Shown here in pieces: positions 1-64,000 of a DNA stretch of 64,000 nt. The stretch is from Methanomassiliicoccaceae archaeon (GTDB taxonomy: Archaea; Thermoplasmatota; Thermoplasmata; Methanomassiliicoccales; Methanomassiliicoccaceae): assembly GCA_963728405.1 (NCBI GenBank), contig CAVSJV010000013.1, positions 32,001 through 96,000 of the forward strand. Reading direction: 5' to 3'. The translations under genes and the position numbers were made by a program. Below the pieces are notes generated by a model that searched no databases, was not told the origin of the DNA, and was given only the letters and a program-made list of their open reading frames with translations. Each line of letters starts with the position of its first letter. The first letter of the stretch is position 1.

Positions 1-24
1 GGGCCAGGGAGCTGTCGAGAAAGG

Positions 25-865
25 TCACCGTAAGAGGGCATTGATCGCGTCGGCCACCTCTTGAACGGTGGCGCCCCACGGCACGATGGCCAGGTCGCCC
101 TTGATCTGGAACCCGTCCCTGATCTTGCAGCACTTGACCAGCCGTTTCCTGCCGTCCCGCGGAGCGAGCTCCTGGGGACACATGTCGATCCTCGGCACAT
201 CGCGACGGTATAAGGAGCGATAGATCCGCTCGGAGAGGTCGCAGCCCACCAGGGTCACTTCCTTATCGATGGACGGCACCTGGTCCAGGTAGTATATGGG
301 CCGGTCCGATCGGAGGCCCGAGGCCTGGCAGGGGAAGAGCACGCCCTCGGTGGTCACGCCTTCCGCCAAGTGGTTCAGGTCTATCTCCTGATAGGACGGT
401 ACGACCGGAAGATCGACCATGCCCGACAGTCAGCGCCCGTTCAACCAGCACCGAGAGCTTGGAAGGGGACGGAGGAACGACGTCGAGCACCTGCAGCTCG
501 AGCACCCCGCCCGGCTGAACGAACGAGATGTGGTTGAACAGTCCTTCCACCACTACGGTCTTGCCCAGATGTTGCATGGAGACCCGGGCCATGGCCGGGG
601 AGTTCAGCACGTCGATGGAGTCATCGTGAACGAACACCGTGTCGGCGGGCAGCGCCAGCACCTCGTGGGCGATGATCCTGCGGAACAGCTCCTTGCCGTC
701 CTCTTTGGTGACCTTGACCACGGCGAGCTCATCCCCATTTCTCAGGACATAATGGTCGCATCGCGTGTAGGCCTTCTTTCCCCTGATCTCCCTATCGATG
801 TCTGACTTAGTGAGGGGGAAACCTACCTCCTTGACCGCCACGTCCTTGCAGTGTCCGGGGAGCAT
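25..865 (-). CDS. Conserved hypothetical Cys-rich protein, split by one frameshift near 420
   Basis: ORF 263..865 (MLPGHCKDV...VERALTVG) continues in ORF 25..420 (MVDLPVVP...FPCQASG...GCDLS...CP...KCC...VPWG). The two halves join into one protein of about 280 aa. Confidence 0.65.
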
Positions 866-944
866 CGACGCTTACACCAGATGGCGCGTTATAAAGATTG
901 CTGAATGCCCTCTCTCCATAATATTGGAATGGTAAAAAAAGTAA

Positions 945-960
945 ACCCATATATATGGGT
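945..960. promoter_or_regulatory. Perfect 16-bp palindrome centred on the TATA box upstream of tRNA-Cys
   Basis: ACCCATATATATGGGT equals its own reverse complement. The TATATA core lies about 25 nt before the tRNA 5' end. Confidence 0.55.
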
Positions 961-979
961 ACCTGAATTATCCACCGAC

Positions 980-1083
980 GCCGGGATGACAGAGCGGCCA
1001 TGTGGCGGACTGCAGCCTACCAAGGCTAGCAAGCCGATGGCAGATATCCGCATACTCGAGTTCAAATCTCGATCCCGGCCCCA
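980..1083 (+). tRNA. tRNA-Cys(GCA) with a 30-nt intron at 37/38 (1016-1045) and encoded CCA
   Basis: Acceptor GCCGGGA/TCCCGGC; anticodon stem GCGGA/TCCGC with CT-GCA-G; T arm TCGAG-TTCAAAT-CTCGA. Exon CTGC pairs with intron GCAG, giving a BHB-like motif. Confidence 0.93.
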
Positions 1084-1187
1084 TTTTCCAATCTTCCTGC
1101 TTGACCTCTGATCTCTTGTAAGTTCCTTTAACGATTGTTGCAGAACTTAATTATGTACCCTGCTGAATTCAGTTAAAAGGTGCTAGC

Positions 1188-2102
1188 TTGCTGTACAACA
1201 ACATTCTCGAGGCCATCGGCCATACTCCGCTCGTCAAGCTGAACAAGGTGGTGCCCAAGGGCCACGCTGAGGTCTACGCCAAGATCGAGTCCTTCAACCC
1301 CATGCACTCGATCAAGGACCGAATTGCGCTCTCCATGATCGAGGACGCGGAGCGGAAAGGCTACTTGACCAAGGACAAGTACGTAGTGGAACCCTCCTCT
1401 GGCAATACGGGCATTGGGCTGTCCATGGTCTGCGCGGCCAAGGGATATCGCCTCATCATCACCATGCCTGAGACCTTCAGCATCGAGCGCCGGAGGTTGT
1501 TGCAGGCCATGGGGGCCGAGCTGGTCCTCACGCCAGGTCCGGCCGGGATGTCCGGAGCGATCGCCAAGGCCTCTGAGATCGTGGCCTCGGACCCCCAGGC
1601 GTTCATGCCCCAGCAGTTCGAGAACCCCGCCAATCCTCAGGCCCATTATGAGCGGACGGCCCGGGAGATCCTGGCCGATCTGCCACACTTCGACGCGTTC
1701 GTCTCCGCGGTGGGGACCGGCGGAACGGTCACCGGAGTGGGCCGAGCGCTGAAGGAGGCGAACTGCGATGCCAAGATCGTGGCGGTGGAGCCGTCGGCCT
1801 CGCCGGTGCTATCGGGTGGGAAAAGAGGGCCTCATGGCATCCAAGGGATCGGAGCGGGATTCATCCCCAAGGTCTGCCGGACCGCGCTGTTCGATCGTAT
1901 ACTACAGGTCGATGACATCGAGGCCGTCCGGCACACTCGAGAGCTTGCCAAGAGGGAAGGGATATTCTGCGGGATATCCTCGGGTGCGGCCTTGTGCGGG
2001 GCGCTGGAGGTAGCTAGGGACCTCGAGCCGGACAACCGGGTCGTGGTCATCTTCGCCGACACTGGAGAAAGATATTTGAGTACCGATCTGTTCCTGGCCT
2101 GA
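1188..2102 (+). CDS. cysK: Cysteine synthase A (O-acetylserine sulfhydrylase)
   Basis: PLP lysine motif SIKDRIA, plus SSGNTG, QQFENPAN, GTGGT, HGIQGIGAGF and DTGERYLST. Confidence 0.95.
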   Translation: MLYNNILEAIGHTPLVKLNKVVPKGHAEVYAKIESFNPMHSIKDRIALSMIEDAERKGYLTKDKYVVEPSSGNTGIGLSMVCAAKGYRLIITMPETFSIERRRLLQAMGAELVLTPGPAGMSGAIAKASEIVASDPQAFMPQQFENPANPQAHYERTAREILADLPHFDAFVSAVGTGGTVTGVGRALKEANCDAKIVAVEPSASPVLSGGKRGPHGIQGIGAGFIPKVCRTALFDRILQVDDIEAVRHTRELAKREGIFCGISSGAALCGALEVARDLEPDNRVVVIFADTGERYLSTDLFLA

Positions 2103-2315
2103 CCGGCCGGGGCATCTCGCTGGACGACCGCGTCCAGAAACAGCTTCTCTCTCTTTCTCTTGACGACCTCACGGAACGCGCAGGCAAGGCGCATTATGAA
2201 AGAGATCTAGCGACAGCCCAGTAGGAGGGGTGTTAGGTGGACTCCCTCACCCGCGATTTTCTCATAATCACTCTTATCGACATGGCGATCATCGCTGGCA
2301 TCGGCCTGATCTGCA

Positions 2316-2717
2316 CTACCAGGCCTTGAGATCGTGATTGTACGCAGCGGCGAAGGCCGAACGCAATGCCAGCAGGAAGCCCCCTCTGGGCAAATTCTTG
2401 TACACGGCCCGGACGTTCCGTTCCGATTTCAGCAGCTCGGTAAGGCCCAGCGATGGCGGTTTCGAGGTGACGAACACGAATGGCATCTTGGGGACCCGGT
2501 CGCGGACCGATCGGAACATCAACAGCCCGCCACACGGGTGGAGGTCGAACTCGCAGGCGACCAAATCGGCGGCGCCGGTCTCGACCAGGCGGAGAGCTTC
2601 ATCTGGATCGTTGGTCACGATCAACTTCATCGTGCTCAAACCGGAAAAATAATGGCCCACTAGATCGAGCATTGTATTTGAATCGTCAATGTAAAGAGGT
2701 TTCTTGCATCGTGCCAT
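2316..2717 (-). CDS. Degenerate response-regulator receiver domain protein
   Basis: Receiver-fold pattern YIDDS...DLVACEFDLHPCGG...PFVFVTSK; the phospho-Asp position appears to be Glu. Confidence 0.7.
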   Translation of the reverse strand: MARCKKPLYIDDSNTMLDLVGHYFSGLSTMKLIVTNDPDEALRLVETGAADLVACEFDLHPCGGLLMFRSVRDRVPKMPFVFVTSKPPSLGLTELLKSERNVRAVYKNLPRGGFLLALRSAFAAAYNHDLKAW

Positions 2718-2855
2718 GATTTTCAGGCGATATTATTCTTAATGAAGAAATTATCTCGTTCGAATAACGTCGTATCGATGCACTTGCCGCTGTGAGCGCG
2801 CCTAGCGGCAGTTCGTCATATCAGGGGCGGAAGTTCATGTCGTCTTTATTATCTT

Positions 2856-3281
2856 CTAACCTTGCTGAGGGCTCTCCTCGGCCGTCTTGACCACACTTAT
2901 GCCGAACGAACGGATCTTCGTGACCGCGATCCCGAGGTTCTCCATGCCGATCGGCTTCTCCACGTATGAATCAGCGCCCGGCGCCATTCTCATGACCTGA
3001 TCGCCGCCGAGCGAGCCGCTGACGATGATCACTCTAACCCCGTCGAGCTCGGGGTTCGAACGAACCTCCCGTAGCACGTCCGCCCCGGTCTTCAGGGGCA
3101 TGAACAGATCAATGAGGACCAAATCCGGCTTGTCCCTTAGAATGATGGCCATGGCCTCCTCCCCGTTCCTGGCCCAGGTTATCTTGTTCATCAGGTGGAT
3201 GTCCCTGAAGAACTCCTTGAACAGATCAATATCGCCGGGGTTATCCTCGACGATAAGAATGTCAACCGGCTGTACCTTCAT
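2856..3281 (-). CDS. Single-domain response regulator (CheY-like, Rcp1-like)
   Basis: ILIVEDNPGD, PDLVLIDLFMPLKTG, IIVSGS, GADSYVEKP. Confidence 0.9.
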   Translation of the reverse strand: MKVQPVDILIVEDNPGDIDLFKEFFRDIHLMNKITWARNGEEAMAIILRDKPDLVLIDLFMPLKTGADVLREVRSNPELDGVRVIIVSGSLGGDQVMRMAPGADSYVEKPIGMENLGIAVTKIRSFGISVVKTAEESPQQG

Positions 3282-3534
3282 AGCCCCTCCCGCCACAGAA
3301 CATAATAATCGATGTATTGTTATTAAAAGGCTAGGGGCGTTTGTCAGGACCCAGTGTCACGCTAACAGTGAACACGGTCCGCTCAATTCCGCTTAAAGCG
3401 TCTCGAGTGTTTTCCGGATCTCCGCGAGATGCTCGGCCACCGCGCCCCCCCGGGTAGGTTCGATGTTCTTAGAATGCCGACCGCTGCCGCGCGTTTTATA
3501 TTCTTGACGATCAGGTTTTATCGCGCTGGGAACT

Positions 3535-3804
3535 ATGAAGACGTGTACTGGGTGCGAAAGATTATATGCTGACACTATCGAACGCTGCGCCCAGTGCGGG
3601 GGCGAGCTGCAACGTAGGACCATATCCGATGCCATCAACGATCTGTTCGTTCAAGGGGAGGCAGAGAGCACGGCGTCGAAGCTGTCGTGCCCCAAGTGCG
3701 GTGGGAAGGTCACCCCGCGGGGGCCGCAGACCGCGTGCTCGAGCTGCGGCGTCGTGATCCCTCGAGAGAAGGGCGAGGGCCAACTGGTGTTGGTCCGATC
3801 CTGA
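3535..3804 (+). CDS. Small zinc-ribbon protein
   Basis: Four CxxC pairs (CTGC, CAQC, CPKC, CSSC) in 89 aa; TTTTATA upstream. Confidence 0.7.
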   Translation: MKTCTGCERLYADTIERCAQCGGELQRRTISDAINDLFVQGEAESTASKLSCPKCGGKVTPRGPQTACSSCGVVIPREKGEGQLVLVRS

Positions 3805-3869
3805 GCCCCCTGGTACGCTCCCATATACTTTGCCATACGAGGGAGTTACCTGCCTTTTTCCCCATCCTG

Positions 3870-4240
3870 AGGCCGCTCCCCGATCGCCCCGAGATGCTCC
3901 GCCACTAATGAGAAGGCACCTGGAAGCCCGCGGGCTTGCCCGGAGGAACCGAGATACCACACGCCGACCGATCGTCCGGGAGGTGTACTACGTAGGCAAG
4001 CCTTATCTGGCCCCGCTCCGGGACGAGCACTACGCGCCGATCGTGCAGCAGCTGTCGAAGGCGGTCGGTGTGGGGGTTCACCATGCACGGATCTGCAGCG
4101 TACCCTCGGTAATCGCCCATGGTGCCGGGGGAAGCCCTTGGAGACGATCGCCAAGATCCTGCGGCACGAATCTCCGGAGTGACGCTCAGAGCGTACATAG
4201 GGGTGGATTCGGACGACAGGCGGGATGCTCTCGACGACCC
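3870..4240 (+). pseudogene. Tyrosine recombinase/integrase C-terminal remnant
   Basis: Across frameshifts it reads ...LMRRHLEAR...LSKAVGVG/FTMH/DLQRTLGNRPWCRGKPLETIAKILRHESP/VTLRAYIGVDSDD. This matches the HxxR...H...Y catalytic box. Confidence 0.75.
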
Positions 4241-4287
4241 GTGCGGGGCGCCAATTCACTTCCCCTCGCAGTCGAGCCAGTCTTCAA

Positions 4288-4340
4288 ATACGGGCGAAAG
4301 ATATTTGTCCGCTGACCTCTTCACACAGGAATGGCCATGA
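4288..4340 (+). pseudogene. Displaced original cysK 3' end
   Basis: Reads [17 protein letters not shown], compared with cysK DTGERYLSTDLFLA*. Its TGA overlaps the cysE ATG (ATGA, 4337-4340). Confidence 0.75.
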
Positions 4341-4984
4341 GCTGGAAGGATGACGTGTATACGGTCCTGGAACGGGATCCCGCGCCCAAATCGTTCTCCG
4401 AGGCGCTTATGTTCAGTCCGGGCCTTCACGCCATCCTTCTCCATCGGGTCTCTCACCGGCTCTACGCCACGGGCCAGTACAAGATGGCCCGACTCATCAA
4501 CTACTGGGGCCGGGTTCTGACCGGGGCGGACGTCCATCCCGGCGCAACTGTGGGAAAAGGTTTCTTCATCGATCATGCCACTGGGGTGGTCATAGGGGAA
4601 ACGTCGATCATCGGCGACAATGTCTCCATCTTTCAAGGCGTTACTCTAGGCGGTGTTTCCACCTCCAAGGAGAAGAGGCACCCCACCATTGGCAACCATG
4701 TTACCATAGGCGCTCACGCCACCGTGCTCGGTGACATACTTATCGGAGATCATTCCAAGATCGGTGCTGGGTCGGTGGTGGTGAAGGACGTTCCTCCCAA
4801 CAGTACGGTGGTGGGCATTCCGGGCAAAGTGGTCAAGCGCAACGGAGAGCGGGAAAAGCGGCCGGACCTCCGCCATGAGAGCCTTCCCGACCCCTTGGTC
4901 GAGGCGCTTTCCGACATAATCACTCACTTGGACGTGCTCGACAAGAAGGTCAGTGCGCTTGAAGAAAAGCTAAAGAAGAGCTAA
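4337..4984 (+). CDS. cysE: Serine O-acetyltransferase
   Basis: [37 protein letters not shown] and hexapeptide repeats. Confidence 0.95.
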
Positions 4985-5021
4985 TTAATCCCCCACGTAC
5001 ATTATGGGGGAGAGGGGAAAA

Positions 5022-6428
5022 GTGGCTCTTAGAATTTTCAACACCCTGACCAAGCGCGAAGAGGAGTTCAAGCCCATCGAAGAAAAAAAGGTCAAGATGT
5101 ACGTTTGCGGCGTCACCGTCTATGACGACATCCACATGGGCCACGCCCGTTCCATCATCGTCTTCGATATGATCGCCCGCTACCTGCGGTACCGCGGCTA
5201 TAGCGTGACACATCTGACCAACTTCACCGACGTGGACGATAAGATCATCAACCGCGCGGCAGAGAAGGGAATGGACCCGCTAGCCCTCTCCCAGATGTAC
5301 ATCGAACAATACTTCCACGATGTGGACCTGCTGGGGGTCTCCCGGGCCGACGCCTATCCCAAGGCGTCGGAGAACATCGAAGAGATCATCACCATGACCC
5401 AGAAGATCATCGATCATGGTTATGGGTACAGGAGCGAGGACGGCAGCGTGTATTTCTCGGTGGAGAAGGTGAAGAATTATGGTCGGCTCACCGGTCAGAA
5501 GCTCGAGGACATGCAGGCTGGCGCACGGGTCGAGGTGAACGAGCTCAAGCGGAACCCTTATGACTTCGCTCTGTGGAAGGCGGCCAAGCCGGGGGAGATC
5601 GCCTGGGACTCGCCATGGGGCAAGGGCCGCCCTGGCTGGCACATCGAGTGCTCGGCCATGTGCACCGAGTATCTGGGGGAGACGATCGATATCCACGGAG
5701 GCGGGAACGACCTCATCTTCCCTCACCATGAGAATGAGATATTGCAGTCGGAAGCGGCTAACTGCAAACCTCTGGCCAATTATTGGGTGCATAATGGTAT
5801 GCTGCAGGTGCAAGATGCCAAGATGTCCAAGTCCCTCAAGAACTTCTTCGCGGTGAAGGATGTCCTCGCGAAATATGCCAAGGAGGAGATCCGGTTCTAC
5901 ATCCTATCAGCCCATTACCGCGGACCTCAGGTGTACTCGGAGGCCGCTCTGGACGAGGCGGCGGCCAGCCTGAAGCGTTTCCATAACACCTACGATGAGC
6001 TTCGCTCGTCCCGAGACAAGGTCAAGGGGACCGATGACGCGGCCGAGCTGGTGGATGGCTTCAGGAAGAAGTTCATCGATGCCATGGACCAGGACTTCAA
6101 CACCCGGGCCGCCATCTCCGAGATCTTCGATCTGGTGAGAGAGGTGAACAAGCGGCTCGCCGAGGGCAAGCTCAGCACCGGTGGGGTGGACGCGGTCCTA
6201 TTCGCCCTGGGAGAGATGGACGCGGTGTTCGGCATCCTGCCCACTTCCCGAAAGGATGCGGGGGACCGCTCTGGTGAGATCATCGATATCCTTATCGAGG
6301 TCAGGAACGAGCTGCGAAAGCGGAAGCAGTATGATCTGGCCGACAAGATCAGGGACCAGCTAAGGGAGAAGGGAGTGGAGCTCCAGGACACCGCGGAGGG
6401 CGTCAAGTGGAAAAGGACCGCCGGCTGA
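5022..6428 (+). CDS. cysS: Cysteine-tRNA ligase
   Basis: [13 protein letters not shown] (HIGH motif), [24 protein letters not shown]. Confidence 0.97.
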
Positions 6429-7445
6429 CCGCGGAGAAGAAGGCGATATTGCTGTCAGGCGGGCCGCTGAAGGTGCCGCGTGATTTCCGGCCGCCTTTCC
6501 CGGTGTCCCGCTCCACGGCCGGCCCCGGGGCCGGCTCGACCGGCATAGTGTTGGCGTTCGGCCATACTCGGGTCAAGAAGGCCCTATCGACCGAGCAGGG
6601 AGAGTTCGAGCTCGTCGGCAGCGGTCCGCAGTACGCCATCCTCCGCAATGGCGACCCTTTCCTGGACGGACGTGGAGATAAAGCCGACCCTGGCCCACGC
6701 ACCGGAGCAGGCGTTCTATAACCTGGATACGGAGTGCATCTACAACTGCAAGTTCTGCACCTCCCCTCGTCTGGACAAGAAGATCACCAAGGGGCTGGAC
6801 CCCGACAAGGTCGTACATCTCATCCTCAAGGCATCGGAGCGGCCGGACATGAGGGCGGTGGCCCTCACCTCGGCGGTGGTCAAGGACCCCCAGAGCACCG
6901 TTGACAAACTGGCCTACGTCGTTTCAAAGGTCCGGGAGAAGCTCCCCTCGATCCCCATCGGCGTGGAGCCCTATATCGACTCCCTTGATCAGGTCGATCA
7001 ACTTAAGAGGGCCGGGGCAGACGAGATCAAGCTCAACATCGAGACCTACGACCGCGACATATTCCGGAAGGTCTGCGGGGAGCAAGACTTCGATTGGATC
7101 ATAGCGGTCATCGAGCACGCCGGAAAAGTGTTCGGCCGGGGCAAGGTCACGTCAAACATAATCGTGGGGATGGGGGAGAGCGACCGGAACGTCGTCGATG
7201 GGGTGGAAGCCCTTGCCCGGCTGGGGTGTGTGGCTACCCTCCGACCGTTACGCCTGAACGATCTTAACAGGGGTCCTATGACCGCGGCGCTAGGGGAACT
7301 GGAGACCCTGACCCCGGAGCGCCTGCTACGTCTTGCCAAAGAGCAGAAAACCATCCTCGAGCGGCACGGGCTCACGTCGTTAACATTGCATACCATGTGC
7401 CACGAGTGCAAGTGTTGCGACCTCGTCCCGTTCCGAGATCTTTGA
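6407..7445 (+). CDS. Radical SAM protein (biotin-synthase-like), one frameshift near 6670
   Basis: CIYNCKFC motif and C-terminal CHECKCCD. N-terminal ORF 6407..6721 joins ORF 6648..7445. Confidence 0.8.
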
Positions 7446-7460
7446 CCCTTCGCGAATACT

Positions 7461-7476
7461 TTTAGGGATACCGAAA
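7461..7476. promoter_or_regulatory. Putative DtxR/MntR-type operator
   Basis: Imperfect palindrome TTTAGG-GATA-CCGAAA directly before the AT-rich TATA region of the dtxR-feoB operon. Confidence 0.4.
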
Positions 7477-7509
7477 TAAATTAATAACGATCCCGCATAC
7501 CAGCCGCTG

Positions 7510-8172
7510 ATGGTCAGCGAGAACGCCGAGGACTATCTTGCCTCGATCTACGTCCTTTCCCTTGATGGAAGGGCGGTAAAAACCAATGAGATAGCCGCAA
7601 AGCTCGGACTGACCCCGGCCAGCGTCACCGAGATGACCCAGAAGCTTGCCGCGGACGGCTACCTGAACTATGAGAAATACAAGGGCGTGACCTTGACCCC
7701 CAAGGGCCGGAAGCTAGCAGAACGGATCAAGCGCCGCCACCGCCTGCTGGAGCGGTTCCTGGTCGATGTCCTGGGCATGAAGCGTGAGCAGAGCCACGAG
7801 GAGGCGATGAAGCTCGAGCACACCGTTTCGGATGAATCAGTGGAGCGTCTCAACCAGATATTGAACTACCCAACAGTGTGCCCGGACGGGGACCCCATTC
7901 CGCCGGGCGACTCTCCCCTGGACCCGGACCCTTCGTTATCCATCTCCCTCGTCGAGATGAAAGAGGGGGAAAGAGGGCAGATCACCCATCTCACCTGTGA
8001 TGATTCGTCCAAGATCAAGCGTCTCATCTCCATGGGATTCGTTCCCGGCCGCAATGTCGTGCTCGAGGAGCGGGTGCCTATGGGCGGTCCCCTCCTCGTA
8101 CAGATCGAGGAGATGCGGGTAGCCTTGGCTCGCGATTACGCATCGCTGGTCAGGGTCCGAAGGTGTACTTGA
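7510..8172 (+). CDS. DtxR/MntR family metal-dependent repressor with C-terminal FeoA domain
   Basis: EDYLASIY, HTH (PASVTEM), RRHRLLERFL, LEH, CPDGDPIP and FeoA-like RLISMGFVPG. Confidence 0.92.
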   Translation: MVSENAEDYLASIYVLSLDGRAVKTNEIAAKLGLTPASVTEMTQKLAADGYLNYEKYKGVTLTPKGRKLAERIKRRHRLLERFLVDVLGMKREQSHEEAMKLEHTVSDESVERLNQILNYPTVCPDGDPIPPGDSPLDPDPSLSISLVEMKEGERGQITHLTCDDSSKIKRLISMGFVPGRNVVLEERVPMGGPLLVQIEEMRVALARDYASLVRVRRCT

Positions 8173-10095
8173 TGAAGGTCGTTCTGGCCGGTAACCTTAA
8201 TGTCGGCAAGTCGGTCCTTTTCTCCAGGATCACCGGCATCGGGGTGATCTCCGCCAACTATCCCGGGACCACCGTCCAGTTCGAGGAGGCCGGGGTCATT
8301 GTGCGGGGGCAGAGGATCGAGGTGTTCGATCTACCCGGCATATATTCCCTGGCCGGGGTCACTGAGGACGAGTTGGTGGCCACACGATTGCTGGCTGAGA
8401 AATCTCCTGATTATGTCATTGCAGTGGTCGATGCGACCAGGTTGGAACAGGGCCTGGTACTGGTGCTCCAGCTCATTGAGCTCGGATACCGCGTGATCCT
8501 GGCGTTGAACTTCATGGACCAGGCCCGGAAAAGGTACGCCATCGACGTCGAGAAACTATCGACCATCCTCAAGGTACCGGTCGTTCCGACCATCGCCACC
8601 ACCGGGGAAGGCGTGGACCGGTTGATGGAGCTGGTGGTGTCCGAGACGGTCCGGCGGTCCAACTATGTCACCAGGTACGACAGCCATATCGAGGCCTTCC
8701 TCGAGGACATCGCCCAAGGTTCTATCAGCACCGGCTCAGGCTTCCCTATCCGAGGGGCCTCTATTAAGCTCCTGGAAAACAATCGTTTCTTTACCGGGCA
8801 GTTCTCGGCCAGCGTCAAGGAGCTCGCCGACGAGTATCGTCGTGAGTTCAGGGAGCAGCATTACGAGGATGTGGAGGTGCACATCTCCCGGGACCGCTAC
8901 GGCGAGGCAGGCAAGGTAGCCTCAGATGTCATAGGTAAGCTCGAAAGGAGGGAGATGACCCTGGGGGACCGGGTATCGGAGATCACGCTCCGCCCCCGCA
9001 CCGGCATACCCATCCTGTTCGCCGTCCTTTTTGGAATATTCCTCTCCGTGGTGGTGATCGGCGGGCTTCTTGAGACCCTCCTTCACGACGCGTACATCGC
9101 GATCATAGGGAACGCCTTTGACCAGTTGGCGGTGCTGATAGGGGGAACGCTGGGCGGGGCCATCGCCGAGGGAGTGAACCTCTCCATCCAGGCAATAATC
9201 TCGATAGTCATCCCCTACATCCTGGTCTTCTACCTCATCTTAGGCTTCCTAGAGGATTCTGGGTATCTGCCGCGGGTGGTCATGTTGCTCGATGGGCTGA
9301 TGGTCAAGCTCGGACTGCACGGCCGGGCCATCATACCCATTGTAGTGGGTACCGGCTGCAACGTCCCCGCGATACTGGCGACCAGAACACTGGAATCTAA
9401 GAGGGAGCGATTGATCCTGGCCACCGTCATTGTAATGGCAGTGCCCTGCTCGGCCCAGACGGTCATCATCATCGGCACGGTCGGGCAGCATTCGGGCATC
9501 CTATGGGCTGCGCTCATCTATCTCATCTTGCTGGCCCTGGCCCTTATCCTCGGCCGTGTCCTCCACATCGTGCTTCGGCAGGAGCCGTCCAGTCTGGCCA
9601 TAGAGATACCGGATCTCTCGATGCCATCCATCCGGAACTGTGCTGTCTAAGACCTGGCTCCGGGTGAAGGATTTCTTCGTCATCGCTTTCCCATTGCTGC
9701 TGGTGGGCAGCCTCGTGCTGGAGCTGCTGATGAAGTATAATGTGTTGGGTTCCCTGGTCGCTCCCTTGTCACCGATCACGGTCGGCCTTTTGGGCCTTCC
9801 GCCAGTCATCATCGTGGCCCTGATCTTCGGAGTGCTGAGGAAGGAAATGGCCCTGCAGATACTGTTCGTCATCTTCTCTCTGACCACCGGAGCTGAGCTC
9901 GGCCAAGCCCTCACTGACCAGCAGCTGTTCGTCTTCGCCCTGGTCATGGCGACCTACATGCCTTGTATTGGGGTCCTTGCCGTACTGATCAAGGAGTTCA
10001 GCCTCAAGGATGCGGTGGCCATCTCAGTGGCGTCCATCGTCCTGGCGTTCCTCCTTGGGGGAGCGGCCAATTTCCTGTTCAATCTGGCGGGCTGA
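8172..10095 (+). CDS. feoB: Ferrous iron transporter B, one frameshift near 9640
   Basis: G-motifs GNLNVGKS, NYPGTT, DLPG and NFMD; LEDSGYLPR, GCNVPA, PCSA. The C-terminal part is in ORF 9640..10095 (KE...YMPC). Confidence 0.92.
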
Positions 10096-10194
10096 GCGGA
10101 CCCAACGGTCTTGACGGTGGTTGAACGAATCCATTCTAATCAATTCCGCATCCACAATTTGTTCCAGATGCGATAAGCACGGTCATGCATATTG

Positions 10195-10215
10195 GGTGCT
10201 CCCGCCGGGATTTGA
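10195..10215 (-). other. Isolated tRNA 3'-end fragment (tRNA-Glu-like), possible att remnant
   Basis: The minus strand reads TCAAATCCCGGCGGGAGCACC: T-loop, T-stem 3' side and acceptor 3' side. No 5' half is present. Confidence 0.5.
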
Positions 10216-10442
10216 GCATCATCGGAAGTCCCTCGCTAGCTATACAGAGAAAATGCTCACACCCGCACAAACTATTGGATGGTAATCTCGAAAAGCCCAT
10301 TGTCTCAGTTTCCCCACCTAAAGATAAGCATGACCCAAACTATCCATTTGCGTGGTGGAGGGAATGCCATGTCGTCCGGCCTTGCATAAGCCAAATATAC
10401 CATCCTGTTCCCAGTGCTCCTACTGAACGGTGAGGTTAGGAT

Positions 10443-10895
10443 ATGAACATCGTAGAACGGTTGAAAGAGGAGCATGTGGAGATACTGGCGTCGATGAACG
10501 AGCTGCTCAGCAGTCCCATCGACGACGTGGAGAAGTATTCGAAGGCGTACCTGGAAGTGATGAGGAGGATCGATGCTCACGAGCGGGGAGAGGAGCAGAC
10601 CATCTACCAGGCATTGTCAACAGACATCGATGTCCGTCCCATCGCCCTGCAGGCCATGGAGGAGCATCGGGTCGTCCGCCAGATACTCAAGGACCTGGCC
10701 GATGTGGAGGTCACCGAAGAGGTATGGCTCCCTCGCCTGGTGGTGGCCAACAATATGATCGCCCTGCACGTTCAGATCGAAGAAGGAAACGTTCTCCCAC
10801 TGGTGCAGGAGATGCTCGACGACACTCAGAAGGAGCTGTTCGACAAGGAGTTCGTCACGGCGGAACAGAGGATCCTGCAGGAACTCCGAAGCTGA
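10443..10895 (+). CDS. Hemerythrin-like (HHE) domain protein
   Basis: EEH, AHERGEEQTIY, EEHR, HVQIEEGNVLP. Confidence 0.88.
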   Translation: MNIVERLKEEHVEILASMNELLSSPIDDVEKYSKAYLEVMRRIDAHERGEEQTIYQALSTDIDVRPIALQAMEEHRVVRQILKDLADVEVTEEVWLPRLVVANNMIALHVQIEEGNVLPLVQEMLDDTQKELFDKEFVTAEQRILQELRS

Positions 10896-10916
10896 GCGTC
10901 GACTCACTTTTATTTA

Positions 10917-11550
10917 GTGAGGAACAATCTCCCGGTCCTGATGGACCTAGAGCTCATCTTCGTCACCGCCTTTGTACTGGAGATAATCTTCTGTGCAATA
11001 CCGGGGGCCATCACCGCCGAGGCATTGCGGTGGGGGGTGAGCAGAGGGTTGCGCCCCTCGCTCCTGGTCCAAATGGGTTCGATCGTCGGCGATACGGTGT
11101 GGGCCATCATCGCCCTAGTGGGGCTTGCGTTCCTCGTGGAGAGCCAGCCGGTGCGCCTTCCTCATCTATCTGGCCTGGTCGGCTTTCTCCGAGGCCCATA
11201 AGGGTGGCATGCCCGAGACCAAGCCCGGTCAAGAGCGGGGCGATTTCATGACCGGGGTCATCCTATCTCTCGGCAATCCCTTTCAGGTCGCGTTCTGGCT
11301 GGGTATCGGGGCGACCACTATTGCGGCCATCGCTCCTGATCCACAGGTCTCTCACTACATCGCATTCATTCTGAGGTTCGAGCTGGCGGCGGTCCTGTGG
11401 TGTTCTGTCTTTGCCTACGAGGTCGGCTATGGTCGAAAATACGTCAACGCTAGGGCCTTCCAGATCATCGAGGTCGTCTGCGGTATCTTCCTGGCCTACG
11501 TCGGCCTGAACCAGTTATGGTCGACCCTCGACTCCACCGGATTTTTCTGA
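10917..11550 (+). pseudogene. LysE family translocator disrupted by a small deletion/frameshift near 11155
   Basis: N-half IPGAI...GSIVGD (10917..11201) and C-half CAFLIYLAW...LGNPFQVAFW (11125..11550) are in different frames. A few residues appear to be missing at the junction. Confidence 0.7.
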
Positions 11551-11645
11551 GCTAGTTTCCCTCGTTCCATCCCTGCCTGGCAACTGTCCACCGGCCCTGG
11601 GGCCGGCAGGGGAGGTTTCCAGGAAGGCGACCATCCTCCCGCCGT

Positions 11646-13328
11646 TCACTGGGTGAAATAGGCCTGGACCCGCGGAGAGGTCGTTTCGATGCGGGCGAAC
11701 CCGAACCGTTCGAACTGGACCACCTTCCCGGTCTCATTGGCCGGGATGTTCTCGGCGACGCCCTTCCTTATTGAGCCGTCGGGCATGTGCACGTCGCATT
11801 CAGCTCCGTCGATGGGGGCCCAGTGCGCGATCTTCACGCCCTCCCGGAGCACACCATGGTCGTTGCCAGTGTATACGCCCTTCCCGTTCTCCCAGCGAAG
11901 GTTGCACAGGTCCTTCAATCGCACCGAACCGCGCTCCTTGAAACCTTTCAGGTCGTCCGCGGTCATAAGGACCCTTACCGGTGCTTTGATGATGTGGTCC
12001 CTGGTCCCCTTCTCCGGGTGGTCCGGATGCAGGGGGGAGCGTGAGCTGATGCTCTCCACGCCGATGATCTCCACCGGCTGGGGGTCCCAGACGAAGAAGT
12101 AACGGTCCGCTATGGGGTCGATGATCTGCTTGTTGAACGCGTACAGGTTGTCCCAGGCGAACTCGATGTCCACGTCCTTCATTCCGACGTCCAACCAATA
12201 GTGGCGGATGGCATCGGCCTGGATGCCTCTTTTGGCCATGGCTCGAACGGTCCCCAGCCGGACATCGTCCCAGCCGGAGTACTCACCGCTCTTGATGCCC
12301 TTTCCCACCGTAGAGGTCTTCAAAATGGCGTCCGGGATCTGGACCAGCCCATAGTGGTGATACCACGGTTTCTTCCAGCCGAAGTAGTCGAACATATACT
12401 CCTGGCGGAAGGTGTTGTTGAGATGGTCCTTGCCCCTGATCATGTGGGTCAGGCCCAGAAAATGATCGTCCACGGCCACCGAGAAGTTCATCATCGGATA
12501 GACGGTGTAGCGGGTCCCGGTTCTGGGATGGGGGATGGAATCCACTATGCGCAGCCCGATGAAGTCACGAACGGCCGGATTGGGATGCTTCAGGTCGGTC
12601 TTGACCACGAACACCGCCTCTCCTTCGCCGAAGACGTGGGACAGCATCTTGTCCAGCAGTTCGTGGGCCGCCTCTGGCGCCTGCTCGTGGTGCGGGCACG
12701 CCCGTCCCTCCTCCTTCATCTTCCTCCAGGGGTCGGCCGGACAGGTACAGACGTACGCCTTGCCCAGGTCGATGAGCTGCCGCGCAATGTCATAATAGAG
12801 GGCGAACCTATCGCTTTGGATGACCGTCTCATGAACCTCGATGCCTAGCCAGGCCAGGTCCTCGGGTATCATTTTATAGGCGTCCGGATCGATCTTGTCC
12901 GGGTTGGTGTCCTCGAGGCGGTCGATATACTTGCCCTTGTATCGCTTGACATATTCATCGTTTAAGATGGCGACCCTGGTGTGCCCAAGGTGCAGCGGTC
13001 CGGAGGGCCCTGGGGCCATGCGCATGATGACCTTTCCTTCCTCAGCGCCTGGCAGGTCAGGCAACACGCTCTTCCGCTCGCATTTGGTCTTCTTCAGGAT
13101 ATTGGGATCACCGATCTCCGCCATCCTGCAGATCTCCTCGAAGGGCATGGCCGCCACCTCGCGGCAGACCTCTTCAGCGGCCGCCGAGACCTCTCTGGCC
13201 CGGGAACGGAGCTCCGGCTGCTCGGCCAGGACCTTGCCCATGACGGCTTTGGGATTGGCCTTGCCCCCGTAGAGGGCAGCATTCTGCAGCGCGTACTTCC
13301 TGATGGCCTCTATGAGTTCGGCGGACAT
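11646..13328 (-). CDS. gltX: Glutamate-tRNA ligase (archaeal type)
   Basis: RMAPGPSGPLHLGH, RLEDTNP, HMIRGKDH and QFERFGF. Confidence 0.96.
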   Translation of the reverse strand: MSAELIEAIRKYALQNAALYGGKANPKAVMGKVLAEQPELRSRAREVSAAAEEVCREVAAMPFEEICRMAEIGDPNILKKTKCERKSVLPDLPGAEEGKVIMRMAPGPSGPLHLGHTRVAILNDEYVKRYKGKYIDRLEDTNPDKIDPDAYKMIPEDLAWLGIEVHETVIQSDRFALYYDIARQLIDLGKAYVCTCPADPWRKMKEEGRACPHHEQAPEAAHELLDKMLSHVFGEGEAVFVVKTDLKHPNPAVRDFIGLRIVDSIPHPRTGTRYTVYPMMNFSVAVDDHFLGLTHMIRGKDHLNNTFRQEYMFDYFGWKKPWYHHYGLVQIPDAILKTSTVGKGIKSGEYSGWDDVRLGTVRAMAKRGIQADAIRHYWLDVGMKDVDIEFAWDNLYAFNKQIIDPIADRYFFVWDPQPVEIIGVESISSRSPLHPDHPEKGTRDHIIKAPVRVLMTADDLKGFKERGSVRLKDLCNLRWENGKGVYTGNDHGVLREGVKIAHWAPIDGAECDVHMPDGSIRKGVAENIPANETGKVVQFERFGFARIETTSPRVQAYFTQ

Positions 13329-13421
13329 CGGATGCCCATTGGTCATCGCTCTTTTCTACCTTTCGTAGGTGGTGGGCTCAGAGGTACCGTTGCCCCACCG
13401 GATCACGGGCGGTCCCGGTAG

Positions 13422-13733
13422 TCATCCCGGGGTGGCGAAAAAAACGTCTAGCACGATGGAATCTTCTAGGATGTCAACAGAATGCAGCTCTCCTGACCCT
13501 ATACTGTAACCGTCGCCGCCGGTGAGCTCGTTCCTATCGTCCCCTATGCTCATGATGATGCGGCCGCTGAGCACCATCCCTATCTGTTCGTTGGTATGCT
13601 GGTGAAGCGGGATGGCCGCGCCCTTCTTAAGGTGGAACTCGACCATCTGGCAATCCTTACCGCAGGCAGCTACCCGTCTCTCCACTCCCGGGAGAGGGTG
13701 ATGCCGTGTGGATCCGGAGCGTTGAAAGATCAT
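13422..13733 (-). CDS. Cupin domain protein
   Basis: PLHQHTNEQIGMVLSG...GDGYSIGSGELHSV...LDVF. Confidence 0.85.
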   Translation of the reverse strand: MIFQRSGSTRHHPLPGVERRVAACGKDCQMVEFHLKKGAAIPLHQHTNEQIGMVLSGRIIMSIGDDRNELTGGDGYSIGSGELHSVDILEDSIVLDVFFATPG

Positions 13734-13863
13734 GCCCACATAATGTGATCGGAGGGGATAAAGCCAGGGCGGCCATCGGCGGCATGTGGCCCAAGGAGAG
13801 ATAAAGAACCTTTTCCGATCCCAATAGGCCCTCAATACCGAGCCCGCACCATGCCCTGCCCCA

Positions 13864-14535
13864 TCAGACGCCAGGGAACCAAGAGGCCAGCTGCTCCGAG
13901 ATGGCGGTGAAGGTGTTTTCCAGTTGGTAGGTGTCGCCGTGACGCGCCTCTTCTATCCTGAGAACGTTCGCCCCCGATGACCTGAGCTCATTGCAGGAAT
14001 CCACGATCTCCGGCACGTCCCGAGAACCGTAGATTATCAGCGTCCTATCGGTCCCATCGTCCCGGCAGGAAGGTAGCTTCTTTAGGATATCGAACACGGC
14101 GTTGGAGTCCTCTGGCCTGACTCGATAGCTTCGTACTTTCTGCAACAGCTCCTGGGTCTTGGCACAGTAGTGCGGATCAAGTGGAGGGGATATGCCGATG
14201 GCGTGGTCGGCACTGCTTATCAATGCAAGACGACCACCCAAAGAATGACCGATGGCCACGATCTTGCCGTACCGCCGGCAATAGCAGATCGCTGCCTCCA
14301 CGTCCATCAGAAAATCGCTGTCCAATGGTAGAGAGTGCTGACCGTGTCCACGGAGATCAATGGCACACGCCGCTAGCCCACATTCGGCCACGCGCCAGGC
14401 CAGCCCCAGCAGCTCTTCCTTGCAACCTCCATAGCCATGAGCTATAACTGCTGCCCCTATCGGAGCGGGCGGGGAGATCATGACGCTGGGTATTTCGTTA
14501 CCAGCGCCCTGAATGGTTGATCGTTCAATGATCAT
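13864..14535 (-). CDS. Alpha/beta hydrolase
   Basis: HGYGG, DLRGHG, nucleophile elbow GHSLGG, GSRD and His near the C-terminus. Confidence 0.88.
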   Translation of the reverse strand: MIIERSTIQGAGNEIPSVMISPPAPIGAAVIAHGYGGCKEELLGLAWRVAECGLAACAIDLRGHGQHSLPLDSDFLMDVEAAICYCRRYGKIVAIGHSLGGRLALISSADHAIGISPPLDPHYCAKTQELLQKVRSYRVRPEDSNAVFDILKKLPSCRDDGTDRTLIIYGSRDVPEIVDSCNELRSSGANVLRIEEARHGDTYQLENTFTAISEQLASWFPGV

Positions 14536-14684
14536 CTCTCTAACCTGGCTATTTCCTTGAGGCCATGTTCAGTGAACAATAAGAATGTGCTGTCCGATCT
14601 TTCCTTTCACGGGTACGTTCGGGGCTAGTCCTCATTCACCCTCCCGCCCCATCCATAATATAACCCTCCTCGCGATTACCGGAC

Positions 14685-15947
14685 ATGGCCCTGCGCAATC
14701 TCCTTGCTGAAATGAAGGATGCCATCATCATCGAACAGGACGTACCGTTGGAATACGAGGTCTCCAAGGTATTGATGAAGGACCAAGCCCGGCCTGTAGT
14801 TTTCACCAAACTGCATGGCATGAGGGCTGCCGGCAACATCTGGTCGACGAGAGAGAGGATCGCCGGGGCCATGAAGCTCAAGAAGGAGCAGCTCATCCCC
14901 AAGATGCTGGAGGCTATGGCGTCCCCCTCGCCTCCGAAGCAGGTCGGAGATGCTCCGTTCATGGACGATGTCCGCACGGAGTTCGATCTAACCAAGCTCC
15001 CGATACCAAAATATTTCCCAGGCGATCAGGGGCGGTACATCACCTCGGCCGTGGCGGTCGCCGAGTTCGAGGGCAAGCATAACGTCTCGTTCCATCGCAT
15101 GTGCCTGTTGGACAAGAGGAGCTTCGCCCTACGGCTCGTCCCTCGACATCTGTACACCATGTGGAAGGGAGCTCAGGCCAAGGGCAAGGACCTGCCGGTC
15201 GCTTTCACTATGGGGGTGTGTCCCCCGGTCCTGCTGGCCGCTGCGACCTCTACTGACTATGGCACCGACGAGATGTACATTGCCTCGTCGCTGAAGGAGA
15301 GAACGCTTGGCTCCCCACTGGAAGTGGCGAAGCTGAACAACGGGCTGCTCGTTCCCTCCCAGGCCGAGATCGTGTTCGAAGGCCGGATCACTTCGAAGAT
15401 GGTGGACGAGGGGCCGTTCATGGATATCACTGGCACCTATGATTCAGTGAGGCCGGCGCCCGTCTTCGAGGTTGACCGCCTCTACATGCGCAAGGACCCG
15501 CTGTTCCATCTGCTCCTCCCCGGGGGCTACGAGCACTACATGATGATGGGCCTTCCCCGTGAACCCATTATCTATCGGACGGTTAACCAGGTCGTGCCGC
15601 GGGTTCACGCGGTCCGGCTGACCGAAGGCGGCTGCTGCTGGCTCCATGGCGTCGTTTCTATCACCAAGAACAAGGAGGGGGATGGCATCAATGCTGCCCT
15701 GGCGGCCTTCTCTGGCCATCCGTCGATGAAGAAGGTGACCATAGTCGACCAGGACATTGACATCTTTGACGACCGCGATGTGGAGTGGGCCGAGGCGACC
15801 CGTTTCCAGGCATCCCGGTCATTGGTGGTCGTTAACAACGCCGCCGGCTCGTCCCTGGACCCCAGCTCCGAGGGCACCACGTCAAAGGTCGCCATCGACG
15901 CGACCAAACCGTTCGGGGCCAAGGGCTACGATCGGGCCAAGTTGTGA
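14685..15947 (+). CDS. UbiD family prFMN-dependent decarboxylase
   Basis: SFHR, VPRHL, EIVFEG, EGPFMDITGTYD, VDQDIDIFD and SLDPS...KVAIDATKP. Confidence 0.92.
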   Translation: MALRNLLAEMKDAIIIEQDVPLEYEVSKVLMKDQARPVVFTKLHGMRAAGNIWSTRERIAGAMKLKKEQLIPKMLEAMASPSPPKQVGDAPFMDDVRTEFDLTKLPIPKYFPGDQGRYITSAVAVAEFEGKHNVSFHRMCLLDKRSFALRLVPRHLYTMWKGAQAKGKDLPVAFTMGVCPPVLLAAATSTDYGTDEMYIASSLKERTLGSPLEVAKLNNGLLVPSQAEIVFEGRITSKMVDEGPFMDITGTYDSVRPAPVFEVDRLYMRKDPLFHLLLPGGYEHYMMMGLPREPIIYRTVNQVVPRVHAVRLTEGGCCWLHGVVSITKNKEGDGINAALAAFSGHPSMKKVTIVDQDIDIFDDRDVEWAEATRFQASRSLVVVNNAAGSSLDPSSEGTTSKVAIDATKPFGAKGYDRAKL

Positions 15948-16685
15948 TCACTCGGCGTTCACGGGATGAGGTTGGGGGGACAAAGGGTTCACCCTGACCG
16001 CCAATAAGTAAAGGTGAGGATAGTTCTCCTTTAGTTGGCGAAGATGCTCGAACCACTCCATCAGCAGGAGACGGTAGATCTGCTGGCAATCCTCGGCCAG
16101 ATGGGCCAGGTCCGCGTCAGGTATATCATTTAGCCTTTCACGATAGACCAGCTCTTCGCTCAGATGAAGGATCGCCCGTAATAGATCGGTGAAACGGTCA
16201 TGCTCCATGAGCACGGAGTTCTCCATCACCCTCGCCAGCTCCGACCGCTTATCTTTCAGGAAAGCATCCATCGCCCTCAGGTCCTCTGGGCCCGGACGCA
16301 GGTCCAGCTGTAGGGCCTCACATCGGGAGATGGCATCGGAGAAATCTCGGTCCTTCCATTCGGCATCGGTGATAAGTTCCGGTTCCTTACAGATGCCCAG
16401 CTTATCCATGCGGAACAATAGTTCGAGAAGGCCCATTCCCGTCTCGCTGAAGAAGATGGCGATCAGGCTATCCAACTTCGAAAGTTTAGCCTCCCGTTCC
16501 TTCCTGACCAGCATTCCGTCGATGATCAGGTATACGAGCAGCACTTCCAGGAAGACGAAGGCCAGGTCCCCAACGAAATAGATGGCGATGTGGCCGAGGT
16601 CATGGAAAATGAGAAAGTCGAGGTAATAGGTGAACAAGCTGAGGACCACCAGTCCAACGGCAAGGATGAGCTGCCAGCGCCGCAT
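15948..16685 (-). CDS. Hypothetical membrane protein with two N-terminal TM helices
   Basis: Hydrophobic N-terminus; motifs FFSETG, LMEHDRFTDLL..HLSEEL..R, YPHLY...NP. Confidence 0.75.
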   Translation of the reverse strand: MRRWQLILAVGLVVLSLFTYYLDFLIFHDLGHIAIYFVGDLAFVFLEVLLVYLIIDGMLVRKEREAKLSKLDSLIAIFFSETGMGLLELLFRMDKLGICKEPELITDAEWKDRDFSDAISRCEALQLDLRPGPEDLRAMDAFLKDKRSELARVMENSVLMEHDRFTDLLRAILHLSEELVYRERLNDIPDADLAHLAEDCQQIYRLLLMEWFEHLRQLKENYPHLYLLAVRVNPLSPQPHPVNAE

Positions 16686-16740
16686 CGAGCCTAATATTGG
16701 ACCCCCCGGGGCAAATAGATGTCGGCAGTCTTGCTCCGAT

Positions 16741-16788
16741 AGGTCAGTGCGGATGTGGGGGAGGACTCATATCCCGCGCCGCTGACCT
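16741..16788 (+). other. Long intergenic hairpin, candidate small RNA
   Basis: AGGTCAGTG/CGCTGACCT and GGATGTGGG/CTCATATCC stems; G-U pairs work on the + strand only. Confidence 0.4.
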
Positions 16789-16825
16789 CCTAAGGGTCGA
16801 CCACGGATAACCCCTATTCGTATGC

Positions 16826-18142
16826 CTACTCGATGGGCTGTCCCCATCGCGCCTTCCTCAGGTCGATGGTCTCATCACGCCTTTTGCCCACGGACACGAT
16901 GCCGATAGGAACGCCCGTGCGCACACTGATGTACTCCAGGTATTCGCGCATTCCTTTAGGTAGGGCGGACAGTCCGTTCTTGCACAGCTCGGCGGTGTTC
17001 TCGTCCCAGGATTTCCAACCGTTCAGCTCCTCGTAGATGGGTTTGGCCCCCTCCACTTTGGAGATGTTCCCGGGGAAGTTCTCGACCCGCTGGCCATCGA
17101 TCTCGTAGGCGACGCACACCTTGATCGTGTCGAGGTCGTTAAGCACATCAAGCTTGGTGACCGCTGTGGAGGTCATCCCGTTAAGGCGAACGGCGTGCCT
17201 CACGACAACTAGATCAAGCCAGCCACATCTCCTCGCTCTTCCCGTAGTGGTCCCGAACTCTCCCCCTACGTTCTGCAGATGCAGGCCTGTCTCGTCCTTT
17301 AGCTCGGTGACGAACGGTCCGGCGCCGACCCTGGTAGTGTATGCTTTTGTAACGCCGATGACCTCACCGATCGCCGACGGGGGTACACCCACACCAGTGC
17401 AGATGCCTGCCGAGGTGCAATTGGAAGAGGTGACGTAGGGATAGGTGCCATAGTCGATGTCCAGCATGGTGCCTTGCGCGCCTTCGAACATGATCTTCTT
17501 TCCGGCCTTGATGGCATCGTTCACCAGGACAGAGGTATCACAGATGTAGGGCTTATAAAATCGGCCAAACTCCAACAATGTCCTCAGAAGAGCGGTCTTG
17601 TCCTGTTCTATCCTGATGCCCAGGGATCCGGCCAGCAACTCCTTGATCGGATAGACCGTCTCGATCCTATCCCGGAGGTACGTCTCGTCGAGCAGATCGC
17701 CCATACGGATGCCGGCCCGGGCGATCTTGTCCGAGTAGCAGGGACCGATACCTCGTCCGGTCGTGCCCACGCCCTTAGAGCCGCGGGCCCGTTCCTCGGC
17801 CCCATCTAGGAGGCGATGGTAGGGCAGAACGATATTGGCCCGGTCAGATATCCTCAGGCCGTTCCCGGTCCGTCCAGTCTTCCTGATCGCTTCCAGCTCG
17901 GTCTTCAAACCCTCGCAATCGATGACCAGGCCATTTCCGATCACCGAAAGCACGCCCTCTCGGATGATGCCCGATGGGAGAAGGTGCAATGCGAAGACCT
18001 CGTTCCCCACTTTGATGGTGTGACCCGCGTTGGCGCCGCCCTGGTATCTTACCACCAGATCAGCATCCTCGGCTAAGTAGTCAGTGATCTTGCCCTTGCC
18101 CTCGTCGCCCCATTGCGAACCTATAACCGCCAAAGTAGGCAT
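16826..18142 (-). CDS. purA: Adenylosuccinate synthetase
   Basis: GSQWGDEGKGK, GGANAGHT, EGAQG, YPYVTSS, GTTTGRARRCGWLD. Confidence 0.97.
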   Translation of the reverse strand: MPTLAVIGSQWGDEGKGKITDYLAEDADLVVRYQGGANAGHTIKVGNEVFALHLLPSGIIREGVLSVIGNGLVIDCEGLKTELEAIRKTGRTGNGLRISDRANIVLPYHRLLDGAEERARGSKGVGTTGRGIGPCYSDKIARAGIRMGDLLDETYLRDRIETVYPIKELLAGSLGIRIEQDKTALLRTLLEFGRFYKPYICDTSVLVNDAIKAGKKIMFEGAQGTMLDIDYGTYPYVTSSNCTSAGICTGVGVPPSAIGEVIGVTKAYTTRVGAGPFVTELKDETGLHLQNVGGEFGTTTGRARRCGWLDLVVVRHAVRLNGMTSTAVTKLDVLNDLDTIKVCVAYEIDGQRVENFPGNISKVEGAKPIYEELNGWKSWDENTAELCKNGLSALPKGMREYLEYISVRTGVPIGIVSVGKRRDETIDLRKARWGQPIE

Positions 18143-18187
18143 CGATTCACCATTGTGGTCATAGGCTACAGTTATATCTAAGTGTCG

Positions 18188-19300
18188 TCAGGCCTCTCGC
18201 GCTGAATCTCGATAGATGTCCAGTACATCTCGGAGAGGCAGATCGGTTCTAATGCCAGTAGGTGTGAAATGGGTCTTGGAGACCCTCCCTGATGAACCGA
18301 GGGATTCCATGACCAGGTCCAGACGCTGAGGTGATACCTTGAGCATCGAGGCGATCTCATCATTCTCGTAGAAGAAGGGGACATCCAGCTCGTTCCTCCA
18401 CAGTTCCAGGTACTTCGTGCACCGCGTCCTGGTCTGAAGGGTCTCCCCCACAGTCATGTTCATCAGCAGTTCCTTATTGTGCAGCGGCCCGAGCCATAGG
18501 GGCCCGATGGACCGAGGCCCTGTCCTCTCGGAACTGACGGTACGTACCCCGGTGGTCCGATCATAATCGATATATCCCAGCCGTTCCAGGGTGGCATCTG
18601 CCTCTCCCCCTCCGTCCCTTACCCGGACATATGTCCGCATGTAGTGGTCCGCATAGAATGACAATAGGCATTCCAGCCCCTTGTCCTCCTTGGCCGCCTC
18701 CCGGGCGATGTGTGCGATCAGTATGCGCACCCCGCTCTCATGACCGAACGGAGAACGCATTGACAACGAACCATACCGCCTTACGCACTTTTTTGGGTAT
18801 GTGCCGGCCAGAGGTGCAGTGTCGGTGGCAGTGATGCCCGCGACCCCATGGCGCTTGAGGCCCTGCATGATCGAGGGGACGAATGGCACCGGTGTGCCGA
18901 ACGGATCAAGGTCGATATAGTCGAAGACCCTCCGAGCCAGAAGGCACTTGAGATCTTCGTTGGACGCCTCAATGTTCGAAAGATGATTAAGCTCGATATT
19001 GGCCCGGATGAACTCGCAGGCCTCGGCATCGCGGTCGTTGGCCACCACCTTGAGGTCCGGTCGCATCTCATGAGCGATGCGGACAGCCCTGGCTCCTGTG
19101 CTGGCCATGGCATCGAGAGCGCTCCTGGCCTGAGGATAGGCGCCCAGGAACATCACCGAGACGTCACGGTTGAAGGCCATCTGATCGTTGAAGAACACGC
19201 GCCCCACTCGCTTTCCTGGTCCCTTCTCGGAGTGGACGGAGGGAACAAAGAGTTCAGTGGCACCTTCAGTTATCTTCGTTGAGCCCTCTGGGAGGCTCAA
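18188..19300 (-). CDS. trm1: tRNA (guanine-26 N2)-dimethyltransferase
   Basis: VFFN..M.FNRD, DAMASTGARAVR, DLDPFGTP, TATD, GPLWLGPLH, THF.PTGIRTD. Confidence 0.92.
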   Translation of the reverse strand: MSLPEGSTKITEGATELFVPSVHSEKGPGKRVGRVFFNDQMAFNRDVSVMFLGAYPQARSALDAMASTGARAVRIAHEMRPDLKVVANDRDAEACEFIRANIELNHLSNIEASNEDLKCLLARRVFDYIDLDPFGTPVPFVPSIMQGLKRHGVAGITATDTAPLAGTYPKKCVRRYGSLSMRSPFGHESGVRILIAHIAREAAKEDKGLECLLSFYADHYMRTYVRVRDGGGEADATLERLGYIDYDRTTGVRTVSSERTGPRSIGPLWLGPLHNKELLMNMTVGETLQTRTRCTKYLELWRNELDVPFFYENDEIASMLKVSPQRLDLVMESLGSSGRVSKTHFTPTGIRTDLPLRDVLDIYRDSAREA

Positions 19301-19842
19301 AGAAGCTCTCCCTTCATCAGCTTCATGATCTTGTAGGGGAGTAGATTTCGATTGATGGGGGTAACTTCTAGGATCCGGACATCATCCCGTCGCCTGATGT
19401 CCTGAAGAAGGGGATTGCGGGATTTCTTGTGAAGGGTCAGAAGCAAAGGTTTCTCGATGTCCAGTGCATATTTCACCGTCTCGATGAACGGTTCGGACTC
19501 AACCTCCATCCGCCCGACCTCATCGATGACGATGACGTCGGCATCCTCGCAGGCTTTCAACAACGCCTTGACCCCAACGTCTTCCAAGGCCTGGAGGTCC
19601 ACACCGAACTTGCCCACCATGAACTTGGACTGAATATCCACATGTGCGAACACTCCGCGTTCCTTGCTGGCCCAGTCGATGATGGCGAATCCGGTCCGTT
19701 TGCCGTCTTCGACGATGGGCTCGGTGACCATTCCACCGACCTTTACCCCCTCGGCCTCCAACATCTCTATGACCTTGAGCAAAGCGTGGGTCTTTCCCGC
19801 GCCAGGCAGGCCCGTTATGCCGATTTTGATAGTGGTGTTCAT
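19297..19842 (-). CDS. Nucleoside triphosphatase (THEP1 family)
   Basis: ITGLPGAGKT, VIVIDEVGRME, VTPINRN. Confidence 0.9.
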   Translation of the reverse strand: MNTTIKIGITGLPGAGKTHALLKVIEMLEAEGVKVGGMVTEPIVEDGKRTGFAIIDWASKERGVFAHVDIQSKFMVGKFGVDLQALEDVGVKALLKACEDADVIVIDEVGRMEVESEPFIETVKYALDIEKPLLLTLHKKSRNPLLQDIRRRDDVRILEVTPINRNLLPYKIMKLMKGELL

Positions 19843-20080
19843 TTTGTCACCGAACAAATAGTAAGCAGATCCCAACTTGCGGAAACGATGCCACCCCGTA
19901 TGGCCCTCCTTTCTTAATATGGTTTTCTAGTGCTGCTTCCATATTAAAATGGGGCGGAAAAGTCCCGTATCGTGGCCAAAGAGACGAATTACGGGGCGAT
20001 CATCATGAATGAAATATCAGATGGCTGGCCCGTTGAAAAGATCGTTCTCCTTCCTTTAGTGATCCAGTGGCAAGTTGGGA

Positions 20081-20473
20081 TCACTGGTCGATCTCTTCGA
20101 TCGAACTTATGTACATCAGGGGGTAGCGGATGTCGTCGATGTAGCGCATCTCGCCGATGGCCCGGACCTTGCCGATGAGGATGGTGACCGTCACATCGAG
20201 CATGTCACCGGTCAACGATTGGTAATCATATTCGTTCCTCTTTCGCTTGAGCCTCTCCCGGCGCACGCGGACCTTGACCGATTCAACGAACGGTTGGACC
20301 TTGACCCCTTCCTCGATGGCCCTCTCCAAGCTCTCGACATTAGAGTAGCTGATCGGGGTTCCGATGAACTGATGATAGACTGCAGCCAGCTTGATCCCGG
20401 CCTCGAACACTGCTCTTTCCCTATCGGTGCAATGAAAAAAGCTTGCTGCCCTTTCCTCGCGTGAGGCTCTCAT
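20081..20473 (-). CDS. mptD: Archaeal dihydroneopterin aldolase family protein
   Basis: TDRERAVFEAGIKLAAVYHQFIGTP...QPFV...YPLMY. Confidence 0.85.
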   Translation of the reverse strand: MRASREERAASFFHCTDRERAVFEAGIKLAAVYHQFIGTPISYSNVESLERAIEEGVKVQPFVESVKVRVRRERLKRKRNEYDYQSLTGDMLDVTVTILIGKVRAIGEMRYIDDIRYPLMYISSIEEIDQ

Positions 20474-20581
20474 CCTTCAGATCTCTCCGTTACTGGTCAA
20501 TACCTCTCCATTCTTATACATGGTGGAAGGGACGGTTAGCATTAATAGCGTTGCTGGACATTCCCCTCCTGCTCGGGGGGG

Positions 20582-21797
20582 ATGTCGATATTGCCTGTGA
20601 TGGGGAAGTTATCGAGGGATTCCTCATTCTTTCTCGATTTCATTAGGCTGTTGGCCTGCCAGATGGTTGTCCTTGGCCATGTGTTGATCTATTGCAACCC
20701 TCCCGCCACCGGTAATGCCCTGCTCTTCGGCCAGATGATCGCCGGTACGGGTGTGATCATATTCTTTATCATTTCCGGCCTGTTGATCTCCCGTTCTCTG
20801 CTATCGAAGTTGAATGATTTTGATTACGGTTTCAGGAACTACATCATAGATCGTTTCTCCAGGATATATTCCGGACTTATTCCGTGCCTGGTCATCATCA
20901 CCCTGGCCGATCTGGCCCTGGGGTATCTCAATCCTGCTCAATATCTCGTCCTTTCTCAAAGGCTGAGCGCTCCAGACCTTGACCTCCTGGGATTGAACCT
21001 CATGATGCTGCAGCATTTCGATGCTACGTTCATAACGCAGCTGGTCGGAGGCTTCGGGTGGCCCTTACCGGCGAGCGCTATACCGACCTATGGCTTCGAT
21101 CTGCCGCTGTGGACCTTGGCCATCGAGTGGTGGCTCTACCTGCTGTTCGGCTGGGCCGTCATCGGGTGGTACGGCCGGAAACGAAAAAAATCCGCTCATC
21201 TTCGTTCTTGGGTTGGCCGTTCTGCTGGTCATCATCACCGGGTTCCTGGAAGGAAATATTGTCCTGATCGCCTTGTGGTTCGTCGGTGTGGCGATCACCT
21301 TCTTGATGTCCTATTCTGAGCTTAGGACCTGGACCCGGGCCGATCGGAGGTCACTACCGATCCTGCTCTTCATCCTGATGACATCGATCGTTGGATGTCT
21401 AGTGAGGATGATCTTCGCCATGACCTCTACAAATGTCGTGATCGACCCGGTGCTGGCATTGTTCCTCTCGATGATAGTTTTCTCTACCGTATTGATCCTG
21501 GATAATTATCGTCCGGGGGCAGAGGGTCGGGCAGTGGCCGAACTGCCCAGAAGGGCTTTCGCCTTCGGAGCCGCCTATTCATATACGCTCTACTTGGTCC
21601 ACTTCCCCTTGTTGCTTATTCTGGACGGGGCCCTCCCCCACCTAGATAAGACCATGACCATGTTGGCGATCTTTTTGATCGCGAACCTAGTGAGCGTTCC
21701 AGTGGCATTGTTCACGGAGATGCGGCACAAGCAACTGGCCTATTGGTTAAAGAAAAAGCTGAGCATTTACCCATCGCCGCGCGAACCGGTGTCATGA
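20582..21797 (+). CDS. Acyltransferase-3 (OafA-like) membrane protein, frameshift in the A7 run near 21185
   Basis: LDFIR...VVLGH, GVIIFFIISG, RFSRIY and PLWTLAIEWW; continues in ORF 21090..21797 (SYTLYLVHFP). Confidence 0.85.
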
Positions 21798-21904
21798 GCA
21801 ACATGACCATCTTTTGCCGGACGTCAAATAAATCTGGCATAACTGATGAGCAAGGTCGATAAGGGAATCAAGTTTTTATATGACCCTCCGCATCACAAGT
21901 TTTA

Positions 21905-22810
21905 ATGCGGCCACAGGACCGAATATCGGAGCTGAAGAAGGAGCGGAACGCCGTCATCCTTGCCCATAACTATCAGGTGCCGGAGATCCAGGACATAGCA
22001 GATTTCGTAGGGGACTCCCTGGGATTGGCCATGGCCGCTTCGAAGACAGCCGCCGACGTCATCGTGTTCTGCGGGGTCGATTTCATGGCCGAGAGCGCCA
22101 AGATTCTTAATCCTTCCAAAACAGTCCTTCATCCTGAGCCCAAGGCGAAGTGTCCAATGGCCGCCATGTGCGAGCCCCAGGGGGTCAAGATGTTGAAAAA
22201 GGACTTCCCACGTGCCGAGGTGGTGGCCTACGTTAACACCTCAGCAGAATGCAAGGCCGAGGCCGATGTCTGTTGCACATCGTCCAATGCGGTCAAGGTC
22301 GTAAACAGCCTTGATTCTGAGCTGGTCATCTTTATACCGGACGAGAATCTCGCTTCCTTCGTCCAGAGATCGACAGAGAAGGATGTCATCCCCTGGCCAG
22401 GATACTGCCCGACCCATGAGTCGATCACCGTGGAAAAGTTGAAGAAGCTGAAAGAGGAGCACCCCGGAGCTGTCATCCTGGTCCATCCAGAGTGCCGCCC
22501 CGATGTGATCGATATGGCCGATGCCACCCGGTCCACGGAGGGCATGATCAAGTTCGTCAAGGAATCTCCCAAGACCGAGTTCATCATCGGGACCGAGCAG
22601 GAGATGCTCTACCGTCTCAGTAAGGAGTGTCCGGACAAGATATTTTACTCCGTCCCCGGCGCTGTCTGTCCGACCATGAAGCTGATCACCTTGGCCAACG
22701 TCCTGGCGGCCCTGGAATCGATGTCCCCCGAGGTCATCTTGAACCCGGAACTGATGGACAAGGCACGCAAGCCCCTCCAGCGTATGATGGATATAGGTCG
22801 CGGGGACTAG
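21905..22810 (+). CDS. nadA: Quinolinate synthase
   Basis: ILAHNYQ, FCGVDFMAE, CPMA, YVNTSA, CPTH, HPEC, CPTMK. Confidence 0.96.
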   Translation: MRPQDRISELKKERNAVILAHNYQVPEIQDIADFVGDSLGLAMAASKTAADVIVFCGVDFMAESAKILNPSKTVLHPEPKAKCPMAAMCEPQGVKMLKKDFPRAEVVAYVNTSAECKAEADVCCTSSNAVKVVNSLDSELVIFIPDENLASFVQRSTEKDVIPWPGYCPTHESITVEKLKKLKEEHPGAVILVHPECRPDVIDMADATRSTEGMIKFVKESPKTEFIIGTEQEMLYRLSKECPDKIFYSVPGAVCPTMKLITLANVLAALESMSPEVILNPELMDKARKPLQRMMDIGRGD

Positions 22811-22847
22811 GCGGCGAGGCCTGGGCTATTCACGGCCTTGCCCTCAA

Positions 22848-23292
22848 ATCGCTTATTAGTGTTGTGTATTGTCCATTTTCGGACCGTATGGAGCAAACTT
22901 CCACTCCTTTGGGTCCAAGGTCCCAATGACGAGGAAGGTCGTCGGGGGCTGACGGGCCGAACTATTCCCAGGCGCCGTAGGCGCTATGCTTGGTGAGCTT
23001 TGCTCTGTTCCACATCCTGTCATGTAACGTTATGGTCACGGTCTTGTTGCATGCTTTGTTGGTCCGCTCCATGTGTGCAAGGAGCAAAGCTCGCTGGTCC
23101 ATGCTCACATGAATATCTAGCATCATGGCCGACAGCATACATATGTCCTACAATGGGGCAGATAGACGTCTTACCAGAAGGTGTCCCGAAATGCGCGGCT
23201 TTCTCCGTTTCGCAGGGAGATACCGCTGCACGGTCAGTTGAAGCATGAAAGGCCCCGCCCGAACGGGCGAGGTAGCGCACTGTAGTTGCGAT
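22848..23292 (+). ncRNA. Candidate large structured non-coding RNA of unknown family (~445 nt)
   Basis: Nested helices including 22990-23006/23081-23097 (17 bp, 11 perfect), 22947-22953/23233-23239 and end-to-end pairing 22848-22862/23277-23292. G-U pairs consistently favour the + strand. No convincing ORF. Confidence 0.55.
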
Positions 23293-23293
23293 G

Positions 23294-23321
23294 GAGAAAG
23301 AAAAAAGGGTTTCTGAAGAGA
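23294..23321 (-). terminator. Oligo-T terminator of the gene at 23323-24826
   Basis: The minus strand reads TCTCTTCAGAAACCCTTTTTTCTTTCTC right after the stop codon. Confidence 0.6.
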
Positions 23322-23322
23322 T

Positions 23323-24826
23323 TTACGGCCTCTTGTATCCCGGAGGCACCTGGTACTGATATCTGTCGTTCTTCTTCCGGGAGCGGCGGCGGAGCGCCAT
23401 CATGGTCACCAGTGAGACGCCGCATACCACGCCGACGGCGATGAGCACTAGGAAGATCACTACTGGGTTGACCTCCCCAACGATATTCAGTTGGAATGCG
23501 CCGGCCTCGAAGGTCGGATCATGGACTATGTTCTCACCGGCGGGGTAGATGTATCCTCCGATGACGGCGATGCCCCTGATCTCTCCATCCTTGGGTCGGT
23601 CGAAGTCCTTCACCTTATCGATGCTGTCCCCAGCGTGCACCTGGTAGTACATCTGGGCCTCATAGCCATCCACGGTGACATTGCTGACCCAGGTGAGCTG
23701 ACCTACCCGCTGCCAATTGTCACGGTACTCGATCTTGTTCTTGGCCACCTTGATCGAGTGGTCCGGCGCATCGGTAGCGGTGGCATTGGTGCCGGCCGCC
23801 TCATAAACCATCGTTCCAGCTCCGTTGGATATGCTCGAATCGAGGAACTGGGCGGACATCCACTTATGGACGATCTCCGGGATGAAAGTGCCCATGAACA
23901 CGATGTTCTCGAGCATCAGTTTGGACGTGTTGCTCTGGGCAGTGTAGTCCCAGCCGTTGATGATGTGGTCGTACTTGAACTCCGCATTGACCGATGTGCC
24001 CGTATAGTTCTTGGCCTCGGTCTGCTTGGAAGAGATGATCTGGTTGTTCCCGTTGATCTTGACGTCATACCAGGGAACGGTGGCCTCCATCTGCTTGGCC
24101 GAGGCATCGATGTGGAAGACGAACTCGACCTTGGATACTACCCCGTCGTCTATGGTCCCGGCCCGAGAACCATCGGTATTGGTGGCCGGCTGGTCGTCCC
24201 AGATCTTAGTGTACATGAGGTCGGTGGCGGAGAGAGCGAAATCAAAGTGCTTGGTACCGTTCGCTTCATCGGTCACGGTGGTGATCTCCCCAACCGACCA
24301 GACCGCGTTCTTCAGATCGATGGTCTTGTAGACCGGTTCTACCGCCCAGATGCCGAAGTTGTCCAGAGAACGGTTCCCATAGAAATCGAAGACCCCATTG
24401 CCTGCGCCGTACCGGCCCCCATGACCGTCCGGAAGCCCCGTATCATTGAACTCGATCAGAGCGTCGAGCTGCTGGAAAAATACTGTCAGCACAGGTATGG
24501 GTACGGCTGAGACCATCATTCCGCCGTTCTCGTCACGTACGGTCGCGCCGCCCAGATAGCGGACGTAGGCCCCGACAAGAGTGGGGGCATTGGGGTGCTC
24601 GGGCGTACCATACACAACCCCGAACCAGGCAGCATTATCGCCCCTTGTCATGTTCACGGCGACAAAATCGCCGCCACCGAACTCGGTGGTCGTACCCTGT
24701 TCAAGCTGGATCCGGTCGAGAGGGTCCTCTTCCGGGGCAGCGGACACGATGGAAACGAGCCCGGTGCAGAGCATCAGACCGACCAGCGTTATCGCACATA
24801 TCGCTGTGAGATAGAGATCTCATCAT
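23323..24826 (-). CDS. Exported, C-terminally membrane-anchored hypothetical protein; frameshift in the signal peptide near 24811
   Basis: 483-aa ORF with a C-terminal TM helix and basic tail. ATGATG at 24826 joins a hydrophobic signal sequence after a 1-nt shift. Confidence 0.75.
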
Positions 24827-24937
24827 TGTTACCTCGACCCCGGTATCCTCGCTAGGGCAGAATATAGACCGAGGGACAAATCTTGCTGAACTTTGTTTCC
24901 TATCCCTTTATATATCAGGATACCGAGTTCTTTGGGA

Positions 24938-25775
24938 ATGAGCCAGGCGGACATCCGGGCGGTGGACAACCCCATATCGGCGCTCTTCGATCTTTCCGAG
25001 GACAGTCAACAACGAAGCGCCCAGGTTCCGCAAGCTGGTACGCTATGCCTCAGCCTTCGTCATAATCTGGCTAGTGGTGGACTTTATTCTCATCCTGGCC
25101 ACCATCCGTGAAAGCCTACTGGTCGGCGGTCTTCTTATCGCTATCTTCATCCTCGGCCTGGCAACCCTGAGCATGCTGATGGGCATGAATGATTTCTTCC
25201 GCTATTATGTCATGAGACATCGGGCGATCATGAGCGTTCGGAACGATGAACCGATCATCAAGGTACCTTCCGGTCCTACTCCTACGGCCCGATTGCTCGT
25301 TCATTTACAATCTCGGAACCCCGAGCTGAACTATCTCTACGCGGCTAACTACGTCCCCTCGCCAATGGCCGTCCGGGGGCGGTCGGGAACCGTCTACCCG
25401 CTCGATGTGTACATGACCCGGCATTCGAGCTTCACGTGGTGGCTCATCGGACGCGGTTACCCGGGCTATCAGCTGTATATAAAGGTGTTCGATCATGCGC
25501 CCCGGCCGGAGGAGCTTATGTGGTTCAAGGCAGCGGCCGAGGACATAGCCCGAGCAAAGCGGATGCCCGCATCCCGGGTCATCGCCCTGTGGCCCCGTCA
25601 CAGCGAGGACGAACTGTCGGAGGAATCCTATAACATTCTGATGTCCCAGGTGGTCCGCTCGTCGCACCGGGGCAAGCAATTCGCCAGCTCATTGGAACTG
25701 ATCATGGAGAACGATGACGGCACCTACGAGTTCATACCGTACATTGCCGATCAGGTCCGTTTCTCGTCCCGATGA
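24938..25775 (+). CDS. Hypothetical membrane protein, frameshift near 25005
   Basis: MSQADIRAVDNPISALFDLSED/VNNEAPRFRKLVRYASAFVIIWLVVDFIL... joins ORF 25074..25775. TTTATATA lies upstream. Confidence 0.7.
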
Positions 25776-26149
25776 GCCCAGTACGGTAGTCCTCGGTAGC
25801 GGTAATGCTCCCTGATCTGTTCTTCGTAGATGCTCAGGAAGAACTCATTGTACTTGCGGACGTAAAGGACCCCAGACCTGGTGATCTTTATCTCGTACCT
25901 CCCCTCTATTTTTTCCACACGGACCAGTCCATCCTGTTCCAGTTGTTCGATGACCTTATTGGTCATAAAATGGTTCGAGCGGATCTCGTGCTTGATCTCT
26001 TCCTTGCTGACCCCTGGACGGTCTGTGGACATGACCTGGTCCAACTTACCCTCCAGCCCCGGCTGATATAGATCGATCCCCAGCTCCGAGACTAGGCGAT
26101 TGAGGGTGAAGCACCCGTAAATTTTGCTGTCCTTGTTGCTCTTGGACAT
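25751..26149 (-). CDS. Winged-helix domain hypothetical protein
   Basis: KEEIKHEIRSNHFMTNKVIEQLEQDGLV...IKITRSG fits a wHTH pattern. Confidence 0.65.
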   Translation of the reverse strand: MSKSNKDSKIYGCFTLNRLVSELGIDLYQPGLEGKLDQVMSTDRPGVSKEEIKHEIRSNHFMTNKVIEQLEQDGLVRVEKIEGRYEIKITRSGVLYVRKYNEFFLSIYEEQIREHYRYRGLPYWAHRDEKRT

Positions 26150-26384
26150 CCTGGGTCTGAAAACATATCGTTTGGTGCTTAATAAGCGCTATCGTGCTTC
26201 TTCATCATCATTAAAGTTATGACGGCCATCCAGCAGATCCGCGTGTCGGGCCTGGGGCTAGGATTATATAACTTGAGTTTTCATAATTAACGACGGTCCT
26301 TATGGGTGCAACGGTCTGGGCGGGACGAACGGGCCCAATAAAGTGGCCTAAACAAGGACATCCAACTATTATGGTGGGATTGCT

Positions 26385-28367
26385 GTGATGATGACCGGCG
26401 GTTATGATGTGCTCATAGAGATCAATGAAAGATTAGTTAATCATGCGTTGGCCGCGGCCTTCTATTCCTCGTTCTATACGACCTTCGAGGGATCGGTCGT
26501 CCCCAAGGTCAGGGGGCCCTTCGAAGATCTTGCCCGGGTCGATTACCATATCGAGCTCAATGAGCCCCCGTTTATAGATTTCAGTCCTACGGATAAGATT
26601 AGGGCCCACCTCAACCTGAAGGCGATCATAAATGTCATCGGTCGAAAGGTTAGGACGGATGTCTCCGTCGACCTGTTAGGTCGGATGACTCTCGACCCCA
26701 TTACTAAGGAGATATCGCTAGATGTCCAGGAGGTCAGGATAGGTGAGCTTCGATTCCTCGATCGTTACGAACTTCCGAAGATCGCTCGAAATCTGGTCAA
26801 TGAGGCCTTAGTCATGGTCATCCATTCCAACTTCGTCAAAGGCATAGGGGTTGGTGGGCTGAAGGAGTTCAACGTCCCGGTCACCGCCGCGCCCGATATA
26901 ATCCATCTGGGGGACGAGATAAGGATATTCCTCCTACCGGGCTTTCCGGGAATGACCATCAAGATACCGTCGGTCGATGTGGAGGTCTCCTCGCTCGTTC
27001 CCGCTGAAACATTGGTAGTTGGCGAGGTCGATATGGCCGTGTCCCCTGGTTTTTTTGGTATCATTAGCGACCAGAGCATGGCCCTGGCCATCTCGATGGG
27101 GGATAACGTCGTAGGGGACCCCGCCAGCATCAAGGACTTCACCGAAGGCAATGATCTGGCCATCGGCCTTTCCGAAGTGTCGCTGAACCGCATTCTGGAC
27201 CAGGCCTGGTCACGGGTCCCTCGGGACTTAACGGTAAATGGCCACATACCTGTGGACAATGTCCGTGAGCTATTGGACTCTCTTCAGGGCATAAAGGATA
27301 TGCCCAGTAGGTTCGAGACCCTTGGCCTGAACAAAAAGAACACCGAGGTCGAAAAAGCATGGGTCGATTTCTCAGCGACCATCAATCCTGAGAAGCCAAA
27401 GGTCCGCATGGGTGAGGGAGGCACCTTCGAGATCTATGACACTAGGGTCCCGGGGAAAGCTCAGGCAGTTGTGAGAGCGACCAATGTTATTACCACTCGA
27501 AAGGGGCAGAGTGCATTCTCCGCCCTCCTATGGGGCGAGCCCAAGGAAGAGAAGCCGCCCGAAACGAAAAGAGAGGAGGTGACGGTCTACAACTTTGACT
27601 CGAGCATCGAGATCCTGCTGAAGCGCGTGGTCATAGCCTTAATGGTCAATAGTGATGGGCGATTAAAGATCGATGTCACCGATGTGGATTTCTTCCTTGA
27701 CATTCCCTGGCATCTGCCCAAGTTCGTTCTTGAAAGTATCAGCAATAGAATCGAGGATACCATAAAGAGAGATTTCCCCGCCTTCGATCTGACCGAAATG
27801 CTCCAGGAAAAACTGGCACCGATGTTCCCTTTTACTCCGCAGCTTAAGATAGTCAAGGTCTCCACCGAAGGCTCAGAAGCGTTGATCATCGGGAATCTGG
27901 AATTCAAGGAGGTCCCCCGGCACATTGTGCCCGTTCCGAGCTTCGTGGCAGATCCGAGGACCGCCAATAGGGAGGTCCATCGGGCGTCCTGTCCGTCCGT
28001 CCGGAAGATCCCAGAGCATGCCCAGATCGGCTATACTTCGCTCTATGATGCCCTGGCCGAAGGGCTGCGAGGGGCGAGGGATTGTCTTCCTGAGTTCAGC
28101 CGAGGTTTTGTGGAAAAGGAAAAGGCGGTCACGATCCCCGAGATCGATGTATCAATGGCCCCATCGAGAAAGGAAATTGCCATCTCCGGTGAGGAGCTGC
28201 TCAAACCCATCCCCTTAATGGAGGTCAAAGTTCCGATCGTCCATGAAAACATCGTGATCCAATCAGGCGAAAAGACTGCTGATAGAGCTAGCGATGAAAT
28301 AAAGAGCGAAGAACATCAGGATCGCCCCGCACCCGGCAAAAAGGATTCGATACCTCCTGCCGGTTAG
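26385..28367 (+). CDS. Large hypothetical protein with internal repeat and Ada-like metal-binding motif
   Basis: 660-aa ORF. YDVLIEINERLVNHAL and NDLAIGLSEVSLNRIL resemble each other; VHRASCPSV...ALAEGLRGARDCLP lies near the C-terminus. Confidence 0.75.
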   Translation: MMMTGGYDVLIEINERLVNHALAAAFYSSFYTTFEGSVVPKVRGPFEDLARVDYHIELNEPPFIDFSPTDKIRAHLNLKAIINVIGRKVRTDVSVDLLGRMTLDPITKEISLDVQEVRIGELRFLDRYELPKIARNLVNEALVMVIHSNFVKGIGVGGLKEFNVPVTAAPDIIHLGDEIRIFLLPGFPGMTIKIPSVDVEVSSLVPAETLVVGEVDMAVSPGFFGIISDQSMALAISMGDNVVGDPASIKDFTEGNDLAIGLSEVSLNRILDQAWSRVPRDLTVNGHIPVDNVRELLDSLQGIKDMPSRFETLGLNKKNTEVEKAWVDFSATINPEKPKVRMGEGGTFEIYDTRVPGKAQAVVRATNVITTRKGQSAFSALLWGEPKEEKPPETKREEVTVYNFDSSIEILLKRVVIALMVNSDGRLKIDVTDVDFFLDIPWHLPKFVLESISNRIEDTIKRDFPAFDLTEMLQEKLAPMFPFTPQLKIVKVSTEGSEALIIGNLEFKEVPRHIVPVPSFVADPRTANREVHRASCPSVRKIPEHAQIGYTSLYDALAEGLRGARDCLPEFSRGFVEKEKAVTIPEIDVSMAPSRKEIAISGEELLKPIPLMEVKVPIVHENIVIQSGEKTADRASDEIKSEEHQDRPAPGKKDSIPPAG

Positions 28368-28904
28368 GAAGGTACGGGACCGGTTGACCGAGAATGAGAC
28401 AAACTGCAGCCAGCCGAGATCGCACGCCAGGTGGACGGCCGCAAACACCGGTAACATGATGAGCCCGTACCCGGAGGCTATGCTTATCAGTGATGCTCCC
28501 ACCGTTGCCCACCAGAGGAGAAAGTAAGGATTTATGGCGGTCAGAGCGATGCCGGCAGTGAAGGGCCCCAGTTTTGACCCATGGGCCTGTTCCCCGTTCA
28601 TTTTTGTACGGACCATGGAAATGCCCATGTAGATCAAGAAAGCGCCGCCGATTATGCCGATGGCGGCGAAGACCGACCTCTCCTTCAGCACCGCCTCGAA
28701 ACCTAGGAAGATAGCGACAATGAGCGGTATCTCGATGACCGCGTGGCCAGCAGATATCTTCAGACCGGCCCGGGCATCTTGGTAACCTTTGGCCACGGTG
28801 GTAGCGAAGATCGGACCGGGCATGATGACTCCTGATAGCGAGATGAACGCTACTATGGCCAGGAAGATCAGGGGGTCGGTTGCTCCATCCATAATCCGTT
28901 CCAT
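28263..28904 (-). CDS. LysE family translocator
   Basis: SLSGVIMPGP, GHAVIE, AINPYFLLWW, HLACD. Confidence 0.88.
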   Translation of the reverse strand: MERIMDGATDPLIFLAIVAFISLSGVIMPGPIFATTVAKGYQDARAGLKISAGHAVIEIPLIVAIFLGFEAVLKERSVFAAIGIIGGAFLIYMGISMVRTKMNGEQAHGSKLGPFTAGIALTAINPYFLLWWATVGASLISIASGYGLIMLPVFAAVHLACDLGWLQFVSFSVNRSRTFLTGRRYRILFAGCGAILMFFALYFIASSISSLFA

Positions 28905-29270
28905 GCGGACAGTGATATTTATCGGTTGGCCATTTTGATTAGGAGGCTTAAAACAGCCCTTTCATTCCGTTGCACCTAGGGCCGGAAAGTGAGTTGACCA
29001 CGGGGCGCTGGCCGTTCGGAAATGTCCCCTCGTTTGGGAAGAATCTCTGTTTCCAGTAGCTCCCTCTGCTCGATATGTTCTGCTGGCCCATGAAAGACGG
29101 AGAGAGGCCATTCTGATGATTGCGCCAATGATGCTTCACTCGGTGGCGGAACAGTTCCTACATCGTCGTATTAGATGACCTTACCTATACGCCCCGCGCA
29201 TTTGCTCAACTGTCTTGCGGATACCCACCAAATCGACTCCATGCGGGGGATGCATATCGGAATGATGGCC

Positions 29271-29531
29271 CTAATGTCCAATCCCCTGGTGGGTGGCACA
29301 ATCCTGGCTGATCATCAGGGTCATGGTATTGCGGACCCCTGGAATTGAGCGCACGCTTTTCATTAGCGTTGCTTCCAACCCATCTATGGTTGCCGCGGTC
29401 AGCACGGCCACAACATCATAGACGCCATAGACCAGATAGGCCTTCTCCACACCTTCGAGAGCGCATACACTGTCGATCACATCCTGCTCTTTACCGATAT
29501 CGCAATTGATGAGCACGACCGCGCTGGGCAT
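29271..29531 (-). CDS. Lrp/AsnC ligand-binding (RAM) domain protein
   Basis: AVVLINCDIG...VYGVYDVVA...IPGVRNTMTLM. Confidence 0.88.
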   Translation of the reverse strand: MPSAVVLINCDIGKEQDVIDSVCALEGVEKAYLVYGVYDVVAVLTAATIDGLEATLMKSVRSIPGVRNTMTLMISQDCATHQGIGH

Positions 29532-29594
29532 CGTATGAATAGTCGGTTCCCCGCCTAGTTTAATTTTTCCTGGCGGTACGAGCTGGGCTACTGG

Positions 29595-30938
29595 TCATCG
29601 GGTCTGCGGAAGGGAATCGCCCTCGATGATGAGAAGGGGGTCAGCGGGCCCGTTAGCAGTTGATGGGGCCTTCAACGCGGATCGGGGTCCCTCTCGTTTT
29701 TCGACCATCTTGTCAAGAAAGCACTCCTTCTTCAGGCAACGCCAGGCGATATCCAACATGAACAAGATGCCGATGGCGACCAGCACTAGGGCGACGACCC
29801 AGGAGTAGGTGAAGTCCAGCCCCGGACCTCCTTTTTCCAATCCCTGGCCGAACAGCAGGGCGACATACATGGGAATGAGGCGCAGGGCGATGTCCCGGTG
29901 GCGGACCGCCCATACGGAGAAGAAGACGAAAGGTAGGATGAAGTAGCCCAGGCGGATCATCGGGTAGACGGTCAGGAACATGACCGTGGAGAGCATCGCT
30001 CCCCGCCATATGTCCAGCTTCCACCGATAGACCAGATAGTATGACAGCGCTAATACTCCGACAGTAATGCCTGCCCCGAACAGGCCCGGAATGACCAGTC
30101 CGCTTTTACCAACCAGATTGATGATGGACATGCCCGCGCTCCCCTCACCGCTCCTTCCTAACAAGTAATAGGATGGAAAGCCCAGGAACTCGATGGGACA
30201 GACCAGTAAGAACGGCAGGGCGATGAGGGCGGAGGTCAGAACCGCTACCCCTATGTTGACCAGGCGTTCTTTTCTACCTCTAAGCTTGACCAAAGTCACA
30301 GGGTATATGATTACAGGCAGGAATTTAGTCCAAAAACCAACTGCTACCGCGACAGCGGACCATTTTTTCAGGCCGTAGAGCATCAATAGGACTGGCAGGA
30401 CATAGAAGAACGCCACCAGCGGCTCATCCTGGATGCCCCAGGTCGCATCCTGAACGGCGAAGGGGCAGACAATGATCAGAAGGGCGGCGAGGAAGGCATA
30501 GTACTCGTCCCAGCGGCGCATGATGAAGTAGAGGGCCAGACCGGTCATAATGGGGAACAGCGAGAAGTAGGTCTCGTAAGCCCACCAATCTCCGCCAGCT
30601 ATCTGAGGGGGCAATAGAATATAATTTATCAGCGGCGGTGACTCTATGTCTAGGTCTCGGTAGATGATCCCTCCGTTAAGGATCAGGCTGGTCCTTTCCT
30701 GGTAGATGTGCAGGTCTGGAGTCGGTCCGAAAGAGGAGTCGAGCCAGGGCCTGATGACCAGGCCGTCGGCGAGGATGAACGAGCCATAGATCATTGCTCC
30801 CACTAACAGTAGGACGAATATTCTCTGCAGGTGGTTCATATTGTGCAGACGGGCGTTCATTCTCTTGAAAATACCATTCGCCATTAGCTCCGTGCTCCCG
30901 TACCACGAATCCTGGATATCCCAGATTTCGAGGGCCAT
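29595..30938 (-). CDS. Polytopic GT-C fold glycosyltransferase (GT87-like)
   Basis: DLHIY...IYRD..ESPPL, QDEP, KFLP, with many TM helices. The start codon is uncertain. Confidence 0.7.
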   Translation of the reverse strand: MALEIWDIQDSWYGSTELMANGIFKRMNARLHNMNHLQRIFVLLLVGAMIYGSFILADGLVIRPWLDSSFGPTPDLHIYQERTSLILNGGIIYRDLDIESPPLINYILLPPQIAGGDWWAYETYFSLFPIMTGLALYFIMRRWDEYYAFLAALLIIVCPFAVQDATWGIQDEPLVAFFYVLPVLLMLYGLKKWSAVAVAVGFWTKFLPVIIYPVTLVKLRGRKERLVNIGVAVLTSALIALPFLLVCPIEFLGFPSYYLLGRSGEGSAGMSIINLVGKSGLVIPGLFGAGITVGVLALSYYLVYRWKLDIWRGAMLSTVMFLTVYPMIRLGYFILPFVFFSVWAVRHRDIALRLIPMYVALLFGQGLEKGGPGLDFTYSWVVALVLVAIGILFMLDIAWRCLKKECFLDKMVEKREGPRSALKAPSTANGPADPLLIIEGDSLPQTR

Positions 30939-31120
30939 ATCTTCGCAGATTTATATGAGCCTATGGAGAGCTGGGGCGTCAACAGTAACTATAATCTGTC
31001 CCACCCCCATCATGGGGCGGGATGCACCAGGTACTTTCGGTCCGGTGCCGCATTGGTCTAAATAGTACTGCACTTTGACTACAATGAGAAAAATGGTGGC
31101 CAGCAGAGTTCGGTGAATGG

Positions 31121-31663
31121 ATGAAAGGGTTAGAAATGCCGGTCGAGACATTGGCCTTCGTGGTCCTAGGGGAACCGTCTCCCGAGGGGAGCACCAAAGC
31201 ATTCTACATCAAGAAGCTCAATCGGACGGTCACCACTCACCAGAACCAGAAGAGCCTGGAGGCCTGGAGGAACAGGGTCGCCACCGAGGCCCAGCGTGTA
31301 CTCGAGGGGAGAGAGTGGACCGCCGATAATTGTTCCGCTTACATCGTGGATGTGGAGTTCATCCTCTCCCGCCCCCCCTCGGTCCCGGAGCATAAGCGCA
31401 AGCATCCTATCGTCAAACCGGATATCGATAAACTGGTGCGTGCGGTGAACGATGCTCTCACCGGTATACTGTTTGTCGACGATTGCCAGGTCGTGTCCAT
31501 GGCCATTTCTAAGGATTATGGTCGGGATCGGCGTCCTGGGGCTTACATCGAGGTGTCCCGCTACCCGAACCAGGCCGAGAGGCCAAAGAGCAGTAGAAAG
31601 CGGGCCCTGGCGTTTGTATCTTCTTTGGAGGAATGCACCTCCGATGACCCCCGGGACGATTAG
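31121..31663 (+). CDS. rusA: RusA family Holliday junction resolvase
   Basis: GEPSPEGS, KPDIDKLVRAVNDALTGILFVDDCQVV...K.Y. Confidence 0.85.
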   Translation: MKGLEMPVETLAFVVLGEPSPEGSTKAFYIKKLNRTVTTHQNQKSLEAWRNRVATEAQRVLEGREWTADNCSAYIVDVEFILSRPPSVPEHKRKHPIVKPDIDKLVRAVNDALTGILFVDDCQVVSMAISKDYGRDRRPGAYIEVSRYPNQAERPKSSRKRALAFVSSLEECTSDDPRDD

Positions 31664-31796
31664 TTCTCGGGCATTTTAATCCGCCTAATGGGCCAACCTG
31701 TTGATCACGATCGTTCCGTTGTGGACCATGGGTACCCTATCGCCACAAATGTAATATTGGAAATGAAAAAAAATGTTTGGATGGGCCGTTTCCAGC

Positions 31797-33113
31797 TCAA
31801 GGCACTAGCCGGATGCGGTCACGGGGGAACAGGATGGTCTCCCTGATATTGGGTAGGTTGAGCATCTTCTGCACCATCCTCTCCACCCCTAAGCCCCAGC
31901 CACCATGAGGAGGCATGCCGAACTGGAAGGCGTCGAGATAGAAGCGGAAGGACTCCGGGTCCAGCCCCTTTTTCTGCATGCGCGCTACCAGGTGATCGTA
32001 GCGGTGCTCCCTTTGTCCGCCCGATGAGATCTCCTGGCCCTTGTAATCGAGGTCAAAAGAGTAGGAGTATGGGGTCCCGTCCTTTTCCATGATATAGAAC
32101 GGCTTCGCTTCTTCGGGGTACTCGATAATCCAGTACATGTCGTACCCCCTTTCCTTCATGACCTCACCAAGTGCTTTCTCGCCCTCGGTCCCCAGGTCGT
32201 CGCCCAGCTTGATATTCATGCCGGTGCCTTGGACCATCTCCACCGCGTCCTTGTACTCGATAACCGGGTAGGGTGCCTTAGGCACCGATATGGTGGTGTT
32301 AAGTATCTCCAGTTGCGCCTTGGCCTTTGTCTCTACGCCCTTAATGACCGACATGGTACACCGTTCGATGACGTCCAGCACATCACTCATCGATTCGATG
32401 AAGGCCATCTCGCCATCAAAGGAGATGAACTCCGAGACATGCCGGGCCGTATCGGACGGTTCGGCCCGGAATGCAGGGCCGATCTCGAACACGCGGTCCA
32501 GTCCGGTTGACATGAGCATCTGCTTGTACAGCTGGGGGGACTGTGCCAAGTAAGCGGTCTTGTCAAAATATTTCACCTTGAACAGGGTCGCGCCGCCCTC
32601 GGCGCCGGAAGCAACGATCTTGGGGGTGAACACCTCGGAGAAGCCTTCATCCACCAGGAACTGATCTATCAGGCCGAGGGTCAAGGACTTGATCTCGAAT
32701 ACCGCGCGGATCTCCGGCTTGCGCAGGTCCATGAACCGGTGATCGAACCGTGTGTCCGCTTCTACGTTGACCTTGTCCACCACACCCATGAGCAGCGGGG
32801 ATGCCGCAACGCTGAGGACCTCGATGGTAGAGGGAATTATCTCCACACCGCCCTTGACCTGGTTGGCGCTCTTGGCCGTGCCGGTCACCTTAACCACCGA
32901 CTCGCGGGCCAACGATGTCAGGGTGGTCATGACCTCGGGGGCGATCTTCTTCTTAGGAGCAGTGATTTGAACGGTCCCATAACGGTCCCTGATGATGAGG
33001 AACGATATCCCACCCAGGTTCCTGATCTCCTGGGCCCAGCCCTTCACCACAACCTCCTTCTCCGCGTCGGCCGGGGAGAGGGACCTGGAATTGCGCAGCG
33101 TCGATTCGCTCAT
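31797..33113 (-). CDS. aspS: Aspartate-tRNA ligase (archaeal type)
   Basis: GWAQEIRNLGGISF, YLAQSPQLYKQ, FRAE, EISSGGQR, PPHGGWGLGVER, FPRD. Confidence 0.95.
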   Translation of the reverse strand: MSESTLRNSRSLSPADAEKEVVVKGWAQEIRNLGGISFLIIRDRYGTVQITAPKKKIAPEVMTTLTSLARESVVKVTGTAKSANQVKGGVEIIPSTIEVLSVAASPLLMGVVDKVNVEADTRFDHRFMDLRKPEIRAVFEIKSLTLGLIDQFLVDEGFSEVFTPKIVASGAEGGATLFKVKYFDKTAYLAQSPQLYKQMLMSTGLDRVFEIGPAFRAEPSDTARHVSEFISFDGEMAFIESMSDVLDVIERCTMSVIKGVETKAKAQLEILNTTISVPKAPYPVIEYKDAVEMVQGTGMNIKLGDDLGTEGEKALGEVMKERGYDMYWIIEYPEEAKPFYIMEKDGTPYSYSFDLDYKGQEISSGGQREHRYDHLVARMQKKGLDPESFRFYLDAFQFGMPPHGGWGLGVERMVQKMLNLPNIRETILFPRDRIRLVP

Positions 33114-33391
33114 TCGATTACCGGGCCGTGGATGGCCTGGGGCACTATAAAACTGATGTCGCGTAACATCGGTAGCTTCTAGCGGGATCGATCGGTGAGC
33201 TTGTTCGATCAGATTCGTGTAAGGCATTGTATGTCCATGGTCCCGGACGAACGACCGTACTGGTCATCGAAGGCACTGCACCACGGCCCTACACCTAGCC
33301 CTTTGGTAATGATGGTCAGGCGAGAGATGTAGGGGCAGGAAAACCATCGACCAAAATTAATATAGTCGGTCGATTGCCAATAGTCGATACC

Positions 33392-33621
33392 ATGTCCGTC
33401 AACGTCGAGATCGACCAGGATGCTTGCATCCAGTGTGGGAGATGTTATAATGATGAATGTCCAAATGTGTTCAAGGAGGGCGAGGACGGTACATCGGAGG
33501 TCGTAGAGCAATATCGAGATGGAGGAAGCTCGGGAAGGGTAAGGTACCGGACGACTTGTTCGATTGCGCGAGCAAGGGTGCCGAGGCCTGCCCCGTAACG
33601 TGCATCACGGTCAGCAAATAG
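33392..33621 (+). CDS. Monocluster ferredoxin, frameshift near 33535
   Basis: DQDACIQCGRCYNDECPNVF; after the shift, GKVPDDLFDCASKGAEACPVTCITVSK*. Confidence 0.85.
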
Positions 33622-33740
33622 GTTGAAAATCGATACATGCTGGAATCTGAACGGTCCCATCGGGTGGAAAGCTATGATGGAACCCTACTAACTATTTATA
33701 TGGAAAGCAATATTTCGAGCGTATACTGAGGGGAAAGTAA

Positions 33741-34883
33741 ATGTCAGACAGGGTAACTGTATCAGTTATCAAGGCCGACGTCGGTTCGGTCGGCGGCCAC
33801 GCCCGCCCTCATCCGCTGATGATGACCAAGTGCGAGGAACGCCTCGCTGACGGCCTGAAGGCCGGAACGATCGATGATTTCTATGTCACCCGGGTAGGTG
33901 ATGATATCAACCTGTTCCTCGCCCACACCCGTGGGGAGAACAACCGCGACATTCACGGCCTCTGTTGGGAAGCGTTCATGGACGCTACCAAGGAAGCCAA
34001 GCGAATGAAGCTCTACGCGGCCGGTCAGGACCTATTGACCGATGCATTCTCGGGCAACGTCCGTGGTGCGGGGCCCGGAGCTGCGGAGATGGAGTTCAAG
34101 GAAAGAGGAGCCGAGCCGATCGTGTTCTTCATGGCTGACAAGACCGAGCCATCGTCCTACTCTCTTCCGTTGTGCAGGACCTACATGGACCCGTTCACGA
34201 CCACCGGGTTGGTAATCGACCCGCGGGCCCACGAGGGCTTCAAGTTCGAGATAGTGGATGTCTGCGACTCCAAGAAAGTGATAATGACCACTCCCGACGA
34301 GACGTATGATATCCTGACCCTACTGGGCGATACCACCAGGTATGCCATAAAGAAGATATGGTCCAAGGACCCGTCCATCGGTCTCGGTGCTGTGGTCTCG
34401 ACCGAGAAGCTCAACATCTCTGCTGGCAAGTATGTCGGCAAGGACGACCCGGTCTGCGTATGCCGTGCTCAGAGCGGCCTACCTGCGGTCGGAGAGATCC
34501 TGCAGCCCTACATGTTCCCGGCATTGGTCTCCGGCTGGATGAGGGGCTCCCACTATGGTGGCTGGTATCCCTGCTCGGTGGCCGATTCCGATCCGACCTA
34601 CTTCGACGGCCCCCCACGCATCTGCGCGGTCGGCCTGCACATGAGCAACGGCAAGTTCCAGGGTCTCGAGAACCCCGGCTCACCGCCCGGATTCCATACT
34701 CCATTGGACTATTTTGCCGGCAGCTGCTGGGACGAGGCCAGGAAGGGAGCAGTAAAGGCTTCTATCTACATGCGCCGCCACGGTCCGTTCATGCCTGCCG
34801 TGCTCGGTCCTGAGGAGATGGAATACACCACTCGCCCGGCCGTGCTCAAGAAGCTGAAGGAAAGGATGGAAAAACTTGACTAG
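33741..34883 (+). CDS. fbp: Fructose-1,6-bisphosphate aldolase/phosphatase
   Basis: SVIKADVGSVGGH, GDD, YAAGQDLL.DAFSGNVRG.GPG, DKTEP, YVGKDDP, GWMRGSH. Confidence 0.96.
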   Translation: MSDRVTVSVIKADVGSVGGHARPHPLMMTKCEERLADGLKAGTIDDFYVTRVGDDINLFLAHTRGENNRDIHGLCWEAFMDATKEAKRMKLYAAGQDLLTDAFSGNVRGAGPGAAEMEFKERGAEPIVFFMADKTEPSSYSLPLCRTYMDPFTTTGLVIDPRAHEGFKFEIVDVCDSKKVIMTTPDETYDILTLLGDTTRYAIKKIWSKDPSIGLGAVVSTEKLNISAGKYVGKDDPVCVCRAQSGLPAVGEILQPYMFPALVSGWMRGSHYGGWYPCSVADSDPTYFDGPPRICAVGLHMSNGKFQGLENPGSPPGFHTPLDYFAGSCWDEARKGAVKASIYMRRHGPFMPAVLGPEEMEYTTRPAVLKKLKERMEKLD

Positions 34884-35554
34884 ACTGCGAACGCCGGTGG
34901 TCATGGTCAACTTCAAGGCCTATGCCGAGGTCGAGGGCCCCCGATCCGTGGCCCTGGCCGAAGCGTGCCAAGAAGTGTCCGATGACACCGGCATAATTAT
35001 CGCGGTCTGCCCGCCCACTACGGAGCTGGCCGCCGTGGCGAAAGCGGTCACCGTTCCGGTCTTTGCTCAGCATGTCGATGCCCGGAAACCCGGCCCGGCC
35101 ACTGGGTGGACGACCCCGGAGCTGGTAAAGGCCTCCGGTGCGGCAGGCACAGTTGCTCAATCACTCGGAACATCGCATGGTCCTAGCCGATCTGTCTTTG
35201 GCCATCGAATTGTGCAAGGCATCGGGCCTGGGCACCTGCGTGTGCACTGATACTGAGGCCACTTCGGCCGCAGCAGCCTCATTGGACCCGGATTTCATCG
35301 CCGTCGAGCCTCCCGAGCTCATCGGCGGGGACATATCGGTAACTGACGCCCAACCGGAGATCATATCTAATGTGGTCATGGCGGTACGACGGATCGATGA
35401 GGGCATAGGGGTCCTATGCGGGGCCGGAGTGAAGAATGGCAAGGACGTCAAGAAGGCTATAGAGCTTGGCGCGTCCGGGGTCCTGTTGGCCTCTGGAGTG
35501 GTCAAGTCTAAGGAGCCCAGAAAGGTCCTGGCCGATCTGGTACAATATCTTTGA
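34876..35554 (+). CDS. tpiA: Triosephosphate isomerase (archaeal), frameshift near 35150
   Basis: VNFKAY, AQHVD, TG; then LLNHSEHR, AVEPPELIG, LCGAGV, GVLLASGVVK. Confidence 0.93.
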
Positions 35555-35617
35555 TAATCTTTTCGGTCTAACTGTAGTGGATCATTCTATCCCGTCGCCT
35601 CGCCGGTATCGTGGTCG

Positions 35618-37624
35618 ATGAGGGGTCTGTCCATCTTGGTCCTGCTGGTGCTCATTCTCCCCATAACCCAGCCTGGCCCCTCATCCCTCTCAGGTATCGG
35701 GACCTCCATTCCCTCTCTGGCGGGCGAGATCGCTTTAGATCAGCCACCCTCTGATGTTAGATTAATATTGACAGAGATATGCCCCGGTCATCCGACCGAA
35801 TACATGATCATCACCAATGAGGGGGAGGACATTTCCGTCCGGGGAGTGACCGTTACTGATGGAGAGGGCAACATCACCATTCTTACCGAGATAGTCCTAC
35901 CAAGGGGCGGCTCGTTAGCCTTGGCATGCGACCGGTCCGTTTTCCAGACATTATACCCGGAGATGATGTGTCTGGAAGAGGGGAACACGAATCTCTCCTG
36001 GGGTGGACGCTTCACCCTGGCCGATGCGGGGGATGAGGTGATTTTGTCCTATGCCGACGGCACGATCCTTGATGTGGCGGTCTACGGTGGCTCTCAATAC
36101 TCTGGTCCTGGATGGAGTGGACTGGCGATCGAAGGGGCCGCTAAATCCCACGCCCTGGTGAGGTCCGGTCCCGATACCAACACGGCATCGGACTGGAGCG
36201 TCGAACCGCCTGGACGGTCTGATTTCTTGAAGATGACCTTTGAGGCGATAGTCGAGCCGTTCTCGATCCCAGAAAATGCCGCTGAACGACTACTACGCGA
36301 GCTTGACATGGCCTCACGGAGCGTGAAGTGTTCGGTCTATGAGCTAACCGACCCGGCGATCGTTAATGCTCTCGCCAGGTGCTCCCGCCGCGGTCTTGAT
36401 GTTAACGTGCTCATCGAAGGGCAGCCCGTGGGCGGTCTATCGAACGCATCTCTCAGTGCCATATCGACCCTGCGAGCTGCCAATGCGGAGGTCAAGGAGC
36501 TGCGATCCACCGACTCGTACAAGCGCTACGATTACCTCCATGCCAAGTATATGGTCCTGGACGGCCGGCGGGTCGTGGTTATGTCGGAGAACTGGGGAAG
36601 AGGCCTCTACAACAACCGGGGGTGGGGAGCATGCCTGGACGGCGTGGGAATCGCTGGATACTACAATAGTGTGTTCGAAGCCGACTTCTTCGGTCCTCTC
36701 GACATATGTCAACCAGAGGTCAATGCCCCTACATTGGCATCGGTCGAAACGGAATCTAGTGGTTCCGAAGAACTCGTTCGTTATCGTTGTCAGGTCACAA
36801 CCATCCTATCCCCGGACTATTCGGGTGGAGCGCTACATGAACTGATTGCCACCGCCAAGGAAACAATCCTGGTCGAACAAATGTCAGTCGATAAACTCTG
36901 GTTATCCGGTCCGAGCCTCGTGGCCGATCTGATATCTGCGGCTGCCCGAGGGGTAAAGGTCCGTGTGTTGCTGGACACCTCCTGGGGAGGCGGCGACAAT
37001 GGACTGGTGGCCGAAACCCTTAACGATCTTGCGGCGAGGAACGGCCTGGACCTGGAGGTTCGGTTGATATCCGAGTATCATGGTCTGTCGGTGATGCATA
37101 ACAAGGGGCTGATCGTTGATGACCGGACGGTCATTTCTTCTATCAACTGGGGAGACTGTGCCGTCTACCAGAACCGTGAGGCTGGGGTAATCATTGCATC
37201 TCTTCCGATAACCGATTATTTCGCGAACCTGTTCTGGATGGATTGGAACATCGATCCGATCCCGCCCAGGGCGATACTGCCGTGGACCTATCTGCAGGTC
37301 AACTCGGGGGAACCCGTTTTCATGGATGCCAGCGGCTCGACCGATAATGGCGGAAAGCTATTCTTCGAGTGGGATGTCAACGGGGATGGGTCCTCCGAGA
37401 ACGCCTCATCGTCCTGGGTGGCCCTCCTGCCTGAAGGGAACAATACCATCGTCCTGACCGTACGAGATAGGGGCAACAATACGGCCACAGCGATGTGCTG
37501 GGTGGAGGTGCTGCCCGTCACGAACGACAGCTCCTCGTTCCCACTTTTGCTCATGGCATTGCCCATCTTAGTGCTGGTGTCGATAATCATATTGAAAAAG
37601 ATTATCCGGGAGAAGAGATATTGA
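35618..37624 (+). CDS. Exported phospholipase D family protein with lamin-tail-like and PKD-like domains
   Basis: Two HKD motifs (HAKYMVLD, HNKGLIVD), signal peptide, DASGSTD...WDVNGDG and a C-terminal TM helix. Confidence 0.88.
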   Translation: MRGLSILVLLVLILPITQPGPSSLSGIGTSIPSLAGEIALDQPPSDVRLILTEICPGHPTEYMIITNEGEDISVRGVTVTDGEGNITILTEIVLPRGGSLALACDRSVFQTLYPEMMCLEEGNTNLSWGGRFTLADAGDEVILSYADGTILDVAVYGGSQYSGPGWSGLAIEGAAKSHALVRSGPDTNTASDWSVEPPGRSDFLKMTFEAIVEPFSIPENAAERLLRELDMASRSVKCSVYELTDPAIVNALARCSRRGLDVNVLIEGQPVGGLSNASLSAISTLRAANAEVKELRSTDSYKRYDYLHAKYMVLDGRRVVVMSENWGRGLYNNRGWGACLDGVGIAGYYNSVFEADFFGPLDICQPEVNAPTLASVETESSGSEELVRYRCQVTTILSPDYSGGALHELIATAKETILVEQMSVDKLWLSGPSLVADLISAAARGVKVRVLLDTSWGGGDNGLVAETLNDLAARNGLDLEVRLISEYHGLSVMHNKGLIVDDRTVISSINWGDCAVYQNREAGVIIASLPITDYFANLFWMDWNIDPIPPRAILPWTYLQVNSGEPVFMDASGSTDNGGKLFFEWDVNGDGSSENASSSWVALLPEGNNTIVLTVRDRGNNTATAMCWVEVLPVTNDSSSFPLLLMALPILVLVSIIILKKIIREKRY

Positions 37625-37631
37625 TTAGCCG

Positions 37632-38066
37632 TTGTATCTGAGAGGATTCTCCGCTAGCGACCTTACTTCGGTCTACGATCTAGCCTGTTACACTTTGAGC
37701 GAGAGATACGATCCAAACATCTTCACCTCGATATCTGCAGCATGGCCGGAAGGATTCACAGTGGTAGAGAGCCCCTGGGGAATCAAAGCGTTCCTTCTGG
37801 GGGTCATGACCTCCTCGGTCCATTCCCGGGTCCTGATGCTGACGGTGGCGCCGGAAATGAGGAGGAAAGGGGTCGGGACCATGCTAATGAATCGCTTCAT
37901 GGAGGAGAGCATCAAAAAGGGGGCCAAGGTCCTGACTCTGGAGGTCCGGAGAGGTAACGTCATAGCGATGGAGTTCTACAAGAAGTTCGGGTTCCAACCA
38001 ATCGATGTGATAAAGGGTTATTACAACGATGGTGAGGACGCTTACCAGATGCAGATGTTCATCTGA
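37632..38066 (+). CDS. RimI/Ard1-like N-acetyltransferase
   Basis: VAPEMRRKGVG, LEVRRGN..A..FYKKFGF, YYNDGEDAY.M. Confidence 0.88.
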   Translation: MYLRGFSASDLTSVYDLACYTLSERYDPNIFTSISAAWPEGFTVVESPWGIKAFLLGVMTSSVHSRVLMLTVAPEMRRKGVGTMLMNRFMEESIKKGAKVLTLEVRRGNVIAMEFYKKFGFQPIDVIKGYYNDGEDAYQMQMFI

Positions 38067-38067
38067 C

Positions 38068-39601
38068 CTAGTGGTAGGCCTGGTCGTCCCGAATATGTTC
38101 GTTCCAGAAATAGTACGGGGAGCGCTCCTTCTGTGCTGAAGATATGTCCGTTCCCAGCCCTTTCATGTACTGTACCATACCGCTCGCGAATCTGCTCCTC
38201 TGCGGTCCGGCTCCGCTTCTGGGCGGCCGCCACGTGCCGTTCATCTATGACCGTGTCGCCGAGGGAGATGGCCAGATCGCCCGCCGTGCGGATGAGGCCT
38301 CCGAGCTCACGCAGTCTGAGGGTCAGGGCGTTTTCCTTGCCATCGGAGAGCCTGGCGCGGACCTTGGCCTCCTTGATGATCGCGTCGACCGCCGACCGGG
38401 TAGCATGTGGTATCTTCCCATCGGTAATGATCTCTTGAGCGATGAACTGGGCGATACGGGCGCGGTTAAGATCGTTGTCCTCCATGAAGGTCTCGACCAG
38501 GACCTCGTACCCGTCCCCGTTGATCCTCGACCTCAGGGGTGAGAGCACCTGCTCTAGATCTTGTATGTTGCACGCTCCGACCAGGATGAAATTGGCCGGG
38601 ACCGCGTCGACCTTGACCGATGCGCCAGCCGACTGGGGATTGCGTCCAGAGATCGGCGCGCGTTTCTCCTGCATTGCAGTAAGGATCAGACGCTGTATGG
38701 GGCCCAGATGGGAGATCTCGTCCAGGAATAGGACGCCCTCATGGGCCTCGTGAATGGCACCGGGGATAACTCGTTCGTAAGGCTGTGTGCCCAATGAAAG
38801 ATGGCCACCGAAGGGGTCATGCCGGACATCACCGAGAAGCTCCGTTTCTGAGGCCCCGGTCGCAAGCACGAACGGGTTGCGTTCTAAGGGCACCAGGACC
38901 TTGCGGGGGCGTTGCTTTTCGAATTCTCGTCGCCGTTCCAACGCACCCTGGTCCAACACCCGGATCATCTCGCCGGCCCGTTCGAAGACCACCACCTCTT
39001 CCTTGTCAAAGCGCTTGCGGGTGGTGGTGACCTTCTCTTTACCGGCATTGAGACCGGGAGCGGCCCCTGCCATCGATTCCATAAGATTGCCCAGCAGGTC
39101 GCCGAACGGATTTCCTGGCTGGACCCCGGTATCGATCTTGGGCTTTTCGCACTTGGGACAGATACGTTCCTGCGGGGATGAATAGGTCCCACAGTTGCGG
39201 CAGCGGTAGGCGAGCCGCTCGGCCACGTTGGCCGGGGCGGCCTGGGGCTCGATAAGCTCGCCTTCCGCTGATCCCCGGGTCTCCCGTTCCCTAAGGATCT
39301 CATCCTCGCGCTTTACCTCCACCAGCGGCCGCTCGGGGTTCTCCGGATTATGGACGATCCGGATCTCCTCACGGGGTTTGGGAAGGTAAAGAGCGAGGGC
39401 CTGAGCGATCATGGACTTTCCAGTACCCGGCGGGCCGACCAGCAGGAGATGTCTCCTTTGCTTGGCAGCGATCCGCGCGAGCTCCACCGCTTCATCCTGT
39501 CCGATGACTCTCCTGAGGGGGTCCTTCGGTATGGCGATATCTGCGGTTGTGGTGATGGACCTGAGGTCCATCTCCTTCTGGATGTCCACTTTTTCGCTCA
39601 T
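38068..39601 (-). CDS. LonB-related AAA+ ATPase without protease domain, frameshift near 38170
   Basis: [50 protein letters not shown]. The corrected end reads ...[11 protein letters not shown]. Confidence 0.85.
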
Positions 39602-41125
39602 TCGTTCAGGTCTTCCTTGGTCCAGATCTCCACCGCAGCGGGCTGCTTGGTGATGTTGCCCATCTTGGTGCCCACGATGGTGGTGATCTTGTTGTCGGCT
39701 GCGATGTCCAGGATCCTCTGGGTGATTATCCCATCGAAAACGACCGCGCTCACTCCCTTCCCATTGGCCTTCAGAGTGTTGACCAATTCTCTGACCGGAA
39801 CCTCCTTGATGACCTCGCCGGCCGTATCCATTATTCTGGCCTTGGAGGTGGCGGAAAGATCGTTGATGATTGCCTTATAGCGCACCTGGGCCTCGGACAG
39901 CTTCTTGGTAGGCTCGATCTCGACCGGCTCCGGCTCGTAGGATTGTTCTACGCTCTTCTCGGGTAGGGCAGCGACCGGCTCGACGACGGGTAGCTCCTTC
40001 ACCGGTTCGCGCGGTTCCTTGGGTTCGCGGGATTCGCGCGGTTCACGGCGTTCCTTGCGGTCCCGGGGCTCGCGGTGGGGGCGCTCAGAAGGCTTCTCTT
40101 GAGGTCGTTCCTGGGGACGTTCTTGAGTACGCTCCGAAGGCCTCTCCTGGGCCCGTTCCTGGGAACGCTGCTCCACGGGAACCTCCTCCCTAGGCTCACG
40201 GAACTCCCTCTCCCGCTGCTGTTCGCCGCGGGGTTGCTCCTTGGGGGCGCGCTCCTCGCGGGGCTCGGCGACGGGCTTTCCGTTCTCCGTGGACATCCCA
40301 TACATCTCCATGAACTGCTCGCCGGGGATCTTATTCCGGAGGCATTTCATGATCTGTTTCTGGGTCAGCTCCTCGACCTCCATACCGCGCGGGGCGCGGG
40401 CGACGAAGTCCACTTCGGCCACCTGGAACAGCTCACGCAGGATGAGCTCTCCGCCCCTGTCGCCGTCGACGAAGGCAGTAATGACCCTCTCCTTGCTGAG
40501 ATCCATGACGGTCTTCGGGACATTAGTACCCTCAACGGCGATGGCGTTCTTGATGCCCGACTTGAGCAGGTTCAGGACGGTCCGACCTTCCTTCCACAAT
40601 GATGATAGCGTCGCTGTCGGTGACGTTCGGACCAGCAGGCAAGCGCTCCTTGCCATAGTGAATGATCTCCTCGGTCTGAACGCTCTGACGGACACTTTCG
40701 GTCAGATCGATGCCGGAGGTCTTGGACTGCTTTATCAGCTCGGTGAGCAGTTCCTTGGCCCTCTCGATGATCTTGGACCTCTTGGTGATCCGGACATCCT
40801 CGATGCTCAGGACGTTTATCTTGGCCTTGCACGGCCCCACGCGGTCGATAGTCTCTAGCGCGGAAGCCAGAATAACGGTCTCAACTTGATCAAGACTTGA
40901 CGGTATGAGGACCTCACCGTCGGACTTGCCCTGCTTGGAGCTTACATCGACCTCGATGCGGCCGATACGGCCACTCTTCTGTAGGTCTCTTAGGTCCAGC
41001 TCGTCGCCCAGCAATCCTTCGGTCTGTCCAAAAATTGCACCTACCACGTCCGGCTTCTCGACGATACCGTCGGCCTGAAGCCTGGCTTTGATCATGTACT
41101 TGGTAGTGCTAGGATCGATGTTCAT
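39598..41125 (-). CDS. dnaG: Archaeal DnaG primase-like protein, frameshift near 40580
   Basis: [46 protein letters not shown] and FDGIITQR. Confidence 0.94.
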
Positions 41126-41418
41126 AGGGTTACACCTCTTATATCTCGAAAACGGCGTCCATACGACCAAAGATCACGCTGGTCTATCGAATTTCTTTGC
41201 CAGGTGAACTGTCCAGTATCGACTGTACAGAACCCGACCTTGTTTTATTACAACTCGCATTCGTGCGAGATGTGATGATGATAGTGAGCATGAAATCAGT
41301 CTAGTGAGGAAGTCGTTTCGACCCCGATAGGGTCCAATGTTGCTTATAAACCTTTCTGGGGCAGTATGACCTTTTAGATTACTGATATCCGTTCAGATAG
41401 GCATGAGCCAGATATCAA

Positions 41419-41619
41419 TCAACCACCCGATGCTACCTTGATGATCTTGATCGATTCTCCGTCGATAAGTTTCTCATCGACCGGTATTGGCATTCGACCC
41501 CTCAGAACGATATGGGCATCCGGCAAAAGTCTTAGCATGTCCAAAACGTTCTGAGGTGTAGAATTGTCGCCTAGTTCGATGACCTCGTCGCTTTTCGCCA
41601 TCAGCACGCGGACCCTCAT
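41419..41619 (-). CDS. MoaD/ThiS/SAMP ubiquitin-like protein
   Basis: 66 aa with a beta-grasp pattern, ending IIKVASGG. Confidence 0.85.
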   Translation of the reverse strand: MRVRVLMAKSDEVIELGDNSTPQNVLDMLRLLPDAHIVLRGRMPIPVDEKLIDGESIKIIKVASGG

Positions 41620-41788
41620 TGGCCCTTGCACGCACCGGTAGGACATGATTCTTTCCCCATCATTTAGGTCGTTCGATGCTCCCTGAGTCCCCCGATCTTC
41701 AATCGGCACCGGGCCAGAGGCGTGGATGGGGGCGATAGCTTCCCCTAACAGTTAATATCATGGACTGGCAGGATGACCGGGGTAATAA

Positions 41789-41974
41789 ATGGCCGATGCT
41801 AAACAAATCACATGTTCATGTGGGTGGACGTTGATCTCCCCATTGGGAGAGGACGACGCCCACAAGTGTGCTGAGATGCACGCGAACGAACACCACTCCG
41901 AAATGAATCTGAGCCGGGACCAGTTAAAGAATTTGATCAGATCCGTTCAGTTACTCCAGGCAAGGTCGATGTGA
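41789..41974 (+). CDS. Small metal-binding protein (DUF1059-like)
   Basis: CSCGW...HANEHH in 61 aa; TATA-like TTAATAT upstream. Confidence 0.65.
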   Translation: MADAKQITCSCGWTLISPLGEDDAHKCAEMHANEHHSEMNLSRDQLKNLIRSVQLLQARSM

Positions 41975-42317
41975 CCTGGTATCTGTAATGGGGAAAACTG
42001 CCTTGTATGGGGACGAGGGTCGGTTCGCTTTCGCCATTATTATATGGCACGAAAGTAGGCGAACAATTAAAGGGCCCTGCATTGGAACACGAAGGCCGTG
42101 GTCTACCTACTTCTACACAAAGGGAAACAATCGCCCCAGCATTAACGGATCCACTCGGCTGCCGGTCTGCCGTTACTGGACCAAGTGGAAAGATTTCCGA
42201 TGGGACTCGAACTCGCTGTGTCGATCTTTCCGACATGATGCCCTTGGAGGCCCCCAAAGAGAAGAAGGGGTGGTCAGCAAATGGTTTATATGTGGTCAGG
42301 GTTTTGCCATATCCGAC

Positions 42318-42428
42318 GCCGAGGTAGTCTAGCCCGGTAAGGCGGTGGCCTCGAATTAACCATCGAGGTTACCGAGCAAGCCACTGACGGTCTCCGTCAC
42401 GGGAGTTCGAATCTCTCCCTCGGCGCCA
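42318..42428 (+). tRNA. tRNA-Ser(CGA) with a 23-nt intron at 37/38 (42356-42378) and encoded CCA
   Basis: Acceptor GCCGAGG/CCTCGGC, G73; anticodon stem GTGGC/GCCAC; long variable arm TGACGG-TCT-CCGTCA; T loop TTCGAAT; BHB CTCG/CGAG; TTTATAT promoter near 42285. Confidence 0.95.
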
Positions 42429-42549
42429 ATTTTCTCCTTTAACATTGGCCCAACCGCTGCTTTTGCGCTGATCCTTTCGCCAGCTGCCTCTGGGCTACAA
42501 GGGCCGCCTGAGGGCCGTCCTGAGATGGTTCGTTGGAACGGGCATAGGG

Positions 42550-43110
42550 TCACCTGGTGAGGGTGTACTTCACCACGCCCTTTCCCCATACGGTCTCTTG
42601 CAGCCGATTGGCGAACTCCTCCATCTTCTGAGGGTAATCCTCACCAAAATCCCTCTTCACGAAGGTCTGGGCCTGATCGAAGAGGGCCAGGTCCCGATCT
42701 GAGTCCATAATGTTCTCTATGGCTGGGAACACGAAATCCTCTTCCTTTATGATATGGTCACGCATGTGCGCCACCAGGTCGATGCAGTTCTGGGCCAGCG
42801 GTTCTCGGTCCCAGGATGCCACGTTGCTGGCGATGGCTTCAGCGAACGACCTAGCCTGGCGATGTTCGGCGACGAGATCGGGGATCATGGCCTTGATCCG
42901 GTCCGGTCCGTCGGCAGCGACCGGGAAAATGAAGCGTTCCTCCTTACCATGATGATAGTTGTCCATGAACTTCAGGAAGAAATCTGCTACCTCGGGCATG
43001 ATGCCCTTGTGTTGGTCCAGATTCCCGCTCACGGCCATGTCGGAAACCACGTCCAGGACCTGCCTGAGGATCCCATGGTCGTAGGATAGAATGGTGATGG
43101 TGACGCGCAT
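42550..43110 (-). CDS. Hemerythrin-like (HHE) domain protein
   Basis: DH, HHGKEERFIFP, EHRQAR, HIIKEEDFVFP. Confidence 0.88.
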   Translation of the reverse strand: MRVTITILSYDHGILRQVLDVVSDMAVSGNLDQHKGIMPEVADFFLKFMDNYHHGKEERFIFPVAADGPDRIKAMIPDLVAEHRQARSFAEAIASNVASWDREPLAQNCIDLVAHMRDHIIKEEDFVFPAIENIMDSDRDLALFDQAQTFVKRDFGEDYPQKMEEFANRLQETVWGKGVVKYTLTR

Positions 43111-43265
43111 GAGTAACAATATCACAGCGCACAGTATCTAGTTCTTCTCCCTGCTAGCCACGGTGAAAGGTCTGGAGTCAAATGGGTTTTATAATTGCTC
43201 TGTAGATTGATTAGCATGGGATCGCCCTTGACGAGCAATATCGCCGAGGGGCCCGAGGTGATCGG

Positions 43266-44705
43266 ATGGAAGGACAGATGCTGAAGGAGCTGGTCGAACT
43301 AGCCTTGTCCAAAGGAGCCACCTATGCGGAGATCAGATATCAGAAGGATGCCTATGATTCCAACCTTCTTAAGAACGGTATCGCGGAGGTCTCGTCGTTC
43401 GATACCGACCGTGGCGTGTCCATGCGGGCCGTGGTCAACGGCGGTCTTGGGTTTGGCGCTTCATCCTCCATCGGTCGGCGGGAGCTCAAGGGCCTGGTCG
43501 AGCGGACCGTCAAGGCGGCCCGGGCCGCTTCGAGGCTAAGGGACGCACCGGTCCGGATGGGCGAAGCGGACATGGCAGTAGGGTCGTCGGAGATACGGGT
43601 AAGGGTCAGGCCGGAGAACATCTCCTTGGAGGATCGTCTTGCTTTCCTAAAAGAGGTGGACCAGGCGGCCATCGAGGCCGCCACGTCCAATGCCATCTCT
43701 CTTCCCGGTCGATATCTTAATCTCGATACATTCGTCACCGAGAAACACATCGTCAATTCCGATGGGGCAGACTTCCGTTCGGTAGTGCCACGGGCCGAGG
43801 TCCATGCTGTGCTTACAGCAAAAATGGATTCAAACAGCTCGGTCCAGAGGATGTTCTCGCTGGGTGAGGCCTCAGGTTGGGAGGCCGTGGAGAGATGGGA
43901 CCTGGTCCGAAGGATGGGCGAAGAGGTGACGATCCTCGGAAGAGATCCTGAAGAAGGCCGATAGGTTCCTAGGCGAACGCATGGACGTGGTGCTGGGGCC
44001 GGAGGTTGTGGGGATAATCGCCCACGAGTCGGCCGGACATCCAGGAGAGGCGGACCGGATGCTCGGCCGGGAGGCCGCTCAGGCCGGTGAGACCTACCTG
44101 AACCGACAGGACCGGGGACGGAAGGTAGGCACGGAGCTGGTGAACGTGGTCGACGATCCAACGCTCAAAGGCTCGTTCGGTTTCTATCTCAGCGATGACG
44201 AAGGAGTGAGGGCCGCCAGGAGATATTTGATAAAAGGGGGGATGATCCAGGATTTCTTGCAAAATCGGGAGACCTCGGCCTTAATGGGGGTGCCCAGTAA
44301 CGGCTCCTCCCGTGCGGTCTCATACGATCGGGAACCTATCGTCAGGATGGCCAACACCTTCGTGGAACCGGGTGATCATGAGGAGGAAGAGATGTTCGAG
44401 GGGGTGAAGAAAGGCGTGTACATGCGCAACTTCATGGAATGGAACATCGACGACCGGCGGTTCAACCAGCGCTATGTCGGGCTGGAAGCCTACCTCATCG
44501 AGGACGGCAACCTTGGTCCGATGGTCCGCAACCCTGTTCTGGAGATAACCACTCCGGCACTTTGGTCGGCGGTCGATGCGATTGGCAAGAAGGTCGAGTT
44601 CTCTTCCGCCCACTGCGGCAAGGGCGACCCCATGCAGGCGATCCCAGTTTGGACCGGCGGGCCGCACATTCGCCTCCGCAATATCAAGATGGGGAATCGG
44701 CCTGA
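43266..44705 (+). CDS. tldD: TldD family metalloprotease, frameshift near 43942
   Basis: HESAGHPGEADR, DDEG, RMANT, CGKG.P.Q. Probable stop is TGA 44703-44705 if one A is missing in CC[A]TGA. Confidence 0.88.
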
Positions 44706-46032
44706 AGAACGAAGAGATCTGCCAACGATTGGTGGAACTATGTCTGTTCGAGGGGGCATCGGATGCCACCGCGGCGGTGAGCGAAGGAGGACAGTGCATG
44801 GTCCGATTCTCCAACAACGAGATCACGGTCGTCGATACTCTGATGCACCGTTCAGGTTCGATCTTCATCAACGTCGAGGGAAGGAAGGCGAGCACCAACC
44901 TAGTGGAGCTGGATCTAGCATCGCTCAAGAAGGCGGCCAAGAAGGCGGTGGCCATCGCCCGGGCCTCTCCTCCCGCCGACCTGTACGTGCCCTTGCCCGA
45001 AGGGCCGTTCAGCTACGATCCGAAACTGTTAAAGTCCCCCCGCGTCGACCTGGACCCCGATGGGCCTGTCACCTGGGTCCAGGAGGCCGTGACCGCTGGG
45101 ATCAAAGAGGGGGCAGAGAGGATGGCCGGCTCCCTTATTGTCCATGACGGCGAGTATTCCTTGGCCACTTCCGGTGGGGTTCTTGCCACCACCGAGGGAG
45201 GCTCGCTCGAACTGTCGTTACGGGCGTTCGGAAGGGGCAGGCATCGGGAGCCTCGGTTTCCTTAGCCATCGATGAAAATAGCCTCCACCCCGCTGCGACC
45301 GGGGCCGAGGCGGGGCGGGACGCTAAGATGGCCGCGGAGCCGGCGCAGATCGAACCAGGGGAGATGGATGCGGTGCTCGGCCCCATGGTGATGGCTCAGG
45401 TGATGAATCAGGTCGGACGGATGGCCTCAGCCTTCTACATCGACACCGGGATGTCTTTCCTGGCCAATAAGCTGGAACAGGACCTGGGTTCCCCAACCTT
45501 CTCTTTGATCGACGATCCGACCCTGGCCGATACCTTTGGCTCCTCTGCCTTCGATGCGGAGGGCCTGCCGACCCAGCGGACGGTCATCTTCGATCAAGGC
45601 GTGTTCAAGAGCTACCTCCATAACTCCACGACGGCGAGGAGGCATGGCACGGTGTCCACTGCCAACGCCGGCCTGATCGCGCCCCGGCCGTTCAATCTGG
45701 TCCTAGCTCCGGGGCGGGACGACCTGGAGTCATTGATCCGCTCGGTCGACCACGGGGTCTATGTCACCAACAACTGGTATCTGAGATACCAGAACTACGG
45801 GACGGGGGAGTTCTCCACCATCCCTAGGGATGCCATGTTCTTGATCAGGAACGGAGAGATGGCCGGCTCGGTCCGGGACCTCAGATTGTCGGATAACATG
45901 CTCAGGCTGATCAAGAACGTCGAATCTCTATCCGCGGCCCGACAATGGGTCAAATGGTGGGAGGTGTCCACGCCGGCCTTGGCCCCCCACGCGCTCATCA
46001 AGGGAGCGAAGTTCACCCGCTCCTCCCAGTGA
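44702..46032 (+). CDS. pmbA: PmbA/TldE family protein, frameshift near 45240
   Basis: VRFSNNEI, FDAEGLPT, STANAG, TNNWYLRYQN. The start is probably [A]TG AAG AAC, overlapping the tldD stop. Confidence 0.85.
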
Positions 46033-46179
46033 TGCCGTACCGTCATTCCTGTGGTGGGGTCCAAGGGCATGAGAGCCTCTCCTGTACCGGGTCACACAGG
46101 TTGAACGATAAAAATTAACATAATCAAATGATAATAAAAAGCTAGGGAGCGGCTCCCCAAAGTTATGAAAGATTCCCGC

Positions 46180-46489
46180 CGATAAAGGTCCTGTACACCC
46201 TGATCGAGAACATTTTCGGCACGGCGGGCAGGCGACCGAGATCACCCCCAGCAACCGGATGGTGGAGGGTGGCCAGGAGCTTATCATCGAGGATGATGAG
46301 ATGGACATAGTGCCCTGTGATAAGTACCGCATCTTCGAGATAGGCCTTGGCAAAGGCATCGGTCTCGGCCTTTTCTTGACCAAGGAGATATTGGCGATAA
46401 CCGGGGCCACCATTCGGGAGACCGGAACGGGGGGCCAGGGGGTGCGGTTCGAGATCTTCCTCCGGGACGGGAACTGGAGACCGCGCTGA
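46180..46489 (+). pseudogene. Histidine kinase HATPase_c C-terminal remnant
   Basis: VLYTLIENIF/RHGG...IIEDD...RIFEIGLGKGIGLGLFLTKEILAITG.TIRETG..GVRFEI, with degraded N and G1 boxes and no N-terminus. Confidence 0.75.
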
Positions 46490-46496
46490 GCTCTGC

Positions 46497-47321
46497 TCAT
46501 GGCCACTTGGATGCCAGTTCTTCTGACATGCTGCCGGATCGGAACCCCTGCAGGTCCAGAACGACATACACGAATCCTATCTTCTTAAGATCGGAGACAA
46601 CATCCTCCCGATGGGCGACGACCAGGGTGAGGTCCGCCGGCAGCACTTCGATACGGGCGATGGCGCCGTGGTGGCGGACCCTGACCTCTTTGATGCCAAG
46701 CTCGCGGACCGCCCTCTCGGCCTGGTCGATCTGCTTCAGCTTCTCCAAGGTGATCTGTTGGTGGAACGGGATGCGGGTGGCCAGGCATGGGTTGGCCGGC
46801 TTGTCCGCGGTCCCTATGCCAAGCTGTTTTGACAATCGACGTACATCGGCCTTATTGAGCCCGGCCTCTGACAGCGGAGAACGAACGCCCAGCTCTCGGA
46901 GGGCGCGTTTGCCCGGCCGGTCGCTGTCTAGGTCTTCGGCATGACTGCCGTCGATGATCACTGAATAGCCTCTCGCTTTGGCCGTGGCCGCGATGGCAGA
47001 GAAGATGGCCCGCTTGCAGATGTAACAGCGGTCCGGGGAATTGTTCCGAAAGTCCGCCATGGCCAGAACATCGACGATCAGGATGGAGGGCTCGATCCCC
47101 ATGGTCCGGGCGTTGGTCAGGGCGCATTCTAGCTCCGAGGAAGGCATCAAATCGCAAGAGACGGTGATGGCCAAGACCTTCTCCACCAGCTCGTCCCGAG
47201 CTACCCTGAGGATCAGGGAGCTGTCCGCGCCTCCGGAGTAGGCGATAGCGACCTTACCCATGGACTTTAATATGGCCCGCAGGCGGTCCAGCCCCTCGTC
47301 GCGGTCGATCACGCCCATCAA
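46497..47321 (-). CDS. larE: ATP-dependent sacrificial sulfur transferase LarE family
   Basis: AYSGGADS, RCYICK, DRPG, CLATRIP, VRVRHHG, GFRSGSM. Confidence 0.9.
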   Translation of the reverse strand: MMGVIDRDEGLDRLRAILKSMGKVAIAYSGGADSSLILRVARDELVEKVLAITVSCDLMPSSELECALTNARTMGIEPSILIVDVLAMADFRNNSPDRCYICKRAIFSAIAATAKARGYSVIIDGSHAEDLDSDRPGKRALRELGVRSPLSEAGLNKADVRRLSKQLGIGTADKPANPCLATRIPFHQQITLEKLKQIDQAERAVRELGIKEVRVRHHGAIARIEVLPADLTLVVAHREDVVSDLKKIGFVYVVLDLQGFRSGSMSEELASKWP

Positions 47322-47396
47322 TCACGCCTCATAACTATATCTTTTCCCGCCTTACCGGGCAGAAGCCAAAAATAGGCCCTGGCCTATGTTGGAGCA

Positions 47397-48197
47397 ATGA
47401 CCGTCCGGGACGTTCTGGAACGACACAAGAGAGGAGAGCTTGACATCGCCGAGGCGGAGCGCCTGATGCGTCTGGATTATGTCCAACGGATCGGGGATCA
47501 TACTCTATTCGATACCCGCCGGTCCGAACGGAAGGATGTGCCCGAGATCATATATGGTCAGACCAAGACCCCTCAGGTGGTGGCCGAGCTCGTGAGGGAG
47601 ATCCTGAAGGACAAGGACAATCTCCTCATATCGCGGGCCGGTCAAGAGCACTACGAGGCGGTCAAGAATGCAGTAGGGGCCGAGAACGTACGATTTGTAG
47701 AGAAGGCCGGCATGATCGTGGTCGACCTTCGAAATGAGGTAAAATATCGCGGAAGGATTGGCATCCTGACCGCAGGGACATCGGACATCCGGGTCGCTGA
47801 GGAGGCTAGAGTGGTGGCCGAAGCGATGAGCGTTGAATCGATGATCGCTTATGATGTGGGAATAGCTGCGTTCCATCGTTTCCTCGACCCTTTGGTGAAC
47901 ATGCTCGACTCAGGAGCGGATGCCCTCATTGTTGTTGCGGGCATGGAAGGCGCGCTGGCCTCGGTGGTCTCCTCCCTAGTGGATGTACCTGTCATCGGCG
48001 TTCCGACCTCGGTAGGTTATGGGGCGGGACGCGAGGGGAAGGCCGCCCTGATGTCCATGCTCCAATCCTGCTCCCCCGGGCTGGCGGTCGTTAATATCGA
48101 TAACGGGGTGGGGGCTGGTGCTACAGCCGCCCTCATAAGCTTAAGATGCAGGCGTTCTAAATATTACAAGGATGGCAATGCGGGTCATGATGGGTAG
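47397..48197 (+). CDS. larB: Nickel pincer cofactor biosynthesis protein LarB
   Basis: PEIIYGQTKT, AGTSD..VAEEA, DVGIA, VAGMEGAL, VPTSVGYG, VVNIDNG.GA. Confidence 0.92.
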   Translation: MTVRDVLERHKRGELDIAEAERLMRLDYVQRIGDHTLFDTRRSERKDVPEIIYGQTKTPQVVAELVREILKDKDNLLISRAGQEHYEAVKNAVGAENVRFVEKAGMIVVDLRNEVKYRGRIGILTAGTSDIRVAEEARVVAEAMSVESMIAYDVGIAAFHRFLDPLVNMLDSGADALIVVAGMEGALASVVSSLVDVPVIGVPTSVGYGAGREGKAALMSMLQSCSPGLAVVNIDNGVGAGATAALISLRCRRSKYYKDGNAGHDG

Positions 48198-49863
48198 GGC
48201 GGAAAACCGGAAAGCGGCGGAGCAGTTCTACGATCTCGCCTTGGCTATGGAGATTCAGGGAGAGCGATGGAGAGCCAATTCGTATCTGAAGGCAGCCCGA
48301 GCTATTGAGGGCCTAGGGGAACATCTGCGTTCCATCAGTGAACGGAGGGAGCTCCGTAACATCGAAGGGGTCGGAGAGAGCATCGAGTCCAAGCTCGAGG
48401 AGTACCTGACCACGGGCAAGATCGAAGCATTGGAGGCGGTCAGGGACGTGCTTCCGGAGGACCTGCCTTTTTTCCGCGATGCTCCCACCCTAGGCACTAC
48501 GCGAGTGGCCGATCTTGATCAACTGCTGGGCATTCGGTCGGTGGACGAGCTGCTGCGGGCCATCCATGAGGACGGGCTGGCCGAACTGCCTGATTTTGGC
48601 GAGGAAGTGCAGAGGAAGACCCTAGAATGGTTGAATTGGAAGAGGGAAGAATCGGCCGAGGTGCCGACCCCCTATGCCATCAGGTCGGCCAATCGCATCA
48701 TCGACCACCTGCGAGCCTCAGGGGAGGTCGAACGGATCGAACTGGCCGGACCTGTCAGGAGGAAGACCTCAACTGTGGCGAACATAATTCTGCTCTTCAC
48801 CTCCGATTCACCCGACCTGGTGATCGCCCGGTTCGGGCTCTGTCCAGAGGTGCTCGAACTGACCCTAGTAGAAAGGGACCAAGCGGTGGGCAAGACCACT
48901 TCGGGGGCGGCCTGCATGGTCCGTGAGGTCAAAGAGGATGCCTTCGCCCTCGAGCTGCTTCGTTCCACCGGCCCGGAGGCCCACATCAAGGAACTGATCG
49001 CGGTGGCCAAAGACCATGGGAAGAGGCTGTCATCCGGCCTACCTGGAAAGGGCAAACATGCCCGTACCGAAGAGGACATCTACGCTGCCCTGGACCTCAG
49101 CTACATCCCTCCCGAGTTGAGGGAAGGGCGCGTTTCCCACGATGGACCGCCGGTCAAGGACGGCGATCTGCTGGGTGACCTGCACGTCCGCTCGGCCTCG
49201 CTGGACGGGAGCCTTCGTGTTGCCGAGATGGTCCGGACCGCCAAGGAGATGGGGCATCATTACCTCTGTATATGCGATCGCCTGGGGGGCAGGCGTATGA
49301 ACATAGAGAACCTGAACCGACGGAACGCCATGATCGACGAGGTCCAGGAGACCATGGAACTCCCCATCCTGAAAGGAGCGGAAGTAGATATAACTCCAGA
49401 CGGCCGGCTGGATGCTCCCTCGGACGTCCTCGGCGATCTGGATCTGGTCATCGCATCAGTGAACACCAAGCTATCCATGTCACCCGGGGAGATGCTCGCC
49501 CGAGTGCTTCGGGCGATGGAAGATCCCAATATGGACATCCTGGGCCATCCGACCAACCGGGTCATCGGTCTGCGAGAGCGTTCCGGCCTGGACCTGCTGC
49601 GGGTCGCCGAGCGCGCCGTCGAGAGGAGGGTGGCGTTGGAGATGAACGTCTACCCTGACCGGCTGGACCTCAGCGATGAGGATGCCTACAAGCTCCAAGG
49701 GACCGGTGCCTACTTCTCCCTGGGCAGCGATGCCGCCTACCCTAACGAGTTGGACCACTGGAAGTGGGCGATGACCATGGCAAGGAAGGCCTACCTTCCC
49801 AAGACCCGAGTGTTGAACTCGATGCCGGTGGAACTGCTGAGGAAGAGAGCTTGGAGGAAGTGA
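48172..49863 (+). CDS. PolX-PHP family protein with degenerate active sites
   Basis: HhH IEGVGESI, TGP..H, EEDIY..L.LSYIPPELRE, GDLH, GAEVDI, GHPT.R, RLDL. Catalytic residues are substituted. Confidence 0.85.
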   Translation: MAMRVMMGRAENRKAAEQFYDLALAMEIQGERWRANSYLKAARAIEGLGEHLRSISERRELRNIEGVGESIESKLEEYLTTGKIEALEAVRDVLPEDLPFFRDAPTLGTTRVADLDQLLGIRSVDELLRAIHEDGLAELPDFGEEVQRKTLEWLNWKREESAEVPTPYAIRSANRIIDHLRASGEVERIELAGPVRRKTSTVANIILLFTSDSPDLVIARFGLCPEVLELTLVERDQAVGKTTSGAACMVREVKEDAFALELLRSTGPEAHIKELIAVAKDHGKRLSSGLPGKGKHARTEEDIYAALDLSYIPPELREGRVSHDGPPVKDGDLLGDLHVRSASLDGSLRVAEMVRTAKEMGHHYLCICDRLGGRRMNIENLNRRNAMIDEVQETMELPILKGAEVDITPDGRLDAPSDVLGDLDLVIASVNTKLSMSPGEMLARVLRAMEDPNMDILGHPTNRVIGLRERSGLDLLRVAERAVERRVALEMNVYPDRLDLSDEDAYKLQGTGAYFSLGSDAAYPNELDHWKWAMTMARKAYLPKTRVLNSMPVELLRKRAWRK

Positions 49864-49869
49864 GCAGCA

Positions 49870-50835
49870 ATGAGCCTATTCGCCCGTAAGGACCGTACCG
49901 CCAGGTTGAGGCCTATGACCTCGGAGGACATCGAGGAGGTCAGAGAGGTCGGCCAGATCGCCTGGTCCGACCTGGCCATGCATGATATCGGCCGCAAGTT
50001 CAAATATCCCAAACGGTCGGAGAAGATCGTCGATGCCTACCTCTGGAAGGACCCAGGCGGCTGCCTGGTCGCCGAGGAGGATGGCAAGATAGTGGGATCG
50101 GCCTTCTGTCATGTATGGGGCCGGGTCGGTTGGGTCGGCCCCTTGGAGGTCCTGCCCACTTATCAGGACCATGGCATCGGCAAGGCTCTGCTCAACAAAT
50201 GCGAGGCTCATCTCGAGTCAAGGGGATGCACGGTCATGGGCCTGGAGACCATGGCCCACCTGCCCAAACATCTTCACTTCTATATGTCCTCAGGATATCG
50301 TCCCGGGGCGACCACCCTGATCATGGAGAACATACTGGGCCTCGAGGGGAAGACCGGCGGGGAGACCGATGAACTGACCTTGGAGGGTCTTCCGTCCGGC
50401 TTCCGGTCAATAGCTGCCCTGAGCGAGAAAGTGAACACCCAGCTGGACTATTCGAAGGAGGCCGAGGTCATCGTTCGGAAACGCCTGGGTCATGTGTACT
50501 TCACAAAGGATGATCGGGGATTGACGGGATTTGCCCTTCTGCATACTTATCAACGTGGGGATGAGGCCACCTACTCATCGATCAAGGCTCTGCTCATCGA
50601 TCCTGATGCCCTCGATCCGCAGGCGACATTCACCAGCCTCATGTCCAAGTGTGAGCAGGTCTCCCTGGAACAGGGAAAGAGCAGACTGCTGACCCGTTTC
50701 CCGGCGGGGGACCTGCGGCTCTACGGTCAAATGCTCGAACGGGGCTTCGTGCTGAAAGGCGCCAATCTCCGGATGATCAAGACGGGCGATTACAATGAGC
50801 GGGGCAGCTATAACATCGCCTCCTGGGCGGGATGA
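49870..50835 (+). CDS. Tandem GNAT family N-acetyltransferase
   Basis: GPLEVLPTYQDHGIGKALL; two GNAT-like halves. Confidence 0.82.
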   Translation: MSLFARKDRTARLRPMTSEDIEEVREVGQIAWSDLAMHDIGRKFKYPKRSEKIVDAYLWKDPGGCLVAEEDGKIVGSAFCHVWGRVGWVGPLEVLPTYQDHGIGKALLNKCEAHLESRGCTVMGLETMAHLPKHLHFYMSSGYRPGATTLIMENILGLEGKTGGETDELTLEGLPSGFRSIAALSEKVNTQLDYSKEAEVIVRKRLGHVYFTKDDRGLTGFALLHTYQRGDEATYSSIKALLIDPDALDPQATFTSLMSKCEQVSLEQGKSRLLTRFPAGDLRLYGQMLERGFVLKGANLRMIKTGDYNERGSYNIASWAG

Positions 50836-50870
50836 GCCGATATCGGAAGAACTGAGAACCTGTTGTCCAG

Positions 50871-51002
50871 TTAGGTGGGGCTGACCTTTCTCCTCCTGAC
50901 CCACCGATATGCCAGGAAGAGAAGGAGCGGCAGCAAGGCGATGGCAGCGATCACCAGGTCGTACTGGTCCACGATCTCTACCGCGGACTCCCAGGCCGGG
51001 CC
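50871..51002 (-). pseudogene. DedA-like protein C-terminal remnant
   Basis: The minus strand reads GPAWESAVEIVDQYDLVIAAIALLPLLLFLAYRWVRRRKVSPT*. Confidence 0.55.
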
Positions 51003-51265
51003 ATCAGGGCAGAGACCGCCACGATGAACAGGCCCATGATCATGAATCGTTTCACCCCCACGCGGTCCGAAGCCAGACCCGCAGGGATGTCGAGGAAAAC
51101 CCGGGCAAGGGAGGTGGAGGCGATCAGGAGACCGACCATGGCGATGGTCACCCCGAAGCTGAGGGCGTACAGTGGCAAGACGGGAGATATCAGGGCCTGC
51201 CCGAGGCTGACGATAAAACCGATGATCGATAGGATCAGTGTATCCTTCAGCTCATCCCTGACCAT
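51000..51265 (-). pseudogene. MFS transporter N-terminal remnant (3 TM helices)
   Basis: PVLPLYALSFG...PAGLASDRVGVKR (MFS motif A); truncated after about 90 aa. Confidence 0.75.
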
Positions 51266-51498
51266 CTGCCTTCCTGGAGAACCCATTTATTGAAGCAGGC
51301 TCGCCATTTGAGGTTGGTCGCCTACAGTATTTCTGATTTCCTCGCACATGGTGGATCCCCACGGAAAGAAATATGGTTCGAGCGTCCTAGGAAATGCTTA
51401 CATCTAGGCAGGACCGGCCTGAAGTTAAGTTAATGAAAGTGGAGAGCCCATAAAAACCAGCAAGCGTGGTATTTACCTCTGCTGGAGGATGAGAAAGG

Positions 51499-52467
51499 GT
51501 GAAGATCGCAATAGCTGGCGCGGGGATGGCAGGATCGTATCTGTACAGGATCCTGAAGGAGGAAGGTTTTGGGACCATCGATATCTATGACCAGAAGAAG
51601 AGCAATAGCTGCGGGCACCGACCCTGCGCCTGGGGGTTCGCGCCCTCTTCCGAGTACTCTCGCCTAGTGTCCCGGTTCACCGATCCCGAAGGATTGGTGC
51701 TCAAGGCCTCGCGGTCCATCCGCATCGACGACATCGAGATGGGCGCCGACCTGTTGACGGTGGACAAGCCCGCCCTCAACAAAGCCATCCTGGATGGCGC
51801 GCCGGTCCATTATGGGCCGCTCGATCCAGGCGGCTATGATCGGGTGATCGATGCGACCGGTGTAGAGCGGGCCTATCTCGGACCGGTCGAGGGGGATGAT
51901 TTCGTGGCCGACCTCGCCCAGTACAGGGTCCGGACAAGCGAGGACCTAGGCCTGTGGATCAACACCTCCTCGATCGGCTATGAATGGTGCTTCCCTCTGA
52001 GGGAGAACGAGTACCACATTGGCTTCGGTAACCTCAAGGCCAAGGCTGAATCCTACGTTCCCACGTTCGCCAACGAGACCAAAGCTACGATCCTCTGCAA
52101 GTGCCATAGCCGGTTGCGCATGTCCTCACCCTACCACTCCAAACCTTTCTTTGCGAACAACAATATCGTTGGTGTCGGCGAGTGCATCGGCACGGTGGCA
52201 CCCCTGGGTGGCGACGGCAATCTGTACGCCATGCAGTGCGCGGAGATGCTTGTGGAACACTGGGACGACCTGAACAAGTATACAATGACGGTCCTAAAGA
52301 AATTCGATTGGATGAGGCGAGAGCGCGAATGTCTTGAGCGACTGATGGGGGGTCAGATGCCCTCTATTAGCGATGTCAGGACCTTTGTCCAGCACGCGCG
52401 CCGGGCAGGTTTCGAAATGAGCACGGTCAGCGCTCTCCGGTACTTCAAGAATGCCCTGCAAGGATGA
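51499..52467 (+). CDS. Geranylgeranyl-reductase-like FAD-dependent oxidoreductase
   Basis: GAGMAGS, PCAWG, IDATG, GYEWCFP (YxWxFP), VGECIGTVAPLGGDG. Confidence 0.82.
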   Translation: MKIAIAGAGMAGSYLYRILKEEGFGTIDIYDQKKSNSCGHRPCAWGFAPSSEYSRLVSRFTDPEGLVLKASRSIRIDDIEMGADLLTVDKPALNKAILDGAPVHYGPLDPGGYDRVIDATGVERAYLGPVEGDDFVADLAQYRVRTSEDLGLWINTSSIGYEWCFPLRENEYHIGFGNLKAKAESYVPTFANETKATILCKCHSRLRMSSPYHSKPFFANNNIVGVGECIGTVAPLGGDGNLYAMQCAEMLVEHWDDLNKYTMTVLKKFDWMRRERECLERLMGGQMPSISDVRTFVQHARRAGFEMSTVSALRYFKNALQG

Positions 52468-53194
52468 GCCCATGGCCTTCCACCCGAACGGTCCAGGGAC
52501 CTCTACCGAGGAACGGAAGGTGATGCGAGGACGGCATCTCGAATGGTACTGGCCACTGGTCCATAATCAGACAGTGCTGGGAAGTTTGTTCACGCTCATA
52601 CATTTGCCCTTCATGCTCGCCTTCTTAGGCATGGTGGTCGTGGGCACATTCACCCTGGGGGTTCTCAACTGGACGGTGCTTCTCCTTTCTTTAGGTGCTG
52701 TCGGCCTCACTCTATATGGTGAACATATGCTGGACGATACCGGCAGGGTGGGCAAGCCCTGGGACACCGTATTCAGCGATCGAACTCTTGGGGCCATGGC
52801 CATTATTGCCTTCATCGGAGCATTTGCCTTGGGAGTCTACGGTTCTCTCTATCTGGCCTCCCCGATCCCGGCCATCGGTGTGCTTATCGGAATAGCGTTC
52901 TCCATTGTGTACAGTCTAGAATTCTGGCGATTCCATTCGATCGCCTTCGGCGGATTCGGATTGGGGGCGGTGGCACCCTTTTCCTACATCGCTCAGACAA
53001 TTTCTTTGGGCTCTTCGTTCGACCTTCTGCTCGCTGGGCTTCTTCTCCTCTTCGGTTTTACTGTTGGATCAGTCCTGTTGGCCCTGTACGAGAATACCAA
53101 GACCGACAACTACGTTCAGGCCTGGAAGCTGCTTGGTTTGCAATTCCTAATGATCTACTCTCTAGCCATCCTTGCGCTCATTAAAGCAGGCTAA
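52451..53194 (+). CDS. Polytopic membrane protein, possibly UbiA superfamily
   Basis: About 7 TM helices; loop motif GEHMLDDTGRVGKPW; overlaps the upstream gene. Confidence 0.7.
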   Translation: MPCKDEPMAFHPNGPGTSTEERKVMRGRHLEWYWPLVHNQTVLGSLFTLIHLPFMLAFLGMVVVGTFTLGVLNWTVLLLSLGAVGLTLYGEHMLDDTGRVGKPWDTVFSDRTLGAMAIIAFIGAFALGVYGSLYLASPIPAIGVLIGIAFSIVYSLEFWRFHSIAFGGFGLGAVAPFSYIAQTISLGSSFDLLLAGLLLLFGFTVGSVLLALYENTKTDNYVQAWKLLGLQFLMIYSLAILALIKAG

Positions 53195-53298
53195 TAAAAA
53201 ATGGATCATGATATGGCCGAACGGAAGGATCGTCCCATCGGTGTTCCTACACAATATTAATACTCCTGTAGTACCCAGGGAGATAAGGTGGCTTACTT

Positions 53299-54240
53299 TT
53301 GGACCCGCGCTCCCTCTTCGAGTTCGCCCGGATTAAGCCATTGGCCGCTTGGAGCTTGAGCGGAGCACTCCTCGGCACCGGACTAGCTATCTATCTTTCG
53401 AGCGGCCAGCTGCTCGCCCCTTTATCGATGGCCCTCGCCATCGGATGCGTCGTCATCATGCAATATGTGGCTCATCCTATGAACGACATCATGGACTATG
53501 AGCTTGATCGACAGGCTCCTATCGGCGCTACTGGTAGGTTCAAACCCATCGTGGATGGGGAGATATCGATCAAGGAGGCAAGGCACCTAAGTTTGTTACT
53601 GGTCACGGTCGTTCTGGTGATGATGTCCTACCTGATCGTGCTCCAACCCGTTCTGGTCCTTCCGGCGGCCTATGGGATGGTGGCGCTCATCGGTTACAAC
53701 CACTCGTCGTTGCGGTGGGCATACAAACCCTTCACCGAGCTGTATCTGAGCATGCCCATCAATGCCATCTCCGTCCTGGTCATCTCGTTCATCGGCTCCG
53801 GTCAAATAAGCGGGGTCTCCATCATCATCAGCCTAGCCTTCGGCTTCGCATCCAGTTCGTTCTTTGTCAGCATGATGAGCATGGATTTCCCCATCGATCG
53901 GACTAATGGAAAAAGGACCACCGTGGTCACCTTCCCGCGACTGAGGTGGTGCACCTATTATCCTATGATCGGCCTGGCGGTCGCTCTCTTGGGCTCTCCG
54001 CTACTAATGGCGACGGGGGGACCGGCCTTCACCACTGTGTTCGTTCTCATCTCCGTCGCCGTGTTCCTGGCACTGTCCTGGTATGGGGCCAGGGTGGACG
54101 CCTTACGGTTCCGATACCTCGAGGGTAGGGAAAAGGACCCTGAAGGTCGCTCCGGCTACATCCGCCTACGTCAGCTCTACCTCTCCCTGGCCTATGCCAT
54201 CCTGCTGTCCGGGTTGTTCGTTCTTTTCAGGGGTGCATGA
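53299..54240 (+). CDS. UbiA family (MenA-like) prenyltransferase
   Basis: NDIMDYELD, second motif MDFPIDRTNGKRT, and multiple TM helices. Confidence 0.88.
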   Translation: MDPRSLFEFARIKPLAAWSLSGALLGTGLAIYLSSGQLLAPLSMALAIGCVVIMQYVAHPMNDIMDYELDRQAPIGATGRFKPIVDGEISIKEARHLSLLLVTVVLVMMSYLIVLQPVLVLPAAYGMVALIGYNHSSLRWAYKPFTELYLSMPINAISVLVISFIGSGQISGVSIIISLAFGFASSSFFVSMMSMDFPIDRTNGKRTTVVTFPRLRWCTYYPMIGLAVALLGSPLLMATGGPAFTTVFVLISVAVFLALSWYGARVDALRFRYLEGREKDPEGRSGYIRLRQLYLSLAYAILLSGLFVLFRGA

Positions 54241-55226
54241 TGGTCTCAAGGATCCAGGACGAGGTCACCGCCCTCCAAGATATCGGGGCCAATGGCCATT
54301 TCTACCGATACCTCGACAGGGTCCGGCCGGAGGTGAACGCCCGAATTAAGGCACACCTCACGACCTATTCCCGATCAGGCATGGCTCGAGAGGAGGTCCT
54401 TAGGCTCTTTTCTCAAGGAAAAAGGCTGAGGGCCGGGCTGGCGATCCTTACATACGATCTTTTCGCCGATCGTTACGATCGCCGCGACGCGGTCCTTGAC
54501 ATGGCTGCGGCCATTGAGATCGCCCACTCGGCCAGCCTGATCCTCGACGATATGTTGGACGGGGATGAGGAACGACGAGGCCAGCGCAGCCTTCACCTCA
54601 CCAACGGGAGGAAGAAAGCGCTCCTCGAGATGGTGGGCAGTTTATCCATCCCCTATGCCATCGCCGCCCGGCACGGACCAGTCTTCGTCGCGGAGCTTGC
54701 CCAGACCCACCGGGCCATGGTTGATGGGGCTTTGATGGAGATCCAGGAAGCGGAGCAGTCCTCATCCTATGGGGTCTATGAGCGCATCATCACCGAGAAG
54801 ACGGCAGAACTGTTCTCCCTGGCCGCCCGCCATGGAGCAACGATGGCGGGCGAAGAAGAAGACCTCATCGACACGATCGCCCAGTTCGGCCTCGAGGTGG
54901 GCAGGGTGATGCAGCTGGCCGATGATATCGCAGACCTGAGACGGCCGGAAGAAGACATTTCCGAGAACGGTTCGGAAAAAATCCTTTACCGATATGTGCA
55001 TGGACTGACCCAGGAGCGGCTCGGAACGGACCGACCTGAACGTGATACCGCCGATCAGGAGATGGACCGGTACCTGGCCATGGTGGAGGATAGGGTCCAC
55101 TCCGCCCGCGCTCTGGTTCAACCGTACCTTAAAAGACCATCATTGACCCTAGAGAGAGGGGCGCTAGTACGCTGTCTTCTCGATGCCCCATGGGAGATCG
55201 CGGACATGATGTTACGGGGCCTTTGA
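54237..55226 (+). CDS. Trans-isoprenyl diphosphate (polyprenyl) synthase
   Basis: GKRLR, FARM EIAHSASLILDDMLDGDEERRG, KTAELF, SARM QLADDIAD. Confidence 0.9.
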   Translation: MMVSRIQDEVTALQDIGANGHFYRYLDRVRPEVNARIKAHLTTYSRSGMAREEVLRLFSQGKRLRAGLAILTYDLFADRYDRRDAVLDMAAAIEIAHSASLILDDMLDGDEERRGQRSLHLTNGRKKALLEMVGSLSIPYAIAARHGPVFVAELAQTHRAMVDGALMEIQEAEQSSSYGVYERIITEKTAELFSLAARHGATMAGEEEDLIDTIAQFGLEVGRVMQLADDIADLRRPEEDISENGSEKILYRYVHGLTQERLGTDRPERDTADQEMDRYLAMVEDRVHSARALVQPYLKRPSLTLERGALVRCLLDAPWEIADMMLRGL

Positions 55227-55298
55227 CCCCCTGCTCCCGACACTTTCGGGCAGCTCTTGAAAAGACCTAAATAGGCCTGTGCTGGTGCGAAACAGGAC

Positions 55299-56595
55299 AT
55301 GTTCGAACAGGCCCCAGGCTCCTTCGACACCAATGTGCGCTCGTTGTCATCAGCGGGAGCGCTCCAGGTACCGGCGGGGTCACCCTGCGTCATTTGCAAA
55401 GGGTCACGGAACCTGTGTGGGAAGGACCGCTGCCCACTGATGATAAAGTTCTACTCTCATTCCCGTACCAAGACTCTCATCGACTCGCTGGACCTGGCGG
55501 GGATGTCTCCCCCAGGCATCTTTGTCGGCCGGTATGGTTATCCGAAGGTCGACGTCGGACCCCTGGTCCCTCCGATGATGGGCGACACATCGATAATGGA
55601 CACGCCTGAGCGGTGGGTGGGTAAGTCGATCGACGAGATCGTGGATTTCCGATTCAACCTGGTCCGAGGAAAGCATCGCATCGATGCTACCGACTTCGAT
55701 AAGTTCGGCCGCATCGTTGATTACACCAGAGACCTGGCCTTATCCACCAATCCCCTGGAGGTGGAGGCAAAATTCCAGAAGAAGCCGTCTGGCCGCCTGG
55801 TCCTGGACGATGAGGTCCAGCCCTTTGGTCCGTCTGCTCGTCTGAAGGATATGACCATCGGGAATCCCCGTTATGATCAAAGGGTCGAGAAGGCGTTCTA
55901 CGACACTGACCTAAAAGCGACCGAAGCCGTGAAAGGGCTTTACCGGAACGGTGTGCTGATATCAAAGATCCAGAAGGCTTTCTCTGTCGGAGCGTTCGGC
56001 ATAAACAAGAACCGTCGTTTCGTGCCCACCCGATGGTCCATCACCGCGGTCGACGATATCCTGGGCAAGGACCTGCTGAAGGTGACCAAGCGGAACCCGC
56101 TCATCGAGGACTGGCGCGTCTACAGCTGGGAGATGCTGGACAACCGTTGGAACATCCTCCTAATGCCCACCACCTGGAAGTACGAGCTGATCGAGGCGTG
56201 GTACCCCAATACGACCTGGAATCCCATGGGGCAGGGCATTGAGATCATCAGCTCGCATGAGTTCTACGAGGGGCGTAAGGAGTACGCGGAGATCGGGGGA
56301 TGCTATTACGCGGCCAGGCTGGCGGTGAATGAACTGCTGACCGCCGAGCGACGCCAGGCCGGGGCGGTCATCTTCCGGGAGGCGCACCCTGGTTACGTCA
56401 TGCCGGTGGGAGTTTGGAACTGTCCGTGAGAACGTCAGAGCGGCATTGAAGACCGTTCCCCGGCGTTTCGAATGCCTGAACCAGGCATTGCAGCACGTCA
56501 CCTCCCACATGGATATCCCGCTGGAGACGTGGATCAGGAACTCTGGGGTACTGATGGATATGTTCACCCAGCGGAGGTTGGATGACTATGTCTGA
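55299..56595 (+). CDS. nreA: Nre family DNA repair protein, frameshift near 56421
   Basis: CVICKG...LCG...CP, SPP..FVGR.GYP, VPTRWSITAVD, GGCYYAARL, GVW.VRE and C-terminal PIP-like QRRLDDYV*. Confidence 0.9.
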
Positions 56596-57424
56596 TCTGG
56601 ATGCCTTCCTGACCGATGAAGGATGTAAGATCAAGGTCATCAGGAAGGAATGTTCCAGTGCGCTATCCTCTTCCAATCTGCCAGGTCTCGACCTTGCCCT
56701 TAATCCCTACACCCGGTGCGGACACGGCTGCGTCTATTGTTACGCCCCCTATGTCATGAGGACGACCCCGGACGAGTGGTCAAAGAATATCATGGCCAAG
56801 GTGAACATCCCTCAGCTGCTGGCCAAGGAGCTTCTGCGGAAGAAGGGCGTGATCGGCCTGGGTACGGTCACCGATCCTTACCAACCGGTAGAGAAAGAGC
56901 TTAGGATCACTCGCAAATGCCTGGAAGTGATGACAAAGGTCAACTGCCAGGTCTCCATCCTCACCAAGTCCGATCTGGTCACCAGGGACATCGACCTGCT
57001 GAAACATATCAAAAAAGTGGAGGTTGGCCTTAGCATCAACACGATTTCGGATGATGCCGCCTCCATCTTCGAACCTTGCGCACCGCCTCCGTCCGTGAGG
57101 CTGGCGGCCGTGCAGGAACTGACCTCGGCCGGCATCAACGCGTATGTATTCCTAGGACCGATCATACCGACGATAACCGACCAAGATCTGCGAGGATTAA
57201 TTGAGGCGATCCGCGCTTCCGGAGTAGGCCGCATCATGGTGGACCGGCTCAACCTTCGACCAGGAATGCGCTCAAGAATGGAGGAGACCATGTTTCGGAA
57301 GGCTCCAGATATGCTGCCCGACTTCCAGGAGAATGTGGCCTCGAGCGAGTATTATGACAAGATAATAAGCTCGATAAGTAGAGTCTGTACCGACTCAGAT
57401 ATAATGTGCCAGAACGCTTTCTGA
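56582..57424 (+). CDS. Radical SAM protein, spore photoproduct lyase-like family
   Basis: [39 protein letters not shown]. Confidence 0.88.
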
Positions 57425-57575
57425 GCTATGGGGGGAGTAGGGTCGCGGCGAAGGGCAGATACCTTCGCCCTCGAAGCGTGCCACTGTCGCCCATTCGCCT
57501 CTCGCTAGGGAGGGGAAAACAGATACTCTTATATAGAAGCGATAAAATATCGGACCCAACGAAAGGAGGATAACT

Positions 57576-59237
57576 ATGGCATATTCCCTAGGACAAAGCC
57601 AGCCTATCATCGTGCTGAGAGAAGGCACAGAGCGCACCAAGAACAAGGACGCGCAGGCGAACAACATTGCAGCTGCCCGTGCCATCGCTGACGCGGTCCG
57701 CTCCACTTTGGGACCGAAGGGCATGGACAAGATGCTCGTCGATTCCATCGGCGATGTAGTGATCACCAATGACGGTGTCACCATACTGAAGACCATCGAT
57801 GTCCAGCACCCCGCGGCCAAGATGGTCGTCGAGGTCGCTAAGACCCAGGACTCCGAGTGCGGCGACGGCACCACCACCTCTGTGGTCGTGGCTGGCGAAC
57901 TGCTCAAGAAGGCCGAGGACCTCATCGACAAGAACGTTCACCCCACCATCATCGCCAACGGGTACAAGCTCGCGGCGGCCGAGGCTATCAAGATCCTCAA
58001 CGTCATCGCCGTGGATGTCAAGGGCGATGAGATCCTGAGAAAGGTCGCCATGACCGCCATGACCGGTAAGTCCGTCGGCGGCCAGAGGGACTACCTTGCT
58101 GATCTCTCTGTAAAGGCGATCAAGTCTGTTTCCGAGAAGCAGAACGGCAAGAACAAAGTGGATGTGGAGAACATTAAGGTAGAGAAGAAGACGGGCGGCT
58201 CTGTGGCTGATACCGAGCTCATCAACGGCCTGGTCGTTGACAAGGAGAAGGTCCACCCCCGCATGCCCAAGGCCGTCAAGAACGCCAAGATCGCCATCTT
58301 ATCTGCCGCCCTCGAGATCAAGAAGACTGAGGTAGAGGCAAAGATCCAGATCCGTGACCCGGCCTCCATGCAGCGCTTCCTTGACGAAGAAGAGAACCAG
58401 CTGAAGGGCATGGTCGACAAGATCAAGGCTGCCGGAGCGAACGTCGTGTTCTGCCAGAAGGGCATGGATGACCTGGTCCAGCATTATCTGGCCAAGGCCG
58501 GCATCTACGCCTGCAGGAGGCTCAAGGAGTCGGACATGGAGAAGTTGGCCAAGGCCACCGGCGGCAATGTCGTCGGCAACCTGGATTCCATAAACAAGTC
58601 TGACCTTGGGATCGCTGAGATGGTCGAGGAGAAGAAGATCGGTGAGGAGGATATGACCTTCGTCACCGGCTGCAAGAACCCCAAGGCCATCAGCATCATC
58701 ATCCGCGGCGGTACCGAGCACGTCATCGACGAGGTCGAGCGTGCGCTGCACGACGCCCTCAGGGTAGTCGGAGTCGCTCTGGAAGACGGCAAGGTCGTCG
58801 CCGGCGGCGGAGCTCCCGAGATCGAGCTCGCTCTCAGGCTGGCCGACTATGCCTCGACCGTAGGTGGACGCGAGCAGCTGGCCATCGAGGCCTTCGCCGA
58901 GGCCATGGAAGTAATCCCCTGGGCCCTCGCCGAGAACGCTGGTCTGGACCCCATCGACCTGGTCATCAAGCTGAAGACCGCCCATGAGGGTAAGAAGAAC
59001 GCCGTATACATGGGCATAAACCTTGAGACTGGTGAGCCGGCCAACATGCTGGACGCCAATGTCATCGAGCCCCTGAGGGTAAAGACCCAGGTCATCGAGT
59101 CCGCGACCGAGGTCGCCGGAATGATCCTGAGGATCGACGATGTCATTGCCTCCAAGAAGGGACCCGGCGCGGGCGGACCGGGCGGAATGCCTGGCGGTAT
59201 GCCTCCCGGAATGGGCGGAATGCCCGGCATGATGTAA
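57576..59237 (+). CDS. Thermosome subunit (group II chaperonin)
   Basis: [31 protein letters not shown] and a GGM-rich tail. Confidence 0.97.
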
Positions 59238-59252
59238 TTCGGGGTCAAGGTA

Positions 59253-59291
59253 TCCTCCTTTCCCAAACCACTTCCTTTTCACATTTTTCTC
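59253..59291 (+). terminator. Pyrimidine-rich terminator after the thermosome gene
   Basis: TCCTCCTTTCCCAAACCACTTCCTTTTCACATTTTTCT. Confidence 0.5.
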
Positions 59292-59387
59292 ATACCTCGT
59301 TAACATGGTGCCAGCTTCGGTGAAAAACGACGGTACTTACAAATAGCGAACATCATGTTCTCCGCAATAATTTGCATTAGGAGGGAT

Positions 59388-60755
59388 ATGATGAGCAAGA
59401 TTACATCTGCAGCCGCGGTGATGATCATGGGCATGTTCATGGTCGGCATCTTTGCCGCTCCGGTGAATGCGTTGATCGCCACTGCCCCTACGTGGGAGGT
59501 AGACGATCCTTGGGCCATGGGAAAAGAGGTCGACCTGGGGGCCGATCTGACCGACTATATCGACAATAACAGCGACCTGAACGACCTGTTAATGTATTCT
59601 AATATGACCATTGACGATCTCAACATCGACAGCATGGCCAGCGCCTATGTCATTTTCACTGTGGTCAGCGAGACGGACACCACTTACACCCTGACGGCCA
59701 AGATGGCGGTCAAGCTCGCTACTCAGGCCAATATGAAGATCACCGGCATGCTGCCGGCGGCAGGAACCTATGATGCGGACCAGAACCTATGGTTTGGATC
59801 AGATGTTCCCAAGGAGACCAAGATCATCAGTGCAGAACTCACCGAGAAGCTCGGCATTGTGATCGGAGCCACGGCCATAGTCGACAAATCGAGCTACGCG
59901 GTTAATAAGATAGATTGGACCCTGAAGTGCGCGATGGTGCTGGAAGCCAAAGCCAAGAACATACCTCAGATAAACTCCACCGAGAACCAACAGATCGTCA
60001 GCTATAAGGATTATGATCTTGGAATGAGCCTGGTGGCCGGGGCCAACCTGTCCATGTTGTTCACCCCTGCTCTGGACCTCTATCAGTTCCCGTTCTCTAC
60101 TAATGATGCCTGGTACACCAACAACAGCATGGTGACCGTCACTGGAGATATCAGCGGGTCCTTCAACGCTCACGGGTTGACCGCCGAGCAGGAGGAGCAG
60201 ATATTCACCGGTGATCTGAAGAACGCCACGGGTTCGACGAAGTTCCCGATCGAGTTTGATCACCTCACCTCGCCGGACGGCGAGATCACCGATGGCAACT
60301 TCGGCCCCTATTATGGCAATATCACTACCATGGAAATGGAATGCCTTAGTGGGGACAACGAGACCATCAATGGAGTGGATTTAGATGTATTCAACATCCA
60401 GATAGATGGTGGAGCTCAGATGTTATACGCATCCGGTTTCAAGGTTCTTGGCCTGTCGGCAAACATCGATAGTCTACCCATGGACCTACCCTCTGAGGTC
60501 AGCTCCATAATGGCGATGATGGGCAACCAGGACATAGCAATGGACCCCGTCCCCGTGGATACCGCCACCGCCAAAATCGCTTCGATCGAGACCTACACCG
60601 ATAGCGTCGCGTCTCAGGCCGGAGCTAATGGAGCTAGCAGCAGCCTAGCTGACTTCTTCCTGAAGGCCCCCTTTACGGGCATCATTATGGCGGTCCTTGC
60701 AGCGGTCATCATAACGGCCCTGTTGGCGATAGGGCTGAAGTCACGGAAGCACTGA
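59388..60755 (+). CDS. Exported, C-terminally anchored hypothetical (surface) protein
   Basis: Signal peptide, APTWEVDDPWAMG, acidic Thr/Asn-rich body, C-terminal TM helix and basic tail; GGAGG upstream. Confidence 0.8.
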   Translation: MMSKITSAAAVMIMGMFMVGIFAAPVNALIATAPTWEVDDPWAMGKEVDLGADLTDYIDNNSDLNDLLMYSNMTIDDLNIDSMASAYVIFTVVSETDTTYTLTAKMAVKLATQANMKITGMLPAAGTYDADQNLWFGSDVPKETKIISAELTEKLGIVIGATAIVDKSSYAVNKIDWTLKCAMVLEAKAKNIPQINSTENQQIVSYKDYDLGMSLVAGANLSMLFTPALDLYQFPFSTNDAWYTNNSMVTVTGDISGSFNAHGLTAEQEEQIFTGDLKNATGSTKFPIEFDHLTSPDGEITDGNFGPYYGNITTMEMECLSGDNETINGVDLDVFNIQIDGGAQMLYASGFKVLGLSANIDSLPMDLPSEVSSIMAMMGNQDIAMDPVPVDTATAKIASIETYTDSVASQAGANGASSSLADFFLKAPFTGIIMAVLAAVIITALLAIGLKSRKH

Positions 60756-60760
60756 TCTTC

Positions 60761-60780
60761 AAACCTTTTTTCTTTTTTTT
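60761..60780 (+). terminator. Oligo-T terminator
   Basis: AAACCTTTTTTCTTTTTTTT directly after the stop codon. Confidence 0.7.
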
Positions 60781-61099
60781 ATAATAATCAACGATCGGAT
60801 TATCTTGAAAAATGATTGATCCTATCACAAGATCTAGCGGATAGTTTTGGAGGAGCCCGAAGGTCATTTTCGAAAATTCTTACAAAAAAGTATCATCATC
60901 TGTGCCATTGAACAGAAATTTCACTTACATTTGCTGGCAACGAATGAGCTCTCGATCCATTATGTAATTTCATTAATGCATATATAATTACAAAGATAAT
61001 TGTAAATTTACATGAGCCAGTAGAAAATGGAGAAAAAATATATTCCTACTTATCGTATAAGTAATAAATAAAAATATGATAAAGAGAGAAGCTTTACTA
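60780..61099. other. Strongly AT-rich non-coding region with clustered palindromes
   Basis: TTACAA-N6-TTGTAA (60988-61005), TGTAAATTTACA (61001-61012), TACTTAT-CGT-ATAAGTA (61047-61063). Confidence 0.6.
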
Positions 61100-61516
61100 T
61101 TATTGCTTCTCTATTTTTCCTTTCTTCCCTTTTGAAATATCTAAACCATAGTCCGATTGTTTTGCATAACAATCAGTAAGGACTAATTGTGTGCCTATCT
61201 TGACATCGAGCTTTTCGGGGAGCTCGATATCATCATCCCAGAGGGTCAAACGGCACGTACCGGTCTCATCCTCAACATCCAAGTTCCTGACCTTGCCCTG
61301 CCCACCGGTCCGCTTATTGAATGTCTTAGCTTCGTTTATCTTAGTGACCTTCACCACTGCAGAGGCCTCTTCCCGGTCTTTGAGATCGGCGATTTTCTTT
61401 GTTACCATATTAACTCCTCCTTTTTCCAGAACCAAGCGGCGTATGGTGGCGTCATCCACCAGCCCCCCGAACTCTTCACGGAGCCTAGCCATCTTTGATT
61501 CTAGACTTTCATTCAT
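61100..61516 (-). CDS. Single OB-fold ssDNA-binding (RPA/SSB-like) protein
   Basis: EFGGLVDDAT N-terminal helix; KIADL...KTFNKRTGGQGKVRNLDVEDETGTCRLTLWD. Confidence 0.85.
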   Translation of the reverse strand: MNESLESKMARLREEFGGLVDDATIRRLVLEKGGVNMVTKKIADLKDREEASAVVKVTKINEAKTFNKRTGGQGKVRNLDVEDETGTCRLTLWDDDIELPEKLDVKIGTQLVLTDCYAKQSDYGLDISKGKKGKIEKQ

Positions 61517-61734
61517 TCAAGGAACTCATAAACTATGTGCCATTAAACTGTTGGTTATGTAATGCAGGGAAATATAATAGCAAGATACGTAAACAGCTAT
61601 ATATTATAAGTATATTACAATATTGTACCATAATGTACAACCAAGGTAACACTAAATTTTAACTCCTGGTGATGATTCGAGTATGGGATGCACTCGAGGG
61701 AACGTCACCTCGTCCACATTCGTAGTGTGTACAA

Positions 61735-62553
61735 ATGCGCGCCGCCATATATGCACGGGTTTCCACGGATGATCAGGCTAAAGAAGGCTTTAGCATACCG
61801 GCCCAGCTAAAGCGCCTTCAGGCGTATTGCAAGGCCAAAGGCTGGGATATCTGCTCTGAATATGTTGATGAGGGTTTTTCAGGCCGTGATACCAATAGGC
61901 CAGCATATCAAAGGATGATGGGCGAGAGAGAACGTTGGGATGTGATATTGGTGCTAAAGATGGACCGTATCCACCGTAACTCCAAGAACTTCACTCAAAT
62001 GATGGATGACCTGAACAGTTGGAAGAGGCAGTTCAATTCCATGCAGGAGAAATTCGATACCACCTCGGCGATGGGGAGGTTCGTGATGGACATTATCCAA
62101 CGTATTGCTCAGCTGGAATCGGAGCAGATCGGTGAACGGGTAAAGGTAGGCATGACTCAGAAGGCCAAAAGGGGCAGTGGCTACCTTGGCTCACCCGATC
62201 CCTATGGCTACGAGGTCGAGAACGGTCAACTAAAGATCATGGACAAGGAGGCCGGGGTTGTCCCGTCCATCTACCACGCCTATATGATGGGCTTCTCGCT
62301 CGATGAGATCGCAAGGAAGCTCAACGAGAGGGGCATCCCGGCGAAAAAAGGTGGCCCCTGGAGCAAGCAGATGATCAGTAAAGTTCTCCGAAATCCAATT
62401 TACTGTGGATATGTCCAGTGGGATGGTCATCTTATCAAACTGGATTACTTCACTCTGATATCTGCCGGAGGCTACAATCTGATCCAAGATCTTATGCAAG
62501 AACGGCGCCGCAACCGGTCAGGTAATCCTCATCGCCATCTGGAGGCCGTATAG
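61735..62553 (+). CDS. Serine recombinase (resolvase + recombinase domains), copy 1
   Basis: YARVSTDDQ, DEGFSG...RP, KMDRIHRN, PYGY, LNERGIP..KGG.WS, LRNPIYCG. Confidence 0.92.
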   Translation: MRAAIYARVSTDDQAKEGFSIPAQLKRLQAYCKAKGWDICSEYVDEGFSGRDTNRPAYQRMMGERERWDVILVLKMDRIHRNSKNFTQMMDDLNSWKRQFNSMQEKFDTTSAMGRFVMDIIQRIAQLESEQIGERVKVGMTQKAKRGSGYLGSPDPYGYEVENGQLKIMDKEAGVVPSIYHAYMMGFSLDEIARKLNERGIPAKKGGPWSKQMISKVLRNPIYCGYVQWDGHLIKLDYFTLISAGGYNLIQDLMQERRRNRSGNPHRHLEAV

Positions 62554-62554
62554 G

Positions 62555-63373
62555 ATGGTTAGGGCGGCCGTTTATATCAGGGTCTCTACTGAGGAGCAGG
62601 CGGAGGAGGGTTTCTCCCTGGAAGCGCAGGAAGATCGGTTGCTGGCCTACTGTGAGGCTCAGGGCTGGGATGTGGCTGGAGTTTATGCCGATAAGGGCCA
62701 TACTGGCCGCAAGATCAACACCCGTGACGCTTACAAAAAGATGCTGGATGATAGGGGTCTTTGGGATACGATTCTGGTGATGAAGATGGACCGTATCCAC
62801 CGTAACTCCAAGAACTTCATGATCATGATGGAGGACCTGGAGAAATGGGGCAAGAAGTTCACCTCCATGCAGGAAGAGCTGGACACATCCACATCCATCG
62901 GCCGATTTGTGGTGGACATGATCCAGCGTATCGCTCAGCTAGAATCTGAGCAGATCGGTGAGCGAACGTACATGGGGATGGCCCAGAAAGCTGAGACCGG
63001 CGGGCTCCTGGGATTCAACCCACCATTCGGCTATGAGATCGCCAATAACGATCTGAGTATCATCGAGGGCGAAGCCTCGGTGGTCAAGGAGATATTCGAA
63101 CTGTACAGCTCGGGCGGATCAATGAATGCCATTGCTATTTATCTCAATGGCCGCTCGATTTCCACCCGGAGGGGCGGTCGGTGGACCCTGTATTCGATCA
63201 GACAGATATTGCACAACCCGGCCTACGCAGGCTACCGGCGTTGGGATGGCTTTCTGGTCCCCAGCAACCATGTGTCCATCGTGGACCTGGCCGCCTTCAA
63301 CTATGTTCAGGAGTTATCCGCGAAACGGACAAAAGACCCCCGAAAGAGGACGGTCAAGAAACTGATCCCTTAG
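62555..63373 (+). CDS. Serine recombinase (resolvase + recombinase domains), copy 2
   Basis: YIRVSTEEQ, KMDRIHRN, PFGY, TRRGGRW, LHNPAYAG. Confidence 0.92.
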   Translation: MVRAAVYIRVSTEEQAEEGFSLEAQEDRLLAYCEAQGWDVAGVYADKGHTGRKINTRDAYKKMLDDRGLWDTILVMKMDRIHRNSKNFMIMMEDLEKWGKKFTSMQEELDTSTSIGRFVVDMIQRIAQLESEQIGERTYMGMAQKAETGGLLGFNPPFGYEIANNDLSIIEGEASVVKEIFELYSSGGSMNAIAIYLNGRSISTRRGGRWTLYSIRQILHNPAYAGYRRWDGFLVPSNHVSIVDLAAFNYVQELSAKRTKDPRKRTVKKLIP

Positions 63374-63415
63374 CCGACCTAACCTTTTTGTTATGTCCCG
63401 GGAATATAGGGGCAT

Positions 63416-64000
63416 ATGCCGGAACGATGGGCCCTTCAAAACAAGGACGCCGCATTTATGTGGTGCGAACACCGGAACGAGCTAGGGATCCGATGCATCC
63501 TGGATATCCTGGGTGGATATGGTCGCGAGGAGGAGCATGCCAAACTGTCCTACAATGCCTACATTGATCTGGCCAAAGAAATCGCCCGCCGGAAGCTCAA
63601 GGCATCTATATCGGTGAAGCCGTCCACCTTTGGCGGAACTATCAATCGGGACCTGACCAAGCGATTGGTCGAACAGCTGGGCGTTAACGTCCATAAACTG
63701 GGGGTAGGGTTCGAACTGGATATGGAAGGCCAACGAACCGTCGATCTCACGTTGCTTTTAGCGGAGGAATGCGCGCGCTCCGGCCTGCCCGTTACAATCG
63801 CTCTGCAGGCATATCTGAACCGTACTCCGCGGGACATCGAAAGGATGATGGACGCTGGGGTAAAGGTCCGTCTGGTCAAGGGTGCTTACACTGGTGATCT
63901 ATCTGATTACAATATGATTGCTGAGATCTACAAAGATCTGGTCGAGCTGGTCATATCTTACGATGTGCCATTCTGTGTGGCCACTCATGACCCAGACATT
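63416..64000 (+). CDS. Proline dehydrogenase family protein (runs off the window end)
   Basis: Read manually from ATG 63416: LDILG, SVKPSTFG, LDME, ALQAYLNRT..D, VRLVKGAY, ATHD. Confidence 0.88.
   Translation, partial: MPERWALQNKDAAFMWCEHRNELGIRCILDILGGYGREEEHAKLSYNAYIDLAKEIARRKLKASISVKPSTFGGTINRDLTKRLVEQLGVNVHKLGVGFELDMEGQRTVDLTLLLAEECARSGLPVTIALQAYLNRTPRDIERMMDAGVKVRLVKGAYTGDLSDYNMIAEIYKDLVELVISYDVPFCVATHDPDI

Follow-up and report, generated by a model that had tools for sequence, protein, structure and literature searches.

What does a tandem pair of serine recombinases do in an archaeal chromosome, among housekeeping genes? The question is raised by a stretch of 64,000 nucleotides from a Methanomassiliicoccaceae archaeon (here called the window), which encodes two such proteins, A and B. 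Serine recombinases are familiar as enzymes of mobile elements and plasmids and, in a few cases, of developmental switches; chromosome dimers, in bacteria and archaea alike, are to our knowledge resolved by Xer-type tyrosine recombinases. Our literature search on XerA or serine recombinases in Methanomassiliicoccales found nothing on the topic. A sequence-only reading of the window had taken the pair for a heteromeric recombinase, possibly domesticated for chromosome resolution or for a programmed rearrangement. Our own answer is tentative and held with somewhat more doubt than confidence: A and B may be domesticated compact serine recombinases, probably forming a heteromer, that resolve chromosome dimers in place of XerA. 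We infer the substrate site, the formation of the heteromer, and the role in dimer resolution from the observations described below. The features of the locus are listed in the table.

Table. Features of the recombinase locus, in window coordinates
Feature	Position	Strand	Remarks
Thermosome subunit gene	57576..59237	+	Syntenic anchor; stays within ~1.3-5 kb of A–B in the different families of the order
RPA-like single OB-fold gene	61100..61516	-	138 aa; divergent from A
Control region between OB-fold gene and A	61517..61734		Divergent promoters; candidate binding or crossover region, judging from palindromes and conserved blocks in relatives
12-bp palindrome TACAATATTGTA	61616-61627		Overlaps the inverted repeat TTGTAC-N6-GTACAA
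Inverted repeat TTGTAC-N6-GTACAA	61623..61640		Candidate binding site only
TATA-like TAAATTTTAAC	61653-61663	+	Conserved in the genus; putative A promoter
Conserved TATGGGATGCAC	61682-61693	+	Conserved in the genus; putative A transcript start
Recombinase A	61735..62553	+	272 aa; resolvase catalytic domain, long αE helix, recombinase (DNA-binding) domain
37-nt identical block, copy 1 (in A)	61957..61993	+	Encodes K-M-D-R-I-H-R-N-S-K-N-F, with the catalytic D-R-x-x-R motif
Recombinase B	62555..63373	+	272 aa; paralogue of A, identical architecture, catalytic residues retained
37-nt identical block, copy 2 (in B)	62783..62819	+	Letter-identical to copy 1
Proline-dehydrogenase-like gene (ProDH)	63416..64000, continues beyond the window	+	265 aa; conserved downstream neighbor

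The proteins had been described, from the letters, as two 272-residue paralogues 1 nucleotide apart with Resolvase and Recombinase domains but lacking a zinc ribbon; Pfam and BLASTP bear out this description. The open reading frames of the window leave 1 nucleotide between A and B, and BLASTP finds 133 identities in 261 positions (51%, E 3e-100). Pfam recognizes the Resolvase family PF00239 in both proteins (A, 9.9e-38; B, 1.2e-35) and, after the αE helix, the Recombinase family PF07508 (A, 2.5e-17; B, 6e-20); the latter makes up the C-terminal half, where HTH_7 has no match, and no zinc-ribbon or coiled-coil family is detected in either protein at E ≤ 0.01. An AlphaFold model of the recombinase (pLDDT 76) contains no domain beyond the recombinase domain and ends at residue 272. 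The best fold matches of the model are large serine integrases, from serine integrase–att complexes, over the N-terminal and recombinase domains only; the best sequence match among solved structures is the catalytic domain of TP901-1 integrase (7e-27). A and B are built like large serine recombinases, except that the zinc ribbon and the coiled coil are missing. They resemble each other most in the αE helix (69% identity) and the catalytic domain (61%) and least in the DNA-binding domain (35%). In the loci compared, the two genes are separated by a 1-nt gap or overlap by 8 nt, and in the window's own genome the pair is a single locus.

Both proteins carry the Y-x-R-x-S nucleophile motif and the D-R-x-x-R motif, and they belong to the serine recombinase superfamily. 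The first motif reads Y-x-R-V-S in A and in B; the second reads KMDRIHRNSKNF in both, which we take to be this family's version of the canonical serine-recombinase D-R-x-x-R motif, and the alignment with TP901-1 integrase agrees with this reading. The earlier description of the shared motif as unusual falls away: as a canonical catalytic motif, it is of an ordinary kind. Neither S10/S11 nor DRIHR varies in the alignment of A, B, and single-copy recombinases, which has 80 invariant columns altogether, and the catalytic Ser and DR..R are retained in all 29 B sequences and all 34 sequences of A or single-copy type. For dN/dS, the medians are 0.125 (A) and 0.113 (B).

The block of 37 identical nucleotides, noticed earlier despite divergence elsewhere in the genes, is indeed identical to the letter. 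Its copies lie within a 263-nt stretch that is 73% identical between A and B, and under independence an identical run of at least 37 nt in such a stretch has a probability of about 5e-4. The encoded amino acids are invariant, and within-genome A–B identity is 79% at the codons of the block, compared with 51% elsewhere; the nucleotides are thus homogenized within genomes, which indicates gene conversion. The sequence-only reading had proposed either gene conversion or strong constraint, and the alignments support both. Gene conversion appears to be ongoing and to stay within the catalytic core, in a pair of paralogues with 51% identity otherwise.

The recombinase family is present in 162 of 401 Thermoplasmatota genomes. 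Within Methanomassiliicoccales, the A–B pair is found in 55 of 61 genomes (46 of the 49 of high quality) and is missing from 3 genomes of 94-98% completeness. Sequence identity declines with taxonomic distance, and the trees of the A clan and the B clan each repeat the family structure and mirror taxonomy. The A clan is nested among single-copy recombinases of other classes; by this placement, A is orthologous to the recombinase that other Thermoplasmatota have mostly in single copy and usually next to rpS8e-SRP19. B forms a separate clan, and duplications that arose independently elsewhere fall outside it. The tree used here was rebuilt without a long outgroup row: a first tree, rooted on that very long branch, had drawn the B copies of one family (f7) to the base. 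Judged by these trees, the pair consists of old, vertically inherited chromosomal genes of the order.

The surroundings of the pair are likewise stable. The order thermosome–OB–A–B–ProDH is conserved in Methanomassiliicoccales, a radical-SAM protein gene is also among the neighbors, and members of the A/B family sit beside housekeeping genes in every lineage looked at. What the sequence-only reading had called an SSB-like gene among housekeeping genes is the RPA-like OB-fold gene, in the company of the thermosome, radical-SAM, and proline-dehydrogenase-like genes. It adjoins A in 19 of 19 loci (18 from the window's family and 1 from family f6) and is found beside A in several further families; this covers most, and not all, of the families of the order. 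The idea that the pair and the SSB-like gene are vertically conserved together across the phylum therefore stands in part: the pair itself is retained in its order, whereas the OB-fold link does not extend to all families, and in the rest of the phylum one copy, rather than a pair, is the rule.

A setting free of mobile elements had also been noted, and it persists on a wider view, with no tRNA in the 64-kb window and no phage genes in the 14 kb beyond it. No inverted or direct repeats were found flanking the locus, Rfam has no match between 59000 and 64000, and the DNA of the pair has no match in a phage collection. Among 2.9 million viral contigs, 2 carry the recombinase family, and both are host fragments with host synteny; the closest phage and plasmid proteins are just 35-39% identical. 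The pair is not mobile. It is neither sporadic nor the edge of an island continuing past the window, an outcome that would have spoken against the sequence-only reading.

The distribution of the recombinase family is largely the inverse of that of XerA, with exceptions. The archaeal XerA model has a match above its cut-off in 73 of the 401 Thermoplasmatota genomes and in 6 of the 162 that carry the recombinase family. In 5 families of the window's own class (f8-f12, Thermoplasmatales-like), all 42 genomes have XerA and none of the 42 has the recombinase. The XerA/dif system of Thermoplasma has been the subject of experiments (PMC8371274). At E ≤ 1e-20, nothing XerA-like is found in the genome of the window, where PF00589 scores 42 bits at best; in the window's genus and one sister genus, XerA exceeds the cut-off in 0 of 10 genomes, with erratic scores. 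The presence of xerA was something that the sequence-only reading had asked about, and no canonical XerA is found in the genome or the genus of the window. The family thus has the profile expected of a dimer-resolution recombinase, a conserved single-locus chromosomal enzyme where the usual system (XerA) is absent, with the exception of 6 genomes and of family f27, where the recombinase (10 of 24 genomes) coexists with a XerA-like tyrosine recombinase at 1e-50. Strong conservation, vertical inheritance, a housekeeping setting, and a largely inverse XerA distribution together make non-orthologous replacement directly testable. Many genomes with the recombinase family also carry tyrosine recombinases that score below the XerA cut-off and are possible orthologues. 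A XerA-like gene of 207-216 bits in one genus (g3) was rejected as XerA, having BspA-LRR and Flg_new surface-protein genes as neighbors; it looks more like an invertase.

The proposed mechanism would run as follows. A and B would be co-transcribed and probably translationally coupled; their catalytic and oligomerization cores are kept near-identical by purifying selection and short-tract gene conversion, and their DNA-binding domains differ. The proteins would assemble on at least 1 site in the promoter region beside their own gene, and the bound proteins would repress their own transcription. In a dimeric chromosome, they would recombine the 2 copies of this promoter region: dimer (multimer) resolution of the resolvase/res type, substituting for XerA/dif. 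One copy suffices in most other lineages, so the recombinase family as such does not demand a heteromer. A wider version of this proposal, possible and more doubtful than the narrower one, is that in much of Thermoplasmatota, and in at least 1 Hydrothermarchaeota genome, a compact serine recombinase replaced XerA and resolves chromosome dimers at a res- or dif-like site at its own gene, with A and B of Methanomassiliicoccales as an obligate heteromer whose subunits recognize different half-sites or subsites. Should this wider version hold, serine chemistry would for the first time be found to underlie a natural system of chromosome dimer resolution. In some lineages the partner of the recombinase is an HNH-nuclease fusion, a feature that dimer resolution does not explain.

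Candidate sites are found in the region upstream of A. The inverted repeat TTGTAC-N6-GTACAA is unique in its own 2.73-Mb genome, and its strict form occurs in just 3 of 80 related loci; for this reason, it is a local candidate only, and we rejected it as a general second site. A different palindrome, TGTCWGACA-AT-TGTCWGA, lies downstream of the TATA box in 28 of the 80 related loci, 54-93 nt ahead of the start of A. It is rare elsewhere and absent from the window's own genus, and the reversed pattern, used as a control, has 0 matches in 5 genomes. The window's own genome contains a perfect TGTC-type palindrome of 19 bp (C5:363260), which lies inside an FN3-repeat surface protein gene and was judged a chance occurrence. 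Second TGTC sites in 2 other genomes (G030 and G025), located ahead of topA within a nikR-like coding sequence, are probably coincidences.

How firmly should A and B be tied to each other, and to dimer resolution? One could hold that A retains the ancestral single-recombinase function and that B is a neofunctionalized duplicate, acting alone, on another site or mainly as a DNA-binding regulator, with no heteromer; we regard this as unlikely. Its appeal lies in the single copy of most other Thermoplasmatota, in the separate clan and strongly diverged DNA-binding domain of B, in the failure of independent duplications elsewhere to join B, and in the symmetry of the conserved candidate sites, palindromes that would suit homodimers. 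Set against it are the joint retention of A and B in almost every genome of the order (60 of the 62 sampled have at least 2 recombinase matches), genes that abut or overlap, the full set of catalytic residues in B, and catalytic and αE cores that are alike, with gene conversion between the copies. Conserved catalytic residues would also suit a programmed site-specific rearrangement, in which inversion or excision switches expression and dimers are not the substrate. This is the less probable of the two. Among the relatives are the developmental excisase XisF and CcrA/B, at sub-threshold scores, and in 2 genomes of family f6 (G032 and G043) a second TGTC site, with the same promoter layout, has a giant TPR gene on one side and a tRNA on the other; no recombinase remnant is found there. 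On the other side of the balance, the locus lacks flanking inverted or direct repeats, the order and orientation of OB-A-B-ProDH are unchanged in every locus examined, and the candidate repeat is unique in its own genome. The second sites, too, occur in some genomes only, and one genus has its second site inside coding sequence.

Two more readings deny the pair any recombination that benefits the host, and we give very little credence to either. If A and B no longer recombined in vivo and were sequence-specific repressors or nucleoid proteins only, palindromes between the TATA box and the start of their own gene, the classic operator position, would make good sense; the nucleophilic Ser, the Arg residues, and DR..R are nevertheless invariant in 63 of 63 aligned sequences, which is unexpected of proteins that only bind DNA. 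Least probable of all, and close to refuted, is that the pair is left over from a prophage, integrative element, or transposon, fixed by chance or selfish and without host function. In favor of this, the family's closest characterized relatives are integrases of phages and SCC, around 60500-62000 the GC content is low, and other lineages have the HNH nuclease partner beside the gene, a kind of enzyme that is often selfish. Retention throughout the order with co-divergence, a dN/dS of about 0.12, and the invariant columns of the alignment argue against a relic, as do the housekeeping neighbors, the single-copy locus, and the lack of any genuine viral context.

The position of the pair on the chromosome adds little to dimer resolution as the preferred reading. 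In all 12 closed genomes, the distance between the pair and the best Orc1/Cdc6 gene is 0.30-0.50 genome lengths (mean 0.43). The control genes radA, secY, and top6B keep about as constant a distance from Orc1/Cdc6 in the same 12 genomes, so the constancy is not special to the pair and is weak evidence; we retain only the pair's large distance from the origin. In one genome (G047), the pair falls in the 800-930 kb zone where base skew changes sign. GC and AT skew on the window's own contig (C13) have no usable switch, and skew sampling in another genome (G008) gave no pattern. Of 3 one-contig genomes outside the order, 2 have the gene just 0.15-0.22 away from their best Orc1/Cdc6 gene.

Comparison with known systems places A and B between several classes. 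With the large serine recombinases (TP901-1, Bxb1, phiC31, and LI integrase; CcrA/CcrB/CcrC; XisF), they share the Ser nucleophile, DR..R, αE, and PF07508. They differ in being half as long, without the zinc ribbon or coiled coil, which in serine integrases discriminate attP from attB and set direction; unlike serine integrases, they are vertically inherited and have no phage, integrative element, or cassette context. The tandem arrangement recalls CcrA/CcrB. NCBIfam scores are far below the cut-offs: 152.5 of 900 bits for CcrB, 104.8 of 700 for CcrA, and 82 of 375 for XisF. Natural serine recombinases this small (272 aa, lacking a zinc ribbon), with a candidate site of 18-20 bp, are of interest for recombinase mechanism and for genome engineering.

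The fold of the catalytic domain is also that of small serine resolvases (Tn3/gamma-delta, Sin, beta, and ParA of RK2), which resolve cointegrates or plasmid multimers at res sites. In res systems, the site lies between tnpA and tnpR, and the A/B genes similarly adjoin a divergent promoter region with palindromic candidate sites; the proposed logic, direct-repeat resolution combined with self-repression, would be the same. In contrast to the small resolvase/invertase group (Tn3, gamma-delta, Hin, and Gin), A and B have PF07508 instead of a small helix-turn-helix and are 272 rather than ~180-200 aa long. Unlike plasmid and transposon resolvases, the family is chromosomal and conserved phylum-wide, with 2 paralogous subunits in the order. 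The Xer/dif systems (XerC/D, XerS, XerH, and XerA) provide a parallel in setting, that of a single conserved chromosomal locus far from the origin, and XerC/XerD in layout, that of paired paralogues. Their enzymes are unrelated and use tyrosine rather than serine chemistry.

An equally compact relative is a 266-aa recombinase family protein from Priestia megaterium, which aligns over residues 6-269 at 35.6% identity. It differs from A/B in being bacterial, plasmid-borne, encoded by a single gene, and unannotated in function. The plasmids that carry it are 5-26 kb in size (e.g., NZ_CP120615.1, 5.4 kb), and for small, non-mobilizable plasmids such as these, multimer resolution would be the expected task of the 266-aa recombinase.

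In the sequence-only reading, recombinases A and B were adjacent, equal-length paralogues with resolvase and recombinase domains and without a zinc ribbon; open reading frames, BLASTP, and Pfam agree. The proteins share 133 of 261 positions (51%, E 3e-100), both carry the Resolvase catalytic (PF00239) and Recombinase (PF07508) domains, and no zinc-ribbon family matches either at E<=0.01. AlphaFold modelling of A (34 aligned rows; mean pLDDT 76) predicts a catalytic fold, then a long helix (112-145) and a compact C-terminal domain, with nothing further. In Foldseek, the model comes closest to serine integrase-att complexes (LI-type integrase, Bxb1, and phiC31), with alignments confined to the integrase N-terminal and recombinase domains. 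The top sequence match among solved structures is the TP901-1 integrase catalytic domain (7e-27), whose KLDRLSRS aligns with KMDRIHRNSKNF of the A/B family. This motif had been called unusual; instead, we take it to be the family's form of the canonical D-R-x-x-R catalytic motif of serine recombinases. The nearest database proteins carry no annotation beyond "recombinase family protein"; one of them, from Methanomassiliicoccus luminyensis, is 73% identical and puts the window in this genus. GC content is 51% for A and 54% for B, and the pair has a single full copy in its own genome (2.73 Mb, 18 contigs, 93.75% complete).

Coordinates of the recombinase genes, their shared block, and a candidate DNA site
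Feature	Position	Strand	Remark
Recombinase A	61735-62553	+	ORF, 272 aa
Recombinase B	62555-63373	+	ORF, 272 aa; 1 base after A
37-nt identical block, copy in A	61957-61993	+	letter identity with 62783-62819
37-nt identical block, copy in B	62783-62819	+	letter identity with 61957-61993
Inverted repeat TTGTAC-N6-GTACAA (candidate site)	61623-61640		intergenic, between OB-fold gene and A; unique in own genome

The nucleophilic serine and the arginines are kept in 29 of 29 B sequences and in 34 of 34 A or single sequences ("singles" being the mostly single-copy A-group recombinases of other Thermoplasmatota), in an alignment where one shortened row is without two N-terminal residues. A, B, and the singles have 80 invariant columns in common, and median dN/dS within the genus is 0.125 for A and 0.113 for B, at a dS of ~1.2 that is near saturation. 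Judged from these alignments, the compact family is catalytically intact and under strong purifying selection. Averaged over 29 genomes, A and B agree at 61% of positions in the catalytic domain and at 69% in alphaE, and the figure for the DNA-binding domain is 35%; the gene junction in the family is a 1-nt gap or an 8-nt overlap. Such divergence would be expected of subunits that have a common chemistry and oligomerisation surface and read different DNA, and does not in itself prove a heteromer.

The exact 37-nt block reported as common to A and B is there letter by letter. It sits within a 263-nt stretch of 73% A-B identity, a level at which an identical run of at least 37 has a probability of ~5e-4. 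Its peptide, K-M-D-R-I-H-R-N-S-(K/R)-N-F, is near-invariant across A, B, and the singles; the exceptions are K-I-D and N-I in the B of one locus (L040), R-D in the A of another (L024), and, in two rows, A or T in place of S. The codons differ among species and tend to match inside one genome: at sites with the same A and B amino acid and a degenerate codon, identical codons make up 261/330 (79%) of the 14-codon block versus 1610/3162 (51%) elsewhere (28 genomes). A second peak of codon identity lies 45-59 codons downstream of the block, in the alphaE helix. Over the 42-nt block region, compared across nine genomes of the genus, A-B pairs within one genome share 39.0 positions, cross-genome A-B pairs 37.2, and A orthologues 36.75; in 5000 label shuffles, the within-genome similarity of the real data was never attained. 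The excess is not significant in two smaller genera (4 genomes, p 0.25; 3 genomes, p 0.51). Gene conversion or strong constraint had been offered for the block, and the near-invariant peptide and within-genome codon agreement point to both: from these alignments, we read it as strong protein-level constraint together with recurrent short-tract gene conversion, to which stronger codon preference at critical residues may contribute.

The pair is an inherited feature of its order. With A as query, 55 of the 61 genomes of Methanomassiliicoccales match (46 of 49 among the high-quality ones), and in every positive genome the A orthologue adjoins a B orthologue. Identity to A falls from 89% to 73% in the genus and is 64-73% in the family and 54-65% in six other families. 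Three of the six genomes without a match are 66-73% complete and three are 94-98% complete; because of the latter three, the pair is near-universal, not universal. Trees were built in IQ-TREE quick mode with SH-aLRT support. In the first (70 rows), the order's A groups with the singles of other classes (support 99); in the second (66 rows), the order's A forms one clan (86) and its B another (98), and each subtree mirrors family and genus structure. The duplication is therefore older than the sampled order, both copies having co-diverged with their hosts, and the proposed vertical conservation of the pair is borne out by both occurrence and phylogeny. At two loci in the order (L113 and L121), A and B lie ~1.9 kb apart with inserted DNA between them, and at a third (L082) a second A-like gene follows ~2 kb after A.

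Upstream of A are a radical-SAM gene, a thermosome subunit, a 466-aa membrane protein, and, adjoining A and divergent from it, a 138-aa RPA-like OB-fold gene (OB gene). Downstream, a proline-dehydrogenase-like gene (ProDH) runs past the window end; beyond it come a 180-aa membrane protein, several small ORFs, pieces resembling CrcB, and a protein with a metallo-beta-lactamase fold. Conservation of the pair together with this SSB-like gene, the test proposed earlier, is complete for near loci, where the OB gene adjoins A in 19/19 (18 from the window's family, one from family f6), and partial in other families of the order, where it is found in three of ten loci and thermosome is nearby in eight. 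ProDH follows B in 12 of the 19 near loci, whose flanks are short, and the neighbourhoods of eighty named loci agree. GC dips to 0.42-0.45 at ~60500-62000, mostly over AT-rich spacers and the OB gene; one of these, a 344-nt spacer 3' of the OB gene (60756-61099), has neither an ORF nor an Rfam match.

The searches speak against a mobile element. The nearest phage proteins (Paenibacillus phages, TP901-1) are 36-39% identical and the nearest plasmid proteins 35-37%; the phage collection has no match to the pair's DNA, no tRNA was found in the window, and there is no Rfam match around the pair. Two of 2.9 million viral contigs (IMG/VR; L208 and L209) hold the family; both carry the order OB-A-B-membrane protein-ProDH, and are therefore host chromosome fragments, probably filed as viral owing to the recombinase genes. 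With housekeeping neighbours as well, the sequence-only view of a pair free of mobile-element context holds.

Across the phylum, 162 of 401 sampled genomes have a match (E<=1e-30). The order's own families nearly always have two copies (47 of 48 genomes matched in family f7), and families of other classes mostly have one, at 53-59% identity (f13 14/14, f24 37/53, f27 10/24), so the paired form is not a phylum-wide rule. Families f8-f12, of the same class as the order, have none in 42 genomes, and f16 none in 36. In ten other-class loci the single gene lies among housekeeping genes, six adjoining ribosomal protein S8e and SRP19 and two adjoining RrnaAD, RpoL, and TruD; the order's A is nested among these singles in the 66-row tree. 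A one-genome-per-species scan (185,579 species) gives 487 loci encoding a relative, the best 80 of which are labelled Thermoplasmatota or unclassified Methanobacteriota, Methanomicrobia, or "archaeon" MAGs, bar one Hydrothermarchaeota MAG. Over large parts of Thermoplasmatota, the recombinase gene is thus chromosomal and inherited vertically, and in Methanomassiliicoccales it is duplicated in tandem. An orthologue in Candidatus Pyrohabitans jungbluthii (L114, Hydrothermarchaeota; 58% identity) groups with the Thermoplasmatota singles in the 66-row tree.

The occurrence of XerA, the tyrosine recombinase of archaeal chromosome dimer resolution, was compared with this distribution. In the window's own genome, the archaeal XerA model finds nothing at E<=1e-20 and the top tyrosine recombinase domain match scores 42 bits. 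Nor does any of ten genomes (nine of the genus, one of a sister genus) pass the model cut-off of 220 bits; their top scores run from 216 bits to none with varying copy number, as expected of mobile-element integrases. Across the phylum, XerA passes in 73 of 401 genomes: 6 have both enzymes, 67 XerA only, 156 the serine recombinase only, and 172 neither, counts from related, non-independent genomes to which we attach no P value. Families f8-f12 have XerA in 42/42 genomes. Among the 172 are f16 and f34, with a single, constant XerA-like gene below the threshold (~190 bits); f27 has the serine recombinase alongside a tyrosine recombinase scoring ~1e-50. The distribution is largely, though not cleanly, the inverse of that of canonical XerA. 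In genus g3, the XerA-like gene (207-216 bits) lies between BspA-LRR/Flg_new surface-protein genes and looks more like an invertase than XerA. A 319-aa tyrosine recombinase just below the cut-off (L059:8150-9106 in G012; L060 in G018) lies between BspA-type LRR and Flg_new genes and has the look of an invertase for adhesin-like proteins, of the shufflon or phase-variation kind.

Candidate sites occur beside A. Of 80 related loci, 28, every one from the order, carry a palindrome, TGTCWGACA-AT-TGTCWGA, 54-93 nt upstream of the A start. It has a TATA-like box on one side and a conserved GGGATGGGA element on the other, and is rare elsewhere in those loci. A pattern search of five genomes (<=2 mismatches) matched the A promoter each time, with 0 matches for the reversed control; some genomes gave extra matches, one inside a nikR-like coding sequence. 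The palindrome is absent from the window's genus, where the intergenic region has a TATA-like box together with a conserved block and a TATGGGATGCAC that is also conserved; strict matches to the inverted repeat listed in the table are limited to 3 of 80 loci. A short GC-rich inverted repeat, CGAGG...CCTCG (61693-61712), lies between a conserved GGGATGCAC and the A start; its arms vary among species of the genus and remain complementary, and it may be an RNA hairpin in A's 5' leader. In two species (L147:4240-4259 and L148:4394-4411; G032 and G043), the TGTC palindrome recurs at an orthologous locus beside arcS, flanked by a TPR-repeat gene (>1344 aa) and a tRNA that contains an intron; as at the recombinase promoter, TTAAGGGATGGGATGC lies downstream of it.

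In 12 closed genomes of the order (six lengths exact, six rounded), the distance between the pair and the best Orc1/Cdc6 gene is 0.30-0.50 genome lengths, with a mean of 0.43. The controls radA (0.10-0.30), secY (0.12-0.35), and top6B (0.20-0.45) are about as constant, and this constancy therefore reflects conserved genome architecture; of the loci tested, the pair's is the farthest from the origin. In genome G047, AT skew is mostly negative at 83-930 kb and positive from 996 kb on, and cumulative GC skew peaks at ~800-850 kb, with the pair at 860-862 kb; skew in G008 has no pattern. Three one-contig genomes outside the order give distances of 0.43, 0.15, and 0.22.

We infer that A and B would resolve chromosome dimers at a candidate site beside their own gene, by analogy with the resolvase/res systems of plasmids and transposons, would repress their own promoter, and, in Methanomassiliicoccales, would act as a heteromer. 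Against this reading stand the exceptions in the XerA pattern, the window's genus, where the site is a candidate only, the single copy that suffices in other lineages, and a partner in some lineages, joining an HNH nuclease to a recombinase domain, that dimer resolution does not explain. The enzyme family is already known; its proposed chromosomal, phylum-wide, XerA-complementary role and its compact paired form appear to be new. In our literature search, with subscription journals outside its coverage, neither a conserved serine recombinase on the chromosome of these archaea nor XerA absence in Methanomassiliicoccales was the subject of any paper. A review of archaeal recombinases describes archaeal serine recombinases as seen in transposons and never fully investigated. 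XerA/dif of Thermoplasma acidophilum has been studied experimentally (PMC8371274).

Some single recombinases are followed by a 245-253-aa protein (L051:5193-5951(-), L055:6839-7597(+), and L058:6806-7540(+); likewise L102 and L127). In Pfam, the L051 and L055 partners join an HNH nuclease domain to a recombinase (DNA-binding) domain, and in L058 the recombinase domain alone scored; this domain is 35-45% identical to that of the neighbouring recombinase. At L109 and L123, the gene order is recombinase, fusion gene, recombinase. We know of no description of this fusion, which could be a site-specific nuclease for the recombinase's DNA site.

On very small, non-mobilisable Priestia megaterium plasmids, a 266-aa recombinase has the same compact architecture as A and B, which fits a resolvase-type job; on the 5.4-kb NZ_CP120615.1 (L203) it adjoins a MerR-family regulator. 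It is likely a plasmid multimer resolvase of the zinc-ribbon-less type. In the window's own genome, an identical 18-bp inverted repeat, TTGTACCGTCCATGTACA, occurs on two contigs (C6:45080 and C18:20269), and a weak match to a tyrosine recombinase (C18:19633-20106) lies 160 nt away from one copy; the two sites are probably two copies of a mobile element.
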